64,000 bases of DNA. Origin: a virus (lineage: Duplodnaviria > Caudoviricetes). Location of the stretch: the IMG/VR virus record IMGVR_UViG_3300031555_010877, positions 1 through 64,000 of that record. One strand, given 5' to 3'. This document shows positions 1 to 64,000 of the stretch, piece by piece. The notes under the pieces are model-generated. The model was not told the origin of the DNA, did no database searches, and saw nothing but the letters and a program-made list of their open reading frames with translations. The first letter of the stretch is position 1, and each line of letters starts with the position of its first letter. Both the position numbers and the translations under genes were made by a program.

Positions 1-480
1 TTAACTTGATTGTATACCATTTAACTTCCACCTTTCTGTCATATACGATAAACTAAAATCAGGAATAATATATTGCACAATTTCAACAACTTTATTTTTA
101 ACAAACTCTTCATCAGCGCTTTGCCAAAAATAATGAACCATTTCTTCCAAAAAGATAAACATCATTGCATACTCTGATTTTAATTCTCTAATCGGCTCCA
201 TTCTATACATGGCTAAACTAAATTGATGTCCCCGATTTGTTGGACTTTTTTCATATAAACTTATCTCTCCATTTAATGTGAAGATTATATTGAATGAATG
301 AAAGACCGTGAGATTTATATTCTCTTTAACCAGTTGATGTGCAAGAATGCGCATACTCTCATTAAAAATAACCGCTTCTCTCTCTGATAAGTGACAGTTG
401 GTCAACAATGTAATTATCTTATCAACTATTGGTGGTTTTATCATTTGTATAGGGAAAGAAGTATGGTCTTTTAAAGTCAT
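1..480 (-). CDS. Hypothetical protein (159 aa), moron-like, with an EExxH motif
   Basis: Complete ORF with a GGAG RBS, lying downstream of the lysis terminator with its own promoter-like signal. FLEEMVHYFW resembles a zinc-peptidase helix. Confidence 0.6.
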   Translation of the reverse strand: MTLKDHTSFPIQMIKPPIVDKIITLLTNCHLSEREAVIFNESMRILAHQLVKENINLTVFHSFNIIFTLNGEISLYEKSPTNRGHQFSLAMYRMEPIRELKSEYAMMFIFLEEMVHYFWQSADEEFVKNKVVEIVQYIIPDFSLSYMTERWKLNGIQSS

Positions 481-509
481 ATAAGCGTCTCCAATTATTT
501 ATTTACTTT

Positions 510-538
510 ATTATATACTAATAATTGGGAAATTTCCA
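510..538 (-). promoter_or_regulatory. Putative sigma-A-type promoter (TGGAAA-N17-TATAAT)
   Basis: Minus strand reads TGGAAA TTTCCCAATTATTAGTA TATAAT, about 30 nt upstream of ORF 1..480. Confidence 0.45.
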
Positions 539-569
539 TACATATGTACAATAATTTTATCAACACAAT

Positions 570-599
570 AAAAGAGCCGCCTCATCAGCGGCTCTTTTT
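570..599. terminator. Intrinsic terminator ending the late/lysis operon (bidirectional)
   Basis: AAAAGAGCCGC-ctcatca-GCGGCTCTTTT hairpin with A/T tails on both sides. Confidence 0.8.
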
Positions 600-1149
600 A
601 CTTTTTATACACTTCAATAACGTGCAATTTTTCCATCGCTGGCTTCACGGTACTCTTCATAAAACCATTACCACCAGCATCTTCATAATCCTTATACAAT
701 TCCCAGAAAGCTTCTGCTTCCATATTTGTCCACGACTGTGATGGATTCTTTTCCGGGCTTGTATAATAATTGTAACTTTGAAGCAGCTTGTCTCTCAACT
801 GATTTCTTTCACGACGCTTATCGTGTTCTTCCATAATTTCAAGACGAGCAATTATCTTATTCATCATATCACGGAATTCCTGGATTTCACCGCGGGTTTC
901 CTGTATCTCATTATGTAATTCTTTTTGCACCGCAATGCTTTGTCTTCTATATTCCGGATACTTCTGTGTTTCTTCGTAAGCTACTTTAATACGGCGGTCT
1001 TTTTCTTCCTGTTCGTCGTGGTGTTTGACAATTTCATCGTTCCATTTATGATAAAGCTTATAAATGAAAAAGATAGCAATACACCAGACGCCTACCTCCG
1101 CCAATGTAATGTCCCCGAATATTTGGACAAATGCCTCATATCCTTTCAG
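598..1149 (-). CDS. Membrane-anchored lysis-cassette protein (holin-associated, YxxxGGNG C-terminus)
   Basis: N-terminal hydrophobic segment, coiled coil and YEDAGGNG motif, next to the holin. Start extended from 1104 to an in-frame CTG at 1149 that follows GGAGGTG. Confidence 0.65.
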   Translation of the reverse strand: MKGYEAFVQIFGDITLAEVGVWCIAIFFIYKLYHKWNDEIVKHHDEQEEKDRRIKVAYEETQKYPEYRRQSIAVQKELHNEIQETRGEIQEFRDMMNKIIARLEIMEEHDKRRERNQLRDKLLQSYNYYTSPEKNPSQSWTNMEAEAFWELYKDYEDAGGNGFMKSTVKPAMEKLHVIEVYKK

Positions 1150-1187
1150 AAAACGTCACCTCCCTTAGTGATGTTTTCGACATCACA

Positions 1188-1544
1188 TTATTCACCTTTA
1201 ATGTATTCTGAAATAGCCATATTTTCTTCAATCTGTTTTTCAAGCCATTCCAGTGCGCCATCTACATATTCTTTAAATGTTTCAAAGCTAACAAAAGTCT
1301 TGAGCCAAGGGAATTTAGTAAGTGCTTTATCATAAACCATACGAAGTTTGAGTTCGCCTGTACCACTGCCCAAAGCTCTTTCAGCTTCAGCAACAGCAAA
1401 TTTAAGCCATTCTTTGAGGTCGTTAATCTGTACTTTAGTTGGTTTACTAAGCCAATTCTGTACACCATTAAATACGAAAACAATTGTTGCAGCAATCACA
1501 ACCCAGATTGCCCAGTTTTCAAGAAAAGTCTGAATAAGTTTCAT
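1188..1544 (-). CDS. Holin, LL-H-like family
   Basis: Single N-terminal TM segment and AVAEAERALGSGTGELKL motif; directly downstream of the endolysin. Confidence 0.75.
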   Translation of the reverse strand: MKLIQTFLENWAIWVVIAATIVFVFNGVQNWLSKPTKVQINDLKEWLKFAVAEAERALGSGTGELKLRMVYDKALTKFPWLKTFVSFETFKEYVDGALEWLEKQIEENMAISEYIKGE

Positions 1545-1545
1545 A

Positions 1546-3501
1546 TTATTCTCCTTTCAACCAATTTAAAAATTGTTCAAGGATTCTGATAAACCCTTTT
1601 GTGTTTGCAGTAGACTGTTCGCCTTTAAAACGTTCAATCTCTGCTTTAAGTGCATCACGTTCAACAATAAGTTCTTCACGGGCACGTTTAAGATTTTCAA
1701 CTGACTGGATAGCCTGTTCACAGGTTACTGCAGCAAAATCAAGTGCACTCTGCAATTCAGCATTTTTAGCTTCAAGGGCAGCTTTGTCACCCTCAAGCTT
1801 AACAATTTTTTCGTTCAACTCTGTGTTGGAAGATTCAAGAATAGAAATCTTTGCTTTATTATCCTGATTGATTTCTTCAACAATTTCATAAGCTGCAATT
1901 TTCATTGTGAGCTCTGTCTGAACAGATGCCAGCTGTTCGTTAAGACGGTCAACTTCGGCCTGAACTTGTGCATAGATTTCAGCGCCTTTTTCATATTCTG
2001 CACACTTGTCTTCAAGTGCTTCAACCTGTGCAGAAAGGTCATTGATTGCACAACGCAGTTCTTCACATTCGTCACAAGGTTGCTGTTCTGGCAGAGCAGG
2101 TGTTTCAATCACCTGAATGATTTCACATCTGTCTTCAAGGATAACTACATAAACAATTGTGCCATCCTTTTCGATTTCAGCCCATTTAAAGTTGTTAATT
2201 TCGCCGCCTGAAATGCGTTTGATGTTGTAAGTTGTATCAACTGTGAGCTTACCTAATGGGGCATTTACGTCCGTTGTAGAGAAATATTCACAGTTGGATT
2301 TTGTAACCTTGTACATACCGTGGAATATCTGCCAGCCTGAGAGATATTCACCGTAGAGAATATTCTTATCAAGTGGTTCACCTGCAAGACCGAAGTCAGC
2401 ACCATCATCGCTTGCATACTGCCAGATATAGCAGTCACGGTCTGGAGCACTGAGGCCTGGGCGAGCATACCAGATATAATAATCCGGGTGAGCATCAAAG
2501 AAAGCCTGACCATACCAGTTATCCCAATAGTTTTTATTTGTGTAAACACCTGTAGCATAACCGCGAGCTTTAATCTGTTCACAGTAAGCTTCAGTCATTG
2601 CACGCACTAGTTCAGGTGTTGGTATAACTCCCTGATTTACACAGTAATCATAAGAAAAGCCTTCCCAGTCGCAGAACACAGGAAGACTCAGTTTTTCAGG
2701 TGTAAACCCAAAATTTTCAATTGTATCAATAATGTAATTTGCTTCAGCTTTTGCATCCTCTGCATTGATAAAGTAGTTGGCAGGGAAGAAACCTACTTTC
2801 AAATCACCAGTATCTTTCAAATATTGTTCGAGATTTTTGTCAACTTTTGCAGAACCTACGCAGGCGCGATGAATAACAAATTCAGCTTTACCATTTGCTA
2901 CGATTTTTGCCATAGCACCAGTACTGCGGTTGTCTGAAAGGTCGACACCATATCTTACATTGTCCATTTCCTTTTCCTCTCCTTCGCGTATCCATTTGTA
3001 GCCGCCATCATTCAAAATCTGCACGTCTCTATCAAGAATAAATAAGTCATAAAGATGTGCCTGATTTTCGCACACATATGTACCTTGGGAGTTTTTAAAT
3101 TGACTACAGTTTTCCCATTTACCTTTACCAGCTTCAATGTGTACATGAATAGCAAATTGGTTTGGATTTCCAAAACCCATGCCACCTTCATCATAAAAAT
3201 GCTCACCTTGCATTACAATTTGACCTTCATGAACATTAAATTCACCATCGTGAATGCATAAAAGACGAGCATAATCTGATGTTCCATCGGCAAATAAAAC
3301 AGGTTCTATGCTTTCCATATAAAGTTCACCTGTTGCATTTTGTCTGCGACGTTTTACAATCATGTCACAAGGGCAGTAGAGTTTATCGCTGCCTGTATCT
3401 TTACCACCAAAGTCGATGGCAAACGAACCCGCGTGTGAATAAGTGGACAACTCCTTTTGTGTCACACGTAGATATCTCATTGGGAATTTAAACTTCTGCA
3501 T
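1546..3501 (-). CDS. Multidomain endolysin: M23-like peptidase + GH25 muramidase + SH3-like domain + long coiled coil
   Basis: HxxxxxxD (SHAGSFAID) and HVH motifs; GVDLS...DWE...WQY GH25 pattern; heptad-rich C-terminus; adjacent to the holin. Confidence 0.8.
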   Translation of the reverse strand: MQKFKFPMRYLRVTQKELSTYSHAGSFAIDFGGKDTGSDKLYCPCDMIVKRRRQNATGELYMESIEPVLFADGTSDYARLLCIHDGEFNVHEGQIVMQGEHFYDEGGMGFGNPNQFAIHVHIEAGKGKWENCSQFKNSQGTYVCENQAHLYDLFILDRDVQILNDGGYKWIREGEEKEMDNVRYGVDLSDNRSTGAMAKIVANGKAEFVIHRACVGSAKVDKNLEQYLKDTGDLKVGFFPANYFINAEDAKAEANYIIDTIENFGFTPEKLSLPVFCDWEGFSYDYCVNQGVIPTPELVRAMTEAYCEQIKARGYATGVYTNKNYWDNWYGQAFFDAHPDYYIWYARPGLSAPDRDCYIWQYASDDGADFGLAGEPLDKNILYGEYLSGWQIFHGMYKVTKSNCEYFSTTDVNAPLGKLTVDTTYNIKRISGGEINNFKWAEIEKDGTIVYVVILEDRCEIIQVIETPALPEQQPCDECEELRCAINDLSAQVEALEDKCAEYEKGAEIYAQVQAEVDRLNEQLASVQTELTMKIAAYEIVEEINQDNKAKISILESSNTELNEKIVKLEGDKAALEAKNAELQSALDFAAVTCEQAIQSVENLKRAREELIVERDALKAEIERFKGEQSTANTKGFIRILEQFLNWLKGE

Positions 3502-3524
3502 AGCAACCTCCTTTAATTATAAAA

Positions 3525-3555
3525 TAAGGCTTTGAGACCATGCCCAAAGCCTTTT
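3525..3555 (-). terminator. Hairpin/terminator between tail genes and the lysis cassette
   Basis: AAGGCTTTG...CAAAGCCTT inverted repeat. Confidence 0.55.
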
Positions 3556-3568
3556 ATACACTATCGCA

Positions 3569-3685
3569 TCAACCAGCCATAATTTCTTCTGCTTGCGCCT
3601 GTGTAATCAAACCTTTTTCAATATATACAGACAAGTTTTTAATTTTGCCAGCTTTATATAAAACTTTTAATCTTTCAAAAATCAT
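3569..3685 (-). CDS. XkdX-like small tail-fibre-associated protein (38 aa)
   Basis: MIFERLKVLYKAGKIKNLSVYIEKGLITQAQAEEIMAG with GGAGG RBS and a KGxITxxxxEEI motif; not in the ORF track. Confidence 0.7.
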   Translation of the reverse strand: MIFERLKVLYKAGKIKNLSVYIEKGLITQAQAEEIMAG

Positions 3686-3687
3686 AA

Positions 3688-4023
3688 TTATACCTCCATA
3701 GCCATAAGAAGTTCATCAATTGTTGCAATTGCTTCTTCATTTTCAATTTCGAGGTCTGATTTTTTATACAGTTTTACTGTAATTGTTTCATCATCAATTG
3801 TGATTTTACCTTTGATATCATAACCAACATAGGTCTTCTGTTGTGCTGGAATTATTTCATAATGGTCAATTACTACATTACCGTCTTCATTCAATTCCTC
3901 TGCATCTGATTCTATTCATATAGTATTTTCTTTAGGTGTTGTAGGAACTGTTTCTCCGCCTACAACTTTTAAATCTAATACACCATTTCTGCTAAGAGGA
4001 ACTGCTTTATGTATTGTTGCCAT
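3688..4023 (-). pseudogene. Tail-fibre/chaperone-like ORF interrupted by an in-frame TGA at 3916-3918
   Basis: ATG at 4023 with AGAAAGG RBS reads MATIHK...KVVGGETVPTTPKENTI*IESDAEELNEDG..., in frame with ORF 3688..3894. Confidence 0.55.
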
Positions 4024-4038
4024 AATATTACGCCTTTC

Positions 4039-5937
4039 TTATTCTATAATTTCTTCATCTAATGTACATACCAAGTCTGAACCATAGCAACGAGGTGCAG
4101 ATATTCTAATATATGCGGCATTAGTTAAATAGCCTTTGAGCGTTGTATTTGTTATATTCGCAGGGTTAACAGTCCATATATATGAAGTTTTTCCATCATA
4201 AGTTTTTATGGTTGCATGTTGTTCAATCGTACTCATTGTTGATATGCCTGAACCTGCTAGGCCACCAATATGTGCAAATGAACTATTGTAACACTGAATA
4301 TACCAACCAGTATGACTCAAATTATTAGACCATGAACCACAAATCCTTATAATTTCATCATTATAAGGGATAAAGCCTGAACAAGTACCACCTTCAGCGT
4401 CTTGTGTCATTGCAGTTTCAGCACCACTACTATTTAATCTATACCCCCATTTATAACCTGTACCATTATAAATAGTTCCACTAGAATCTATTGAAGATAA
4501 TACTTTATTTATATAAGCTGTCGCATATACATTAATTACAATATCTCCAGATACACTTGGAATGTAAACGGATAAGTGACCTTCACTAGATGACGATGGT
4601 GTAACATCAGAACCGCCCATGGTAACACTACTACTTCTGATTTTATTGCTACCTGTTGGTGTGATAGTAGTAGTATATGATTCGCCTTCTGATACGAGAG
4701 CTGGTGTATTATTAGCTGTAGCACCTGTAAGATTATATGTAACACTATAGTAAATGCCTTCGTAAGCCAATGCTCTATCAAACCCTGCACCATAGCAGAA
4801 TGCATTTACAGTTTTTTCACTAGTATCAATTACATATATACAAAAAGAAGTATCTTTTGCACTGTTGGCTGTTTTGTTATAAGTGGTAGTATCACCAAAC
4901 TTTGAACGAATGTCTTCACTATAAGATGATGACCCATATTCATTATTTCTATAGAAATAAGCATTAGGTGTACCTATACGCACAATTTCAGTTTCACCTA
5001 CAGTACCTGTGATAAAGTTATGAGTATGCCCATGAATATTACATATTAATTTTGCAAGATTTTTACCACTAAAATTGTAACTCACTGTTGCACCATCTAT
5101 TGTCACACTACCGCTTGTACCTAAATTATAAGCATCTAAAACATTAACAACTTTACCTATAGTTGCATCCCAATGTAATGGATGATGTGTCAACAACAGA
5201 ATATTCCATCCTGATTTAGCACCTACATCGGTCAATGTTGATACAAGCCAACTGTATTGGTCAGGGCTAATGTAACAAGCACCGTGTGAGTCTGATGTTT
5301 TATCTCTAAGGTCAGAGGTGTTCATAAAGATAACTCTTGTTTTTTTATCGGTTAAATCCATATAACAGTAACCCCTGTCAGCATTAGATGAAGGTCGTGT
5401 TACATTTTTGTTAAATCTGCCTACATATCTGTACAGCAAATCACCTGAAAGCCAAGCATCAGCGTTATAACCTCTGTCGTGGTTGCCTTCAATTACAACG
5501 TCAGGTGAAAGAATACCCATTGCTCGTCTGGATTCCAATAAATTAATTTGATGTGCTTCTCTTGTATCGCTGCTTGTACCAGCAGAAACATCTCCAAGAA
5601 CAGCAGTGAAATCAACAGGTATTGTTTCTTTAATTATTCTTGCACCATTCATTGCACTGTTTAAACCTGCCATTGTAGTGGCATTTGTAGTTAAAACGTG
5701 CGTATCAGCTAAGGCAATGAAACTAATAGTATTATCATTCATAGCAGCTTTTGCCAAGTTTGCAACTCTTAAAGCCTCAGTTTCAACGTAATCTGAGTAG
5801 CTATGAGTAGCTGGACTTAAAGAAGCAATATCAATTACCATTTGTTCAGGTTCAATATCACCTGCAATACCCGTTCTATCACGAAGAGAGTCAGCAATTG
5901 AAGTTAATGTTGTTTCGTCTATAATGTATTTACCCAT
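4039..5937 (-). CDS. Calcineurin-like metallophosphoesterase fused to beta-rich (Ig-like) domains, in the tail module
   Basis: Motifs DTH, GD, GNHD, THH and GHTH are all intact. Confidence 0.75.
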   Translation of the reverse strand: MGKYIIDETTLTSIADSLRDRTGIAGDIEPEQMVIDIASLSPATHSYSDYVETEALRVANLAKAAMNDNTISFIALADTHVLTTNATTMAGLNSAMNGARIIKETIPVDFTAVLGDVSAGTSSDTREAHQINLLESRRAMGILSPDVVIEGNHDRGYNADAWLSGDLLYRYVGRFNKNVTRPSSNADRGYCYMDLTDKKTRVIFMNTSDLRDKTSDSHGACYISPDQYSWLVSTLTDVGAKSGWNILLLTHHPLHWDATIGKVVNVLDAYNLGTSGSVTIDGATVSYNFSGKNLAKLICNIHGHTHNFITGTVGETEIVRIGTPNAYFYRNNEYGSSSYSEDIRSKFGDTTTYNKTANSAKDTSFCIYVIDTSEKTVNAFCYGAGFDRALAYEGIYYSVTYNLTGATANNTPALVSEGESYTTTITPTGSNKIRSSSVTMGGSDVTPSSSSEGHLSVYIPSVSGDIVINVYATAYINKVLSSIDSSGTIYNGTGYKWGYRLNSSGAETAMTQDAEGGTCSGFIPYNDEIIRICGSWSNNLSHTGWYIQCYNSSFAHIGGLAGSGISTMSTIEQHATIKTYDGKTSYIWTVNPANITNTTLKGYLTNAAYIRISAPRCYGSDLVCTLDEEIIE

Positions 5938-8900
5938 TAGAATCCAACTCCTTCCGCTTGTGGTAATACTGCAAGTACTTCTGAGGCAAGATTTGCTTTG
6001 GTTACATAAGTATCAGCAATATTGTTGCCGTTTGCATCTGCTGTGGCTTTTGTCGCAGTACCTACAAAATTTGTCGCTGTAAGTGTGCCCGTGCTTGGAT
6101 TTGCATATATATTACTATTCATATATGTTGCACCAAAATTATCTTGTCCATATGCTTTACTTGCTGTACTAAGTAACAGTGGGTAATCAGTATTAGACGT
6201 TGTTAGATGCTGAGTTACCCATTGGGTAACGCCTATATCTACTGATGATGTCGAACCATCGCTACCTGTAAGTGTAATTGTTGATAGCGAATTCGTTGGC
6301 ATGGATAAAGCATAAGTCGTATTGGAATCCGCCTTTGCATTTAATTCTTCTTTTGTTGCATAGGTATTTGCAATTGATTCTATATCTTCTTGCCATCTAT
6401 CAATAGAAATCAAATGGTATTGTGAACTATATATGAATGTCGCAACATCACCAGCTTTAATAACACCTGCTGTAATAGCCTTTCCTCTATAGTAGATAGA
6501 TTTTGCACCCTTACTATTAATATTTAAAGTTGCTGAAGCAGGAACTGCATTAGTAAACTTAACAGCTACTATACCACCTGTAGTTAAAGTATAGCTTGAT
6601 AATGTACCTACTTTAGCAACTGTAGCTGCTGCGGTAGTACATGTTGCATAACCATGACCTAACTTAACATTAGTATAGGTTGTATTAGTATCATAACTAT
6701 TTGCAATCCAAACCCAATGAGTGCCATTGAACATGTAAGTAGTTACACGATTTGCATAACCTGTATAAGCTGTTCCATTGCTAGTATACTCTGCATTATT
6801 ATACCAAATTGGATATGCACCTGTACTATTAACATTAAGAGTTACATTAGAAGCAGTATTGGATACAGTAAACTTAACCATGATAACGCTACCAGTAGTT
6901 AGTGTCCAGTTAGTATTACCTGATAAAGACACTACTTTTGCAGCAGTCGCAGCAGCTGTAGAGCATGTGCCATATGCAATATTTGTATTATTTAACTTAG
7001 CCTTGTCTTCTAAAGACATAAGACCATCAGCTGTTGTAGTAGCATTGTTATAAGTTGTATCTGTGAATTTTGCATCACTTGGAACAGATTTACCCAAAGT
7101 GTAAGTTGTTTTAACTGGGATGCCATCAGCAAAATAAACGGGTTGTGTTTCAGAACCAGCATTAGCATTTAATTTATTAGCACTTGTTGCCGCACCACCA
7201 ACACTAGAAGAACCAGCGTAACTATGTGTATGACCACTTGCAGCCTTACTATCCAACTGTGATTGAATACTAGAAGTGACTTCTGAGAGATACTGCAATT
7301 TCGTAGCATCAACAAGAGAATCGGTAATTTTACCTGTAGTAGTTGTAACTACAACTTTGCCTGCTTCTAAATTTTTGTCTAACACACTTGTAATAGCACC
7401 AGTGATTTTTGATTGTTTTGCATCCAACTGTTCCTGAACACTAGCTGTAACACCATCCATATAATTAAGTTCGGTGGCCGTAGCTGTTAAATCTGTAATG
7501 TCAGCAACTTTATGTGTATGACCAGAATCTGCTTTACCGGCAACAGTCTGTGCTAATGCATCCAACTCTGTCTGAGAAGCGCGAGAAGTATCAGTTGGGT
7601 GAATGTGGTCTGCTCTAGCAACACTCGTAGAAGTGCCAAAAGCAGCTGTCCCATTCATTTTAGGTTCATTAACGGAATCAAATGTTACGTGAGTACCGTG
7701 AGAAGCGGCAGCTTTACCATCAAGCGCACTCTGCAATCCACTTACGTCTGTAATAGTATGAGAGTGTAAACTATCAGCCTTGTCAGCGAGCTTTGTATCA
7801 ATTTCAGTCTCAGTATAATATCTGTCATCATGACTATGAATACTTGTAGCATAATCATGCGTATGTTCTTTATCTGCCTTATTGTTAATGGAAGCTGTCA
7901 TTGCAGCAGCAGCTTCAGCATCACTTGTAATATAAGCTTGAATTTCTTTTAATGTATCTTTTGTTCCTTCTGAAATTGCATTTTCATTAAAGAAATAATC
8001 AACATCTTCTTTTACTTTGGCTAAAGTAATCGCCAATGTTTCACCAGCTGTTTTATCATAATAACTGTCATCATGTTTATGCTTTGAATCTGACTTTTGA
8101 GCAATTGCCGCACTGAGTTCATTGCTTAATGCGTTCAAATTCAGTTGAACTGCATCTGCTGCACCTTTTACATCGTAATCATCGTCATGTTTATGAGTAT
8201 TATCTGATTTAGACGCCAACTGTGTATCTAATTCTAATGATGATACTAATTTGATAGCATCAGACTTAGACGTTCCTCCAACGTAAACATTACCAGAATA
8301 CCAAGCATTGCCATCCCAATCTAGTGTATGGGCGTTGGAACGTTCTGTATCAGATGCACCATTACCTACGATATGAGCATAATTATCTGCACTTTCTATA
8401 CTATTATATTTACCTTGTGTATGCTGATAATTGCCGTCGGCTATTGTACCATAACCTTCAGCATGTGTAGCAATCTTATTTGCCTGAGTATGGTATCCTT
8501 CAGAATGAGAACCTGACCCTTGAGATATTGTTTCATAACCTTCGGCATGAGAACCATCGCTCAATGCTAATGTATTTTGTCCCTCAACATGAGATTTCCC
8601 GCTTTTAGCTAAAGTAAATTTACTTGTATTCCATGTTTCAATAACAGCAGTATTGCTTGTAGATGTTGTAATAGTATTAGGGAGCGAATTTGAACTATAT
8701 CCCTCCGCATGAGCACCACTACCAAGTGCCGATGTAGCCCTGCCTTCTGCATGAGCACCGAACCCAGCAGCTCTAGTGCCCCATCCCTCTGCGTGTGCCC
8801 AGCTACCATCAGCAATATTATTTGAGTTATTAAATATTTCGGCTCCAGTTCCTGTGCCAGCTTTACCTATAAGACTACTAGAATCAGCTTTTGAACTAAG

Positions 8901-9197
8901 TTTACTATCTACTTCTGATTTATCATAAACATCGTTAGCTTTAACATAGGTATCATCATGGTTGTGCTCTGCATCAGCCTTTTTATCAATTTCTGCTTCC
9001 AGAATGTTCATTGCTGTACTTACAGCATCAAACTCTGCATCAATAACCTTGTTCTGAACAGGATTAGTTGAAGTAGAGGAGAGGGCAGAGTCAATTGTGT
9101 GGCTGTGATTTTTAGGAGCAAAAACCTCGCGAAGATTTATCAAAAACTGCCCAAGAGCTTCTAAACCGGCATATTTATTTTTATTTTCATTTGCCAT
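5937..9197 (-). CDS. Tail fibre protein with HxH repeats, YadA/Hep_Hag-like HAEG repeats and a duplicated 'TCSTAAAT..K' domain
   Basis: Repeated HNHD/HTH motifs, (S/A)HAEG repeats, Ala/Thr/Ser-rich sequence. Confidence 0.75.
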   Translation of the reverse strand: MANENKNKYAGLEALGQFLINLREVFAPKNHSHTIDSALSSTSTNPVQNKVIDAEFDAVSTAMNILEAEIDKKADAEHNHDDTYVKANDVYDKSEVDSKLSSKADSSSLIGKAGTGTGAEIFNNSNNIADGSWAHAEGWGTRAAGFGAHAEGRATSALGSGAHAEGYSSNSLPNTITTSTSNTAVIETWNTSKFTLAKSGKSHVEGQNTLALSDGSHAEGYETISQGSGSHSEGYHTQANKIATHAEGYGTIADGNYQHTQGKYNSIESADNYAHIVGNGASDTERSNAHTLDWDGNAWYSGNVYVGGTSKSDAIKLVSSLELDTQLASKSDNTHKHDDDYDVKGAADAVQLNLNALSNELSAAIAQKSDSKHKHDDSYYDKTAGETLAITLAKVKEDVDYFFNENAISEGTKDTLKEIQAYITSDAEAAAAMTASINNKADKEHTHDYATSIHSHDDRYYTETEIDTKLADKADSLHSHTITDVSGLQSALDGKAAASHGTHVTFDSVNEPKMNGTAAFGTSTSVARADHIHPTDTSRASQTELDALAQTVAGKADSGHTHKVADITDLTATATELNYMDGVTASVQEQLDAKQSKITGAITSVLDKNLEAGKVVVTTTTGKITDSLVDATKLQYLSEVTSSIQSQLDSKAASGHTHSYAGSSSVGGAATSANKLNANAGSETQPVYFADGIPVKTTYTLGKSVPSDAKFTDTTYNNATTTADGLMSLEDKAKLNNTNIAYGTCSTAAATAAKVVSLSGNTNWTLTTGSVIMVKFTVSNTASNVTLNVNSTGAYPIWYNNAEYTSNGTAYTGYANRVTTYMFNGTHWVWIANSYDTNTTYTNVKLGHGYATCTTAAATVAKVGTLSSYTLTTGGIVAVKFTNAVPASATLNINSKGAKSIYYRGKAITAGVIKAGDVATFIYSSQYHLISIDRWQEDIESIANTYATKEELNAKADSNTTYALSMPTNSLSTITLTGSDGSTSSVDIGVTQWVTQHLTTSNTDYPLLLSTASKAYGQDNFGATYMNSNIYANPSTGTLTATNFVGTATKATADANGNNIADTYVTKANLASEVLAVLPQAEGVGF

Positions 9198-9312
9198 TTA
9201 TTTTCTCCTTTCGGTTAAATAAAAAGCCGAGCATCTGTATATTTGCGCATTATATACAGAAACTCAACTGAGTTTATTTACTGCTTTCCAAGTGTGCAGT
9301 TCACTATAAAAT

Positions 9313-9345
9313 AATAGGAGGCTCGTAATTGAGCCTCCTATTTTT
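9313..9345. terminator. Intrinsic terminator
   Basis: AATAGGAGGCTC-gtaatt-GAGCCTCCTATT hairpin with A/T tails. Confidence 0.7.
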
Positions 9346-9378
9346 ATTGTTTTGACTTTACAGTCTCAAAGCTATCAA

Positions 9379-11127
9379 TTAAGCAAAAAGAGCGTTAACT
9401 TCATCAACTGTGATTGCAGAAAAACTGTTGATTGCAGATGTGTTTGCAGCGATTGCTGTTTCATTTGCAGCAATTCTTGCTACAGCAGCTTCAAGGTCAT
9501 CAGCTTCAGCTTTGTCAGCAAGTGTTGTATTGATTGTGCCAATTGCTGTTTCATTTGCAGCAATTCTTACTACAGCAGCTTCAAGGTCGGCCTGAGAAGC
9601 TTTAAGAGCGATAGCAGATGCATTAGCTTCATGTGCAGCTTTGTTTGCAGCAGCAAGAGCTTCAACAGCATCCATTTCAGACTGAAGTGTGTCGATTTCG
9701 CCTTCAGCTGTACCTACGCGGCCTGTGAGGGATGTTACATCAGAAGCAAGAGCATGTTTTGCAGATTCTGTTTCAAGAGTTGCAACACGAGCTTCAATCA
9801 GAGCATCTTCATCGTCAGCATATTTTTTAGCAGCGGCAAGAACAGCTTCGTCTTTTGTATCAGCATTTGTACCTGCTGTAGCAATTGCTTCTGCTTTTGC
9901 ATCAGCAATCATATCTTCTACAGAACCTTCGCCATCGCCGAATTTGCCTTCAAGAACATCAAGACGGCCTTTGATAGCTGTGTCTTCGCCCTGGAGAGCA
10001 GTGATAGCTTCACCGTTAGCTGTTACTTTGCCGGAAAGTTCTGTTACTACAGAAGATTCAGCTTTTGTACCGATTTTGCCTTCGAGTTCTGCTTTAAGAG
10101 CAGCATCAGCACCAGCAAAGTCGTGGTCTGTTGCAACGTGGTCTGCGATAGCTTTTGTATTAGCAGCAATATCTTTTACCATTTCATCAGCAGCAGCACC
10201 ATCAGTGTCAATATAGTTCTGAATTTCAACTAATGTATCTAATGCATTTTTAAGGTTTTCGCCTTCGCCTTCATCTTCAGCAGCACCTACAAAGAATGCT
10301 TCAACTTTTTCAAGTCTTTCATCAAGACCAGCTTCAACACCAGCAGCACGTTCTGCTTCAGCTTCAACAAGACCTACGATGCGAGCATCTTCGCCTTCAA
10401 GAGCCTGAACTTTTGTATCGTAATCAGACTGTTTTACAGCAGCATTAGCAATACTGGAAACTGCATCAAGAGCAGACTGGTCAGCTTTTGTACTGATTTT
10501 ACCTTCAAGTTCTGTTTTGTCAGCACCTTTGAGGTAGTCGCCTTCAATTGTGGAAACTTTGTTTTCAACAGTTGTTACACGGTTGCCAAGTGCTTCAAGG
10601 TTACCGGATGTAGCAATACCATCAGTTTTCTTGTTGATGTAAGCAACAACAGATGTTTCACCTTCTGGGAGTTCGCCTACAACACCTTCGAGAGCATCTA
10701 CTTCACCCTGTACTTTTGCAACTTCGCCATCTGTGTAGGATTTAGCCTGTGCAAGGATGCCGCTTTCTGTATTGTTGATTGCAGCAATATCTGTTTTATT
10801 CTGTTCAGCAACAGCAGAAACTGCATCAATTTTGCCCTGAAGTTCAGATTTTGCATCAGAAACAGCTTTGGAAACAGAACCTTCGCCTGTGCCTTTAAGT
10901 GTTTCGATATCAGATTTGTTAGTAGCTACCTGACCATTAGCAAGCGCATCTGTGTATGCTTTAGCATTTGCTTCAGCTGTGGAAGCAGAGCCAGCAGCAT
11001 CATAATTTTTGCCAAGACCTTCTGCATGAGCTTTAGCAGCAGCCAACACTTTTGCGTCTTCAGCTTTAACCTGGTCAACAAGAGCACCAAGGGCAGTAGT
11101 GTCTAAATATTTTTTAATATCAGCCAT
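9379..11127 (-). CDS. Coiled-coil fibre/whisker-like structural protein
   Basis: Ala/Glu-rich heptads, an LDTLxEIxxYI motif shared with the tail fibre, and a duplicated DLEAAVxRIAANETAI. Confidence 0.7.
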   Translation of the reverse strand: MADIKKYLDTTALGALVDQVKAEDAKVLAAAKAHAEGLGKNYDAAGSASTAEANAKAYTDALANGQVATNKSDIETLKGTGEGSVSKAVSDAKSELQGKIDAVSAVAEQNKTDIAAINNTESGILAQAKSYTDGEVAKVQGEVDALEGVVGELPEGETSVVAYINKKTDGIATSGNLEALGNRVTTVENKVSTIEGDYLKGADKTELEGKISTKADQSALDAVSSIANAAVKQSDYDTKVQALEGEDARIVGLVEAEAERAAGVEAGLDERLEKVEAFFVGAAEDEGEGENLKNALDTLVEIQNYIDTDGAAADEMVKDIAANTKAIADHVATDHDFAGADAALKAELEGKIGTKAESSVVTELSGKVTANGEAITALQGEDTAIKGRLDVLEGKFGDGEGSVEDMIADAKAEAIATAGTNADTKDEAVLAAAKKYADDEDALIEARVATLETESAKHALASDVTSLTGRVGTAEGEIDTLQSEMDAVEALAAANKAAHEANASAIALKASQADLEAAVVRIAANETAIGTINTTLADKAEADDLEAAVARIAANETAIAANTSAINSFSAITVDEVNALFA

Positions 11128-11150
11128 AATAAATTTTCTCCTTCAATTTA

Positions 11151-12323
11151 TCAATTAAATAAAGCTATAACCTCATCTGTGGTTATAGATTGTGTTTTAT
11201 CTGCGACTACGTGATAATCGTTTTCTTTTTCAATCCATACAGCAATATGCTCATTACCGTCGGTGGTATTAGCATATACTGTTTGCTCAACGCCGAGTGC
11301 TGGAAACTCAGTGCCTACAAATACAATTTCAGTTGGTTTTTCCGTAATCTGAACCCATTCATTATTACGGTAAGTCCATAAAACTGCACTTTCAATCACA
11401 AAATAGTAGGCTCCATTAACAGGAGATTCCAACTCTTTTCGGTTTTTTTCCGTCTCTAATTCTGTGATTTGATTATAAAATTTTCTCTTGCCTTTAAAGT
11501 CAAAAGCAATACGACACAAGTCCTGAATAAAAATCAGCTGTCCGTCTCTGATAACCAAATCAGCTATTTTAGATGACGATGTGGCAATTACTTTTAAGCC
11601 CTGACTAGCAGCTGCAACATATGTGCCTGTATTCTTATCATAAGTAAGTTTAAATCCGTCAGCCAGATATTTACTGTCAACGGCAGCATCAAATGTACCG
11701 CCTGATATAGCAACTTCGTTGTCGCTACCTTCTGCCACTGTCAAAGCAGCAATGTGTCCACCACTGATAGAAGTGCTCTGATTTGCAGGATTATAATCAG
11801 CAACACCCATATATAAAGATTCTATCGTACCATCAACTACAGTTAATACGCTTGTTGTATCAACGCTCTCAATGATGCCACCACTGATAGTCAGCTCACC
11901 ACAGTTTGCAATAGCCGGAGAACTGCCATCATAAGATTTGAATGTGCCGCCATAAATAACAGATGTACCATAAACGGAGTTATTGTAATAAAAATTATAT
12001 AAAGCATAATTTCCAACAAATGCTCCGTCATATATAGTTACAGAACCATAGTTACCGATAGCGTGTCCAAGAGTATTAGTAATACCACCAGTCTTCTTGG
12101 AGCTACTGTCTATAATTGTCAGTACACCTTTTGTGCCGACATAGATAGCACCATAACTATCATCAATATCACCCGTAATCGTATAACCGTTCAAGTCAAG
12201 CGTTATCACATTTGATACCGAAATTCTGCTCGTTAAAACAATATCACTTGTCAGTACAACAGTTTCACCAACTGCAGCGTTGTTTATTGCAGCCTGTAAA
12301 GCACCATTTTCAACACTAATCAT
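11151..12323 (-). CDS. Tail-associated protein with an N-terminal beta-helix/adhesin-like domain
   Basis: LQAAINNA...TLDLNGYTI and repeated xISGGxF motifs. Confidence 0.6.
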   Translation of the reverse strand: MISVENGALQAAINNAAVGETVVLTSDIVLTSRISVSNVITLDLNGYTITGDIDDSYGAIYVGTKGVLTIIDSSSKKTGGITNTLGHAIGNYGSVTIYDGAFVGNYALYNFYYNNSVYGTSVIYGGTFKSYDGSSPAIANCGELTISGGIIESVDTTSVLTVVDGTIESLYMGVADYNPANQSTSISGGHIAALTVAEGSDNEVAISGGTFDAAVDSKYLADGFKLTYDKNTGTYVAAASQGLKVIATSSSKIADLVIRDGQLIFIQDLCRIAFDFKGKRKFYNQITELETEKNRKELESPVNGAYYFVIESAVLWTYRNNEWVQITEKPTEIVFVGTEFPALGVEQTVYANTTDGNEHIAVWIEKENDYHVVADKTQSITTDEVIALFN

Positions 12324-12381
12324 ATTTCATCGTCACCTCCTTGCTGTTAAATTTTAAGATTTTCATATTTGAGGTACCTTC

Positions 12382-12789
12382 TTAGAATTCAACAACCTCA
12401 ATTGCAGACTCAGAGTGTTCCTCAATCATTGCCTGCACGGTTTCTGCATCAACTTTCTTTTCCAGTTCTGTTTCGATTTCAGAAACTTGAGCTTCCAATG
12501 TGGATACATCTTCTGATTTACTAAAGTCGACAAATGCTGTGCCATTCCAGAAGTATAAAGAACCGTTACAAATGTATACAACATTTTCTTCACCAACTTC
12601 TGGTAGAGCAGAAACTGTCAACACCTGGTCTTTGCCTTCAGCAAGTTTTACATTGCCTTCTTTTGTAATCCAGCCGATTTTACCTTCGTCCAGAAACAAA
12701 ATGTCATATGCGTCTACAAGACCTTGTTCAATCGCATACTGGATTCTTGCCTCTGAACCAAAGGCGTGCTTTGATTTCAAATCTGACAT
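12382..12789 (-). CDS. Tail-module hypothetical protein
   Basis: ORF with GGAGG RBS; VSALPEVGEENVVY fibre-type motif; ends in VVEF like 21915..22610. Confidence 0.65.
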   Translation of the reverse strand: MSDLKSKHAFGSEARIQYAIEQGLVDAYDILFLDEGKIGWITKEGNVKLAEGKDQVLTVSALPEVGEENVVYICNGSLYFWNGTAFVDFSKSEDVSTLEAQVSEIETELEKKVDAETVQAMIEEHSESAIEVVEF

Positions 12790-12817
12790 TTAATATCCTC
12801 CTTATTCAAAAATATAT

Positions 12818-12845
12818 AAAAAAGCTGTAGCCAAACACTACAGCT
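12818..12845 (-). terminator. Intrinsic terminator
   Basis: AGCTGTAG/CTACAGCT stem with a U tract on the minus strand. Confidence 0.6.
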
Positions 12846-12847
12846 CC

Positions 12848-12979
12848 CTAATGGGCATTTAAAATATAAAATTTTTCTTCACCTGTAATTTTACCATCTT
12901 TAAACAGTGCTTCAATTTTTTCTGCACTTACCTCGTGGTTTCTGTACAGGCGCCACAAAGATTTAACAAATTCTCTCAT
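12848..12979 (-). CDS. Second XkdX-like small protein (43 aa)
   Basis: MREFVKSLWRLYRNHEVSAEKIEALFKDGKITGEEKFYILNAH with AAGGAGG RBS; not in the ORF track. Confidence 0.7.
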   Translation of the reverse strand: MREFVKSLWRLYRNHEVSAEKIEALFKDGKITGEEKFYILNAH

Positions 12980-12989
12980 ACTGACCTCC

Positions 12990-13310
12990 TTATATAATGT
13001 TATCGGCAAGCAGAGTTTTCACAAAATTGTCAATAATCTCTTCAGGAGTTTTGCCATTCAGCATTTTAAGTTGTTTATATTCATATTCATCAATTTCAAC
13101 AACTGAAACCGTATCATAACAATCGGCGTGTTCCGGGATGTTGTAATAGGTTTCTTCGTGCCAAATAGTATTTTTGTCAGAGGATAAAATGGCTTGTGCC
13201 TCAGATTCAGAACACAATACCATAATTTTATGTTTTGGCTGATACTTCAAAAATATCAGCTTGTCGAGGACATCAATGACTTTACCGTCTTTTATTACTT
13301 TATAAAACAT
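12990..13310 (-). CDS. Hypothetical tail-module protein
   Basis: ORF with GGAGG RBS, co-oriented with neighbouring genes. Confidence 0.65.
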   Translation of the reverse strand: MFYKVIKDGKVIDVLDKLIFLKYQPKHKIMVLCSESEAQAILSSDKNTIWHEETYYNIPEHADCYDTVSVVEIDEYEYKQLKMLNGKTPEEIIDNFVKTLLADNII

Positions 13311-13329
13311 AAATCCTCCATATATAAAT

Positions 13330-13357
13330 AATGCTGCGAGAGTTACCCCGCAGCATT
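13330..13357 (-). terminator. Hairpin after the giant tail gene
   Basis: AATGCTGCG...CGCAGCATT inverted repeat. Confidence 0.45.
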
Positions 13358-13360
13358 TAA

Positions 13361-16300
13361 TTAAAATGATATTTCGATTAACACACCGGATTCACTGTTT
13401 GCAGTGTTAAATCCTGATAGTGCACCAGTTGCAAGTACCTGATATACATAGGAAGCATATTCCACATTAGGTGAACGCAACCAATATTTAGAATAGTCAC
13501 CGCCATCATATGCACGTTTGCGGGAATCATTTGTAGTCAGATATGATATAGCTGTGCCTTCATTGATATAAGGCTCATCTGTCATAGATGCATCCACTTC
13601 TATACAGGAAGGTATAGTGATATAACAATCGGCTGTATCTGTTTCAGTCGACATATTACCAAGGGTATATGGCACCTCAACCTGTTTTGTCAGCAATTGA
13701 ATTTGTACAGGCAGTGCCTGATACAGTCTGCCATTCAGCACTTTGTTCAGCGCTGATTCAGCCCAACCGCCAACAGTAGAGTTGGTCACATTCCATTTAT
13801 GGTTTCTGTCAAGCAGATGTGTTGCAAGCAAACTGAAAGAGCAACGTTTAGAAGCATTATCACTCAGATAATACTTTCTGAAACCGCACACTTCCATATC
13901 TACTTTTTCGTGTGTCCACAAGGCAAGCTCTCTGCATACACTGTCACCAAGGTCTTTAAACCACACCTTACACCAGTTGATGTTACCGATACCATAATTT
14001 TCATACATACCGTCATCAGCTTTAGCACATCCAAGTACAAGGGTGCTGTCAGCCATTGTTGCTTTAGTTCTTTCGAGTGTAGTTACGGCAATGTTTTCTC
14101 CGTCAAAATTAGATTTGTAAACTGTCAGATTATTGTCACCTGCAGTATGTCTTAACACAACAACTTCACGCTGATTTTCCTGAGCAACATTATCAATCGT
14201 TGTACCCCAGGTCAGTTTTGCTCCTTTAGCAGAGGAACTGTTGTTATACCAGAGTTTAAAGCCATTGCTGCCATTGCCCTGATAGCACTGTGCAAGAACA
14301 CTGTTCATATTGTTACCCGAGAGGAATTCGTAATCTATAACGAGTACAAAGTCCTTATCCTCATCAAACAGTTTGATATCTGTGTCAACATATTTAGAAC
14401 CATCAAAATATGTCTTTTCGCTGATTACTGTTCTTGATTCAATGTCATCGTAATCAACATCTCGTCCAATAACAAATGAATATGCATCCTTATCTTCAAG
14501 TATCGTTTCTGCAAGACCGAGTTTATTCATTGCATAGATTTCAACAGGCGTCATATCCTTCAGTTCTTTGCCGTCAAACGCACCTGTCTTGTATTCAAAT
14601 CTATCAAAAATAGCTTCAATGGTCTTTTCACCATCGATAAATCCGCTCTTATCCCATCTGTTGAACAGATAGAATACATATCCACTTTCTTCAAGTGTGT
14701 ATGTCGGTGTGTCACCTGTGTATGGCACGTTGGCACCATATTTATCGATGCTTTCCTGTTTTGTCACGCCTTTGGAAACATATCTGATTGTATATTCTCG
14801 TAAAGATGAGGTATATACAGCCATAATAGTTCTTGGCTCAAAAATATTCGTTAAGGCTGAATCCCAATTTGTAAAAGTAAAGTCGTGACTTACAGAACTT
14901 TCTTTGGTTGGGATAAGTGGATTTTCACTTCTCGTTGTCGGGTCAACAGCACTGCCACCCTTATCAACATACTGAACTTCCAGAACCGTGTTATCATCGT
15001 TAACAAATGTAACAGCAAACTGTTCAATCATTGTGTCATATGTAATATCAAGGTCAGCCCAAACTTCTTTATATTCATAGTATCTCTGTTCTCTGATAAC
15101 CGGAACGTGAACCTTACCTGTCAATACAGATTGGTCAGCATTGTAACCATTTTTATCTATACCTTTCATAGCATAGATTCTTTCAAGCAAGTCTGTATCT
15201 TCCAGTTCCCAATCAACACCCGTAATTCTAACGCGGTTAACATTAGGGGCACTGCTTAAAATTGTCAGCAAATCAACAGTAGCACAGTTTTCAACTGTCA
15301 ATGTGGTAAGCTTACTAAAATCAGCAATATCAAGAGTTGTGAGATAAATCAGATTTTTCATACTCATTGCATTGATTGCAGGCAATTCAGCAATTTCAAT
15401 CTTACCACCATCTGCAAATGTAACACCACCGATATTGGAACCATGAGCATACAATTTGCGCAGATTAGTTAATGCTGAAAGATTTAATGACTGCGTAAGT
15501 CCTGATACATTTTCAATGTTCAATTCTTCCAACAGATAGTTCGCCCCGGTAGTAAGTGTTGTAAAGTTAGGGTTGTCATAACCTTCAGTATCGTTGCCGA
15601 AAATCAGTTTCTTAACCTTGCTTGCTTTACTTGTATCGGCAGTCGCAACATAACAAGTGGATAAATCGCCAAAGTCCTGAATAAGAGATGAACTGTAAAC
15701 ATCTACGATATCAGCTTTTTCGCCTTCAAATGGTATTTCATATACCTTATTAGGTTCTGCTCTTAACTGAATTGGACTCTGTGTACCGTATTTAACATTC
15801 AAATACATATATGCATATGGTGTCAGTTTCAATCTGTAATTAGGCTGAACTGCTAACTCGCCCAGAGGTACACTGCATCTGAAAACAGAGTTATCACTGG
15901 ATGCTACGGAACTCTGATATTTGGACGCCATGTATTTTTCCTGGCTGCGTTCCCATTGTCTGCGGTGATATTTCATCTTACCGTTAGCCATATTTACAAG
16001 GAACTGAGAGTCACCTTTGCCGTTGATAAAAGAACTGTTATAAGTACGAGTGTATTTTCTTAAAATATCCAAACGCCACAATTCTTCAGGGAACTGATTT
16101 TGCCATTCGTCAGCCTTATTGATAAAACTTTCAGCATGCCAAGCATTTTTAGATTCTAATGTACCATACATTGATTTTAATTCAGAACCAAACAAGTCTC
16201 TGATACGACAGAAGAATGTGCTATCCATCTCACGGAACACTTCTTCACCCTTTTCATCTCTATCAATGTCTTCAAGACCATAGCGATAAACTTGTTTACC

Positions 16301-19300
16301 ATAGTTATTAAGACCTAATGCGGTCAATCTGTTACTTTTATGACCTATCTTTTAGATAGGCGGAAATGGTTCTTCTTTAGCTGGTCTGATTACCAGCGAC
16401 CATTTCTCTCGCACTTCATTAATTTGGGATTATAATGCGAGTTCAGACTGTTGCATAACTTTATAAAACTTCTTCATAAAGTCCTCTCACGCTCAGTCGT
16501 TGTTCCTCTATATATTTACTTTTAAAAACTAAATTATATTTTCTTGTTAATGTTTTATGGTTACACAAGTTACTTACTGTTTGTTTGCTAATATTTAATT
16601 TTTTACTAGCTTCATCTCCAGAATAAAATTCTTGAACAATATTGCCATTATCATCTAATAACAAAACAGTTTTTCGTTGATTACTTTCTGGTCTTGCATT
16701 AATTATTCTTTTATAATTTTTATTTGGGTCATAATCTTTTGTAAATACCCAGACAAATCCTCCTGCTGTTATCTGCCTACTACCATTACGCTCTATGTGT
16801 TCTGTGCATACTTTTGAGATATTAGAAAATGGTATTTTTAATTCACTTGATGCTTCTTGTGCATTATCCCATATTCTAATTAATTCTCCATCTAAACTAA
16901 TTTGACATACTGGTTTGCTGTTTTTACAATTCTTTCCCTTTGGAAAGCTATCTCCACCATATGTATTATTATACCCGTGCTCAAAACTATTATATTTTTC
17001 TATATAATATTTTTCTTTTTCATTTAATTCTTCTTGCGATAATGCGGTATCGTGAATTTCGTCTACTTTAAATGCATCAAAACCATATTTTTTTATAGCC
17101 CGAAAAAGATGTTCATTATAATAATTATTTCTATCTTGAAAATGTTTATAATATTTATACACCCTTTCGATACCATTTCCTTTAAATCTATAACGCCCCT
17201 TAAATCCTCGTGGATTTATAGTTTGACCTATGTACACTTCATTGGTAATTATATTTTCAATTTTATATATAACACCAAAATATTGTTTGCCATTTATTAT
17301 TATGCTCATAAAATCATCCTTTTTGCATAAAAAAGAGGCTCTGCAACATGAGCCTACAAAATAAATGTAAATATATAGTTGGAAGGCGTTGTCCGTCCCA
17401 TCGGATTTTCGCCATATATTAGTGAGAGTTTTACATGGACTACCAATTTTAATCCATGTCATAGCCCCAGTTCAAATCCCATTTTCTGATAGGATTGCCA
17501 TCTGAGTCCACTTCATTTGTTTTACCATAGTGGAAAAACAGATTCTTGGCTCTGTTGTCCACCATACAGTATCTTGTGGTAAACAAGTAATAATAAAGTA
17601 TAGAGTCCAATACTACATAGTTGCCTATACCAGCTCTGAATTCTTCGTCAGTAGAAGTAGTTATAAATCTATATAACTCAATCCACTTCTGTTTACAATA
17701 ATCAAATACCTCAGCATTTTCATTATCATCATCACCTTCATAGATATAACGCCAGCCATATGTAAAGTCCTCGCTAAAGTCATCGTGTTCAAGAATATCC
17801 ACATAATAAGTCTTAGTTAAATCTACTTCTGTATCCTGAGTTAATACATATTCGCCATCAATTAATTCATAAAGAATACCAAGATTTTCATTTTTAGCCC
17901 AAATATAAATCTTTTCTTCTGTCTTTTCGTCAACTTTATAACCCATAGCATTATACATTGTATTAACAGGGAAGTCAGAAAGTGGAAGTTCAACGTCCAT
18001 AATTTCAACACAACATTCATACTTATCATCCATATCTGTCAGTCTCGAAGAATCAGTTTTCTTACTATCTCCGATATTACCGATTGCGTAAAAATGCCAA
18101 TCATTATCTGCAAATTCTCTATGAGTAGAAGTATCTTTATCAGTTTCTTGAATAAAGATTACACAGTTATGAAACTCCATCGTATCTTTAATATAAGCAG
18201 TTTCAGCATCTACTGTTGCTTGAAGTGCTGCTAATTTAGCAATACGCTCATCTTCTGTCATTGCAGCAATTTCTTCATCGGAATATACATCTGACAAATC
18301 TGCCACTCTTATAAATGGTCTATTATAAGGATTAAACTCATTATATCTATTTGCTAACATTGCGTTTGTCATATTATTAGAAGAAGCAATATTAACTTTT
18401 GCATTCAAATAAGCTACAGGAACAGAAGTGCGAGTAAGCGTAATCTTATCTGTTTCAGTTCCATCACCTAATTTGAAATAAGGTTTTACACCTTCAATCT
18501 GAGACTTGTTCATTATAAAGTCAAGGTTTCTACCAGCAGCACCATAGTTGTTAGAACTTGTACCTTGACCGCTATGAGAGCAGTTGTAACAAGTCCAGTT
18601 GTCAAGCACTGGGTCGCCACCTTTATAAATCTGCTGAATTGTTGTATTAGGGACTTTATCACTCTTATTGTTTGTAAAATAAGGAGCGGAAATCTTGTAT
18701 ACCCTTAACCAAGGACATTTTTCAGCAAGAATATCTGGGTCTAATTGACTGTTCTCATTATAAATCTGATTTCGGTCATAACGATTAACCATTTCTTCAG
18801 CATTACGAGCATCGGCAATAAAGTTATTCAAAATGCCTCTATCAGTAAGAGAGGTGTTATAAACTTTAAATCTATAAATATGCAAGTCACAATCTTCAGA
18901 ACCTAAAGATATAACTTTAGGTGTATTCTGAGTAAAGTTGTATGAATCATCATAAACCATTGGACGAGTAGAAACACCGTCCTCATAACCCATTACCATA
19001 GGAATAGCTTCTGTATTCTTAGAAATATTAAACTCAAATTCAATAATATCTTCTTCAGAATAAGGAAGCTGCAAGCTACCAGCCTGACCATAAATGTTAG
19101 CTTCATGTACATCCATCTGGATACCAATATGGTCAGTTTCAGTTGTATTATCCATACAACTCAAGAATGTAGCATCTGGTTTAGCTACATTAGTTGTTTT
19201 AAATACTAATTTAAATTCTTTACCATTTTTCTTTGCATCATCTGCAAAAAGCTGATAATTAATTTCAGCCGATGTGCCTGCCTTGATACAGAAATACTGG

Positions 19301-21867
19301 TCTCCATTTTCGTCATACTGATAACCACCGTTTACCCAGTCGAAGTTATCAGAAACCGTCATAGCAACTGTATCTGTAGACCAAACTCTGTCAGCATCAT
19401 TATTTGATTTGCCGGATGGATTAAAGTCAAACACAAGCCCTGTGGTCACAGGATTAACTTCAATATCCAGTTTGGTAATTTCAGCTTTCAGTGTTTTAAC
19501 TGTCTCGCCACATTTGATTGTAATAGTATGTGCACCGACAACATCCGTCTTATATGTGTATATGTTTGTAGCAGATTCCAGAGTAGGAGTGGATACAACT
19601 ACACCATCAACCGCAATTTCAACTGTAGGTGTTTCAGTTGTTGGGTCATAAACTGTGTATTCAATATTTGTAGCATCATACTGTCTTGCAGTAAAGTTCT
19701 GATAAACAGTACCAATTACAGGGACAGTGCTCTGGCTGTCATACCAAAGAATATCCTTGAATATATGATTGGATTCAATATCATTGCCGTTGATATTGGC
19801 TGTCATATATATTTCAAGCAAATGAGAACCGTGCTGTTGTGCAGCAAGGTCATATCCCATTGGTATACCGGAAGAAGCTGTCGTAACTACGGCAACCTCT
19901 TTACCGTCAAGGACAAAGTGTATACTTTTTGATACTGCACCATAAGGTGTAAAATCAACAGATACTGTGCCAATCGGATATGTAAGTTTATCATTGAACT
20001 CTGATTCAATTCTTACATCAATCTTCTGCACCGTCCAGGTTTTCGTTACCATACTACCTGATTCATCAGATATAGAGAGGGTAATTTTCTGTGTACCGAT
20101 ACCGATATATTCTGTAATATCAAAGGAGTTTTCACCCGCAAGCGCTGTACTTGTAGCTACAACTCTGCCTGCAACTTTCCAGGTTGCTGTACCCTCTGGA
20201 ACACTGTCTCCGGAAGAGTCAGTGCCGGAAAATGTGTATTGGATAACAGCTTTATCATCCGTTGTTACAACCAAAGGAGATGTGGTTACATATCCTATTT
20301 TAAGTACACTGCCGGATGCGCTTCCGCCGCCGCCACCTGTGATAATAACTTTATTCTTTACAACGCGTTCTTCTTTTTCACTGTCACCTTCGTGTGTGAT
20401 TTCGTACAACACGAGACCATTTTCGCCAACATCAGGGTTTTCGACATCGTTGTACGCGATATCATAAGTAAGTCGAGGAGAAGTGTCAACTGTAGCAATT
20501 GTTTCTTCAAATTCAACAACCTTTTCACTTAATGTAGAAATATTTGTTTTGTTTGTTTCAACAGAAGTATTAAGAGCCCCTACTGAAACATTTAAGGCTG
20601 ATACTTCTGATTTTGTTGCAAATTTATTATCAGCATCAACTTTATTATAGTAATCATTTGTTAATGTTGTAGGCAAATTATCAATTGTTGAATGGATATC
20701 CGCTAAATCAGCATCGGTTACCGTTTTATAGTCATCAAGTGAAGTCTGTACTTCATTTTTTGCATCGGCAATTTTAGATTCTATATTTGCAGTATAAACA
20801 CTTGTCCATTCTGCAGAAGGGTCACTGTTGATTTCGATTTCTTTTATAACAGTTTGACCATTATAGAAAGTCATAATTGAGCCATCATACTGAACATCAA
20901 AATTTGCTAATCCATCAATGCTTTCAATCTGTTGTTTAACTTCATTAAGCTGGTCTGAAATATCGATGTTTGCAATGAGAGTATCAACTTCATCTTCAGT
21001 GTAATAATTTGACAGGGCCTCAGTCACAGCATTATTTACAGCTGTGTCCACAGATGCTTCCAACTCACTTTTAGCCGTTTCAACAATCTGCTTGGCTTCA
21101 TTGGCAGAAGCTTGGGCTTCATCAGCAATATTTTGCATACCGGCAGCAGCTTCTTTGGCTTCATTAGCCGCTTCTTGAGCTATTGCAACTTGTTCCGTTA
21201 CTTGTGTGATAAAACTAGAAACCCAAGATGTATCAGGTTCAATAACACCATTACCTGACAATGACTGTAAAACATTTAAACCGTCACAAGGTTTTGTCAT
21301 CCAAATATATTCATCACCTTTAGAGTTGACACCAACAGCTTGAATTTCAAACTGGACAGTTCCAGCAATAGCAGTTACTCGCTTGTCTACCAGCCATGCA
21401 AATTTGATTTTATCACTGCACCAATATACATTAACCGGAACAGCATAATCATCATATCCATCTTTATTTAAAAAATGAATTAAAATATTTGTGCTCTTTA
21501 AGTCAAATCCATCATAAAAACGGGGCATCTGAAAGGGAATATACTGGGAATTTGTTTCCTGAGTTATATTAATCTGACGTGAGTCAAGTGTAATATTTTT
21601 TTCGCTGTCAATACTTGAAATCACATCATCGTGATATTCGGGATAATATAAATATTTGCTGTCCAATGTCCAGTCATCACCAGCATATGCAGCAATCATA
21701 TCTTCTTCTTCTGCAAGCATAGCAATGCCATTGTTATATGCTGCCGGAGCTGAAATATCCAATACAGCAATACTTGCATCTGCTGTACTTGCTTCAGCAA
21801 GGGGAACAGCAGTGATTTTTTCACTTTCCTGAGCCTTTTTCAGAGAATCTGCAAAAGAAATACTCAT
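13361..21867 (-). CDS. Giant spliced tail/baseplate protein (~2,459 aa; exons 21867-17452 and 16324-13361): BppU-like N-terminus, Ig/lectin-like domains, CotH-like kinase, LRR-like region, C-terminal CLec-like domain
   Basis: Start ATG at 21867 follows AAGGAGG. Splicing gives ...DNRAKNLFF...WDLNWGYDMD|TALGLNNYG..., a CotH-type motif. C-terminus is YWLRSP...SGVLIEISF. Confidence 0.75.
16325..17451 (-). mobile_element. Group I intron (1,127 nt) in the giant tail gene
   Basis: P1: exon CATGGAT pairs with intron GTCCATG (U.G at the splice site). Terminal G precedes ACC. P7 elements AACGACTGAG / AACAGTCTG. Removal restores the frame. Confidence 0.9.
16461..17309 (-). CDS. Intron-encoded GIY-YIG homing endonuclease with NUMOD1-like repeats
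   Basis: GVIYKIEN...YIGQT, E..YI...GYN motifs and two PV/TV-Q...G..F.SxxEA repeats. Start reassigned to ATG 17309. Confidence 0.85.
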   Translation of the reverse strand: MSIIINGKQYFGVIYKIENIITNEVYIGQTINPRGFKGRYRFKGNGIERVYKYYKHFQDRNNYYNEHLFRAIKKYGFDAFKVDEIHDTALSQEELNEKEKYYIEKYNSFEHGYNNTYGGDSFPKGKNCKNSKPVCQISLDGELIRIWDNAQEASSELKIPFSNISKVCTEHIERNGSRQITAGGFVWVFTKDYDPNKNYKRIINARPESNQRKTVLLLDDNGNIVQEFYSGDEASKKLNISKQTVSNLCNHKTLTRKYNLVFKSKYIEEQRLSVRGLYEEVL

Positions 21868-21892
21868 TATTTTCCTCCTTCCAAGAAATATA

Positions 21893-21916
21893 AAAGAGGG
21901 CATAAGAGCCCTCTTT
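21893..21916. terminator. Intergenic hairpin/terminator
   Basis: AAAGAGGGC-ataaga-GCCCTCTTT. Confidence 0.55.
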
Positions 21917-22610
21917 AAAATTCAACTACATTATCTTGTTCTTCTTTTTCACTTGGTTCTGTAGGTTTTACAGAATTAAAATCAACAACAGGGATACCAT
22001 CTGCAATATCAGCAGCTCCTGTTTTAATTACAACTTTTGTACCAATTGTTTCTTTGCCAGACATGAGCTGGATAGAATTTTCATTATCATTGTACTTAAT
22101 ATCGTCAGCCTTGTTTAAATTAATATAATTAACTGTTTCTTCAATTGCACGCGCAGTACTATTTAACATAATGATACGCTGGTCAAGTGTATCTAATGCT
22201 TCATCAGGAATTACTTCACTCCAAGCACTAGTTGGTAATACCGGTAAAATTGTGCTTTCAATTTTTCTCACACGCTGGATGCTCTTACCATTTACATCTA
22301 AGTCACTGTGAATAAAAGTCAGTTTAATTTCAATATCCCCGGCTTCAGCTGTTAAGTCAGTATTGACAGGAACTGTATATTGTAAATAACCATTATAACG
22401 CTCATTGGACAAGGTCAAAATTTCATGACGATATTTTCTGCTGACAGGTAACACATATTCCATTGAAAGTGTAAAGTCAGCCATATTATAGCCATTATAA
22501 ATTGGATTTGCTAAAAACCACAATTCATCGACCAATTTACTTCTCTGCATAATACGCTGTTGCTTTGTAGCAATCATAGTATTATCATCATTTATTAAAA
22601 TTGTATACAA
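21915..22610 (-). CDS. BppU-like baseplate protein
   Basis: YNGYNM..F...YLQYTVPV..DLTAEAGDIEIKLTF resembles the BppU N-terminal domain and the N-terminus of the giant tail protein. Confidence 0.55.
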   Translation of the reverse strand: MYTILINDDNTMIATKQQRIMQRSKLVDELWFLANPIYNGYNMADFTLSMEYVLPVSRKYRHEILTLSNERYNGYLQYTVPVNTDLTAEAGDIEIKLTFIHSDLDVNGKSIQRVRKIESTILPVLPTSAWSEVIPDEALDTLDQRIIMLNSTARAIEETVNYINLNKADDIKYNDNENSIQLMSGKETIGTKVVIKTGAADIADGIPVVDFNSVKPTEPSEKEEQDNVVEF

Positions 22611-22638
22611 ATTATCACTCCTTTACACATCTGGTTTA

Positions 22639-23163
22639 CTACTTCATTGTTAAATTATTTGTACCTACTCGGCCCGTACCTGTTGCTGCGCTGTCTGAGT
22701 TTTCACGGAATACAGACACCGAAACAACAATACGATGTAAACCACTGAGCCCTGATAAGTTCCAATCAATATATCCAGTGCTACCATATCCAGGTTGTCC
22801 TGCTACATTAGCATATGCTTCTGATGCACCAGTTTCACGAACAGTAGCCCCATGTGCATTCACTAATTTTGCACTACCAGTTGTGTGGATGCCATATTCA
22901 CCTGTTTTATTAGGAGAAGCAGAGGCCTGTACAGTCCCAGTTATGCTACTATAACCACTCACATCAAAATACTCACCATAGCCAGTTGAACCCGTATAAA
23001 GACCAGGGTCGCCTGTGGCTGCACTAGCAGATACATTGCCTAAAGAAATTGTTGATACCCATACTAGAACATTATTGCTATATAAATGAGTAAGAGCTGT
23101 AGTTATACCATTCTTTATAACATTTATTTTTGTAATCGTTGTATTATTAATTTTTAACGCCAT
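22639..23163 (-). CDS. Minor tail protein (Gly/Ser/Thr-rich)
   Basis: ORF composition and position in the tail module. Confidence 0.55.
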   Translation of the reverse strand: MALKINNTTITKINVIKNGITTALTHLYSNNVLVWVSTISLGNVSASAATGDPGLYTGSTGYGEYFDVSGYSSITGTVQASASPNKTGEYGIHTTGSAKLVNAHGATVRETGASEAYANVAGQPGYGSTGYIDWNLSGLSGLHRIVVSVSVFRENSDSAATGTGRVGTNNLTMK

Positions 23164-23175
23164 AGCAACACCACC

Positions 23176-23841
23176 TTACAAAGTAATTGTTAAAGTCGTG
23201 CCACTGAGACTAAAATTAGCTTTTGGCATAGCAGCGGCGGCTAAATCATAGGCACTCTTAACTGCACTAGGTGTGGCAGCAATACCTCCAGACACATCTG
23301 AGGTGCTCGTAGTACTTGCTGATAATTTTAAATGGCCATAATTTGTGCCATCGCCTTTACCATAAGTTGTAGCAGTAGAACGGTGATTTATTGGAGCTTT
23401 GCCATCAATGGCGGCCTCCATTTCAGTAATTTTTGTAGTATTCGTTGTCAAGCGACATATATAACCTTCAGTAGTTAACTCATAAATTTCGCCACCATCA
23501 TCAGAAATTTTTATCCAGATGTCACCAACATCTTGTACAATTTCGCCTGTAGGTTCTGTTGTAGAACAAATCACCTGACATTTTTCGCGTTTGACATAGC
23601 GCTGCATTGCAATCATCGCATCTTGCAATTGATTGAAATCATCAGCTGTAATTGCTGCTTTTTGCAGTTCAGGATGATTTTGTAACAAGTTCTGAGCAGC
23701 AGTCAAATTTCCTTGTTGTAAAAACTTTTTATATTCACTCACATTGGCAAGCATGGTGCTGTCAATATTGGCTTTATTTTCAAAAGTATCCATAGAGTCG
23801 GGATAATTGGTTCCCGGTAAATCTTTATATGTTGTACTCAC
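23176..23841 (-). CDS. Tail protein with a phage tail-fibre repeat
   Basis: GHLKLSASTTSTS...AATPSAVKSAYDLA fibre repeat. Confidence 0.65.
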   Translation of the reverse strand: MSTTYKDLPGTNYPDSMDTFENKANIDSTMLANVSEYKKFLQQGNLTAAQNLLQNHPELQKAAITADDFNQLQDAMIAMQRYVKREKCQVICSTTEPTGEIVQDVGDIWIKISDDGGEIYELTTEGYICRLTTNTTKITEMEAAIDGKAPINHRSTATTYGKGDGTNYGHLKLSASTTSTSDVSGGIAATPSAVKSAYDLAAAAMPKANFSLSGTTLTITL

Positions 23842-23874
23842 AACTTGCCTCCTTTATAAAATAATAAAAGGGCC

Positions 23875-25437
23875 TCATGTGAGGCCCTCTTTCTTAGCAT
23901 TTTCTAAAGCTTGTTTTGTTGTAATATATGGATACAGGGGATAGAAAGTCATCATATCCACTGTCATTGTCCCTTCCAATACATTTTGTGATATGTTTTT
24001 TATAATATATTGTTCTTCTTGTTTTTGAAGAGCTAAATGATGAGATATTTTTTTATTAACGTCAAGCCATGGTATAGTCATCAAATCCATTGATACCTGA
24101 TTGCTTAAAGTTGTCGTGCGCCAGTTTTCATATTCAGCACGTTCCAAACAGTCTTCATCAAGCCATATTCCTTCATCAGTAATTGTTTCAGCAACTACAT
24201 CTCCGATTTTATCAATCGCAAATGGATTGTCTGGATTTACAACAAAACTCATATTATTACAATTGTATTTTGTTTTATATGTGCTTTTAACTGTCTCACT
24301 TGGTTCATTATTCCATAAAGTTGCCACTGCATGTATCTGATATTGACCCTGTAAATAAAATTTTTTGTTATAAAACTTTACTACATAGCTTTGTCCCATT
24401 AAAAGAGTATTGGCTGACACGAATGTCCCATCACTAACAACAATAGGATATGCTCCTAAGCTATTAATTTGCAAAGTTACATTTGCAACATTATTACTTG
24501 GAGCAGTAAAACCATAATATTTATTGTTTTGATATACAAAATTATCAATGTCTATGGTCGCATTGTATTGAGAGCCACTAACAACTACACTGTCTACGAA
24601 ATAATCTGTCTCCCAACACTTACCAAAAACTTCAGTAATATTATAAACTGTTGAAAAAGAATTACTGTAAGGCTCTTTAATAATTAAATCATATAAAATT
24701 TCATCATTTGCAATAACAGGGTCATTTGCACAAGTTGGTATTTCTTGACAAATAAAAGTCCCATCATAATCAAAAAAGAATTCCCAAGCAGGATATAAAT
24801 TCACTAATTCTTCTATAATATCAAAGACTGTGACGCCTGCACCAAATTCGATATCATAAGGTACAGGATACCCAACATCATCTATACGATATTTGTTCCA
24901 TCCGCCAAGCTGCACTACTGTATCAACAATAGCATTTCGAATTCGTACAGGAATAGAATCTTCAGTGATTTCATCGTCAGGAATATTTCCATATCTACGA
25001 ATTTTTGTTGCATATCCTACAAGATAACCTCCACGTTCACCAGTAAACATAGACATTAAATCAACCAAGGACATACTCAATTCTTTGGTTGTTTCATCAT
25101 AAGATATACTATTTTCAGTAATCAAAAAATGAGCTACAGGATAATATACAATTTGATTTGTACGTATATTTCTGTAGCCCACTTTAATGTATAAAATTTT
25201 ATCAATCCAAAATAATGATTCTCTGGACACATTAAATTTATCATCTTTAATAAACACAGAGAGATTTGCTGCTCTCCGAATACCAGAGTCTGAACTGATA
25301 GTATAATTAAAATTTGTACAAACTCCAGATACTTCATCTAAAGTTTTTAAAGATTTATCTTTTATTTCTATACTTACATAGATTGTTTTTTCACGCTGTT
25401 TAAGGAGGTGAATATCATCTTGAGTGATATTGTACAT
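23875..25437 (-). CDS. Baseplate hub / Tal-like tail protein
   Basis: SDSGIRRAANL, FFFDYDGTF and IPWLDVN motifs typical of hub proteins; position after the TMP/Dit-like genes. Confidence 0.6.
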   Translation of the reverse strand: MYNITQDDIHLLKQREKTIYVSIEIKDKSLKTLDEVSGVCTNFNYTISSDSGIRRAANLSVFIKDDKFNVSRESLFWIDKILYIKVGYRNIRTNQIVYYPVAHFLITENSISYDETTKELSMSLVDLMSMFTGERGGYLVGYATKIRRYGNIPDDEITEDSIPVRIRNAIVDTVVQLGGWNKYRIDDVGYPVPYDIEFGAGVTVFDIIEELVNLYPAWEFFFDYDGTFICQEIPTCANDPVIANDEILYDLIIKEPYSNSFSTVYNITEVFGKCWETDYFVDSVVVSGSQYNATIDIDNFVYQNNKYYGFTAPSNNVANVTLQINSLGAYPIVVSDGTFVSANTLLMGQSYVVKFYNKKFYLQGQYQIHAVATLWNNEPSETVKSTYKTKYNCNNMSFVVNPDNPFAIDKIGDVVAETITDEGIWLDEDCLERAEYENWRTTTLSNQVSMDLMTIPWLDVNKKISHHLALQKQEEQYIIKNISQNVLEGTMTVDMMTFYPLYPYITTKQALENAKKEGLT

Positions 25438-25452
25438 ATTATCCCTCCATTT

Positions 25453-26394
25453 TTATCTATATAATTGATATGTTGCAGCAACTGCATAAGGTTCTGAATT
25501 ATAGTTGTTATTGGCATCTACGTCTATCAAATTACCATTGTATAATGCCTGATTATCTGTTGGATTGCCTGTTTCAACAAAGTTAAAATCAGTATATAAA
25601 ATAGTATTATTTTCAGAGTGTCCAATATTATCAACAACATTAATAATCCAGCTACGACCATCATCCAGCTTAAGAATTTTGGGACGGCCATTAGTTAAAA
25701 AATCCGTAAACACTTCACGGTATGCTGCATCATCAAAGTAGTCAGGTATAATCTGACAACTTGTTCCAGGCAAAAAGGCAGCGTGAATTTGACCAGAAGT
25801 ATAGTTGGCTTTTGAGTTTCTCACAACAAAAGGATATTTGCTGTTCAATGTTGTTACAATACCTGTTGGATGATTGCGTTCTGTAGGAGTGTAATCATAC
25901 AAAAATGCTCTATATGAAATATCTTTTTCTGCAATAACAATACCATCGAAAGTACTTTCTATACTGTTAGTGTTCGAAGTACCCTCTGCACCGTTAGATA
26001 CAGCAACAAGAGCATACTCAACTGTTTCACCTGCATTTACATATCTATCGATATAATGAACACTGGCATCATCTACAGATACAATAGGGAAGTCAGCTAA
26101 TACAACCCAATCATACGTGCCAACTTTACGACGTTTTAAACGCAACGCGTCAATTTCACTTACTGTATAATTAACATTACCTGCAACAAAATTATCTTTA
26201 AATAAAGCATGTAAAATGGTAGCAAAATCCCACTCGGTCGGTATTTGTGACATATCATAGTTTGTGTCACCAGTGACATATAATTCATCATAAATACCAT
26301 TGTTTAATGTCATTGTCGTAATTGCACTATCTGCAGGAACTATATAATCCATTGCGGCATCATCGTGCCAAAAATCATAATTTAAAAATATCAC
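25453..26394 (-). CDS. Distal-tail/baseplate-like protein
   Basis: KYPFVVRN..NY.SG and FLTNGRPKILK..DGR motifs; position. Confidence 0.55.
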   Translation of the reverse strand: MIFLNYDFWHDDAAMDYIVPADSAITTMTLNNGIYDELYVTGDTNYDMSQIPTEWDFATILHALFKDNFVAGNVNYTVSEIDALRLKRRKVGTYDWVVLADFPIVSVDDASVHYIDRYVNAGETVEYALVAVSNGAEGTSNTNSIESTFDGIVIAEKDISYRAFLYDYTPTERNHPTGIVTTLNSKYPFVVRNSKANYTSGQIHAAFLPGTSCQIIPDYFDDAAYREVFTDFLTNGRPKILKLDDGRSWIINVVDNIGHSENNTILYTDFNFVETGNPTDNQALYNGNLIDVDANNNYNSEPYAVAATYQLYR

Positions 26395-27443
26395 GATGTC
26401 ACCTCAATTACTTGTAATTCATATAAATTGTTCTTTCGTCTTAAATTAATCTGAAATTTCTCATACACAAAATATTCACTGTCAAGAACATAAGAATACA
26501 CGCCACTGATTGCTGTTAAATGAACGAAATACTTATTTTCATTAGCAGAATATTTTTTGCCTTGACGAACTTCCAATACGATTTCATTATCTCCCAATAT
26601 GAGAATTGGAACATATAGAGCAGGGGATTCGATAATTGCTTGGAGTGTGAAATTTTCACTAATCTGATAACCTTCATAAAAAATAACAGAATCACCTTTA
26701 CGCAAGTCAACCTTTTCACCTTCAAGAAATGTTGGATTATCATCGCCAGTATAAGAACCTTCAGCAATGACAACATTGGATGTAATTTCTACAGTTCCAG
26801 CCAGCTCATCATTTGACAATTCAACAATGGAAAACATAGATGGAGTAAGATACTCAATCTTAAATTCCACCATTCCTGTATCTACAACCATGCCCGAAAC
26901 AGTTTCGCCAATCGCACGAATGCGATATGAAGTATTGTTCGAAAAACCATCTAGAATATAGCTTAATGAAGATACGTCATAGAGTACACCGGTCGTAAAT
27001 AACTGAACAGAGTTTATATTATATAAAAAAATCTGATAACTGTTCAGTGGTTCATTTTGCTCTTGATAATAATTTAATCTCACTTGAAAATTTGTCGCAG
27101 TCAACGTTTGTTCCTGACGAATATTTGCAAATTCAAAAGTAGGAGATGTTAAACACTTAAAAATAATCGGAGCACTAAATTCAGATTGATTACCATTGCC
27201 ATCCATTACCTGGACTTCAGCCTTATATGTTTCACCATTTATCAGCTTATTTGCAGGAACAGGATGAATAAGCCTGTAGGACGTATAATTTTCTTCATAT
27301 ACAACATCTAAAGTTGTATTGTTGGTTATACGAAGTCTATTTTCAAAGGCCTGATTATCATTATAAGCAAATGTGAAAGTAAATTCATTGCGGGCATCAA
27401 AAGGAGGGATAGAATATAATATAGGGGTATTTAAAGTACTCAT
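26391..27443 (-). CDS. Baseplate/tail protein with FN3-like beta-sandwich domains
   Basis: L.NG.TY...VQV and YRIRAIG patterns; ATGA overlap with the next gene. Confidence 0.55.
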   Translation of the reverse strand: MSTLNTPILYSIPPFDARNEFTFTFAYNDNQAFENRLRITNNTTLDVVYEENYTSYRLIHPVPANKLINGETYKAEVQVMDGNGNQSEFSAPIIFKCLTSPTFEFANIRQEQTLTATNFQVRLNYYQEQNEPLNSYQIFLYNINSVQLFTTGVLYDVSSLSYILDGFSNNTSYRIRAIGETVSGMVVDTGMVEFKIEYLTPSMFSIVELSNDELAGTVEITSNVVIAEGSYTGDDNPTFLEGEKVDLRKGDSVIFYEGYQISENFTLQAIIESPALYVPILILGDNEIVLEVRQGKKYSANENKYFVHLTAISGVYSYVLDSEYFVYEKFQINLRRKNNLYELQVIEVTS

Positions 27444-27718
27444 TATGTCCTCCTTCGTCCACTAATATATTTATTTCGCATATTATTTTGGGGAATAGTC
27501 ACCCAAACTGCTTCATTAATTTTAAATGTAATGTCTAAAGAAGAGGGGATAGTAAATATTTCTTCTTTAATTTTTACTTTATATTTATAATCATCAACTA
27601 CAGCAGTGATAATGCCTGCAACAGTTTTATCATAATTTGCAGTATTAAGAAATCGTTTTACAACTTTTTGAATTTCGGTCGACAAAACTTCGATTGCTTG
27701 AGTTTCTTTGCTTTTCAT
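27443..27718 (-). CDS. Small tail protein (OB-fold-like)
   Basis: YDKT..GII...YKVKI...VWVTIPQNN; directly after the TMP. Confidence 0.55.
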   Translation of the reverse strand: MKSKETQAIEVLSTEIQKVVKRFLNTANYDKTVAGIITAVVDDYKYKVKIKEEIFTIPSSLDITFKINEAVWVTIPQNNMRNKYISGRRRT

Positions 27719-27734
27719 TTACTATCCACCTCCT

Positions 27735-30700
27735 TTATTTATATAAATCTTTCATAATCTGATTTGGTAACTGTCTGATAATAGCATCAGATAAAGCTGA
27801 AACATTACCAACTGGATTATTGATGATAATATCTCCAATTTCCAAAGAAATATTTTTTTTGGAATGATTAAGATTATTTATCAGTCCCTTATGAGTATCA
27901 AGAATTGCTCGCTGATGATTTGGTGTAAGAACATATTCATCTTGCTGCAAAATAGCAGGAACTTCGCCAAGCTTAAGTTTATCTATATATCGTGCAAAAG
28001 CATTGCTTACATTGGCCTGCGGTTTAACAAGACCACCGTCGTGATAAATTTGAGGTTTTTGTCTACTACCACCACCGAAGTCCAATTTAATCTTGAGTGT
28101 ATTATCACGAGATGTACGTCCTATATCATCCTCTTCAACATTTGGTTTTGGCATTGCCCAACTAGGGTCGGCGGCTGGAATATCAGCTTCTAAACCATTA
28201 GCTGTTACTTGATAGCTTTTTGCAGCAGCTTCCATTGCCCCAAAATTAGCAATAACACGCTGAGCATAATCATCATGCCAGGCACCCATTTGTTCTAAGG
28301 TCATTCCTTCGAACTCAGCAAGCAAAGCCATTTCAGTCTGATATTCTTCTAATGTTTTACCAATATTATCCATAGTGTCCTGAAATTTTTCTTTAAGGTC
28401 ATCTATGGCTTCAATTTGGTCTTGAATTGCTTCCTTGGCATCATCCAAAGCAGTAATCTGGTCTTCTATTGCCTTTTTAGCATCTTCACGCTCTATTTCG
28501 CGAAGATATTCATGATAGGCATCTTCAGCTTCTTTAACCTCACTTGGGTCAGCAACCCATTGCCAACCTTTATCATGAGTATAAAGACGGACTGTTTTAT
28601 TAGCCTTTGCTCGTTCATAAGCATCTTTGAGCTTTTGTAACTCAAATTCTCTGTCTTCAGCTTCGTAGATTTCGTTTAAAGCATCTAGTTCATCTTGCAA
28701 AGCTTCTTTCTTTTTATCAATCAGGTCAATCTCGTCTTCGAGCGGTTTCTTGCGATTTTCAAGAGCTTTAATTGCAGCATTACCTTGTGCTTTTAACAAA
28801 TCTTGTTGCTTTTTAGCAGCATCTTCTGCGGCATCACCATACATATCAAGAGCATTAACACCCTGTAAAAGAGTATCTGTGCGTTGCCATATTATTTCAA
28901 TGGCCTGCTCCATTGTTTCAAGATATCCTTCTTCTTGAGCTTTATTAAGAGCAGTTGTTGCATATAGCTTTAACTGAGATTTAGCAAGTGCCAAAGTTGA
29001 TTCATTTAAATCTGCCTGAGCAGACTCAACAACTTCAAGAGCAGCGGCCTCACTAGTCAAAGACTTGATGGCATCAATACCTTGTTGAACTGCTTTAATG
29101 CGCAATTCATTGATGCGCGCTTGTGTAAGCTGCTTAATTGCTTCTTCGTTAAGAGCAATCTGACCATTTTCATCACGAAGTAAATCAAGATAACGTTGGT
29201 CAAGCTGTGTTAGTTCTTGTAAAGTTTCAAGAGTGAATACACCCTTAGAAGAATATTCTTGGGCTGCTTTATAAATAGTCGATAAACTGTCTCGTGTATT
29301 ATCAATTTCTTCATTGATTTTATCAAAACCAATTTGTGACACATCACGCAAGATTAACTCAAGATTCTTAGCTTCTGTAATTGTGGATTTAATACCATCT
29401 TTGGTTTCGGAAACATAATTTTTAACCAAATTCCAAGACTGAGCCTGGTTATAAATTATCTCAGACTGGTCACCATTATATTGCAAATCTGTAGGAACAA
29501 TCCCAGAGTTAAAGGCTTCCTGATAAATTTGTTCTGCAAATTCAATAACTTGTGCCGCAGTTGCAATTTCTCCTTCAAGAAATTCATAGATAGTTTTATC
29601 ATCTTCTTTGTCGTATAACTTGAGGGCTGCTTCGTACTGTTGTTTGATATCAGTGATTGTTTTTAATTCACTAATAGCATTTTCGTAAGATTCTCGAGTA
29701 TATTTGCTGTATTTATCAAATTGTGACTGTGTATATTCTGTATTAGTGCCATCTTTGATTTCATTCTGCCAATTTTGTGCCTGACGAAGATTAGAATACA
29801 AGAGATATAGAGATTTAGTGCCAAGAACCTCTTGAGTTGTGCCATTATCATCAGAAATAGGCATATAGTTATATGTATTACGCAATTCTTCATAAGTATT
29901 TTTCTTAAAAGGATTGCCATCAGAGCCATATAAATCAGCCTCAACTAAACGACGTTTTTCAATTTTTTCTGCAGTTTCTAAAAGATGAATATAATCTTTT
30001 AAATAAGCGATGCGGGCATTTTCTGCATCTGTTACACCATTTTTGGACTGTTTATCAAGCAATTCATCAAGTTCTTGGTTGACATCCTGCAATTCGCTAG
30101 CTAATTCATCGATTTTGGTTTTTATATTATCGATAGTATGCATCCAATCAGTGAATTTTCTAATACCTGCATTGATTACCACGGAAATCAATAGACCGAT
30201 GCCCATCTGTAATGCGGAATTAAGTAGTCCACTGGCAACAGCTGCTGCTTTTTTTGCAAAAGTCAATTCTTTAATCGATTGATTATATACCGAAATAGCC
30301 TTTTGATTAGCTTTAAAACTTGCATTGGTACTTAATTGTGCCTCTACAAGTTTACGATTTGCATCTGACAGCCCATTATACTGTTCCAAAGCATCTTTAA
30401 AGTCATTGCCAGATAACACATACTGTTGAGCAAGAGGCAATTTCGCATTTTCTAATTCATTTTTATTGAAAATGGACTGCATGTGCACCAGAAATGCATC
30501 CAATTCATCTGTAACAGCTTTTTTATTCGCTGGGTCAATAAAATCTCTTAATCCAAAAAAACTAAAATAAGATTTTCCATCAACATTCTTGTTAAACAAA
30601 TATTTATCATGGGCTGCTAAGAATCCCATGAAAACACTGGTCAACAACGGAATCGCTCCCGTAAACTCTGCAACGGCGTCCGTTGCTTGAATAAATCCAT

Positions 30701-32615
30701 TAGTTATATCAAGAATAAATTTAATAAATTCTGAGCTTAAAACAGTATCAGATAGTTCTTGAACTGAGGCGGTAATCTGATTAATTTTACCTGTAATGGA
30801 GTCGAGATATTTTTCGTTTTCAGCCATAGCTGAACCCGCAGCATCAGCAGCTGACGTCACAGTTTCTTCTGCTAAACTGAAATTATTTAAAAGAGCAGAC
30901 AATACGTTAACTTGTCTTGCTCCACCAAGAGTATATAAGAGCGATTGACGACCTTGGTCATCAATCTTATCCCAGACCTGAGATAATTCTTTTAAAATTT
31001 GATATGTAGACTTATAGCCACCTGTGGCTTCATCCATAATATCAATCTGTTTACCAAAAGCACCTGTGATAGCAAGCACTTCATTTCGGTATTCAGCAGT
31101 TGTCTCAAAAGCATATGATGCGTCTTCACCTAATGCTTCGAGTTCTGTAGCGGTTTTCGTAATCCTAAGAGATAATGTTTTTAAGGCATTACCAACGACC
31201 TCTGGATTTTGAATTACACTGTTAGCTGCAACGATAAGCCCGATGGACTCATCAAGTGTATTATTTGTCTCTGCTAACCCAGCAGCAGAACGTGTTAATG
31301 CCTCACCAATTCCTTTAGAAGCGATAGGCATTTCATTACCAATTTTATTAAACTTATCAACAATAAGCATAGCATTTTCGGTTTCAATGCCAAAAGCTTT
31401 CATCGTTGATATAATACTTTGTGATGCTACTGAAATATCTTCAATACCATCACCAACATTTTTATAAACCAAAGCTGCAGTCGCCAAATCTTCAGCTTCA
31501 GACATATCGTAGCCTAAACGGGCAAAATCTGCTGTTGCGGTAACTGTATCAGCAATTGTGGTACCCAACTTTTGAGCTTTATCTGCCGCACGGTCAAGAA
31601 ATTTTTCATATGTCTGAGCTGTTTCATCAGTTACTTTCTTGAGTTCAGTCATCGCACCATCAATTGCAATGATATCTTGCACAGCTTGAATCGATAATTG
31701 TCTAAACGCATTGATGAGTGCCATTACAGCTGCGGTTTTAAAATGCTCATTAAATAGCTTTTTAAATTTATCACCCAAAGATACAGTTTCAAGACCTAAC
31801 CTTTGTGTTTCTTTACGTAATTCTGAATATTCTCTTTTTAATTCTGCAGAAGTATATCCATCAAGTTCGGCTTTTGACGATAAAGCATTCCATCGAGCAT
31901 ATAGATTTTGGTTTGTTGCAATTTTAGCATTCTGCTGCAAATATACCGCAGACATGCGAGATAAATTACTCTTTTCAGAATTTTGTCTCTCTAGATTTGT
32001 GATTGCTCGTACATATGTTTGGCGTCTGGACAATTCAGTATTAATTCTCTGAATATGTTCAAGCATGAGTTGAATTTCTGCTTCTGTCTTTGGCACCAAA
32101 TCAAAGTGTCCATTTTTTAAATTATTTGCAGTTTCTTGTAAAAGATAATATACTTCTTTTTCTGCATTATCTAAAGGCTGAAATAACTTCTTTGTTTCAT
32201 CTGAATATGCTGCAAATCTAAACAGTTGCGAATTTAATTTATTTTGAAGCTCTATTAAAGTAGGCTGTCGCGAACTGCCCTGTTTATCTTCACCCTCTGT
32301 TGTTTTTAACTTAATAGGAGTTCCTTCAAGTTGTGCTTTAAGTTTGCTGGCTACTGCTTGAGCTAAATTTGTAGCAAATGTTTTAATTGTTTCACTATTT
32401 TCTTCAGCAATACTGATATTAAGTTTAATGCCTTGATATTTCTCATTAAGCTCTTTTTCTAAATCTTTAGGAGGCTTGGCTTCTTTGTCGATTTCAGGGG
32501 TCACTTTAACAGCCACTTTTGTTTCTTTATATTTGTTGGTGACCGCAGTTTGAAAAATATCCTCTTTAGTCCCAGGTACTATATCAACCGGGACGGTTAA
32601 TCTCTCATCAGCCAT
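27735..32615 (-). CDS. Tape measure protein (TP901-like core)
   Basis: 1,626 aa, helical. IDGAMTELKKVT...ADFARLGY...VGNALKT core and a C-terminal YHDGG..GEVPAILQ motif. Confidence 0.9.
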   Translation of the reverse strand: MADERLTVPVDIVPGTKEDIFQTAVTNKYKETKVAVKVTPEIDKEAKPPKDLEKELNEKYQGIKLNISIAEENSETIKTFATNLAQAVASKLKAQLEGTPIKLKTTEGEDKQGSSRQPTLIELQNKLNSQLFRFAAYSDETKKLFQPLDNAEKEVYYLLQETANNLKNGHFDLVPKTEAEIQLMLEHIQRINTELSRRQTYVRAITNLERQNSEKSNLSRMSAVYLQQNAKIATNQNLYARWNALSSKAELDGYTSAELKREYSELRKETQRLGLETVSLGDKFKKLFNEHFKTAAVMALINAFRQLSIQAVQDIIAIDGAMTELKKVTDETAQTYEKFLDRAADKAQKLGTTIADTVTATADFARLGYDMSEAEDLATAALVYKNVGDGIEDISVASQSIISTMKAFGIETENAMLIVDKFNKIGNEMPIASKGIGEALTRSAAGLAETNNTLDESIGLIVAANSVIQNPEVVGNALKTLSLRITKTATELEALGEDASYAFETTAEYRNEVLAITGAFGKQIDIMDEATGGYKSTYQILKELSQVWDKIDDQGRQSLLYTLGGARQVNVLSALLNNFSLAEETVTSAADAAGSAMAENEKYLDSITGKINQITASVQELSDTVLSSEFIKFILDITNGFIQATDAVAEFTGAIPLLTSVFMGFLAAHDKYLFNKNVDGKSYFSFFGLRDFIDPANKKAVTDELDAFLVHMQSIFNKNELENAKLPLAQQYVLSGNDFKDALEQYNGLSDANRKLVEAQLSTNASFKANQKAISVYNQSIKELTFAKKAAAVASGLLNSALQMGIGLLISVVINAGIRKFTDWMHTIDNIKTKIDELASELQDVNQELDELLDKQSKNGVTDAENARIAYLKDYIHLLETAEKIEKRRLVEADLYGSDGNPFKKNTYEELRNTYNYMPISDDNGTTQEVLGTKSLYLLYSNLRQAQNWQNEIKDGTNTEYTQSQFDKYSKYTRESYENAISELKTITDIKQQYEAALKLYDKEDDKTIYEFLEGEIATAAQVIEFAEQIYQEAFNSGIVPTDLQYNGDQSEIIYNQAQSWNLVKNYVSETKDGIKSTITEAKNLELILRDVSQIGFDKINEEIDNTRDSLSTIYKAAQEYSSKGVFTLETLQELTQLDQRYLDLLRDENGQIALNEEAIKQLTQARINELRIKAVQQGIDAIKSLTSEAAALEVVESAQADLNESTLALAKSQLKLYATTALNKAQEEGYLETMEQAIEIIWQRTDTLLQGVNALDMYGDAAEDAAKKQQDLLKAQGNAAIKALENRKKPLEDEIDLIDKKKEALQDELDALNEIYEAEDREFELQKLKDAYERAKANKTVRLYTHDKGWQWVADPSEVKEAEDAYHEYLREIEREDAKKAIEDQITALDDAKEAIQDQIEAIDDLKEKFQDTMDNIGKTLEEYQTEMALLAEFEGMTLEQMGAWHDDYAQRVIANFGAMEAAAKSYQVTANGLEADIPAADPSWAMPKPNVEEDDIGRTSRDNTLKIKLDFGGGSRQKPQIYHDGGLVKPQANVSNAFARYIDKLKLGEVPAILQQDEYVLTPNHQRAILDTHKGLINNLNHSKKNISLEIGDIIINNPVGNVSALSDAIIRQLPNQIMKDLYK

Positions 32616-32639
32616 AATTTCTCCTTTCTACTCCTATAT

Positions 32640-32668
32640 AAAAAGGTGAGAGGATAAAACCTCTCACC
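32640..32668 (-). terminator. Hairpin/terminator upstream of the TMP
   Basis: GGTGAGAGG-ataaaa-CCTCTCACC with a U tract on the minus strand. Confidence 0.6.
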
Positions 32669-32684
32669 ATATAAAAGTGTTATA

Positions 32685-33176
32685 TTAAAATAATTTTTGT
32701 AATTCACTCACAAGTTTACCTTTATTAGCTTGCAAATTTTTTCTTGCATCTCCAATAAATGGTTTAGCATCACGATAATAATTTTCTCTATCATCAGGCC
32801 GTCCAGCCTTTATCCATACAAACACATCAAACCACGAGCCATTATTAATCCATTCCGAAAAAAGAGTATCACTATTGTTGTGTAATTGCTGACCAAAAAT
32901 TGAAGGTCTTGGTTTAGCTTTTGAATAAGCTCTAACACCATATGTTTTACCATTGATAAAAGTCTCAAAAGCAATCTGTTCATAAGATGTGATACTCTCT
33001 GATTTATCCCAACGGGTCGTATTACCACGTACATTTTTATGAATGGCATTAATCAATGCATCCTGAATTACTTTAGAAGATGCCGAATTTTTATTGGCCA
33101 TATCTGCCTGACAAATTTGTTGAACAGCCCTCATAAGCTCATCAAAATTCGCATACTGCTCGGCCATACAACTCAC
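32685..33176 (-). CDS. Tail completion/neck-like hypothetical protein
   Basis: C-terminal 'AKPF' motif and position. True start may be ATG 33167. Confidence 0.5.
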   Translation of the reverse strand: MSCMAEQYANFDELMRAVQQICQADMANKNSASSKVIQDALINAIHKNVRGNTTRWDKSESITSYEQIAFETFINGKTYGVRAYSKAKPRPSIFGQQLHNNSDTLFSEWINNGSWFDVFVWIKAGRPDDRENYYRDAKPFIGDARKNLQANKGKLVSELQKLF

Positions 33177-33730
33177 TACTCCTGTCTATACATACCTTTC
33201 AGAATATTGACCATCTCTTTTTTATCATTCATCTGATTTACTACCTGCAACAGTTTGAACAGCTCGCTGATATCTACTGCAGCAAATTCTTTGTCATATT
33301 TAGACAAAATACTTTCGAGATAATCAATAATACCTTCGAGTGGGTTTTTCTTGGTTTTAATTTCAATTTCCTCTTTTGTTGCCTGGAGCAAAGACTGGTA
33401 ATCCGCATAGTTAATGTTCTGCATCAAAAATTCATACAGTCCACTGCCACAAGCCAGATTAGCAGCTTCACGCTGACCTGTTGGCACAGTAACATTGGTG
33501 TAAGCTTTCAATGTTTCACAACGAACACCAAAGTCGTACATCAACGGCAAATATTCATCATTTTCATTTACGCACCAAGACATTACTTTGCCGATAAAGG
33601 AAATTTTTTCATTCATTGTCAAAAAAGGTTTATACTTAATCGTATAGCCCATATATTCCATATCACACTGAGGCGCATCTTTATAAAGTTCTTTAAGTTC
33701 ACCAACCAGTAATTTATTTTTCTTACTCAT
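33176..33730 (-). CDS. Hypothetical protein, possible tail assembly chaperone
   Basis: Lies between the tail tube and the TMP. Confidence 0.5.
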   Translation of the reverse strand: MSKKNKLLVGELKELYKDAPQCDMEYMGYTIKYKPFLTMNEKISFIGKVMSWCVNENDEYLPLMYDFGVRCETLKAYTNVTVPTGQREAANLACGSGLYEFLMQNINYADYQSLLQATKEEIEIKTKKNPLEGIIDYLESILSKYDKEFAAVDISELFKLLQVVNQMNDKKEMVNILKGMYRQE

Positions 33731-34307
33731 TTGTTTTTCTCCTTTTATTCACTTTTCTCTCTGCGTACTTTGAACAAACAAAGTCTTTAATTTCTTCCTG
33801 AATACGGCCTTCTTCTGCTTTATGTAAAATGGAACAGCTTCCACTTCTAAAGCGAGAACAAGATATGCATTTGTCTACAAATTTGTCATATATAAAAACA
33901 TCGTCAAAAATGCCAATATAGTCCACACAGCTGATTTCAATTTCGATTCGCGGATTTACAGTGTCATAATATATTCGGTTAACGCGGCTACACACCACAT
34001 TATCATCCTTCCAAATCAACTGACTGTCCGTAATAGCATCCAAAAGACATTTATCATAGTTTGGGGCATCCATATCAATACGAGGGAAATAAAATACCAT
34101 ATCAACATAATAGTGCGTATCATCAACAATATTTACAGACCAATTTTGTTTCTTAATTTCTTCTGCCACATATTTGGCAAACATAGCTTTATACAGTTTA
34201 GCTTCCGCTTTTGTATAAACACAAACTTTACCACCAAAACTTCGATAACCTAAATAATGGTTAACGCTTGGAGGAATAGGGGATATTAATTTTAATTTCA
34301 TAGTCAT
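33723..34307 (-). CDS. rusA: RusA-family Holliday junction resolvase with a C-terminal Cys cluster
   Basis: PPSVNHY and D..NY.K.LLDA......WKDD motifs. Confidence 0.8.
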   Translation of the reverse strand: MTMKLKLISPIPPSVNHYLGYRSFGGKVCVYTKAEAKLYKAMFAKYVAEEIKKQNWSVNIVDDTHYYVDMVFYFPRIDMDAPNYDKCLLDAITDSQLIWKDDNVVCSRVNRIYYDTVNPRIEIEISCVDYIGIFDDVFIYDKFVDKCISCSRFRSGSCSILHKAEEGRIQEEIKDFVCSKYAERKVNKRRKTNE

Positions 34308-34338
34308 AAAATAAGAGGCGGGGTAACCCCCGCCTGTA

Positions 34339-34545
34339 TTATTCTTCAGTTTTTACAACAGGTTCAACCTGTTTAACAACTTTTTTCACTTTTCTTGCAG
34401 CAATCTGTTTCTGCCATTTGTCATAACATTCAGGACTGCATACAATCTGTTTGTATGGATATTTTTCAACACCCACAGCACAACAGTAGTAGTCTTTCCC
34501 ACATACTTTGCACTTAAAATTTGGCTTTTTCATAAAAACCTCCAA
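34339..34545 (-). CDS. Small zinc-finger protein
   Basis: CKVCGKDYYCC...CSPEC. Likely start is ATG 34533. Confidence 0.6.
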   Translation of the reverse strand: MEVFMKKPNFKCKVCGKDYYCCAVGVEKYPYKQIVCSPECYDKWQKQIAARKVKKVVKQVEPVVKTEE

Positions 34546-35346
34546 TTATTCTACAATGTACCATTCCCAGAGACGTTTGCTGGAAGAGCATACGCTGGAG
34601 AGAGCTTCAGCAGAAAGTGCATGTACAGCTGGTTCATTACCGAATGTGATTGTAAAGTTACCATCAATTTTTGCATTAGGGAATACAAATTTTGTATGAT
34701 AAATAACATCAGGGTCACATACATCACGGCATGTTACGTCAAGCACAAGACGGCCAGATTTTGAGAATTCGTCCTGAGAGTTTTCATATTTAACACCGGT
34801 TACTGCATAACGGTCATAGAAAATAATGATTTCTGTGTCAGCAGTAAATTCATCAGCACCGAATGTAAGTTTTTTGTTTTCAGCATCTACTGTAAATACG
34901 CCAGTACCTGTAGCTGTACCAACAGTAAGTTTTCTGTCCTGTGCACCGTTTCTGAGTGTCCATACTTCTTTTACTTCTGCACCTTCTACACCTACTGGAA
35001 CATAAGAAAGTGTTGCAGATGTAGCTTTTGCAGCCATATTGATAATTTCGTAGTCTGGAACAAGCAGTGGAGCTTCTTCTGTAGCTTTAACTGCAGAACC
35101 ACCAATCTGTGCCAAGAGAGCACCACCTACGATATAACCGTTGTTGCAGCTAAATCTAGATGTTTTATTTCTGTCCAAAGCAGCAAGACGAACACCGTTT
35201 TTACCTGTGCCGTATACAACTTCAGAACCATTTTCAATGCTACCATCTTTAATCTGGTCAAGCATAAAGAGAAGCTCGCCTGTTGAAATGCCGAACAGAG
35301 TAGCCATATCAATGCTATCAACAACGAGTTTTTCAGCATTAATCAT
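34546..35346 (-). CDS. Major tail tube protein
   Basis: Highly-expressed codon bias, strong RBS, beta-rich 266 aa, position upstream of the TMP. Confidence 0.7.
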   Translation of the reverse strand: MINAEKLVVDSIDMATLFGISTGELLFMLDQIKDGSIENGSEVVYGTGKNGVRLAALDRNKTSRFSCNNGYIVGGALLAQIGGSAVKATEEAPLLVPDYEIINMAAKATSATLSYVPVGVEGAEVKEVWTLRNGAQDRKLTVGTATGTGVFTVDAENKKLTFGADEFTADTEIIIFYDRYAVTGVKYENSQDEFSKSGRLVLDVTCRDVCDPDVIYHTKFVFPNAKIDGNFTITFGNEPAVHALSAEALSSVCSSSKRLWEWYIVE

Positions 35347-35376
35347 AGATTTTTCCTCCTATAAAATAATAAAAGG

Positions 35377-36108
35377 CTAAACGCTTCCGTTCAGCCAATG
35401 AATTTTGTCCATATTTATTTTTTTGCTATCCACAGTACCACCATAGATACCCTGCATAACATAATTAAAGTCTTTATTTTTTTGTATCTGTTTTACGCTC
35501 TGATAAAACTGATATATATTTAAAGACCACACCGAAGTGTAGTCATATTTAAATTCTGCCGTATTTACTAAGGCAACAATAAGAGGGAAGAAGCGGTCTT
35601 CCTTCTTTTCTTTTCGTTGATATTTTAGGCGACGCCGTTCTTTTTCAATAGTATATTTATATGTGTGTTCATTGCCCGGCTTATCGGCGCGACGAGCAAA
35701 GTTGTGAGTTTGACGCAATATGTCAACAACTCGCAGGTAAACGGCCTTGTCAAAAATTTTATCGTCGAGGGCCAAATAATATTCTCCTGTAACAGGATTG
35801 GGTTCTTCAGATAGTTCGAATTTTGTAATATCAAAGTCACCAAAGACCAAGCGTAACCCTTGCTTATCTCGTTCACTAAACTGCCTATATATCATTAAAA
35901 AGAATTCATAATCATCAATTTCACCATAGTTCATTCCTGCATCATGAAGTACTAACTTAAAATCAGATGGAGTACTACAGAATTGATAAACTGCATTGAG
36001 ATATTCTTCATCACCAAATGCCTTGATTTCCTGTAAAAGAGGTATCCTCAAGCTGATGAAATCATTGATACAATAACTCTCACCACATAAAAATTTCATC
36101 TTATACAT
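35377..36108 (-). CDS. Hypothetical head-tail/tail assembly protein
   Basis: Co-oriented ORF with LNIYQF...GIYGG motif. Confidence 0.55.
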   Translation of the reverse strand: MYKMKFLCGESYCINDFISLRIPLLQEIKAFGDEEYLNAVYQFCSTPSDFKLVLHDAGMNYGEIDDYEFFLMIYRQFSERDKQGLRLVFGDFDITKFELSEEPNPVTGEYYLALDDKIFDKAVYLRVVDILRQTHNFARRADKPGNEHTYKYTIEKERRRLKYQRKEKKEDRFFPLIVALVNTAEFKYDYTSVWSLNIYQFYQSVKQIQKNKDFNYVMQGIYGGTVDSKKINMDKIHWLNGSV

Positions 36109-36123
36109 TAAGCTACCTCGACA

Positions 36124-36633
36124 CTATCTGCGCTTTTGGTAACGATGGTTGCCATCTTCAATGCTATTACTTTTTAAAGCGTAAAATTTCAGATTACGAT
36201 AATAAAAATTGTAGTTTTCAAAAACACCTTCTTGCTCACCAGCAAGTTTCAAAGTCAAACCCATAGTATTATTCCAGTTGAAAACTTCGATAATGTCACC
36301 GCCCAAAATATCTGTACGCGTGCCTTTTTGTCCGGGCACACGTAAAGTTGGGAGTGCACATATAATTGAAAATATTACTTCAACACGTTTATACAAAGGG
36401 TTATCTGCAATATCAACAGTATCAACTTTTACACCTATAAAATTGCCAACCTTTTCTTGTATACCTGGCAATTTAATATATGGAAATATACATGTCCACT
36501 CAGCAGTATCTGGTTCTTCTGGATTCATATCAGGACAATCCAAAACCTCAATAATGTCTGTATTGGTGTATAACTTTTTAATGATTTCATCTTTAAACTT
36601 TGTGATTTCAGCCAGTTTATTTGCATCTCTCAT
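36124..36633 (-). CDS. Putative tail terminator protein
   Basis: IFPYI..P motif and position. Confidence 0.45.
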   Translation of the reverse strand: MRDANKLAEITKFKDEIIKKLYTNTDIIEVLDCPDMNPEEPDTAEWTCIFPYIKLPGIQEKVGNFIGVKVDTVDIADNPLYKRVEVIFSIICALPTLRVPGQKGTRTDILGGDIIEVFNWNNTMGLTLKLAGEQEGVFENYNFYYRNLKFYALKSNSIEDGNHRYQKRR

Positions 36634-37610
36634 TAATTAGTCACCTCTACTTCCACTTCAGCTTTAGATTTGCCGGACTCATCGGAAAATTCCAGAATGA
36701 TAGTTTTACCCGCAAGACGCATATCATTTTCAGCAGTTAATAATAATTTATTACCTTCAACAGAATATGTAATGCCTGTTAGTTCTCCGATATCATAAGA
36801 AACTTTCCAAATGCCAATAACATCTGAATTAACAAATTTGCCAACAAATGCTTTTGTAGAGCCACCAACTCTTATGACAGGAGAACCATAGTAACTGATT
36901 TCAGCAACACTAAACACATCAGTGGTTTCTGCACCAGGTTCAACATAGTCACATATTTCTAATTCTTTATTGTCTGTTTCTGGATTATATAAGTCCTGTT
37001 CTAGGTTTAAAATAATAAATCCTGCAATTTCACCGTCACGGTCATAACGCTGTGTCATACTATCAACAGAAACAACACGGTAGGTTTTTGGTTCGTCGCC
37101 AATAATTTCCATCATAAAGCGTTTGCCGATATCAATCAGTTCACTTTCTTTTGTAAATGGTATCTGCACGCGGAATTCACGTGTAGACATTTCCATCTTC
37201 TGTGTTGTTGATAAGTTGGAATAATATGGTTTTTCAACAGTTGCCCACAATGAAAATACTTTTTTTGAAACAGGGTTTTGCCAAGTAATCTGACGGTTAC
37301 ACTGCTGCATATAGCCACGGGTGATAATATCATTATCCAAGTCACGCTGTGTTATCAGCCAGTGTGACCCATTCCAAAATACAATTTGTCCAACATCAAA
37401 ATCTTCGTCAGGCATTGCATAAATAGTTTTTGCAGTAATCTGCTGTGTATTTACAATCAGCAGATTGCGTGGAACATCATCAATCTCTACCTTTTTAAAA
37501 TTAGGGGAATGTTCTGCAAATTGATGTATCTGATATTTTTCCATATTGATATATTGCTCATGTGGATTCGCACCAAAAGCAGAAATACGTTTACGATATC
37601 GTGAAAGCAT
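36633..37610 (-). CDS. Putative head-closure protein with a C-terminal Ig-like domain
   Basis: GQIVFW..SHWLI...GYMQQCN pattern; position after the adaptor gene. Confidence 0.5.
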   Translation of the reverse strand: MLSRYRKRISAFGANPHEQYINMEKYQIHQFAEHSPNFKKVEIDDVPRNLLIVNTQQITAKTIYAMPDEDFDVGQIVFWNGSHWLITQRDLDNDIITRGYMQQCNRQITWQNPVSKKVFSLWATVEKPYYSNLSTTQKMEMSTREFRVQIPFTKESELIDIGKRFMMEIIGDEPKTYRVVSVDSMTQRYDRDGEIAGFIILNLEQDLYNPETDNKELEICDYVEPGAETTDVFSVAEISYYGSPVIRVGGSTKAFVGKFVNSDVIGIWKVSYDIGELTGITYSVEGNKLLLTAENDMRLAGKTIILEFSDESGKSKAEVEVEVTN

Positions 37611-37612
37611 AC

Positions 37613-37915
37613 TTATACCTCCTCAATATCTTCTTTAATATCTTCAATCCAAATTCTATCAAGGAGGTCATGACATCTTAATATCTGTTTCCATAAAACG
37701 TCATGATTACATTCATTTTCTACAAAGAAATTTACAATATTTAAAATATCAATATAACTTCGTTCCGTTTTTAATTTTGGGAAAGTTACAATTGCTCCTT
37801 TGATTTCTATTGCAAGATTTTTTGCATAAATAGGGAAACTTGCGGGAGTTTCTTCATATATATATAGCATTTTATGAATTTTACCATGAAGGATTTCAAT
37901 ATATTTTTCTATCAT
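37613..37915 (-). CDS. Hypothetical protein
   Basis: ATGA overlap with the upstream gene. Confidence 0.55.
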   Translation of the reverse strand: MIEKYIEILHGKIHKMLYIYEETPASFPIYAKNLAIEIKGAIVTFPKLKTERSYIDILNIVNFFVENECNHDVLWKQILRCHDLLDRIWIEDIKEDIEEV

Positions 37916-38346
37916 AAACTCAAATCCCCCAAGTCTGCATGATTATATGAATAATCATTTATTGCATTTTTAAAAGCATCAACAGCATCATTATAAAGTC
38001 CACGTTTTTGTGACATAATTTGCTGTGGTGCAAAAAATGTCGCATCTTTAAGATTCATAAGATTATGCATTGCGTCTGCTTTATAAAGTTGTGGCTTCAG
38101 CCACTCTACGACCATGCCTTTAACAATAATCTTGATAACTTCATCATCCAAGTCATTGTTAAAATGAAACAGAATATCATCACGGTCTGAAAGGTCGATG
38201 AGACAAACCCTGTCAAATTCTGCACAAGCAGCCCTCATATAGCCATAAGCGTTGTTGACAATTTCTTGGTCAGAATAATTCAGCATTTTGTAGTCATCGA
38301 TTTCGTCAAGAAAAGACTCAACTACGGTCAGGTAAGAGGTTGCCAT
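37912..38346 (-). CDS. Putative head-tail adaptor
   Basis: MATSY..V..SFL..I.DY...EWL.P pattern; position after the capsid genes. Confidence 0.55.
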   Translation of the reverse strand: MATSYLTVVESFLDEIDDYKMLNYSDQEIVNNAYGYMRAACAEFDRVCLIDLSDRDDILFHFNNDLDDEVIKIIVKGMVVEWLKPQLYKADAMHNLMNLKDATFFAPQQIMSQKRGLYNDAVDAFKNAINDYSYNHADLGDLSL

Positions 38347-38360
38347 TATTGCCTCCTTAA

Positions 38361-39005
38361 TTAAGCCTGAAACAAGTCATAGCCAATAGCTTTACCAAGT
38401 TCACGAACCACAATGATGTCTCTAAGGTCTCCGTCTTCAATCATACGTTTTGCTGCAATTGCAAGTGCTGTTTTTGCTTCTTCTGGCATAGCTTCAACCT
38501 GTGCGACAATATCTTCAAGTTTCTGTTTAAACAGTTCATCAAGATTTGTCAGGTCAACAAAGTTTTCAAAATATTCTTCGACGCGCAAATATTTAATAAC
38601 ATCTGCAGCATTGTCACTTACAAATTTAATCCATTTATTTTTGAAGAATCCACGCTGAGTATTTCTCATTGTAGTCAGTTCTTCAACAGTCATAGGATTT
38701 GTCATACCCAAAGAAGGCCAATCAATTGTCTCATTTGTTTTCTTTGATGTATAAGTCAGCAAACCGGCAAAGTTACTCTGAACAGTCACAATTGTGTCAG
38801 GAGTGATTTTTTCAGCAGCTTTCATATCAGCAAACTGTTTAAGAATTGCAGCAATTTCTGCTTCAGAAAAACCAAAAGTGTTTACAGGTGCCGCAGGAGT
38901 TTCCATAACTTCCTGTACAATTTCTTCTACAGTTTCTTTTGGAGCTGTTTTCTTTGTGGTTGTTTTAGTTTTTTTTGTTTCAGATTTTGGGTTTGTATTA
39001 CTCAT
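38361..39005 (-). CDS. Hypothetical protein downstream of the major capsid gene
   Basis: Long ORF with RBS and a Lys/Thr-rich N-terminus. Confidence 0.6.
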   Translation of the reverse strand: MSNTNPKSETKKTKTTTKKTAPKETVEEIVQEVMETPAAPVNTFGFSEAEIAAILKQFADMKAAEKITPDTIVTVQSNFAGLLTYTSKKTNETIDWPSLGMTNPMTVEELTTMRNTQRGFFKNKWIKFVSDNAADVIKYLRVEEYFENFVDLTNLDELFKQKLEDIVAQVEAMPEEAKTALAIAAKRMIEDGDLRDIIVVRELGKAIGYDLFQA

Positions 39006-39030
39006 TTTATCTCCTTTTATTTCCTACAAG

Positions 39031-39054
39031 AAAAGAGGGGATATACCCCTCTTT
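39031..39054 (-). terminator. Terminator after the major capsid gene
   Basis: AAAAGAGGGG-atata-CCCCTCTTT. Confidence 0.7.
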
Positions 39055-39070
39055 GTCTTAATTATCTTTA

Positions 39071-40057
39071 TTATTCAAATGTGTACATACCAAGCACAGA
39101 AGAAAGAACTACCATACAGCCGTATCTTTCAATGTATGTATATTCCTGAGAAAGGTCAGAATTTTCCATAGAACTCTTTTCGATGATGATTGGGTCACCT
39201 TCGTTAACGAATTTAATGAACTGGTCATCAGCTGCTACAACCCAAACTTTGTTGTCAGGGAGCATAAATTCTGTTGTACCTGCACGGTGAAGGTTTCTTA
39301 CAGATGTCATTTCGATGCCTTTAAGTCTGCCGTAGTGGCCGATGTTGTAAAGGTCAGATTTAGCTTCGTCAGAAACATCAGCTGTAGAAATTTTTCTAAG
39401 AGCAGATTTAGTACCGATAATTCTTGCTGGTTTGCCTGTTGCAGCTTCAACATGTTCAGCAAGTGTGATGAGTTTTTCTTCATCATAAGAACCAGCAATT
39501 ACATATGTGTCACTGAGAAGATTTGTTGCTTTGTTAATGCCAGAGAAAGCTGTGTAGATTTTTTCATATCTTGCTTTCATAACAGCCTGAGCAACTTTAT
39601 CCACAAATGTGTTCCAAGAAACACGACCAGCAAGGAGACGGTCAAGTTCTTCATAGATTCTGATGCCGAATGTTTTTACTGGTACAGCAACTGTGGATTT
39701 TTCACCAATTCTCTGTCTACGAGGTGTGCCGATACCACGTGCCATTTCAGCAACGAAGAGTTCAGAACCACCTTCAACTTCAAATTCGTTGAGGTCGCCA
39801 TCTTTCATATTGATATATTCAACACGGTCGTTCCAGAATTCATTACCGGAAAGGCCTTCTTCAACAACCTGGTTGATAGCTCTTGTAACAACTCTGAACA
39901 AGAGTTTGTTATCATATCTTGGGTCAATTTTGTCAGAACCGCCGTTGAGTTCGATAAGTTTATTGCGGAGTTCTGTTTCAGCATCTTTGCCGTTTGTAAA
40001 TTCTGTCTGTACTCTGTTGTAGTAAACATCAAGACCAAGTCTTACAATATTTTCCAT
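39071..40057 (-). CDS. Major capsid protein
   Basis: 328 aa with strong codon bias, after the protease and decoration genes, followed by a terminator. Confidence 0.8.
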   Translation of the reverse strand: MENIVRLGLDVYYNRVQTEFTNGKDAETELRNKLIELNGGSDKIDPRYDNKLLFRVVTRAINQVVEEGLSGNEFWNDRVEYINMKDGDLNEFEVEGGSELFVAEMARGIGTPRRQRIGEKSTVAVPVKTFGIRIYEELDRLLAGRVSWNTFVDKVAQAVMKARYEKIYTAFSGINKATNLLSDTYVIAGSYDEEKLITLAEHVEAATGKPARIIGTKSALRKISTADVSDEAKSDLYNIGHYGRLKGIEMTSVRNLHRAGTTEFMLPDNKVWVVAADDQFIKFVNEGDPIIIEKSSMENSDLSQEYTYIERYGCMVVLSSVLGMYTFE

Positions 40058-40082
40058 ATTTTAATCCTCCTGTATTTTGTAA

Positions 40083-40568
40083 TTAAGCAACTTTGATTAC
40101 GTAGTATGTAAGAGAACCTACAACTTCTACGTCAATGCAAGTGCCAAGTGCGAGTGTGCCGTCTGCAACGATTTTGCCGTCTGTTACGCCCATTGCAGCA
40201 CCTTTTGTTGGGAGAGATTCACCAAAGTATTCTGCAGTAAGAGAGAATACGTCATTTTCACAGAAACGATAAACACGAAGTGTTGCTTCTGCGTCATTTA
40301 CAAAGTCTGTAAGCTGAGATTTGCTTTCTTCATACATAACTTCTGGGCAAGCAACGAGATACATTGGTTTACCTTCTTCGGAAGCAAGTGTTGCTTCAAA
40401 AATTTCTCTTTCGCCAGCTTTAAGGCCGCCGAGCTGTACAACAGTACCATTAACAATTGGTTCTTTAGCGCCTACAAGCACAGCGCTATTAAGTTTTGTG
40501 CCGTCGTGTGTGCCCTGCATATTGTCAAGGCGAACAACTGGATATTTAGCCATATTAGTTTCCTCCAA
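40083..40568 (-). CDS. Capsid decoration/stabilising protein
   Basis: IVNGTVV.LG...PEVMYE...F.N motif; lies between scaffold and MCP. Start may be ATG 40553. Confidence 0.6.
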   Translation of the reverse strand: MEETNMAKYPVVRLDNMQGTHDGTKLNSAVLVGAKEPIVNGTVVQLGGLKAGEREIFEATLASEEGKPMYLVACPEVMYEESKSQLTDFVNDAEATLRVYRFCENDVFSLTAEYFGESLPTKGAAMGVTDGKIVADGTLALGTCIDVEVVGSLTYYVIKVA

Positions 40569-40579
40569 TAATTTTTAAA

Positions 40580-42142
40580 TTAAAAAATGTTGCCATATGG
40601 ATTTTCTGCAGCTTTAGGAGCAGAAATTACTGGCAACACAATTGATTTATTCTTTTCTTTTTTTGTAAATTTTGTATGCTGTTTGCCTCTAAGAGCAAAA
40701 CATTTTTCTTCAAGAGTTTCGGCAGGCATGTTAAATGTGCCATTTTTAAATTCTTCTACAAGCAGCTGGAATTCAGATACTTCTTTCAGGTCTTCAAAGT
40801 TTTCAAAAACTTCATTGATAGCAGTGTTATATTGCTGCTGTTCAATGTTTTCTTTGAATTCTGTAAGAGCCTGAACTTCTGCATTATCTGTAGAATGATT
40901 TTCTTTGTATTCATCAAATTCTTTAGTCATTGCTTCAAGTGTCGCATTGATAGTGTCAAGTTTAACAACTTCTTCACTAGTAAGATATTTCACAAATACT
41001 TTTTCTTTTGTGCCGTCCAATGTTGCTGTACCTTCAGATTCAATAAATGTATAAGCCCATCTGAAATTCTGAGATGACCATTCACCGTTATAAATTTCTT
41101 CAGATACATAAGCAAAATTATCATCGAAGTCAAGCAAGTAATATGAAATACGCTCAACAACGCAGCCATCATCATCACGTTTTACATAATTAGGCAATGC
41201 GCCTTGGATAGCTCTGCGCTTTGTTTCATATGTGGATGTGAATTCTTTTGTTGGTTCAACTACCACACCTTCAACTGCTACGCCATCATCTGTTTCTTCT
41301 ACAACAGTGCCTTCAACTGCACCTGCTTCAAAAGATTCTTCAATTACTGTTTCTACTTCAGCAGTTTCTGTTGTTACAGCGTCCACATGAGCAACGTCTG
41401 TAAATTCAGTAGTAACTGTAGCTACTGTTTCAATTCCGTCAGCTGCTCTGTCAAGTTCATTCACAACAGCGTCGTTTATAACTTTTGTGTCCAATTTCTC
41501 TAATCCTCCTTCTAAACTAAACTGTTTGAGGTCTTCAAGCATAAGAGAGAATTGCTTTGTATAATCACTAACTGCTTTATCTGTACCAATTTGCATACAA
41601 GCATCTTCAAAGCAAGGCTCAACTCCAATTGCACACAGGGCAGCAAATTCAAACTCATTAATCGTGCAGCTACCATCTTTTTCTACAGTATAGCTGTCAC
41701 CATCATAGAGATTGATTTCCATACTTTGCCCAACCTCTCCCTGTGATAAAATGTAGGAAGTAGCAGGAGCACGGTTCCATAACAGAACTTCTGTCATCAA
41801 ATATTCTGTACCATTAACATCCTCCCACCATTGTTTTGCACTCTCAGGCACTATGCCAAAAGGTGTCGTTGCATTTATAATCTGCATCTTACCCTCGGAA
41901 TCGGTGACAATCTTGAGGTCGTGTCCACCAAGAGTATTTGTCTCGATGCTATAATTCGCAACCAACGGTACATTTTTCAAAGAGGGGAGAGCTTTATTAA
42001 AAGTTTCCTTACTGATATTACTATTGTTTCTGTTGTGACCAGCATAGGCTATTGCACACTGACCATACTTAAATGTTTTGTTGACAGGTTTAACTTGAGA
42101 AAAATTCATCTGAAAATTGAGTCCCAATCTTCGTTTGTCCAT
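40580..42142 (-). CDS. Prohead protease/scaffold fusion
   Basis: N-terminal GHNRN.S, QSMEI and EPCFE motifs; acidic coiled C-terminus. Confidence 0.75.
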   Translation of the reverse strand: MDKRRLGLNFQMNFSQVKPVNKTFKYGQCAIAYAGHNRNNSNISKETFNKALPSLKNVPLVANYSIETNTLGGHDLKIVTDSEGKMQIINATTPFGIVPESAKQWWEDVNGTEYLMTEVLLWNRAPATSYILSQGEVGQSMEINLYDGDSYTVEKDGSCTINEFEFAALCAIGVEPCFEDACMQIGTDKAVSDYTKQFSLMLEDLKQFSLEGGLEKLDTKVINDAVVNELDRAADGIETVATVTTEFTDVAHVDAVTTETAEVETVIEESFEAGAVEGTVVEETDDGVAVEGVVVEPTKEFTSTYETKRRAIQGALPNYVKRDDDGCVVERISYYLLDFDDNFAYVSEEIYNGEWSSQNFRWAYTFIESEGTATLDGTKEKVFVKYLTSEEVVKLDTINATLEAMTKEFDEYKENHSTDNAEVQALTEFKENIEQQQYNTAINEVFENFEDLKEVSEFQLLVEEFKNGTFNMPAETLEEKCFALRGKQHTKFTKKEKNKSIVLPVISAPKAAENPYGNIF

Positions 42143-42173
42143 TTTTTGTTGTCACCACCTTCCATTTTGAGAA

Positions 42174-42371
42174 TTAAAAGTCAATCCGTACTGAATCTGA
42201 TAAAATGCACTTATCTTTTAATACAGGATTGTTTATATCAAAAGAAAACTGTGATGCTTTTTTAAGGCACCACAGTGGTTTCTTTTCAATATCATAGGTG
42301 AGAGACACTAAAGTACAACCTGCTGACAAAAGCATATCTTTTGCTTTTTCATCAATTGTATATATAAACAT
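42174..42371 (-). CDS. Small hypothetical protein
   Basis: ORF with RBS between portal and protease. Confidence 0.55.
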   Translation of the reverse strand: MFIYTIDEKAKDMLLSAGCTLVSLTYDIEKKPLWCLKKASQFSFDINNPVLKDKCILSDSVRIDF

Positions 42372-42389
42372 TATGCCCTCTTTTCTTTA

Positions 42390-43946
42390 TTATTGTTTTT
42401 CCTGAGTTTTTTCGCCCTCATCGGTGATTTCTCCGACTTCACCTACGGGACGACCAGCTTCACCTTCAGAATCTGTAGGAGAAGTGCTCATTGTGTTTGA
42501 ACTCTGCAAAGGTTTAAATCTGCCTACAAGCCCTAATACTTCATTTTCAAGATAGCTCAAACCTTCTGCATCATCTGGGTTTAAACCAACCGTTGCACAG
42601 TAGGCACTGATTGTTGGCATACCATATGTCGCAGCTTTAAGATATTGGTCAGCCATTTCTTTTCTGTTGAATGGGCTGCAGTCAATAAAGTTGATTTTAA
42701 AATCTTTGCCAAAACTTTGACTATGAAGCAAGCGGTTCAAAGCATCTTCGATACTTTTTACGATGCTAAAAGTAATTGCCTGGTCAGCTTTGATGGAAAG
42801 TGCCAGAGCATTTGCGGAAGCTTTATCATTATTAAACAGCAAACTGGAAACACCAGCTTCAGAAAATACAGTGCTTTCTGCCTCTGCAACTTTGTCAACA
42901 TCAGTGGCTCCGCTTTTATTGAAGTCAATCTTCTCAATTGGCATTGGTGTCAACACGCTGCCAATCTGTGATGGCAATACGCCACTAAGATTTGACCAAA
43001 ATTCTTTTGCCTTATTAAAGTCCATATCCCAATGGCCATCTGTCATACCAAGACGCATCACAAGCAAAGCATAGTTTTCAAGCTCTGTCTGGGTCAGTTT
43101 CAAGTCCTGATAATCTGCCAAATCATAAATGGAAGCCAACACTCCAGCCATAGGTGGTAATGGATAGTTTTTAATATCATCATTCACTTTGATAGCAAAA
43201 GAAGTAGGGGAGTCTAAATCCTGATAACGTAATTTTCTATCTCTTTTATATGCATTGTATTTTGTTGTAAATTCTGCAGGATATAGAGGCAAATATTTAG
43301 CATTACGGTCAAAATAAGAAAAGTCGAAGTTTACATTCGAAACATTCCCTTCGATGGACGCAATAGTACAATATTCACTTGGTAACTGTTGAATTGTAAC
43401 GGTATCGTTATATACCCAGCAGGTTGCATAATATACGTCTTCACGTAAGCATACTACAAGAATATCTCTGCCCTGAGTTTTAATATTCATTGAATCAACA
43501 AAGGAAATAGTTTTCAGCCAATTCTTTTTCATCTTATCTGGCTTTGTTTTTGTAGTATCAATATTATTTGTACTAATATAGTATGAGAGGTCGGTAAGGC
43601 CCGCAAAATACTGGATAATTCTCCAAAAACGAGAATATGCTCCATAAGCATAAATTACTGAATCTCTGATACTTACTTCATTCTGAAATGGGTCTTTCAG
43701 ATATTCTTTAATCTGTGCCTTTGTGTATTTATTAAAGGTTGGAGAGTTAGGATTGTTGTTCATATCTCTCAAGATTACACGGTTAAGTGTTTTTGCATAA
43801 TCTTGGCGTCGAGCAGTCCCACCTTTTACCTGTGAAAAATCTCTCTTATTAAAATTAAAATTCAAGCTTTCTTGTGCAGAAGCACTCAAATTTTTGCTTG
43901 AATTTTCTTCATCCATATTTATTTTTTTAGTTGCCAAAGGTATCAT
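42390..43946 (-). CDS. Portal protein
   Basis: 518 aa directly after terL; C-terminal PLQSSNT...GRP tail. Confidence 0.8.
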   Translation of the reverse strand: MIPLATKKINMDEENSSKNLSASAQESLNFNFNKRDFSQVKGGTARRQDYAKTLNRVILRDMNNNPNSPTFNKYTKAQIKEYLKDPFQNEVSIRDSVIYAYGAYSRFWRIIQYFAGLTDLSYYISTNNIDTTKTKPDKMKKNWLKTISFVDSMNIKTQGRDILVVCLREDVYYATCWVYNDTVTIQQLPSEYCTIASIEGNVSNVNFDFSYFDRNAKYLPLYPAEFTTKYNAYKRDRKLRYQDLDSPTSFAIKVNDDIKNYPLPPMAGVLASIYDLADYQDLKLTQTELENYALLVMRLGMTDGHWDMDFNKAKEFWSNLSGVLPSQIGSVLTPMPIEKIDFNKSGATDVDKVAEAESTVFSEAGVSSLLFNNDKASANALALSIKADQAITFSIVKSIEDALNRLLHSQSFGKDFKINFIDCSPFNRKEMADQYLKAATYGMPTISAYCATVGLNPDDAEGLSYLENEVLGLVGRFKPLQSSNTMSTSPTDSEGEAGRPVGEVGEITDEGEKTQEKQ

Positions 43947-46900
43947 CTCCTTCCTCTAACATTTGGTGCCCTAAACAATAAGGTATTAAAATCAAAATTA
44001 TCCGTTTCATCTTCTTCGTTAAGCTGCAATTCAAGCTGGGTAATAAGCCAGTAATTGTACGCCAGACTAGAATATCTGTCTTTACGGAATCCTGCTTTTT
44101 CATAAACTCTTATCATATTGCTCTTAGGCTCATATTTTAGGTTGATAAGCTCATTTATCAACAAAGTTGTATTCATATATGGCATCTTCAACATAAGCTG
44201 TGATGACATATCTAAGTTTTTATAACCCTTAATATCTTCTAAAATGTTTTCCTCCGCATCATCATCATTGATTAAAAGACGAATTTTACCTTGTTTAAAA
44301 CTTTCACGGAGTAACAATGCACACTCGGAGTTAAACTTATCAGTTGCTTTCACACTATAAATAACCTTTGGCGCATTTTTCACTTTGCAACGCGCAGCCA
44401 TTTCATCATTATTTATACAGGAAATAGCAGGGTAGAGAATACTCATTTCAGGGTCATAGATATCACGAATTAACTGGTCATAAACACCAAGACCATTCAA
44501 TTTTGTTATCCTGTAAGTTTTTTATCTTACAGTTCTGATGATTGTTCTTCTCATCAGTTCAGCATATTTTTTTATCTATATAAGATAGGGCGGCCTCGTG
44601 GAAATATTATTTCAATTTCTATGCGTTGCCCCTGACTACGTAGTAGCCTTCGGTTCAGGTTAGCATTTCAGCCTTCCTGCTTAATTCCGCCCAGTTCACC
44701 CAAATGTCACCATCTGGGGCGGCAATTTAATTTACCGGCTGTGTCTTGAATCAACCAGTCACAGTCAAATTCGTGAAAATATCGACGTGCAACCAACGCC
44801 AATTCATCCGTTGTAACATCTTCAACGTTTTCTGTATAAATTACATTTGTAATGTAACGTTTTGATGTATTTGGAATCAGTTGTGTTATAAAAATCGAAG
44901 ATGCGTCATTGTCACGCTTTTTTGAACTCATCAAAGCAACGTCAAGACTTAAAATACGTACCTCTCCAGGTTGCTTAGGAGGTATCTTCAATTTCTTATC
45001 TGAAAGTAAATTGGCAATTTTAGAGGGATAATAGGCCCTTTCCAATTTACGTAATTTAGAAATATTATTATATTCAAACAAAGCACCATCAGCGGAACCT
45101 TGCCATAAACATTCCATTTCCATAGAATGCGTCAGTTCATTAAAGTCACTTTCAGACATTTCATCCGCTAACTGGTCAGCGTCTAACAATCCAGACATAA
45201 TAGAAAGTTGATATGGCAATCCACAAAGAAAATATCTTTTTGTTGTGTCCAAAAAGTTGTTAGCATAGGATAGCATTTTTGCATATGACCAATGTGCAAC
45301 AAACCAAGCAGAACTAAGATAAAATTCTTTGTTACGCTCAATATATTTCTTTTTGTTTTCTTTATATTTTGGTTTATCCATAAATTTTGGCTGTCTTGGT
45401 GTTGACAGGAATTTTTTCAAAACCATATTGATAATACTGAGGTCGAGCATACGAAATTCATCATATCGTGTGTTATCCTGTAGGTTTTTTATCCTACAGT
45501 TCTTATGGTTTCCCATAAGTCCAGCATATATTTTCACCCTCGTTTAACGTTAGGTTTGCAAGATACTACTTCTTGCTCATACTGTCCTATAGACAATAGT
45601 GCCGAACACTCGTGGTGGAATTATTCTTTCGTCATCCACTATGCGTTACAATGACAATGCCTCATTACTTGCATTGTTTATCTCGGTATCAGCATATAAT
45701 TCTTTATCTAATATTTTTTCAAAATTTTGTGCCTCAAAATAAGGCAAACGAATTAATTTAATATTATGTTCTTGACAATACCTAGTCTTAATATCATCGC
45801 GGCGTGTAATACTTTCAAGACTAGAATGTGGATTAGCATGTTCAAATTTATTGGCCATATAATGAAATTGGCCGTCAACTTCAATGCAGATGTTTTTATC
45901 CTCAATATAATAATCAAACGGTAATACTCTAATATGCATACAATCATCAAAACGTTTTTCTTTAACATATTTGATGTTATTTTTTGCAAAATATGTTTCA
46001 ACAATATTCATATAACTTGATTGTCGAAGACTACATCTGGGACATCCTTTGCCTCTTAATAAATTATCAGGAGAAATATCATATACATGTCCACAAGCAA
46101 GACGTCTTACAGTCAAAGGCTGTCTTGCCTTAACATATTCGCCCAAGATTTCATATGTATTGGGATATTTTATGTCTACTTCATGTTGTAATGTTTGTTT
46201 TGTTTTGAAGTGATTTTTCCCAGAACAAATATAACATCCTTCTTTAGTTTTTCCTGTCATTTTTGCAGGACTTTTAAAAATTATATGACCACAATGCTTA
46301 CATAACAATTTAACTTTTGTCTCGTTATTAACATATTCAGACAATACATCAAATTGATTATTAAATAATTCATTCAACAAATTTTGAAAGTCGGAGGTAG
46401 TACGTTTTTTACTCATAAAATACCTCCGATATTAAATTTTTTCTATTACTTAGCTTTCACCGATTTTGCTCGGTTTCAACTGTATATTTCTATACAGCCA
46501 GACAATTTTATTTATCAGTATGTTAGCTCTCATAAATCGAGAGTTATCGTTTGCTGTCGCAACTTTCATAATTGAACCGTTGCGAAACTCAATATAAGCG
46601 TCGGATTGATTAACGACAACTGTTTTAATTTCATTTCTTAAATTTGCCGATTTCGGCATCAAAAGTTCAGTTACCTTTTCAAGAACACCTATGGCCTGTT
46701 TTCGTGTTTTGGAGGTAACAACAATAATAGTACCCGGATATAAAATACACCGTATAACACAGAATACTGCAATCAAAAAAGACTTGCCAAGGCCGCGAGC
46801 AGCAATGAACATGAAGTTTGTACTTATATTCATCATCACAATAAGTATTTTTTGAAACAGATGTAAATTTATATCCAGATACTCTTTTGCACAGCGATGA

Positions 46901-47001
46901 GGATTTGCACGATAATATGCTGTCATTCGCGCAACAGCATTCATTATCTTTGCTGATTTCTCTTGAGCAACTTCAATATCTGTTTTCACATTATCAGACA
47001 T
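43943..47001 (-). CDS. terL: Terminase large subunit, spliced from three exons (47001-46514, 45466-44734, 44497-43943; ~591 aa)
   Basis: Walker A ARGLGKS. Splicing restores Walker B RANILI|YDEFR and the nuclease motif QDTAG|NGLG. LDVA and KDRYSS nuclease motifs are present. Exon lengths sum in frame. Confidence 0.9.
44498..44733 (-). mobile_element. ORF-less group I intron (236 nt), terL intron 2
   Basis: P1 CGGT/GCCG with U.G; P7 GCAACGCATAG / ATATGCTG; terminal G before AAT GGT. Confidence 0.85.
45467..46513 (-). mobile_element. Group I intron (1,047 nt), terL intron 1
   Basis: 5' site after U (CTGAT|A); P7 GTAACGCATAG / ATATGCTG; ends ...ATAACACACG. Restores I-Y-D-E. Confidence 0.85.
45646..46416 (-). 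CDS. Intron-encoded endonuclease: zinc-ribbon repeats + Vsr/EDxHD-like PD-(D/E)xK domain
   Basis: CKHCGH/CYIC/CGH/CPRC repeats; PFDYY...IEVDGQFHY...D.IK..YC..HNIKLIRLPY. Confidence 0.8.
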   Translation of the reverse strand: MSKKRTTSDFQNLLNELFNNQFDVLSEYVNNETKVKLLCKHCGHIIFKSPAKMTGKTKEGCYICSGKNHFKTKQTLQHEVDIKYPNTYEILGEYVKARQPLTVRRLACGHVYDISPDNLLRGKGCPRCSLRQSSYMNIVETYFAKNNIKYVKEKRFDDCMHIRVLPFDYYIEDKNICIEVDGQFHYMANKFEHANPHSSLESITRRDDIKTRYCQEHNIKLIRLPYFEAQNFEKILDKELYADTEINNASNEALSL

Positions 47002-48025
47002 TGGAATCACCATCCTCGTCAGACATAGCAGCTTTTAATATATTAGCAATTTCAGCGTTTTCCTCGTCTTCACCATCTGCAAAAGTATTACGACGCTCAA
47101 CAGAATACTTAGCCTTTTCACGTTCATATTCTTCAGCAGCATCATTTTTAATACCAAGCATTTTACATAAATGGCCTTGGAACCATACTGTGATAAAGCG
47201 TTTAATTCCGTCTACATCTTCAAAATCTGGGTCGGGCTCTGGTATTGGGTCTTCATTTTCCCATTTTTCAATGAGAGTGCCCAAGGTATTGGCTTCAACC
47301 ATAGCATTATTACGTGCCTGTTTAGGCTGTAAGTTTGCAGTACCCAAAGTATCCTGAAAACTTTTTGTTGCACTATCCAAACCTTTCTGGTCATTGGCTG
47401 CGGCTGCTTTACGTATTCTTAATTTTAAAATACTCAATATCTGGAACAGTTCTTCCTGTGCCTTTGTAGAACACTCATAACGGGTAACCCAATCCTTATA
47501 TTCCTTTTGTAAAAACTGATATTCAGACTGAGTATAACCAGGCCCAAACACATCTACCGTTTTTTCAGCTAATACTTTTTTATCTTCATTTACTTTATCA
47601 AGGTCAGCCTTGGTATGTATAAGTAAATCTTCAGCCCTCAAACTGTCATCGAATGTTTTGCCTTTATTCTGTACACGATTAACAGCTGTCATATAACTGC
47701 TAAACAATGAACCCGTCGCTACACTTGTTTTATTGGCAGAGTCAATCAATGTGTCGTCATAATACAGGTCAAGCCTCATGCACATTCTGCGCATTGCTTT
47801 TAACTCATTGCCATATTCCAAATAATAGTCTTTAAACATTTCCTTGCAACAAGTTTTGCACAGTGTCATATAATGGTCATTACCGTCATATGTGCGACTG
47901 TTAGAGAAATAAAAATATTTCTGAGGGTCACCTGATGTCTCCAATCCACAACGACTACATTTATAGTTTTTTGGAACTGGAGCAGGAGGGAGAACAGGTT
48001 TTGTAATTTTCTTTTTTGTAGCCAT
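46994..48025 (-). CDS. Zinc-finger protein upstream of terL (possible small terminase)
   Basis: CSRC...CKTC; overlaps the terL start. Confidence 0.55.
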   Translation of the reverse strand: MATKKKITKPVLPPAPVPKNYKCSRCGLETSGDPQKYFYFSNSRTYDGNDHYMTLCKTCCKEMFKDYYLEYGNELKAMRRMCMRLDLYYDDTLIDSANKTSVATGSLFSSYMTAVNRVQNKGKTFDDSLRAEDLLIHTKADLDKVNEDKKVLAEKTVDVFGPGYTQSEYQFLQKEYKDWVTRYECSTKAQEELFQILSILKLRIRKAAAANDQKGLDSATKSFQDTLGTANLQPKQARNNAMVEANTLGTLIEKWENEDPIPEPDPDFEDVDGIKRFITVWFQGHLCKMLGIKNDAAEEYEREKAKYSVERRNTFADGEDEENAEIANILKAAMSDEDGDSNV

Positions 48026-48039
48026 GCTCCACCTCCTCT

Positions 48040-49209
48040 TTATCTAAATCTGATATCGTATGTACAAACCAAACCGTTTTTGTCGCAGATTGCAACTGTC
48101 TGTTCCGGCTTATTCATTAAACGATTGTCAACTGCAAAATTATCCACACCAGACAAACAACCGGACTCAATCACTTTGGTGTCATACACAGTTGTCAAGG
48201 CATTTGTATGTCTATGACCTGCAAACACATAGGCAGGCTGTTTTCCAGTTACAAGTGTAAGTTTCTGAACAACAGTTTGTGGATTGTCTTTATCGCCGTG
48301 TACTGCATATGCCAATTTATCTTTCACATAGAATTTGCCAATACTTTCGTCAATCTCATTTTTAACAAATTCTACATGTGAGCAATTCTGTAATTTTGCT
48401 TTACAATAAAAGGGAATAAGTTCATCAAAATTTTCACCTTTTACGTGAGCATCTTTATTGGCTGTTGCACGACTGTGATTGCCTGCAACATTAATAACTT
48501 TTACTTTGCCAAAACATTTTGCAATTTCTGCGATAAACTCTGAAATAGTTTCTGATACCGAAATAATCTGTTCAACTACATTTTCACGATTCTCAACTCT
48601 GAGATTAAAATGTATGTTGCCACTGACTAGGTCACCACCACAAACTACATAGCAAGTTTCACACTTGTGTCGTTCAGCAATCTGTTTCACTTTTGCAGCA
48701 TATTCGCGCAGTCTCTCGCGCATAACACGAGCATTATATTCATTCCAGTAATTATTAATCCAAATACCAGCATGAATATCTGTCAGGTGCACAACCATGT
48801 CACAACCATTTTCGGTTAATGTTACTTCTGGCACCTCAATTTTTTCATAAGCTTCAAGTTTATATTTGAAAATATCTTTAAGACTTTCTTTACGTGCCGC
48901 GCTTGCAACAGCACGCTTATAAGCTGCGCGCTCGTCACGAATTTTGACCATATCTTTTTCAAGAAGCTGACGCTGTTCTTTAATTTCAGCCAACAGTTTC
49001 TGGTCATCAGTAAGCTTGTCCATATGGACGTCATATACTCTTTTAAAAGACTGATACATTTTGCGATATGCGCTTGAAGTTCGGTTATAGCCAAGAGTTT
49101 CATTGATTATAACTTTGACATCTTCCCAAGAACCAATACTATCTTTGGCATCACATACTCTGAAAATGTACGCAATCTCGTTTTCATTTTCATATCTTTT
49201 AAAATTCAT
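48040..49209 (-). CDS. Metallophosphoesterase (calcineurin-like) with an N-terminal helical domain
   Basis: DIH, GGD, GNH, HGD and GHRH motifs. Start reassigned to ATG 49209 (GGAAG RBS). Confidence 0.75.
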   Translation of the reverse strand: MNFKRYENENEIAYIFRVCDAKDSIGSWEDVKVIINETLGYNRTSSAYRKMYQSFKRVYDVHMDKLTDDQKLLAEIKEQRQLLEKDMVKIRDERAAYKRAVASAARKESLKDIFKYKLEAYEKIEVPEVTLTENGCDMVVHLTDIHAGIWINNYWNEYNARVMRERLREYAAKVKQIAERHKCETCYVVCGGDLVSGNIHFNLRVENRENVVEQIISVSETISEFIAEIAKCFGKVKVINVAGNHSRATANKDAHVKGENFDELIPFYCKAKLQNCSHVEFVKNEIDESIGKFYVKDKLAYAVHGDKDNPQTVVQKLTLVTGKQPAYVFAGHRHTNALTTVYDTKVIESGCLSGVDNFAVDNRLMNKPEQTVAICDKNGLVCTYDIRFR

Positions 49210-49219
49210 TTTCTTCCTT

Positions 49220-50320
49220 TTATTTACTCCATTTAATATCAAAAAAATCTTTTGCAATCTGTGGATATTTGCATTCAAAATCAGTCATATATCTCATTTG
49301 ACTTTTTCGCCCTAAACTTCCACAATATAAACAATATTCGCGAAAAGACATTTTTTTAAAAAAGCTTGGCTGATTACACCAAGCGGCAATTGTGTCATAC
49401 AGCCCTCTGTATGGAGATTGCTTATAATCTGCATATCTCATAACATATGGCAATGAATGATATGTCATTAAAAGCCGAATACGCTTAAAAAGGTCTATAA
49501 TATCTTGGCACCAAAATAATTCATCATAATTTCCTGGACAAGAATGGTTATATCCACAAAAACAATAAAATTTTGGAACTTTATCTGTATAATTACGTAA
49601 TAAGCGTAATTTAGATTCTATAATTGAGGCGTCTGCTAAATTATCAAATGCAAATATATAATCACCTATCCAATTTGAACTAAATAAGACTTTGCACTTT
49701 TCTTCATTCAACAAACGTTCATCAAGTCCTTGCTTAAATTGAAATTTTTTACCTGTCATATTCAATTCATCAAAAATATCTGACCATTTTTTGCATGCCA
49801 AAACATTATCATCTAATAAACAAATATAGGGACGGTAAATATCTAAAAATTCTTTTACATGACTATGTATAAGACATTCTTTATAATTTTGATTGACACA
49901 AAAAGAACATTGTCGAATACACCCGCGGCTCATAAATCCAATTGAATATTTTGTATAATATTGAAACTCTTTAGCTGGTATTCCTAATTGTATTTTCTGA
50001 TTTACCCATTCATCATAAAGATGATAATCTGGGAAAGCATGCTCAATCTCAAAAGCAAGAGGAGGGGCTTTATCATAAAAAAATCCGGTTCCTCCATATA
50101 TCACTTTTGTATTATTTACAATAACATCAGGTACATCCGTATCGGTAAATACTTTCGATAAAAATATTAGTTCAAATCCGTCGATACTTTTCTCATCTAA
50201 AATGAGCTGAACTTCATGGCCATAATGTTTATAATATGAAGAAATTTTCATACATGCCAAATTAGGAAAACGATGTTTTTTGCGCCATAATAAATCAGCA
50301 TCAATAATACCTATCTTCAT
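49220..50320 (-). CDS. Radical SAM protein
   Basis: SRGCIRQCSFC (CxxxCxxC) and an N-terminal FPNLACMKIS motif. Start is ATG 50320. Confidence 0.85.
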   Translation of the reverse strand: MKIGIIDADLLWRKKHRFPNLACMKISSYYKHYGHEVQLILDEKSIDGFELIFLSKVFTDTDVPDVIVNNTKVIYGGTGFFYDKAPPLAFEIEHAFPDYHLYDEWVNQKIQLGIPAKEFQYYTKYSIGFMSRGCIRQCSFCVNQNYKECLIHSHVKEFLDIYRPYICLLDDNVLACKKWSDIFDELNMTGKKFQFKQGLDERLLNEEKCKVLFSSNWIGDYIFAFDNLADASIIESKLRLLRNYTDKVPKFYCFCGYNHSCPGNYDELFWCQDIIDLFKRIRLLMTYHSLPYVMRYADYKQSPYRGLYDTIAAWCNQPSFFKKMSFREYCLYCGSLGRKSQMRYMTDFECKYPQIAKDFFDIKWSK

Positions 50321-50353
50321 TTTCTTCCTTTTATCTAACAAAAATAGCAGAGG

Positions 50354-51491
50354 TTATTCCTCTGCAAACATATACTTCATTAAATGCATAATTACAGGTA
50401 CACACCAGCCGTTGCCAATTTGCTGATATGCTCTGGTATCACTGACTGGGAATTCATACCAGTCGGGAATGCCTTGTAGTTTTTTGCATTCATTGACTGT
50501 TAATTTTCTTATAATATAAAAACCGTCAGATAACTTAATGTCATACTGACGGCCTTTAATATCTATCTTATTATTTTTTACTTCATATACTGGGTATTCT
50601 TTACCATCTGCTGCACTTATTGCAGTTATCGGAATATCACCATCAAACTGGACAGGAATTGCATATAAGCCAGTCTTGCCACCAGCTCCACCAGCGTTAC
50701 CTTTTAATGTAACTGATTTTCCGTTGATGTCATAAATGCGAAGTCCCTGGCTTGTTGATAATTCACCATTGGGGCGCGGTAATGCTCCAACTTGGCGGCA
50801 TCCCACATATTCAGCAACACCGCTTGCGCCATAAGAACTATTCCAGCCACCAAGCATATTAGATGGTGAAGTCTTAGAATATTGAGCTTTTATAGTTAAG
50901 CTTTTCCCATCAGGACGAGCGTTGATTGGCTCACAACAAATATCAAGAATATCTTTAAGTAAAATGCCCATATTTTCAGGCTGTGGTATTACGATTTTCT
51001 TATAAGTACCATCCGCCTGTCTTATGCCACACCAGTATACGCGTTTGCGTGATTGAGCTGTCAATAAAGCAGCATCTACCATGACAGGCTCAAAACCAAA
51101 TTCATCTGAGATAGCTTTTTTAATAGTAGGGGACATACTATCATTGTTTTCATATAAAAAGTATTTTGGTTTGGCTTCTTTCAGACCCCTTGCATACTGC
51201 GAAAACAAATCCCATCCCATTCCATTTGCTTCGGTTTCGCGACCTTTTGTTTTGGCGGACGACCAAAATACACACGGCGAACCACCAGCAAGCAAATCAA
51301 TTCCTTCATACGCTGTAAAATCAGCAGTAAAAACATCGCCACAGTGCTCTATCATAGGAATGTTATGTGTGGAGGATTGTATAGCATACTTATCAATCTC
51401 ATACGCTACATAACGGTCTACTGTTTGCCCCCCCCTCCGTGAGGGCAATATAGGCACAACCCATACCGTCAAACAAACTTAAAACGTTCAA
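50354..51491 (-). pseudogene. C5 DNA cytosine methyltransferase, out of frame at a G8 tract (candidate phase-OFF state)
   Basis: Motif I (TTG-start LNVLSLFDGMG) is in a different frame from GGSPC, YENN, QSRKR and QIGNGW. Removing one G gives a 378-aa ORF. Confidence 0.85.
51428..51435 (-). repeat. G8 homopolymer in the methyltransferase 5' region
   Basis: C8 on the plus strand, exactly at the frame break. Confidence 0.95.
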
Positions 51492-51497
51492 ATCCTT

Positions 51498-52572
<1,075 letters not shown>

Positions 52573-52573
<1 letters not shown>

Positions 52574-52734
52574 TATTTACCTCGTCTGATTTCCATCAAT
52601 TTCTGTACAAAATGTCTTTCTTCTGGGAGGTAATATGTTTTTGCTCGTGCTTTTCTTTTGTTTGTTGTAGTAATTCTCAAAGAAGGAAATGCTTCTCTAA
52701 GTTTCATAGCTTCTTCACGGTTAATTTCAATCAT
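52573..52734 (-). CDS. Small basic hypothetical protein (53 aa), first gene of the late operon
   Basis: MIEINREEAMKLREAFPSL...IRRGK with AAAAGGAG RBS and TAATG coupling to the next gene; not in the ORF track. Confidence 0.65.
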
Positions 52735-52771
52735 TATAATTTCTCCTTTTATTTCCTTTTATTTCACGAAA

Positions 52772-52854
52772 AATGGTATAAAAGTTTGGTATACAATAAT
52801 GGCATAACAAACTGGCTTACATTTATTCGTATTCATATATACCAATAATTTTTT
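52772..52854 (-). promoter_or_regulatory. Conserved ~80-bp element, copy 1 (candidate late promoter)
   Basis: Three TGG(T/C)ATA boxes at 13-bp period plus ...CATATATACCAATAATTTT; aligns with copies 2 and 3. Confidence 0.65.
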
Positions 52855-52859
52855 GGCAA

Positions 52860-52886
52860 TAAAAAAGACCGCCCAAATGGCGGTCT
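52860..52886 (-). terminator. Terminator of the tRNA-cluster transcript
   Basis: AGACCGCC-atttg-GGCGGTCT followed by a U tract. Confidence 0.8.
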
Positions 52887-52892
52887 GATTTT

Positions 52893-53057
52893 CTAAAATT
52901 TAATCTTTTGTACAAAGCCACATTTTTTACAGCGGTAAACCATTAATTCTGCATATGGCATATTATCACGGGCGTTATTGTACAGACCAACTTCTCGGAT
53001 AAGCTCCCAGTCGTGTCTGCAAAACAAACTACGGATATACAAAAATATTGTTCTCAT
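52893..53057 (-). CDS. Small zinc-ribbon protein (54 aa)
   Basis: LFCRHDW...YRCKKCG; not in the ORF track. Confidence 0.65.
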   Translation of the reverse strand: MRTIFLYIRSLFCRHDWELIREVGLYNNARDNMPYAELMVYRCKKCGFVQKIKF

Positions 53058-53229
53058 TTATCCTACTTTTACTGTTACCAATTCCATACCATCAAATGTC
53101 ATAACAGTATCTCCTTTCATTCATTGAGTTTTTCTTGCATAATTGCACTAGCTGTAGACAGGAAAACTCTAACCTTGATAGAATTCTATCTGCAACACTC
53201 AACAGCAAAGCATTACAGGTCATTGAATT

Positions 53230-53319
53230 TGGTACCACTGGCGGGACTTGAACCCGCAAGAATATCTCAATTCTGCAGAATTTTAAGTTCTGTGTGTAAG
53301 CCAATTCCACCACAGTGGC
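53230..53319 (-). tRNA. tRNA-Leu(UAA)
   Basis: Cloverleaf with CAGAA-CTTAAAA-TTCTG anticodon arm, long variable arm, GGTTCAAGT and CCA. Confidence 0.9.
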
Positions 53320-53519
53320 ATATATCGTTTCACCGAAGCTCTCTGCTGCCAGTTGCAGCCGACAGCAGGCTTCTTGGGAGAACCATCATAAAAATAGGAG
53401 ACCAATATCTGCAAATATCTATCTCTTGAAAACGCAGGTTCAAAAAGTTTTTGTTCCAAATCCCTCACTGGGACACATTCAGAGGCGTGCTGAGATTTTA
53501 ACCTCAGCGGGTTGCGCAT

Positions 53520-54095
53520 AAATAGGTGCGGAGGGTCTTATCTTGCTTTAATGCCTTATAGGCTTTGTTGTAAAACTGTTATTTCTTCGCACTCCTATTA
53601 TTGAGTTGCCTACTTTAACAGTTTGATTTAAAAGCGAAGGCTTGGTACGGATGGCAGCAAGTAGCCAGAGCCGTGCCTCCGTCTGTTTTTGAGGAGAACT
53701 TCCCCTCGACTCGGTTGACCAGGGACTTTCGACCAGCCCAATTCTGTTTCGTCTACTAACGCAAGACTTCTCGTTCACCGCAAGATGAATATATCATCCA
53801 TATAAGCGTAATACAGTAACTTCACCACATTATTGTATGCATCCAAACCTGTAGAAAACTCAAAGCTGCTAAGATTTACAATGGTCGCCACCATTAACTA
53901 TTACAGCTCCTATAAACCTCTATAGTTACCCGACGTTTTGCTTTATAAACACTTGATTCTTTTTAAAGTTGCCAAGCTACAACTTAATCGTGGATTGGAA
54001 TTTCTTTACTGTGCTATCCTCGCACTGTCAACGCTGTCAACACAAAGGTTTCGAATCCTTTTGATAAGTAGGGGACAAATGTTGACAACGTCCAC
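53520..54095 (-). ncRNA. Large structured ncRNA candidate (~570 nt; ROOL/GOLLD-like context)
   Basis: No credible ORF, many hairpins, and located between tRNAs. Confidence 0.45.
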
Positions 54096-54171
54096 TGGAG
54101 CTGATAACAGAATTTGAATCTGCGACCTGCTGATTACGAATCAGCTGCTCTACCGGCTGAGCTATATCAGC
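54096..54171 (-). tRNA. tRNA-Thr(CGU)
   Basis: GCTGA-TTCGTAA-TCAGC anticodon arm; CCA encoded. Confidence 0.9.
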
Positions 54172-54537
54172 ATATATATAGGGTTTCTCAGACTGCCACG
54201 CATTTCCATCTCTTGTTATTAACCTCGGCCTTCCTATTTAAGGAAACTATCTGGCCTTTTGGACCCCAAACACTTGCGTTCTTTGCCGATTTCTGTTAAA
54301 TATCGGGAACATCGTAGTGGTAATTTATATTCTGCGGTTGCCACTATCTCCGCAGGTACATAATCGATAGCGAATTTTATATAAACATCACTTGTGCCTC
54401 GAAGAGGGCTGCGAAGAATCAAGCTTCGATATTTTGACAGTGGTGATGTTATAACCATAATGCCCTTTTTGTGCGGAAGGGATAACCGCCAAAATAAGAA
54501 AGGAGCCAAACATATGAATTATGTTACAGACGCACCT

Positions 54538-54611
54538 TGGAGCAGCAGATGGGAATTGAACCCACGATATCTGCTTGGAAGGCAGAGGTGTTACCTCTAC
54601 ACTACTGCTGC
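54538..54611 (-). tRNA. tRNA-Gly(UCC)
   Basis: TCTGC-CTTCCAA-GCAGA anticodon arm; CCA encoded. Confidence 0.92.
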
Positions 54612-54647
54612 ATAGGGAGGAGAGACGCGCTATCTCTCCAAATTTAA

Positions 54648-54723
54648 CGACGACAGTTGGACTTGAACCAACGACTATTGAGGTTATGCTGCCTCACGTT
54701 CTGCCTACCTGAACTATGCCGTC
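54648..54723 (-). tRNA. Atypical tRNA-like RNA with an 8-nt anticodon loop (CAGCAUAA) and no encoded CCA
   Basis: Acceptor GACGGCA/TGTCGTC, D stem GTTC/GAAC, anticodon stem TGAGG/CCTCA, T arm GTTGG-TTCAAGT-CCAAC. Confidence 0.7.
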
Positions 54724-54724
54724 A

Positions 54725-54799
54725 TGGTGACCCCTGGGAGAATCGAACTCCCGATGCCAGCGTGAAAAGCTGGAGTCTTTACCTCTTGACCAAGGGGCC
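54725..54799 (-). tRNA. tRNA-Glu(UUC)
   Basis: CCAGC-TTTTCAC-GCTGG anticodon arm; CCA encoded. Confidence 0.92.
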
Positions 54800-54987
54800 A
54801 TATGCAGACAGGCGAAATCAATATGATTTTCTTTAAAGTAAAATAAGAAGCATAACTTATACACAAAATGTGCTACCTATCAGAAACTTTTTTTATTGGT
54901 GACTCGGCACGGGTTATAAGGCACCGCCATCCTGTTGACTATACTGTTTTGCCTCGCTTACCAAGCATTTACGTCACCTATCCAAAC

Positions 54988-55063
54988 TGGCGGAAGCAGA
55001 AGGGCTCGAACCTTCGACCGTCGGATTAACAGTCCGATGCTCTGCCGACTGAGCTATGCTTCC
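54988..55063 (-). tRNA. tRNA-Asn(GUU)
   Basis: TCGGA-CTGTTAA-TCCGA anticodon arm; CCA encoded. Confidence 0.92.
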
Positions 55064-55155
55064 ATGCTCTCAAGCATTGCAGCTTGAGACCTAAAATTGA
55101 GGCATTACTTTTTCTGTTTCTCAATTTCTAACCACTCTTAAGTTGTGGCGCACTT

Positions 55156-55230
55156 TGGTTCTGGAGCCACGATTTGAACGTGGAACTTTAGGCTTATGAG
55201 ACCTAATTGCTACCATTGCATCACTCCAGT
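55156..55230 (-). tRNA. tRNA(CAU), Met/fMet-like
   Basis: TAGGT-CTCATAA-GCCTA anticodon arm; 1:72 A/A mismatch; CCA encoded. Confidence 0.85.
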
Positions 55231-55362
55231 ATATATGACCAGCTACCTCGCAAAACTGGCCGGGCTTAGGCTTCTCACCCGTAGGCTTCTCTCTTGCCTT
55301 ATCGGTTCACATACACCTAATATTACCACTCTTATTTATGAGAGAATCATAGCGAGGTTTGA

Positions 55363-55439
55363 TGGTTGCTGAGGTGCGGTTCGAACACACAAACTTCTGG
55401 GTCAAAACCAGATGACTCTACCAGTTCGTCTACTCAGCA
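55363..55439 (-). tRNA. tRNA-Gln(UUG)
   Basis: TCTGG-TTTTGAC-CCAGA anticodon arm; CCA encoded. Confidence 0.88.
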
Positions 55440-55444
55440 ATACA

Positions 55445-55936
55445 TTAAGCAGATTCTTTATAACAATACCCTTTGCAAACATTAATAATTGTAGTTTTTG
55501 ACACATTAAATTTTTTACTTAATTCACTACGTGAATATATATGTTGATTTTCTTTTATGTATTTAATATCTTCTGCAGAGAGTTTTCTTTTATTAAAATA
55601 AACATTATTATTGCGAATCTCATATTGAATGTGATATTGTACGTTTTTGGCTGGAGTTGTCCATTCAAGATTTTCTAAAGAATAATTAAGCTTGTTTTCA
55701 TCTTTATGATGAACAATAGGATAATTATTCGGATTATCAATAAACGTTTCAGCCAACGCTTTATGAAGTCTAATATTCTTAACTTTATGATTATAATTTA
55801 AATTCACATGATAATACCCTGTTTTACCAATATAAGCTGTCATCAAATTTCCAGTTTTTAAATTTTTTATATTACCATTTTCATCAATAATAAAATTTGG
55901 ATATTCAACATTATTATAAATTAATGTTTTAAACAC
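55445..55936 (-). CDS. Free-standing HNH homing endonuclease with a C-terminal HTH
   Basis: HKALAETFIDNPNNYPIVHHKDENKLN....NLEW. Start reassigned to GTG after AAAGGAGG. Confidence 0.85.
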   Translation of the reverse strand: MFKTLIYNNVEYPNFIIDENGNIKNLKTGNLMTAYIGKTGYYHVNLNYNHKVKNIRLHKALAETFIDNPNNYPIVHHKDENKLNYSLENLEWTTPAKNVQYHIQYEIRNNNVYFNKRKLSAEDIKYIKENQHIYSRSELSKKFNVSKTTIINVCKGYCYKESA

Positions 55937-56009
55937 CAAATACCTCCTTTGGTATATTTTTTGATGGCACGTATTAGGGAACGTGCCCAAACCCTTAACT
56001 TTTAGCCGA

Positions 56010-56091
56010 AATGGTATACAAAAATGGTATATTTTGTTGGTATAACAAAACCGCTTACATATCTTGTATCCATAAATACCAACAATTTTTT
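56010..56091 (-). promoter_or_regulatory. Conserved ~80-bp element, copy 2
   Basis: TGGTATA x3 at 13-bp period plus GTATCCATAAATACCAACAATTTTT. Confidence 0.65.
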
Positions 56092-56128
56092 GTAACTTAT
56101 TAATTAAATTACCTAAGTTGCATTTTTA

Positions 56129-56209
56129 AATGGTATAAAACAATGGTATAGACCAATGGGATAACAAAACAGCATACATTAAAAGTATCCATATATACCA
56201 ACAATTTTT
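56129..56209 (-). promoter_or_regulatory. Conserved ~80-bp element, copy 3
   Basis: TGGTATA, TGGTATA, TGGGATA at 13-bp period plus GTATCCATATATACCAACAATTTTT. Confidence 0.65.
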
Positions 56210-56825
56210 AAAACACTTCCTGTGCCAAAGCCATAATGTCATTCTCTGACAATACATAAGTGCCTTCATTAATAAGTGGTACTTTAATTTTATAACGGCG
56301 ATTTTTAGATAATGGACGTTTTCTGTCCCACATAAAATAACTTTCTTCATCACCGCACTTTTCCATAAAATCAAAGTCAATCAATTCCGGAATATATCGA
56401 CCACTAATATGTGACTGCTGAAGACCTATCCAATTGGAAAATGCAACTGTTGAAATATTAACTTCGCCATCACTGTTGGCATTTATCTTTGCATAACATA
56501 AGATTGCCAAAGCTAAAAGCTTGCAATTCTTACTATCAAAACGACTGATAATATTATAAATATCTGTATCACTTACAAACACATCTGTCTTTCCACGCAA
56601 TTTATGCTTGTCCTCAAGTGCCTGATATATTACTGAGTTAACACTGAAAGGGAAGTACACGCGGTGTTTTTCGCCCCAGTTGAAAATCTCATTACGAATT
56701 TCTAAATTATTCAAGCCCTGCTCTTTATACCACATGGCCAGCAGGAAACATATTCTATGTAAACATTTCTTATTTATATTTTTACCTGCGAGGTATTCCT
56801 GTACCTCTTTGATTTCATCAATCAA
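56208..56825 (-). CDS. Hypothetical protein coupled to the RNA polymerase gene (possible accessory/DNA-binding factor)
   Basis: TTG start after AAGGAG, overlapping the polymerase stop; possible winged-helix C-terminal half. Confidence 0.55.
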   Translation of the reverse strand: MIDEIKEVQEYLAGKNINKKCLHRICFLLAMWYKEQGLNNLEIRNEIFNWGEKHRVYFPFSVNSVIYQALEDKHKLRGKTDVFVSDTDIYNIISRFDSKNCKLLALAILCYAKINANSDGEVNISTVAFSNWIGLQQSHISGRYIPELIDFDFMEKCGDEESYFMWDRKRPLSKNRRYKIKVPLINEGTYVLSENDIMALAQEVF

Positions 56826-59800
56826 TAGTTTGGACTCCTTCTTCTCCAAGGTTACAACGAACCATTGTGTATTTCTTGCCCAAATATTCTTCGGTGCCGT
56901 TATCGTCACGCTGCGGTAACATAATATCTACCGGTTTAATGTTCTGTACAATACCGTCACCAGCAATCTGCCACAAGAATTTCTTATTGCGGGCGGGGTA
57001 CCTCTCGTAGCACAATACCGTCGCAATATTCGCCAGCTCCTGTATATTTGGGCATACCTGCAGGCAGCGGCTTTTATACTGGTCATAATAATACCCCCAG
57101 TTGAACATAAAATTCTGAGCAGTTTTTTTATCAATCCAATCTTTAAGTTCATCTTTGTAATCATCATATCGTTTAAACATTGCTGCTTCTTTACCTAACT
57201 CTGCCATTTCTTTATTAAACTCTAAATATATATTTTCTATCGCTTTAAAATGTTCTTCGGTATATCCAATTTCTTCATCAATCATAATATGGTAATCAAA
57301 ATCTTTAAATGTGCGTTTGTATCTGATTGTCTTTTCCCATTTTTCAATCTCTCTGCATAAACGGTTCATATTGCTGTTTGTCATTGCAAATTTGTGAAGC
57401 TTTCCATAATACTCACCAGCGTACTTCATAAAATAGGGAAGTGGCTTCGCATATTTTGCAATATGTTTCGGAATATTGAAAAGCACACCGGTCTTAGCGA
57501 AATCTCTTTGGACTATATCATCACCTCGCAGGGGAGCGAGGGGTTGGCGCTTCCAAATGCGGAATTGCACCGCAAATGTACAGATTTCATAACCTTAGCA
57601 AATGCCGTAGGTTGTATATCTTAGTCTCTTGACCTTACAATAAATTTCTTCATTGTCTTGGCACAGGATTGTTTATAGTATATAAATATTAGTCTTTGTG
57701 ATATTTTCCAGCTTTAATATTATTTATTGTACTACTATAACATTTAAGCTGACGGGCAATTTCACTGCAACTAACTCCTTCTGCTATCATTTGTTTTGCC
57801 CTGTTTATTTCCTCTTGGGTAAGGAAATGTTTTGGTTTCTTCTTATTCATGTATTCTTCCCAGCCATCAATTTTAATATGTGTCCAACTTCGATTATTGG
57901 CAATTGAACTGATAGCTCCAAAAGATACATTATATTTTTCACTCAATACTTTTTTAGATGTACCATTTAATAATTCTTTTTTTATATTTAAAACTTGTTC
58001 CTCATTTAATTTTGCAAATTTACTTTTGCTACCCAAATTCTGTTCACGAATTTTCTGTCTTGTTATATCACTAACTACTCTGTTGCTCATATATATACTT
58101 AAGGCTTGTTTGTTTTCTTCTGTGGGACTAAGGTGTTTACTTGATGCTCGCATTTTTTGCTTTGTCTCTTCAGACAACTTACTACCCAACATACGTTGTC
58201 TGTTTTTCTCTCCAAGCTGCTTATAAAATTCTTTATCACGTACACAACCTAAAGTTCCATCTCCACCTGTTGTTAAATTAAATCCATTATTGTATGTATC
58301 ATATTGTTTAATATATTCTTGTTCAAGCTGACTTAAATCATCATTATCCTTTTTTAAATATAAGATACCAAATATTAAACTATCTGCACCATATTTGTTG
58401 AATGAAGCTTGGAGATAAGCATTATCATGCTCATTGTGTTCCAATTTCCATTGATGATGCCAGAACCGTCGTTTAAAAGACTGGTCTGTTTTGCCGATAT
58501 ATAATTTATCATTACCTTTACAATAAATAGAATATATACCAGCCTCGTTTTTGTATTTATTATAATCTTTAAATTCCAAATATTTATTTCTATCTATATA
58601 CTATAAACTTCCCCTGTTAGCACATTACCAAATTGCCATTTCCTGCAATTCCACAATGTGTAATGCACACCCCGTATTTACGGGTTCACCAACTTTTGCA
58701 CTGTATGTCACCATACAGGAGCACAGATTTCTATGCTTTTACCTGTCACAACGGACAGAATATCTATATAACTATCATATTTTTTCTTTTGTTCTTGTGT
58801 TTTAGGAACTTTTGCATGGAAGCACGACGCCGCATTTGATGCTTCGCCAACAAGACTTACCATGCCACGTAAAATTGCAGCAAGTTTGCTTTGGTCATTA
58901 TAAGGTTCTTCAATGGATGTGATTTTATCTTCTATATCAATCATAATAGGAATGTCTCTTACGACACCTTCCATCATCAAAGGATTATCAATCACACAAA
59001 GCAAGTCTCCGTCAAAATCACAACCCGATAGACGTTGTGGTGTTAAGCTCTTGCCATTAATAATAATTGTATTGACCAAATGACTGCAATATTTATCTAA
59101 AAGTTCATTTGTTATACCTTTTAAGATAACATGTTCAGATTTACAAATATGAGGATTACGCTCAATCAATTTCTCTCCAAGTAAAACTCCATCTTTATTA
59201 AAACTGTAGAATTCATCAGCTTCGAGGCAACCATTGACTTCAAGCCCACCAATATGTTCCATCATCATAATTACATCAGGCACAGCAAATTTAAAACATG
59301 CTTTAAGCCACAATTTCCCGCATTTCATATCATCTTTATATTTCTCAATCAAAGATATAAGATATGTACGCACTCCATGTTCCTTCATCATCATCGGATT
59401 GCGAAGAATTGCCTTGGCATAATTATTAAGAGGCTTATGACTATCAGCCATCATACCTAAAAAACAATATGTATATAATGGGTCACCATTGATTATTTTT
59501 TCAATCCAACGAATACTATCTGTTGCGAGCAGTGCAAATTTCTCATATGGTAATTCCAGGTCTTGCAGAATCTGATAATTTCCTCTGGTATAAACTGGTT
59601 CTTCATCAAGAGAAAAGTTCCATTTTGCAACACCAAAGCAATGTTTATATTTTCGGAATTTATCCCAATATCGTTCCCAGTCAGCATAGGTGCCAGTATC
59701 TTTGAAGTATTTTTTACCTTTATACATACTTTCAAACCAGATACATAATGGCTCACTGCCAGGAGCAACAGAATGCTTCATACCCCAAATATCAGTAATT

Positions 59801-60579
59801 TCTGTGATGCCGTGTTCAGCAAAAAAAGTTTCATAATCAACTTCTATAGACAATCCTTTTATATAAGGACAGCGAGCAATAAAACTTGTCATTGGTGTAT
59901 TACTGCCAATCTTTTCTTCAAGAATACGGGATATGGCTGGATGATGAATCCCCGCACCATCAAACACATTAATTTCAATGTCTGTAGTTTTTTCTGCAAC
60001 ATCTTTTTGTGTCCAAGTTCTTTTTTCTCCAGTATCTTTATCAATAAATTCAGTTGTATTGTCATACAAATATTTAATGTGCTGATTTGGAATTACTCTA
60101 TAATAATCAGGAACAATCACAATTTTAGGAATCCAATCTTCAACACAGTGGCAGCTTGATAACATGAGTCCCCGGTAGGCTGTATATTTAGCAATTACAG
60201 TTTTATCAAAGTCAATATCCATAGTAATACGCTTGTCTAGTTCCTTGATAATTCGGCTGTCAACAAAACTCATAATTGCATTACGCTGCATTGAAGCACT
60301 TCGCTCTGAAATCTCAAATTTTTGCCCATTTACTTTAAACCCGTGCTGAACTATCTTTTTGAGTTCAGCTGTTTTATTTTTGGCACCTTTACAATCAACA
60401 AAAATTATGTATTTATTAAATTTTTCATCATCAAATGTAATCTTGCGTATCTGCCTCAACATAGGGGAGTCAGACTGTTTAATAAAATAACGTTCACAGT
60501 CACCCTGAATATGATAATCAGCATCTACAATTTCCTTAAAAGGAATTTTTCTTACTATATATAACGGTGGACTAAACAT
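56818..60579 (-). CDS. yonO: YonO-like single-subunit two-barrel RNA polymerase (RdRP-family), spliced (exons 60579-58733 and 57505-56818; ~844 aa)
   Basis: R.P..KG, RNPH and catalytic SGCDFDGD motifs. Splicing restores GKSI|DFAKTG. Confidence 0.85.
57506..58732 (-). mobile_element. Group I intron (1,227 nt) in the RNA polymerase gene
   Basis: P1 AGCAT/GTGCT with U.G; P10 AAATCT pairs with exon AGATTT; P7 GAGACTA / ATAGTC; terminal G. Confidence 0.9.
57689..58579 (-). CDS. Intron-encoded GIY-YIG homing endonuclease (NUMOD3 + HTH domains)
   Basis: GIYSI...YIGKT, H.N..LQ, GFNLT.GG and KLSEETKQKM motifs. Flanked by the inverted repeat GTTTATAGTATATA. Confidence 0.88.
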   Translation of the reverse strand: MEFKDYNKYKNEAGIYSIYCKGNDKLYIGKTDQSFKRRFWHHQWKLEHNEHDNAYLQASFNKYGADSLIFGILYLKKDNDDLSQLEQEYIKQYDTYNNGFNLTTGGDGTLGCVRDKEFYKQLGEKNRQRMLGSKLSEETKQKMRASSKHLSPTEENKQALSIYMSNRVVSDITRQKIREQNLGSKSKFAKLNEEQVLNIKKELLNGTSKKVLSEKYNVSFGAISSIANNRSWTHIKIDGWEEYMNKKKPKHFLTQEEINRAKQMIAEGVSCSEIARQLKCYSSTINNIKAGKYHKD

Positions 60580-60768
60580 TTACTCACCGTCCCTTAAACG
60601 CTGCTGCATTGTTTTTGGTGAGAATTTATGGTAACTCATTTCTGACCAATAATATTCGCTGGGCTCAAACAATTCACAGCCTTTTACATCAGTTGTATCT
60701 ACCCCGCCACAAAATTCATACAGGGCGCAATTTTCACAATTGCAATATTCATCGAACAATATAAGCAA
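60580..60768 (-). CDS. Small Cys-rich protein
   Basis: CNCENC...C.......C with AAAGGAGG RBS. Confidence 0.6.
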   Translation of the reverse strand: MLILFDEYCNCENCALYEFCGGVDTTDVKGCELFEPSEYYWSEMSYHKFSPKTMQQRLRDGE

Positions 60769-60801
60769 TTTCCTCCTTTGCTATATTTTTGTACTTTAAC
60801 T

Positions 60802-62133
60802 CTATATCTCATTTTCAATCTCCTCATCTTCATCGTTATATCGTATCGGACTACCTACGGGAAGCATCTCTAAAAATGCTGCTCCAGGCAACCAATATTT
60901 ACTTCCATCATTTGTTCTTTTTGCAACTGAAAAATGTATGTGTGCTATGCGTCCTAAATAATCATCTCTGTGTTCCCAAAATTCTTTGCGTTCTTCATCG
61001 CTATATCCAAGAGGCAGCACGACGTTGCTACCTTTATAATCAACTATAAAACTCTGCAGTATATCTTCATTTTCTTTTTTTGTGTAATCAACTATCATCA
61101 AATCTGCTTCATGCATTTGTCTTAGGTATAAGAAACTTTCACTGTTCTGTCGGTATTTATATAAGTCATAATCAAGATTAACTAAAATTCCTGCGTATCC
61201 TTTTTCTTTGGCTACTCTGAATGCTTTTAAAATATTTCCTCTGTAACGTCCATTAAATAAAATCGGGGCAAGTTGTATATGTTCGGTAGGTGTAAAATTC
61301 GTCTCTAAAAATGTTCGTCGGTCTTTATATATGTTTTTACATGTCTTACGGTTAAATTCTTTCAAAGATAATATGTCATAGATATAAAATATAATGTCAC
61401 TTTTATCGCGCTCTGGCAGTCGGACTATCCATCGCTCTTTCATTCGGCGGTCATAAGGGGAGAGGTCTTTTGCATCCTCACCTTTATAAACAAGTTCGCC
61501 ATCAAATACCACTTCATCAAACGGCAAGTCATTAAATTCCTGCAAGAGTTCATCGAAGCCCTCAAGGACAATGCCGAAGCGTGTATACATTCTTGCTTCG
61601 CCACATTCTTTGATAACAGCGCAGCGGGTGCCATTGTACCAACCGGAAACTGTGAACTGTCGCTGACGCACATAGTCTTCGTTACCATAGTACAGCCCCG
61701 GCATCATCAATGGGATTTCATAAACAGTTCCCGCGCCATATACTGTATTGACCTGTTTGGCTGAAACATTTATTTCAAGGTCTCTCAGCACCGCATCAAT
61801 CAAAAAGTCGTGGAGCTCAGCGGGGTAGAGGGTAAGAGAACCATGTATCTTTGCCACAGCTTTTTTATTACCCGCCCCCATATATGTCAGATATTCAAGC
61901 AGGTCATCACCTTCGCCTGTCACAAACGGCACAACGTCTTCGGCTGTAATTTCGGACGGCGCCCATTTATCAAAGATAAGGAAACGGCTTAACCCAAGAC
62001 GCGTTTTCCCAAACTGATACAATAAAAAGTCTGTCCACTTGGTATTTGTTGCATTACGGCGCAATATGCGTATTTTTTCATCATAAGATGTTGTGGCCGC
62101 CAACGCATCTGCAATTTGTTTAATTTCGTGTAT
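60802..62133 (-). CDS. ATP-dependent DNA ligase homolog with a degenerate active site
   Basis: DGEL, YIYDIL and OB-domain layout are present, but motif I reads WYNG rather than KxDG. Probable ATA start at 62133. Confidence 0.7.
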   Translation of the reverse strand: MHEIKQIADALAATTSYDEKIRILRRNATNTKWTDFLLYQFGKTRLGLSRFLIFDKWAPSEITAEDVVPFVTGEGDDLLEYLTYMGAGNKKAVAKIHGSLTLYPAELHDFLIDAVLRDLEINVSAKQVNTVYGAGTVYEIPLMMPGLYYGNEDYVRQRQFTVSGWYNGTRCAVIKECGEARMYTRFGIVLEGFDELLQEFNDLPFDEVVFDGELVYKGEDAKDLSPYDRRMKERWIVRLPERDKSDIIFYIYDILSLKEFNRKTCKNIYKDRRTFLETNFTPTEHIQLAPILFNGRYRGNILKAFRVAKEKGYAGILVNLDYDLYKYRQNSESFLYLRQMHEADLMIVDYTKKENEDILQSFIVDYKGSNVVLPLGYSDEERKEFWEHRDDYLGRIAHIHFSVAKRTNDGSKYWLPGAAFLEMLPVGSPIRYNDEDEEIENEI

Positions 62134-62147
62134 TTATATCGCCCCCT

Positions 62148-63074
62148 TTAAAATAATTCATCATCTGATATATCAGCGGAAATCTCTGCGACTGCTTTTT
62201 GCGCATCAAGATATTCCTTAATTTCTGGCGGTAACTGTGATGTTACATATGTACGTTCATCAACAGTCATATTTCCAAGCTGTTTTTTGAATTGATGATA
62301 GAATGCATTACAGTATTCCTGCTGCCAACAATAATTAGGCCGCAACAGATTGCTTGTATTGACAAAAATTGTCTTATGATTATGAAAAACACCTTGTACA
62401 ACAGCACTCATTGGTTTACCAAAGAATATCAATCCAAGCTCTTTTAACAATCCACATATTTCAGAAGTTGTTGATGAACTGTTATAACCTAGCCCATCCG
62501 CAATTTCACCTCGTGATATATACGCATAACGAGGTTGTTTTGACTGTGACTTGCGTTCATCTGCTACTTTGCCCTGATATATTAAAAATTTAATATAGAT
62601 ATAATGTAACAATAAAGCTCGAAAGCCATATTTTTTGCCGACACCTAAAGACGCCGTCATCAAAGTCATATATTCACCCTGGGTAATAACTCGAAAGAAC
62701 ACTTTTATATTCTTATCTGTTTGTCCATTAAAAAACACTGGATTAAGACGGACTATTATTGCGGAACGATTGTCCTGAAATTTTGCTGCATTTAGAATGA
62801 CATTGTTAGCATAGAAAAAATCAAGTACAGCATTTAAATTTTCAATATGAGCTTTGCGCACACTCTGAGCATGAATCCCGATATAATTGCATAATATTTC
62901 AGGATTCACAATACTGATATTGCCATGAGTTTTACAAAACTGTAATCCACAAAATACTGTCAAACTGTTTGGTATAGCTAATTCCGCATCAATCATCATT
63001 TGCGGAATAAATATTTTTAAATCTTTACAATCGTCTTGAATTGCCTCAGATAATATCTTTAATTCTTCTGTCAT
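62148..63074 (-). CDS. Hypothetical HTH-containing protein (possible replication initiator)
   Basis: AYISRGEIADGLG..S..T..EI...LKELGLI winged-helix pattern; iteron-like repeats lie upstream. Confidence 0.5.
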   Translation of the reverse strand: MTEELKILSEAIQDDCKDLKIFIPQMMIDAELAIPNSLTVFCGLQFCKTHGNISIVNPEILCNYIGIHAQSVRKAHIENLNAVLDFFYANNVILNAAKFQDNRSAIIVRLNPVFFNGQTDKNIKVFFRVITQGEYMTLMTASLGVGKKYGFRALLLHYIYIKFLIYQGKVADERKSQSKQPRYAYISRGEIADGLGYNSSSTTSEICGLLKELGLIFFGKPMSAVVQGVFHNHKTIFVNTSNLLRPNYCWQQEYCNAFYHQFKKQLGNMTVDERTYVTSQLPPEIKEYLDAQKAVAEISADISDDELF

Positions 63075-63133
63075 AAACCCTCCTTCATTTTTAGATGTCA
63101 AAAATCTGCGCCTGCGTCGAAGATATATATACC

Positions 63134-63181
63134 TATATAAAGAGATACGTATATAAAGAGAAACCTATATAAAGAGATACG
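63134..63181. repeat. Three tandem 16-bp direct repeats (TATATAAAGAGA(T/A)AC(G/C))
   Basis: Units at 63134, 63150 and 63166. Confidence 0.9.
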
Positions 63182-63312
63182 ATACTCATATTTTTTATAA
63201 ATAAAAAATATTCGTCCTGTGCCGTTGTGTTGTTGTTTGTTGCGTCGTGTTTTTTGCCGTTGTCACTGTGCCTTGTATGGTTACTGTGGGCTTTGTCTGT
63301 GTTCCTGTGTGC

Positions 63313-64000
63313 CTACCCATTTAATGCGCTGTCAATACTGTCCGCCATCGCATTAATTTCGCCCTGTGTTATTGTAAGGTATGTTTTTGTTACGCGCTGG
63401 TCACTGTGCTTGTACTTTGCCTGCAAGATGTCCATAACACTGTCGTTGTTCATTGTTTTGCGCGCTGTGTATCCGTATGTTTTGCGCAGTGTATGTGTTG
63501 CCACGTTCTGTGTGAGGCCCGCCGCCTTTGCACCTTTCTTTAAAATGTCCCACATTTGGTGCAGGCTCATTTGCCCGCCATTGTCACTTTTCTGGGACTT
63601 GATAAGGTAGTCGCTCATTGTATAGTTGCCGTTGAGATGTTCAATGTACATTTCAATGGCTTTTTTTGCGCCCGCTGTTATTTTGTTGCGATTGTACTTG
63701 CCGGTCTTTTGTTCGTACACATCATAGTAATCTTTTACTGTACCATCCTCATTGAGAACGTCACTGATGCGCGCTCTGAGCAGGTCACTGCCTCTGTCCC
63801 CAATGGTGCAGCCAAACACTACCATCATATAATTGCGGTACTTGTGTCGGCCCCCATGTTCAAGGAAGTAGTTTGCGAGACGCTGAAATTCGTCCGCGCT
63901 GTAAAGAGGCTCTGCACTCTGTGCCTTTTTCACGCCATTGCTTTTGTAAGGCGACGCTGTTCTTGGTGCACGCTGTTTTGGCGCTGGCTTTGCTGCGGCC
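63313..64000 (-). CDS. Tyrosine recombinase/integrase (5' end beyond the window)
   Basis: R (GDRGSD), K (EQKT), HTLRKT, H and Y catalytic residues. The frame is open to the window edge. Confidence 0.85.
   Translation of the reverse strand, partial: AAAKPAPKQRAPRTASPYKSNGVKKAQSAEPLYSADEFQRLANYFLEHGGRHKYRNYMMVVFGCTIGDRGSDLLRARISDVLNEDGTVKDYYDVYEQKTGKYNRNKITAGAKKAIEMYIEHLNGNYTMSDYLIKSQKSDNGGQMSLHQMWDILKKGAKAAGLTQNVATHTLRKTYGYTARKTMNNDSVMDILQAKYKHSDQRVTKTYLTITQGEINAMADSIDSALNG

Follow-up and report, generated by a model that had tools for sequence, protein, structure and literature searches.

Three copies of an intergenic element of about 85 bases, each consisting of a core of about 21 nt followed directly by a phased heptamer array, are present in a prophage of a gut bacterium; the phage encodes a YonO-type RNA polymerase. 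On balance, we take these elements to be late promoters of the phage polymerase, in which the core would serve as a family-wide signal and the array as a lineage-specific protein-binding module at or just after initiation. The anatomy of the element, its copy number, orientation and conservation, and its co-occurrence with the gene of an accessory protein are established. We infer from them promoter use, the polymerase that would read the element, the probable start site and the candidate protein on the array. The window is a stretch of 64,000 nucleotides, positions 1 to 64,000 of the 124,692-bp record IMGVR_UViG_3300031555_010877 (Caudoviricetes).

Copy number and anatomy of the element

A search of the whole 124,692-bp provirus with an nhmmer profile built from the three copies revealed exactly three matches (E 3.6e-21 to 2.4e-23), the next-best one having an E-value of 1.5. 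The alignment has a mean column identity of 80% over 112 columns, and the three aligned copies of the original prediction are borne out. They also form the 82-nt repeat family D1 (52771-52852, 56009-56090 and 56128-56209). All three copies are intergenic and have the same orientation as the genes downstream of them; as these genes are on the minus strand, the element has to be read as the reverse complement of the version first described.

In gene direction, the first part of the element is the core, composed of TATATG(G/A)ATAC and an AT-rich 8-9-mer with an ATG end. Four heptamers, with TATACCA as the form from which they degenerate, come directly after it at a 13-nt phase (Table 1). Phased heptamers had been recognised from the beginning, although as three units per copy instead of four, the degenerate first one having been missed, and on the complementary strand. 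TGGTATA occurs 24 times in the window compared with 9.6 ± 2.6 times in shuffled sequences, none of 100 shuffles reaching 24. Heptamer pairs with a 5-7 nt spacer number four, every one within the elements, and the reversed control gave zero.

Table 1. Coordinates of the element copies and of the genes and signals around them.
Feature	Position	Strand	Basis or remark
First late-operon gene, 53-aa protein	52573..52734	-	Same position held in relatives
Element copy A	52770..52855	-	nhmmer E 3.6e-21 and alignment; head of late operon
Copy A heptamer array	52774..52819	-	Units 52813-52819 (degenerate), 52800-52806, 52787-52793, 52774-52780; lag-13 autocorrelation 0.51
Copy A core	52820..52841	-	TATATATGAATAC and 9-nt AT-rich stretch with ATG end; kept in relatives
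Intrinsic-terminator-like hairpin	52866..52886		8 pairs, 6 of them G-C; T runs on both strands; consensus scan
8-tRNA cluster	53230..55439	-	ARAGORN; Rfam tRNA matches 44-73 bits; downstream of copies C and B
HNH endonuclease gene	55445..55990	-	Between copy B and tRNAs
Element copy B	56007..56092	-	nhmmer E 2.4e-23 and alignment; precedes HNH gene and tRNA cluster
Copy B heptamer array	56012..56057	-	Units 56051-56057 (degenerate), 56038-56044, 56025-56031, 56012-56018; lag-13 autocorrelation 0.47
Copy B core	56058..56078	-	Read from sequence
Element copy C	56127..56210	-	nhmmer E 4.4e-22 and alignment; begins a few bases past accessory gene stop codon
Copy C heptamer array	56131..56176	-	Units 56170-56176 (degenerate), 56157-56163, 56144-56150, 56131-56137; lag-13 autocorrelation 0.57
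Copy C core	56177..56197	-	Read from sequence
Accessory protein, 205 aa	56208..56825	-	TTG start 9 nt past AAGGAG; overlaps polymerase stop codon region
YonO-type RNA polymerase, C-terminal part, 250 aa	56818..57570	-	phrog_8308 profile positions 644-824
GIY-YIG homing endonuclease ORF	57689..58579	-	PF01541; phrog_314, phrog_7168; lies between the polymerase parts
YonO-type RNA polymerase, N-terminal part, 623 aa	58708..60579	-	PF05183 E 1.4e-11; phrog_8308 E 1.6e-57

The search for sigma-70/sigma-A promoters required a spacing of 16-18 nt between the -35 and -10 hexamers, and a -10 with A as its second and T as its sixth base. Between 50000 and 64000, this consensus scan found 45 promoter-like sites, no excess over shuffles (51.5 ± 8.7), and none of them on the gene strand inside any copy, in agreement with the initial observation that the element does not match a sigma-A hexamer pair. 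A promoter hairpin of the N4 virion polymerase type was not found in the three copies, the single-strand DNA folds of which have z-scores of -0.8, -2.0 and -1.0. Two element copies of the related locus L013 fold at z +0.4 to +0.5, and a strong inverted repeat occurs only in locus L075 (z -6.6). A search of positions 52000-58800 against Rfam 15 gave no match at E <= 1 over 52770-52855 or 56007-56210.

Genomic context of the three copies

Long ORFs are nearly all on one strand in the 64-kb arm, with the elements downstream of the polymerase and accessory genes. In gene direction, the polymerase operon is followed by copy C, by copy B 119 nt further downstream, and then by the HNH gene, the eight tRNAs, the terminator, copy A and the late genes. 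The terminator-like hairpin ends the tRNA block and copy A directly follows it, 35 nt ahead of the first late gene. This is the context originally described, namely one copy between a terminator and the late genes and two between the polymerase operon and the HNH/tRNA cluster. The first late protein is 41% identical (E 2e-13) to the product of the ORF after copy c of the element in L013. The HNH gene is missing from one near-identical variant, the contig from run X14, which skips 55368-55966 and has 76 other letters instead.

The split polymerase and its coupled accessory protein

The N-terminal part of the polymerase covers positions 102-627 of the 847 of the phrog_8308 profile and is 23% identical to SPbeta yonO. 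The 250-aa part aligns with the C-terminal part of unsplit homologues, the closest of which is 96% identical. Homologues of the accessory protein adjoin the polymerase gene on its 3' side at 23 of 80 IMG/VR loci and at 16 of 25 genome loci. The predicted fold of the accessory protein (model pLDDT 88.4) combines a helical N-terminal domain with a C-terminal winged helix, and residues 99-181 superpose on the DNA-binding domain of CAP with a Z of 8.2 and an rmsd of 1.4 A over 65 aligned residues. The top Foldseek matches are all ArsR-type winged helices, the best at E 0.06, and HTH_36 matches weakly in five of twelve family members. We consider this winged-helix assignment to be of middling strength; a fold match of this kind does not by itself imply DNA binding.

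At the start of the predicted recognition helix, relatives share from 1 to 6 of 10 residues with this phage, compared with 31-55% identity across the rest of the protein. L013, the sole displayed relative that also has TATACCA, is the most similar there (6/10), whereas L043, equal to L013 in overall relatedness (55% vs 54%), matches at 3/10 and carries another heptamer. With overall relatedness taken out, a crude partial-Mantel test over 17 lineages detected no association of recognition-helix similarity with repeat-unit similarity (partial r 0.01, permutation p 0.48), so that the link between accessory protein and heptamer comes down to one anecdotal pair.

Conservation of the element among relatives

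Of 14 related loci displayed, 13 have a core and phased repeats past the accessory stop codon. A second displayed set contains this arrangement in 14 of 19 loci, 11 times within about 60 nt of the stop and three times at +286 to +832. A core profile trained on this phage and the IMG/VR loci was applied to 25 independent Clostridia genome loci (329,048 bp), where its ten best matches (E <= 0.75) are all on the gene strand, from -10 to +358 nt relative to the accessory stop. The motif scan proposed with the original prediction reveals only three copies in the provirus and a layout that recurs past the polymerase and accessory genes: in the relatives too, the element comes after a conserved 205-aa winged-helix gene coupled to a YonO-type polymerase gene, and heads the late operon.

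The core is kept among phage lineages with polymerases only 50-65% identical. The heptamers vary in sequence by lineage, TATACCA being the one found here, while the 13-nt phase persists. Counts of exact heptamer triples in 82 related loci are 1, 1, 0, 3, 26, 25 and 8 for periods of 9 to 15 nt, respectively. In the autocorrelation of individual elements, lag 13 is the highest of lags 8-18 in 12 of 16 cases, with a mean of 0.45 compared with 0.30 ± 0.07 in shuffles; in the independent set, it is the highest in six of the ten best core-profile matches. The TGGTATA/TATACCA boxes first put forward as the conserved signal are therefore a lineage-specific array, replaced elsewhere by other heptamers at the same phase. 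The inverted box noted at the same time is present and forms part of the core kept across lineages, which is a better candidate for the polymerase recognition site.

Copy number of the element follows operon structure: there are three copies in L013, which likewise contains a tRNA block, one in each of two whole records that were scanned and, in L069, a second copy on the opposite strand, facing the genes of that strand. After the core, an inverted repeat or no clear repeat is found in some accessory-bearing lineages (L075, L185, L005 and L068), and L065 has no core right after the accessory gene. The core profile has no match at polymerases of similar identity with a different neighbour of 271-283 aa, which is not detectably homologous to the accessory protein (hhalign probability 0.05).

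Candidate promoter function and alternative explanations

The original proposal of late promoters for the YonO-like polymerase is consistent with the position, orientation and recurrence of the elements, provided that the core and not the boxes is taken as the conserved signal. The link from polymerase to promoter draws on position and on analogy with SPbeta, in which late transcripts disappear when the polymerase is deleted and whose polymerase is only 23% identical. A search for RNA runs containing the stretch found none. The core would be a family-wide recognition and melting signal, with a start site at or shortly past its 3' end. The array would bind a protein particular to the lineage, which would act during initiation or right after it; the winged-helix protein, whose gene is translationally coupled to that of the polymerase, is the strongest candidate. 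The HNH gene and the tRNA block may be driven by copies C and B, and copy A may restart transcription past the terminator, serving more than 52 kb of late genes. In L013, a tRNA-Met starts 2 nt past the last heptamer and, in L052, a ribosome-binding site is found within about 8 nt past the array. A start well downstream of the array is not compatible with these positions, and the L013 tRNA argues against an array wholly upstream of such a start. A protein array just past the start site would however be expected to hinder the polymerase, which counts against promoter function. Transcription bubbles are close in size to the 13-nt phase. A more specific version of the promoter reading, which we regard as speculative and rather doubtful, is that of a sigma-less two-barrel polymerase with a bipartite start, where the enzyme would read the core of about 21 nt and the 13-nt-phased array would then load the winged-helix partner onto the just-started polymerase, the array being re-coded in each lineage to suit its own partner. 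If true, the bipartite signal would give each phage an exclusive licence to read a 50-kb late operon, and would amount to an initiation-to-elongation hand-over of a kind not described for any phage polymerase.

The transcription of the units, which the L013 tRNA makes probable, also fits a role that we consider somewhat unlikely, in which the core alone is the promoter and the array acts after initiation in the transcribed leader, as RNA or as the non-template strand of the transcription bubble, with repeated sites to load a processivity or antitermination factor or an RNA-binding regulator that the polymerase would require for the 50-kb late operon. The array is found at a fixed distance past the core with a unit number ranging from 2 to 12 or more, which suits a leader better than a promoter of fixed geometry, and double-stranded recognition by the winged helix gained no support from the covariation test. 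Several lineages (L043, L047 and L013 at its copy c) have a hairpin and T run after the array and ahead of the late genes; such a hairpin is absent here, where a terminator precedes copy A instead. No candidate RNA-binding or antitermination protein was identified, and the unremarkable folds and lack of an Rfam family also speak against an RNA role. Late promoters of the host RNA polymerase, with the winged-helix protein as an activator on the heptamers as in other temperate phages and the phage polymerase transcribing something else, are a more doubtful alternative. Winged-helix activators on direct repeats are common, and the AT-rich 8-mer after the core is -10-like in some lineages (CATAAT in L061, L055 and L013). 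The A at position 2 of this would-be -10 is however not conserved across lineages, the upstream hexamers resembling TTG are 14-20 nt away, and the copies contain no hexamer pair on the gene strand. Activators bind upstream of the -10, but the heptamers come after the -10-like stretch. In most lineages, the core is preceded by the coding end of the accessory gene; the element is also found only beside the polymerase and accessory gene pair.

Less probable again is a non-transcriptional role as iteron-type assembly sites for the winged-helix protein, either at an origin of replication that includes an AT-rich stretch for unwinding or in partition or packaging. In the classical initiator/iteron layout, direct repeats are located by the gene of a winged-helix protein and beside an AT-rich stretch. 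Formally, an array of direct repeats neighbours such a gene and an AT-rich stretch here, although its units are of 13 nt and its copies multiple; the structural matches of the accessory protein include ORC/Cdc6 winged helices, the DnaD N-domain and a plasmid initiator (Z 6.5-7.0). Usual iterons are longer than the 13-nt unit, and unwinding elements are usually far less conserved in sequence and spacing than the core. All copies found are co-oriented with the genes that follow (3/3 here, 3/3 in L013, 2/2 in L186 and 2/2 in L069), each stands at an operon head, past terminators or directly ahead of a tRNA or ribosome-binding site, and the accessory gene is always coupled to the polymerase gene and not to replication genes, all of which speaks against such a role. 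Copies B and C flank a region with mobile endonuclease genes, and the HNH gene is absent from one variant, as might suit repeats that are merely duplicated DNA with no function of their own, carried along for instance by insertions of homing endonucleases or tRNA blocks; this origin is very unlikely since architecture, position and 13-nt phase are kept in many lineages despite the replaced heptamer sequence.

Comparison with known systems and significance

In SPbeta, the only case studied, YonO initiates transcription of the late operon between yonO and yonK; the sequence of this late promoter, P_YonO, and any need for extra factors are given as unknown (Forrest et al. 2017, PMC5467207). The two systems share the polymerase family (PF05183/YonO type) and a start region downstream of the polymerase gene that heads one long, co-oriented late operon, as is also the case in the relatives. 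They differ by the low polymerase identity already mentioned and by the gene after yonO, yonN, which is annotated as a DNA-binding protein. A tblastn search found no accessory homologue in any SPbeta-type record, and the only matches among 50,697 records were two Thomasclavelia phages. Inspection by eye of the yonN-yonK gap revealed no core or phased repeats, and a literature search found no published promoter for the YonO-type family.

Bacillus thuringiensis phage 0305phi8-36 carries a PF05183-type polymerase, orf99, and its intergenic spaces contain repeats of a motif of about 21 bp, specific to that phage, which was proposed from sequence alone to be the polymerase promoter (Hardies et al. 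2007, PMC2147016). That motif differs from the present element by its 14 copies and by a placement suited to middle genes, and the portion of the description available includes neither a phased repeat array nor a coupled accessory gene (PMC2147016). The likeness, drawn from description, is that of a PF05183-type polymerase associated with a phage-specific intergenic repeat of about 21 bp.

No smaller relatives of cellular RNA polymerases are known than the YonO-type enzymes, and their way of locating promoters in the absence of sigma or TFB-type factors has been a question since 2017 (PMC5467207). The conserved core motif, the coupled winged-helix partner gene and the lineage-specific phased array, found in many Clostridia prophages, provide concrete material for tests. 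Elements are present in prophages of cultured strains (Diplocloster, Anaerolentibacter and Thomasclavelia phages), so that the promoter question can be put directly to the test, both in vitro and in vivo. A confirmed motif would allow the annotation of late operons in a large group of gut phages and could supply orthogonal polymerase-promoter pairs with built-in lineage specificity.

Promoters of T7-type single-subunit polymerases are conserved, phage-specific signals of about 20 nt; several copies share one orientation, and their specificity drifts from lineage to lineage. The present element resembles them in all these respects; unlike here, the T7-type polymerase has an unrelated fold and its promoters lack a downstream repeat array or a dedicated DNA-binding partner. 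Winged-helix activators of the SARP/OmpR type bind direct repeats of heptamers at an 11-bp period, on one helix face, upstream of the -10 of the host polymerase. Fixed-phase heptamers beside a core promoter and a winged-helix reader, a candidate in our case, are common to both, whereas the present heptamers recur every 13 nt and come after the core. The ops/RfaH and lambda qut/Q pairs are leader-borne loading sites for elongation factors, single sites serving the host polymerase. Like these, the element would be a short signal close to the start of a very long operon, within its first tens of bases, and in some lineages a terminator lies just downstream.

Structure of the repeated element

The element carried in three copies (A, B and C) on the minus strand is a real, conserved and non-random feature of this provirus. 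As the original prediction had it, the copies align with one another; the alignment spans about 85 nt, and a motif scan of the whole record with a profile built from them returned these three sites only (E 1e-21 to 1e-23; next match E 1.5). Read in gene orientation, each copy begins with an A-run followed by a core, TATATG(G/A)ATAC, then 8-9 AT-rich bases ending in ATG, and finally four 13-nt units whose heptamers are degenerate at first (TA(A/T)GCNN, then TATNCCA) and perfect at the end (TATACCA twice). The core consensus was read by eye from the displayed loci. The heptamer is over-represented, with 24 occurrences versus 9.6 +/- 2.6 in shuffles. The heptamers noticed in the original prediction are real and make up the half of a two-part signal that is specific to the lineage, and the inverted box described together with them, which is indeed present, corresponds to the left part of the core. 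Two further points agreed with what had been proposed: a sigma-70-type -35/-10 pair is absent, and a strong hairpin terminator precedes copy A. No Rfam family was found on the elements, and the idea of a hairpin promoter was dropped since the folds of the elements were inconsistent. A lone extra TATACCA on the gene strand (55950-55956) lies 55 nt past the last heptamer of copy B, right ahead of the start codon of the HNH gene.

Conservation of the core and of the phased array

In IMG/VR, the exact three-heptamer pattern gave 0 matches and no near-identical element was present. No relatives were found with the single polymerase protein, or with the single 205-aa accessory protein encoded next to it. 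Polymerase alignments allowed us to obtain 80 related loci from IMG/VR and 25 from Clostridia genomes and MAGs, the genome search being seeded with the polymerase because the accessory alignment lacks a conserved stretch. Hundreds of polymerase homologues were recovered at 55-85% identity, in split and unsplit forms, and an accessory homologue follows the polymerase gene at 23 of the 80 IMG/VR loci and 16 of the 25 genome loci. Among GenBank phages, accessory homologues are restricted to two Thomasclavelia phages, versus 40 records with a polymerase homologue.

The three-copy profile of the whole element, run over 82 related loci, had no match at E <= 1, which indicates that sequence is kept in the core only, along with the phase. 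A core-plus-array architecture was seen directly past the accessory stop codon in 13 of the 14 IMG/VR loci displayed, and in 14 of the 19 displayed from the Clostridia genome set. The core is recognisably alike across these relatives and is followed by arrays of 2 to over 12 units, most of them 13 nt long, with a heptamer that varies by lineage (TTATCAC, AAAGGTA, ATTGTAA, TTGACAA, TGTCGAT and TTATCCA among examples); TATACCA itself recurs in L013, a related locus with a polymerase identity of 62%. Exact heptamer triples at periods 9 to 15 numbered 1, 1, 0, 3, 26, 25 and 8 (raw counts, not dereplicated), peaking at 13 and 14, and in 12 of 16 elements lag 13 ranked first. When a core profile was trained only on this phage and the IMG/VR loci, its ten best matches in the independent genome set were all on the gene strand, between -10 and +358 nt relative to the stop codon of the accessory gene, and lag 13 came out on top in six of them.

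Exceptions to this architecture were also observed. An inverted repeat follows the core in L075 and L185, there is no clear period after it in L005 and L068, and in L065 the core is absent after the accessory gene. None of the architecture was seen in L195 or L190, nor in three loci whose accessory matches are weak. The longest array seen, in a Christensenella MAG (L194:5889-6100), comprises at least 12 tandem 15-nt units past the core, and that record stretch ends in NN. In Diplocloster agilis (L186:10237 and 10510), two full core-plus-array copies follow the accessory gene at a spacing of 273 nt, resembling copies C and B. Relatives are carried by cultured strains of D. agilis, D. modestus, D. 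hominis and Anaerolentibacter hominis (L186, L183, L196 and L189), and phage TR-TP1 infects Thomasclavelia ramosa.

Other lineages carry an unrelated neighbour of 271-283 aa beside the polymerase; the core profile had no match in them, and comparing the 271-aa neighbour with the accessory family by hhalign gave a probability of 0.05. In some of these lineages, a divergent intergenic region some 9 kb ahead of the polymerase gene contains a core-like box with three 14-nt repeats or an inverted repeat, which may represent a like signal heading a different operon.

A mis-specified core pattern run on five records gave control matches as numerous as the real ones, and a sliding lag-13 scan at lax thresholds was too noisy for use. 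A core-plus-heptamer pattern had 70 matches in metagenomes, none of which lay within 2 kb of a homologue of the polymerase or of the accessory protein, and these were taken as chance.

The accessory protein

The accessory protein has no sequence match in Pfam, PHROG or PDB (best PDB chain E 0.5), and its matches in the protein atlas are limited to unnamed viral clusters. Its predicted fold (pLDDT 88.4) combines a helical N-terminal domain with a C-terminal winged helix, for which the best structural matches are the DNA-binding domain of CAP (Z 8.2; 65 residues aligned at rmsd 1.4 A) and the winged helix of TFE-alpha (Z 7.6). Foldseek matches are weak and are ArsR-type winged helices throughout; weak HTH_36 matches occur in 5 of 12 members of the family.

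Across its first ten residues, the predicted recognition helix is more variable than the remainder of the protein. At these positions L013, which has the heptamer in common with this phage, is the closest, with 6 of 10 identical, against 3 of 10 in L043, a locus of equal overall relatedness with another heptamer, a comparison of one pair only. A partial-Mantel test of covariation between recognition helix and repeat unit over 17 lineages was null (partial r 0.01, p 0.48), the test being crude, with fixed windows and a similarity dominated by T-rich spacers. Given this result, the accessory protein is proposed as a purely hypothetical candidate binder of the heptamer array.

Putative role of the element

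The most likely reading of the element is a late promoter region used by the phage's own polymerase, whose start signal would be bipartite, composed of the core and the lineage-specific heptamer array. In SPbeta, the one case studied, YonO initiates transcription of a single long late operon lying downstream of yonO, from a promoter that the study left undefined (PMC5467207). The agreement in position and orientation relative to the polymerase gene with P_YonO of SPbeta, as described there, argues for the promoter, as do the lack of a sigma-70-type pair and a copy number that follows operon structure. Three copies are present in this phage and in L013, in both of which a tRNA block separates the late genes from the polymerase operon, and one copy is present in each of the two whole records scanned. 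The first late gene past copy A is homologous to the gene past copy c of L013, and L069 carries an additional copy on the opposite strand, facing the genes of that strand.

In most lineages the 3' end of the accessory coding sequence lies immediately ahead of the core, so that the conserved non-coding signal starts at the core. The last heptamer of copy b in L013 ends at 5094 and a tRNA-Met starts at 5096, a ribosome-binding site in L052 lies within about 8 nt of the last unit, and the first unit stands at a fixed distance from the core while the number of units is variable. Together these arrangements suggest that transcription would start at the core or a short way past it, ahead of the array or inside it, and argue against a start beyond the array.

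The array might instead act in the transcribed leader and not as double-stranded sites, an alternative that we regard as unlikely. More unlikely still is a host-polymerase promoter with the winged-helix accessory protein as its activator. A replication or partition site of the iteron type seems improbable, and inert duplicated DNA most improbable of all.

The late promoter region favoured here would belong with the known class of phage-polymerase promoters, as a variant. No paper defining the promoter of a YonO-type polymerase was found in the literature, including the portions available of PMC5467207, PMC8270828, 10.1101/2021.11.22.469490 and PMC2919709. The nearest precedent in print is a 21-bp candidate motif of phage 0305phi8-36, a phage that likewise has a PF05183 polymerase (PMC2147016).

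Genetic organisation of the region

The provirus record totals 124,692 bp, of which the window covers the first 64 kb. Long ORFs lie on the minus strand almost throughout the first ~64 kb and on the plus strand in the remainder.

Features of the polymerase and late region in minus-strand order, and core-like boxes of other lineages
Feature	Position	Strand	Remarks
Integrase fragment, unknown gene, ATP-dependent ligase	ahead of polymerase	-	in this order
YonO-type RNA polymerase, two ORFs	58708-60579 + 56818-57570	-	GIY-YIG endonuclease ORF between
Accessory ORF, 205 aa	56208-56825	-	TTG start 9 nt past AAGGAG; overlaps polymerase stop region
Copy C	56127..56210	-	next after accessory ORF
Copy B	56007..56092	-	119 nt beyond C
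HNH gene and eight tRNA genes	downstream of copy B	-	
Strong hairpin terminator	52866-52886		precedes copy A
Copy A	52770..52855	-	
Late genes	past copy A	-	53-aa protein, PAPS-reductase-like ORFs, C5 methylase, radical-SAM protein, exonuclease, terminase, portal etc.
Core-like boxes, 271-aa-neighbour lineages	L012:728-920, L031:798-975, L007:81-258, L027:~1333		

The two polymerase ORFs encode 623 and 250 aa, and homologues occur as both ~620-aa and ~840-aa proteins; the genes of other relatives are interrupted at other places. No match to the group I intron model was found in 52000-58800. The enzyme may work as two chains, or be spliced.

No RNA run was listed as containing the stretch; contigs of four DNA runs revealed only near-identical variants, a minority of whose differences were listed. 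The stretch 55368-55966, with the HNH gene, is missing from a contig of run X14, where 76 other letters stand, and replacements in the tRNA block distinguish other contigs; the endonuclease genes are mobile among near-identical phages. Within the tRNA block, ARAGORN predicted a tRNA whose anticodon has four bases (gcat) and to which no amino acid is assigned (54647-54724, minus strand; Rfam tRNA 44.1 bits), which could be of the frameshift-suppressor type or a miscall. Between tRNA genes, a full-model match to the DUF3800-XI RNA (53693-53740, minus strand) falls below threshold (34.3 bits, E 6.9e-5; gathering score 37.8).

Among the late genes, overlapping minus-strand ORFs of 197 and 287 aa (51498-52573) cover successive parts of the PAPS-reductase-like phrog_424, and this gene is either frameshifted or broken. 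Finally, the large terminase (44707-47013, minus strand) is apparently split up by an ORF for an HNH-type endonuclease (45646-46416), with the ATPase part at 46450-47013 and a further phrog_15503 part at 44707-45537.
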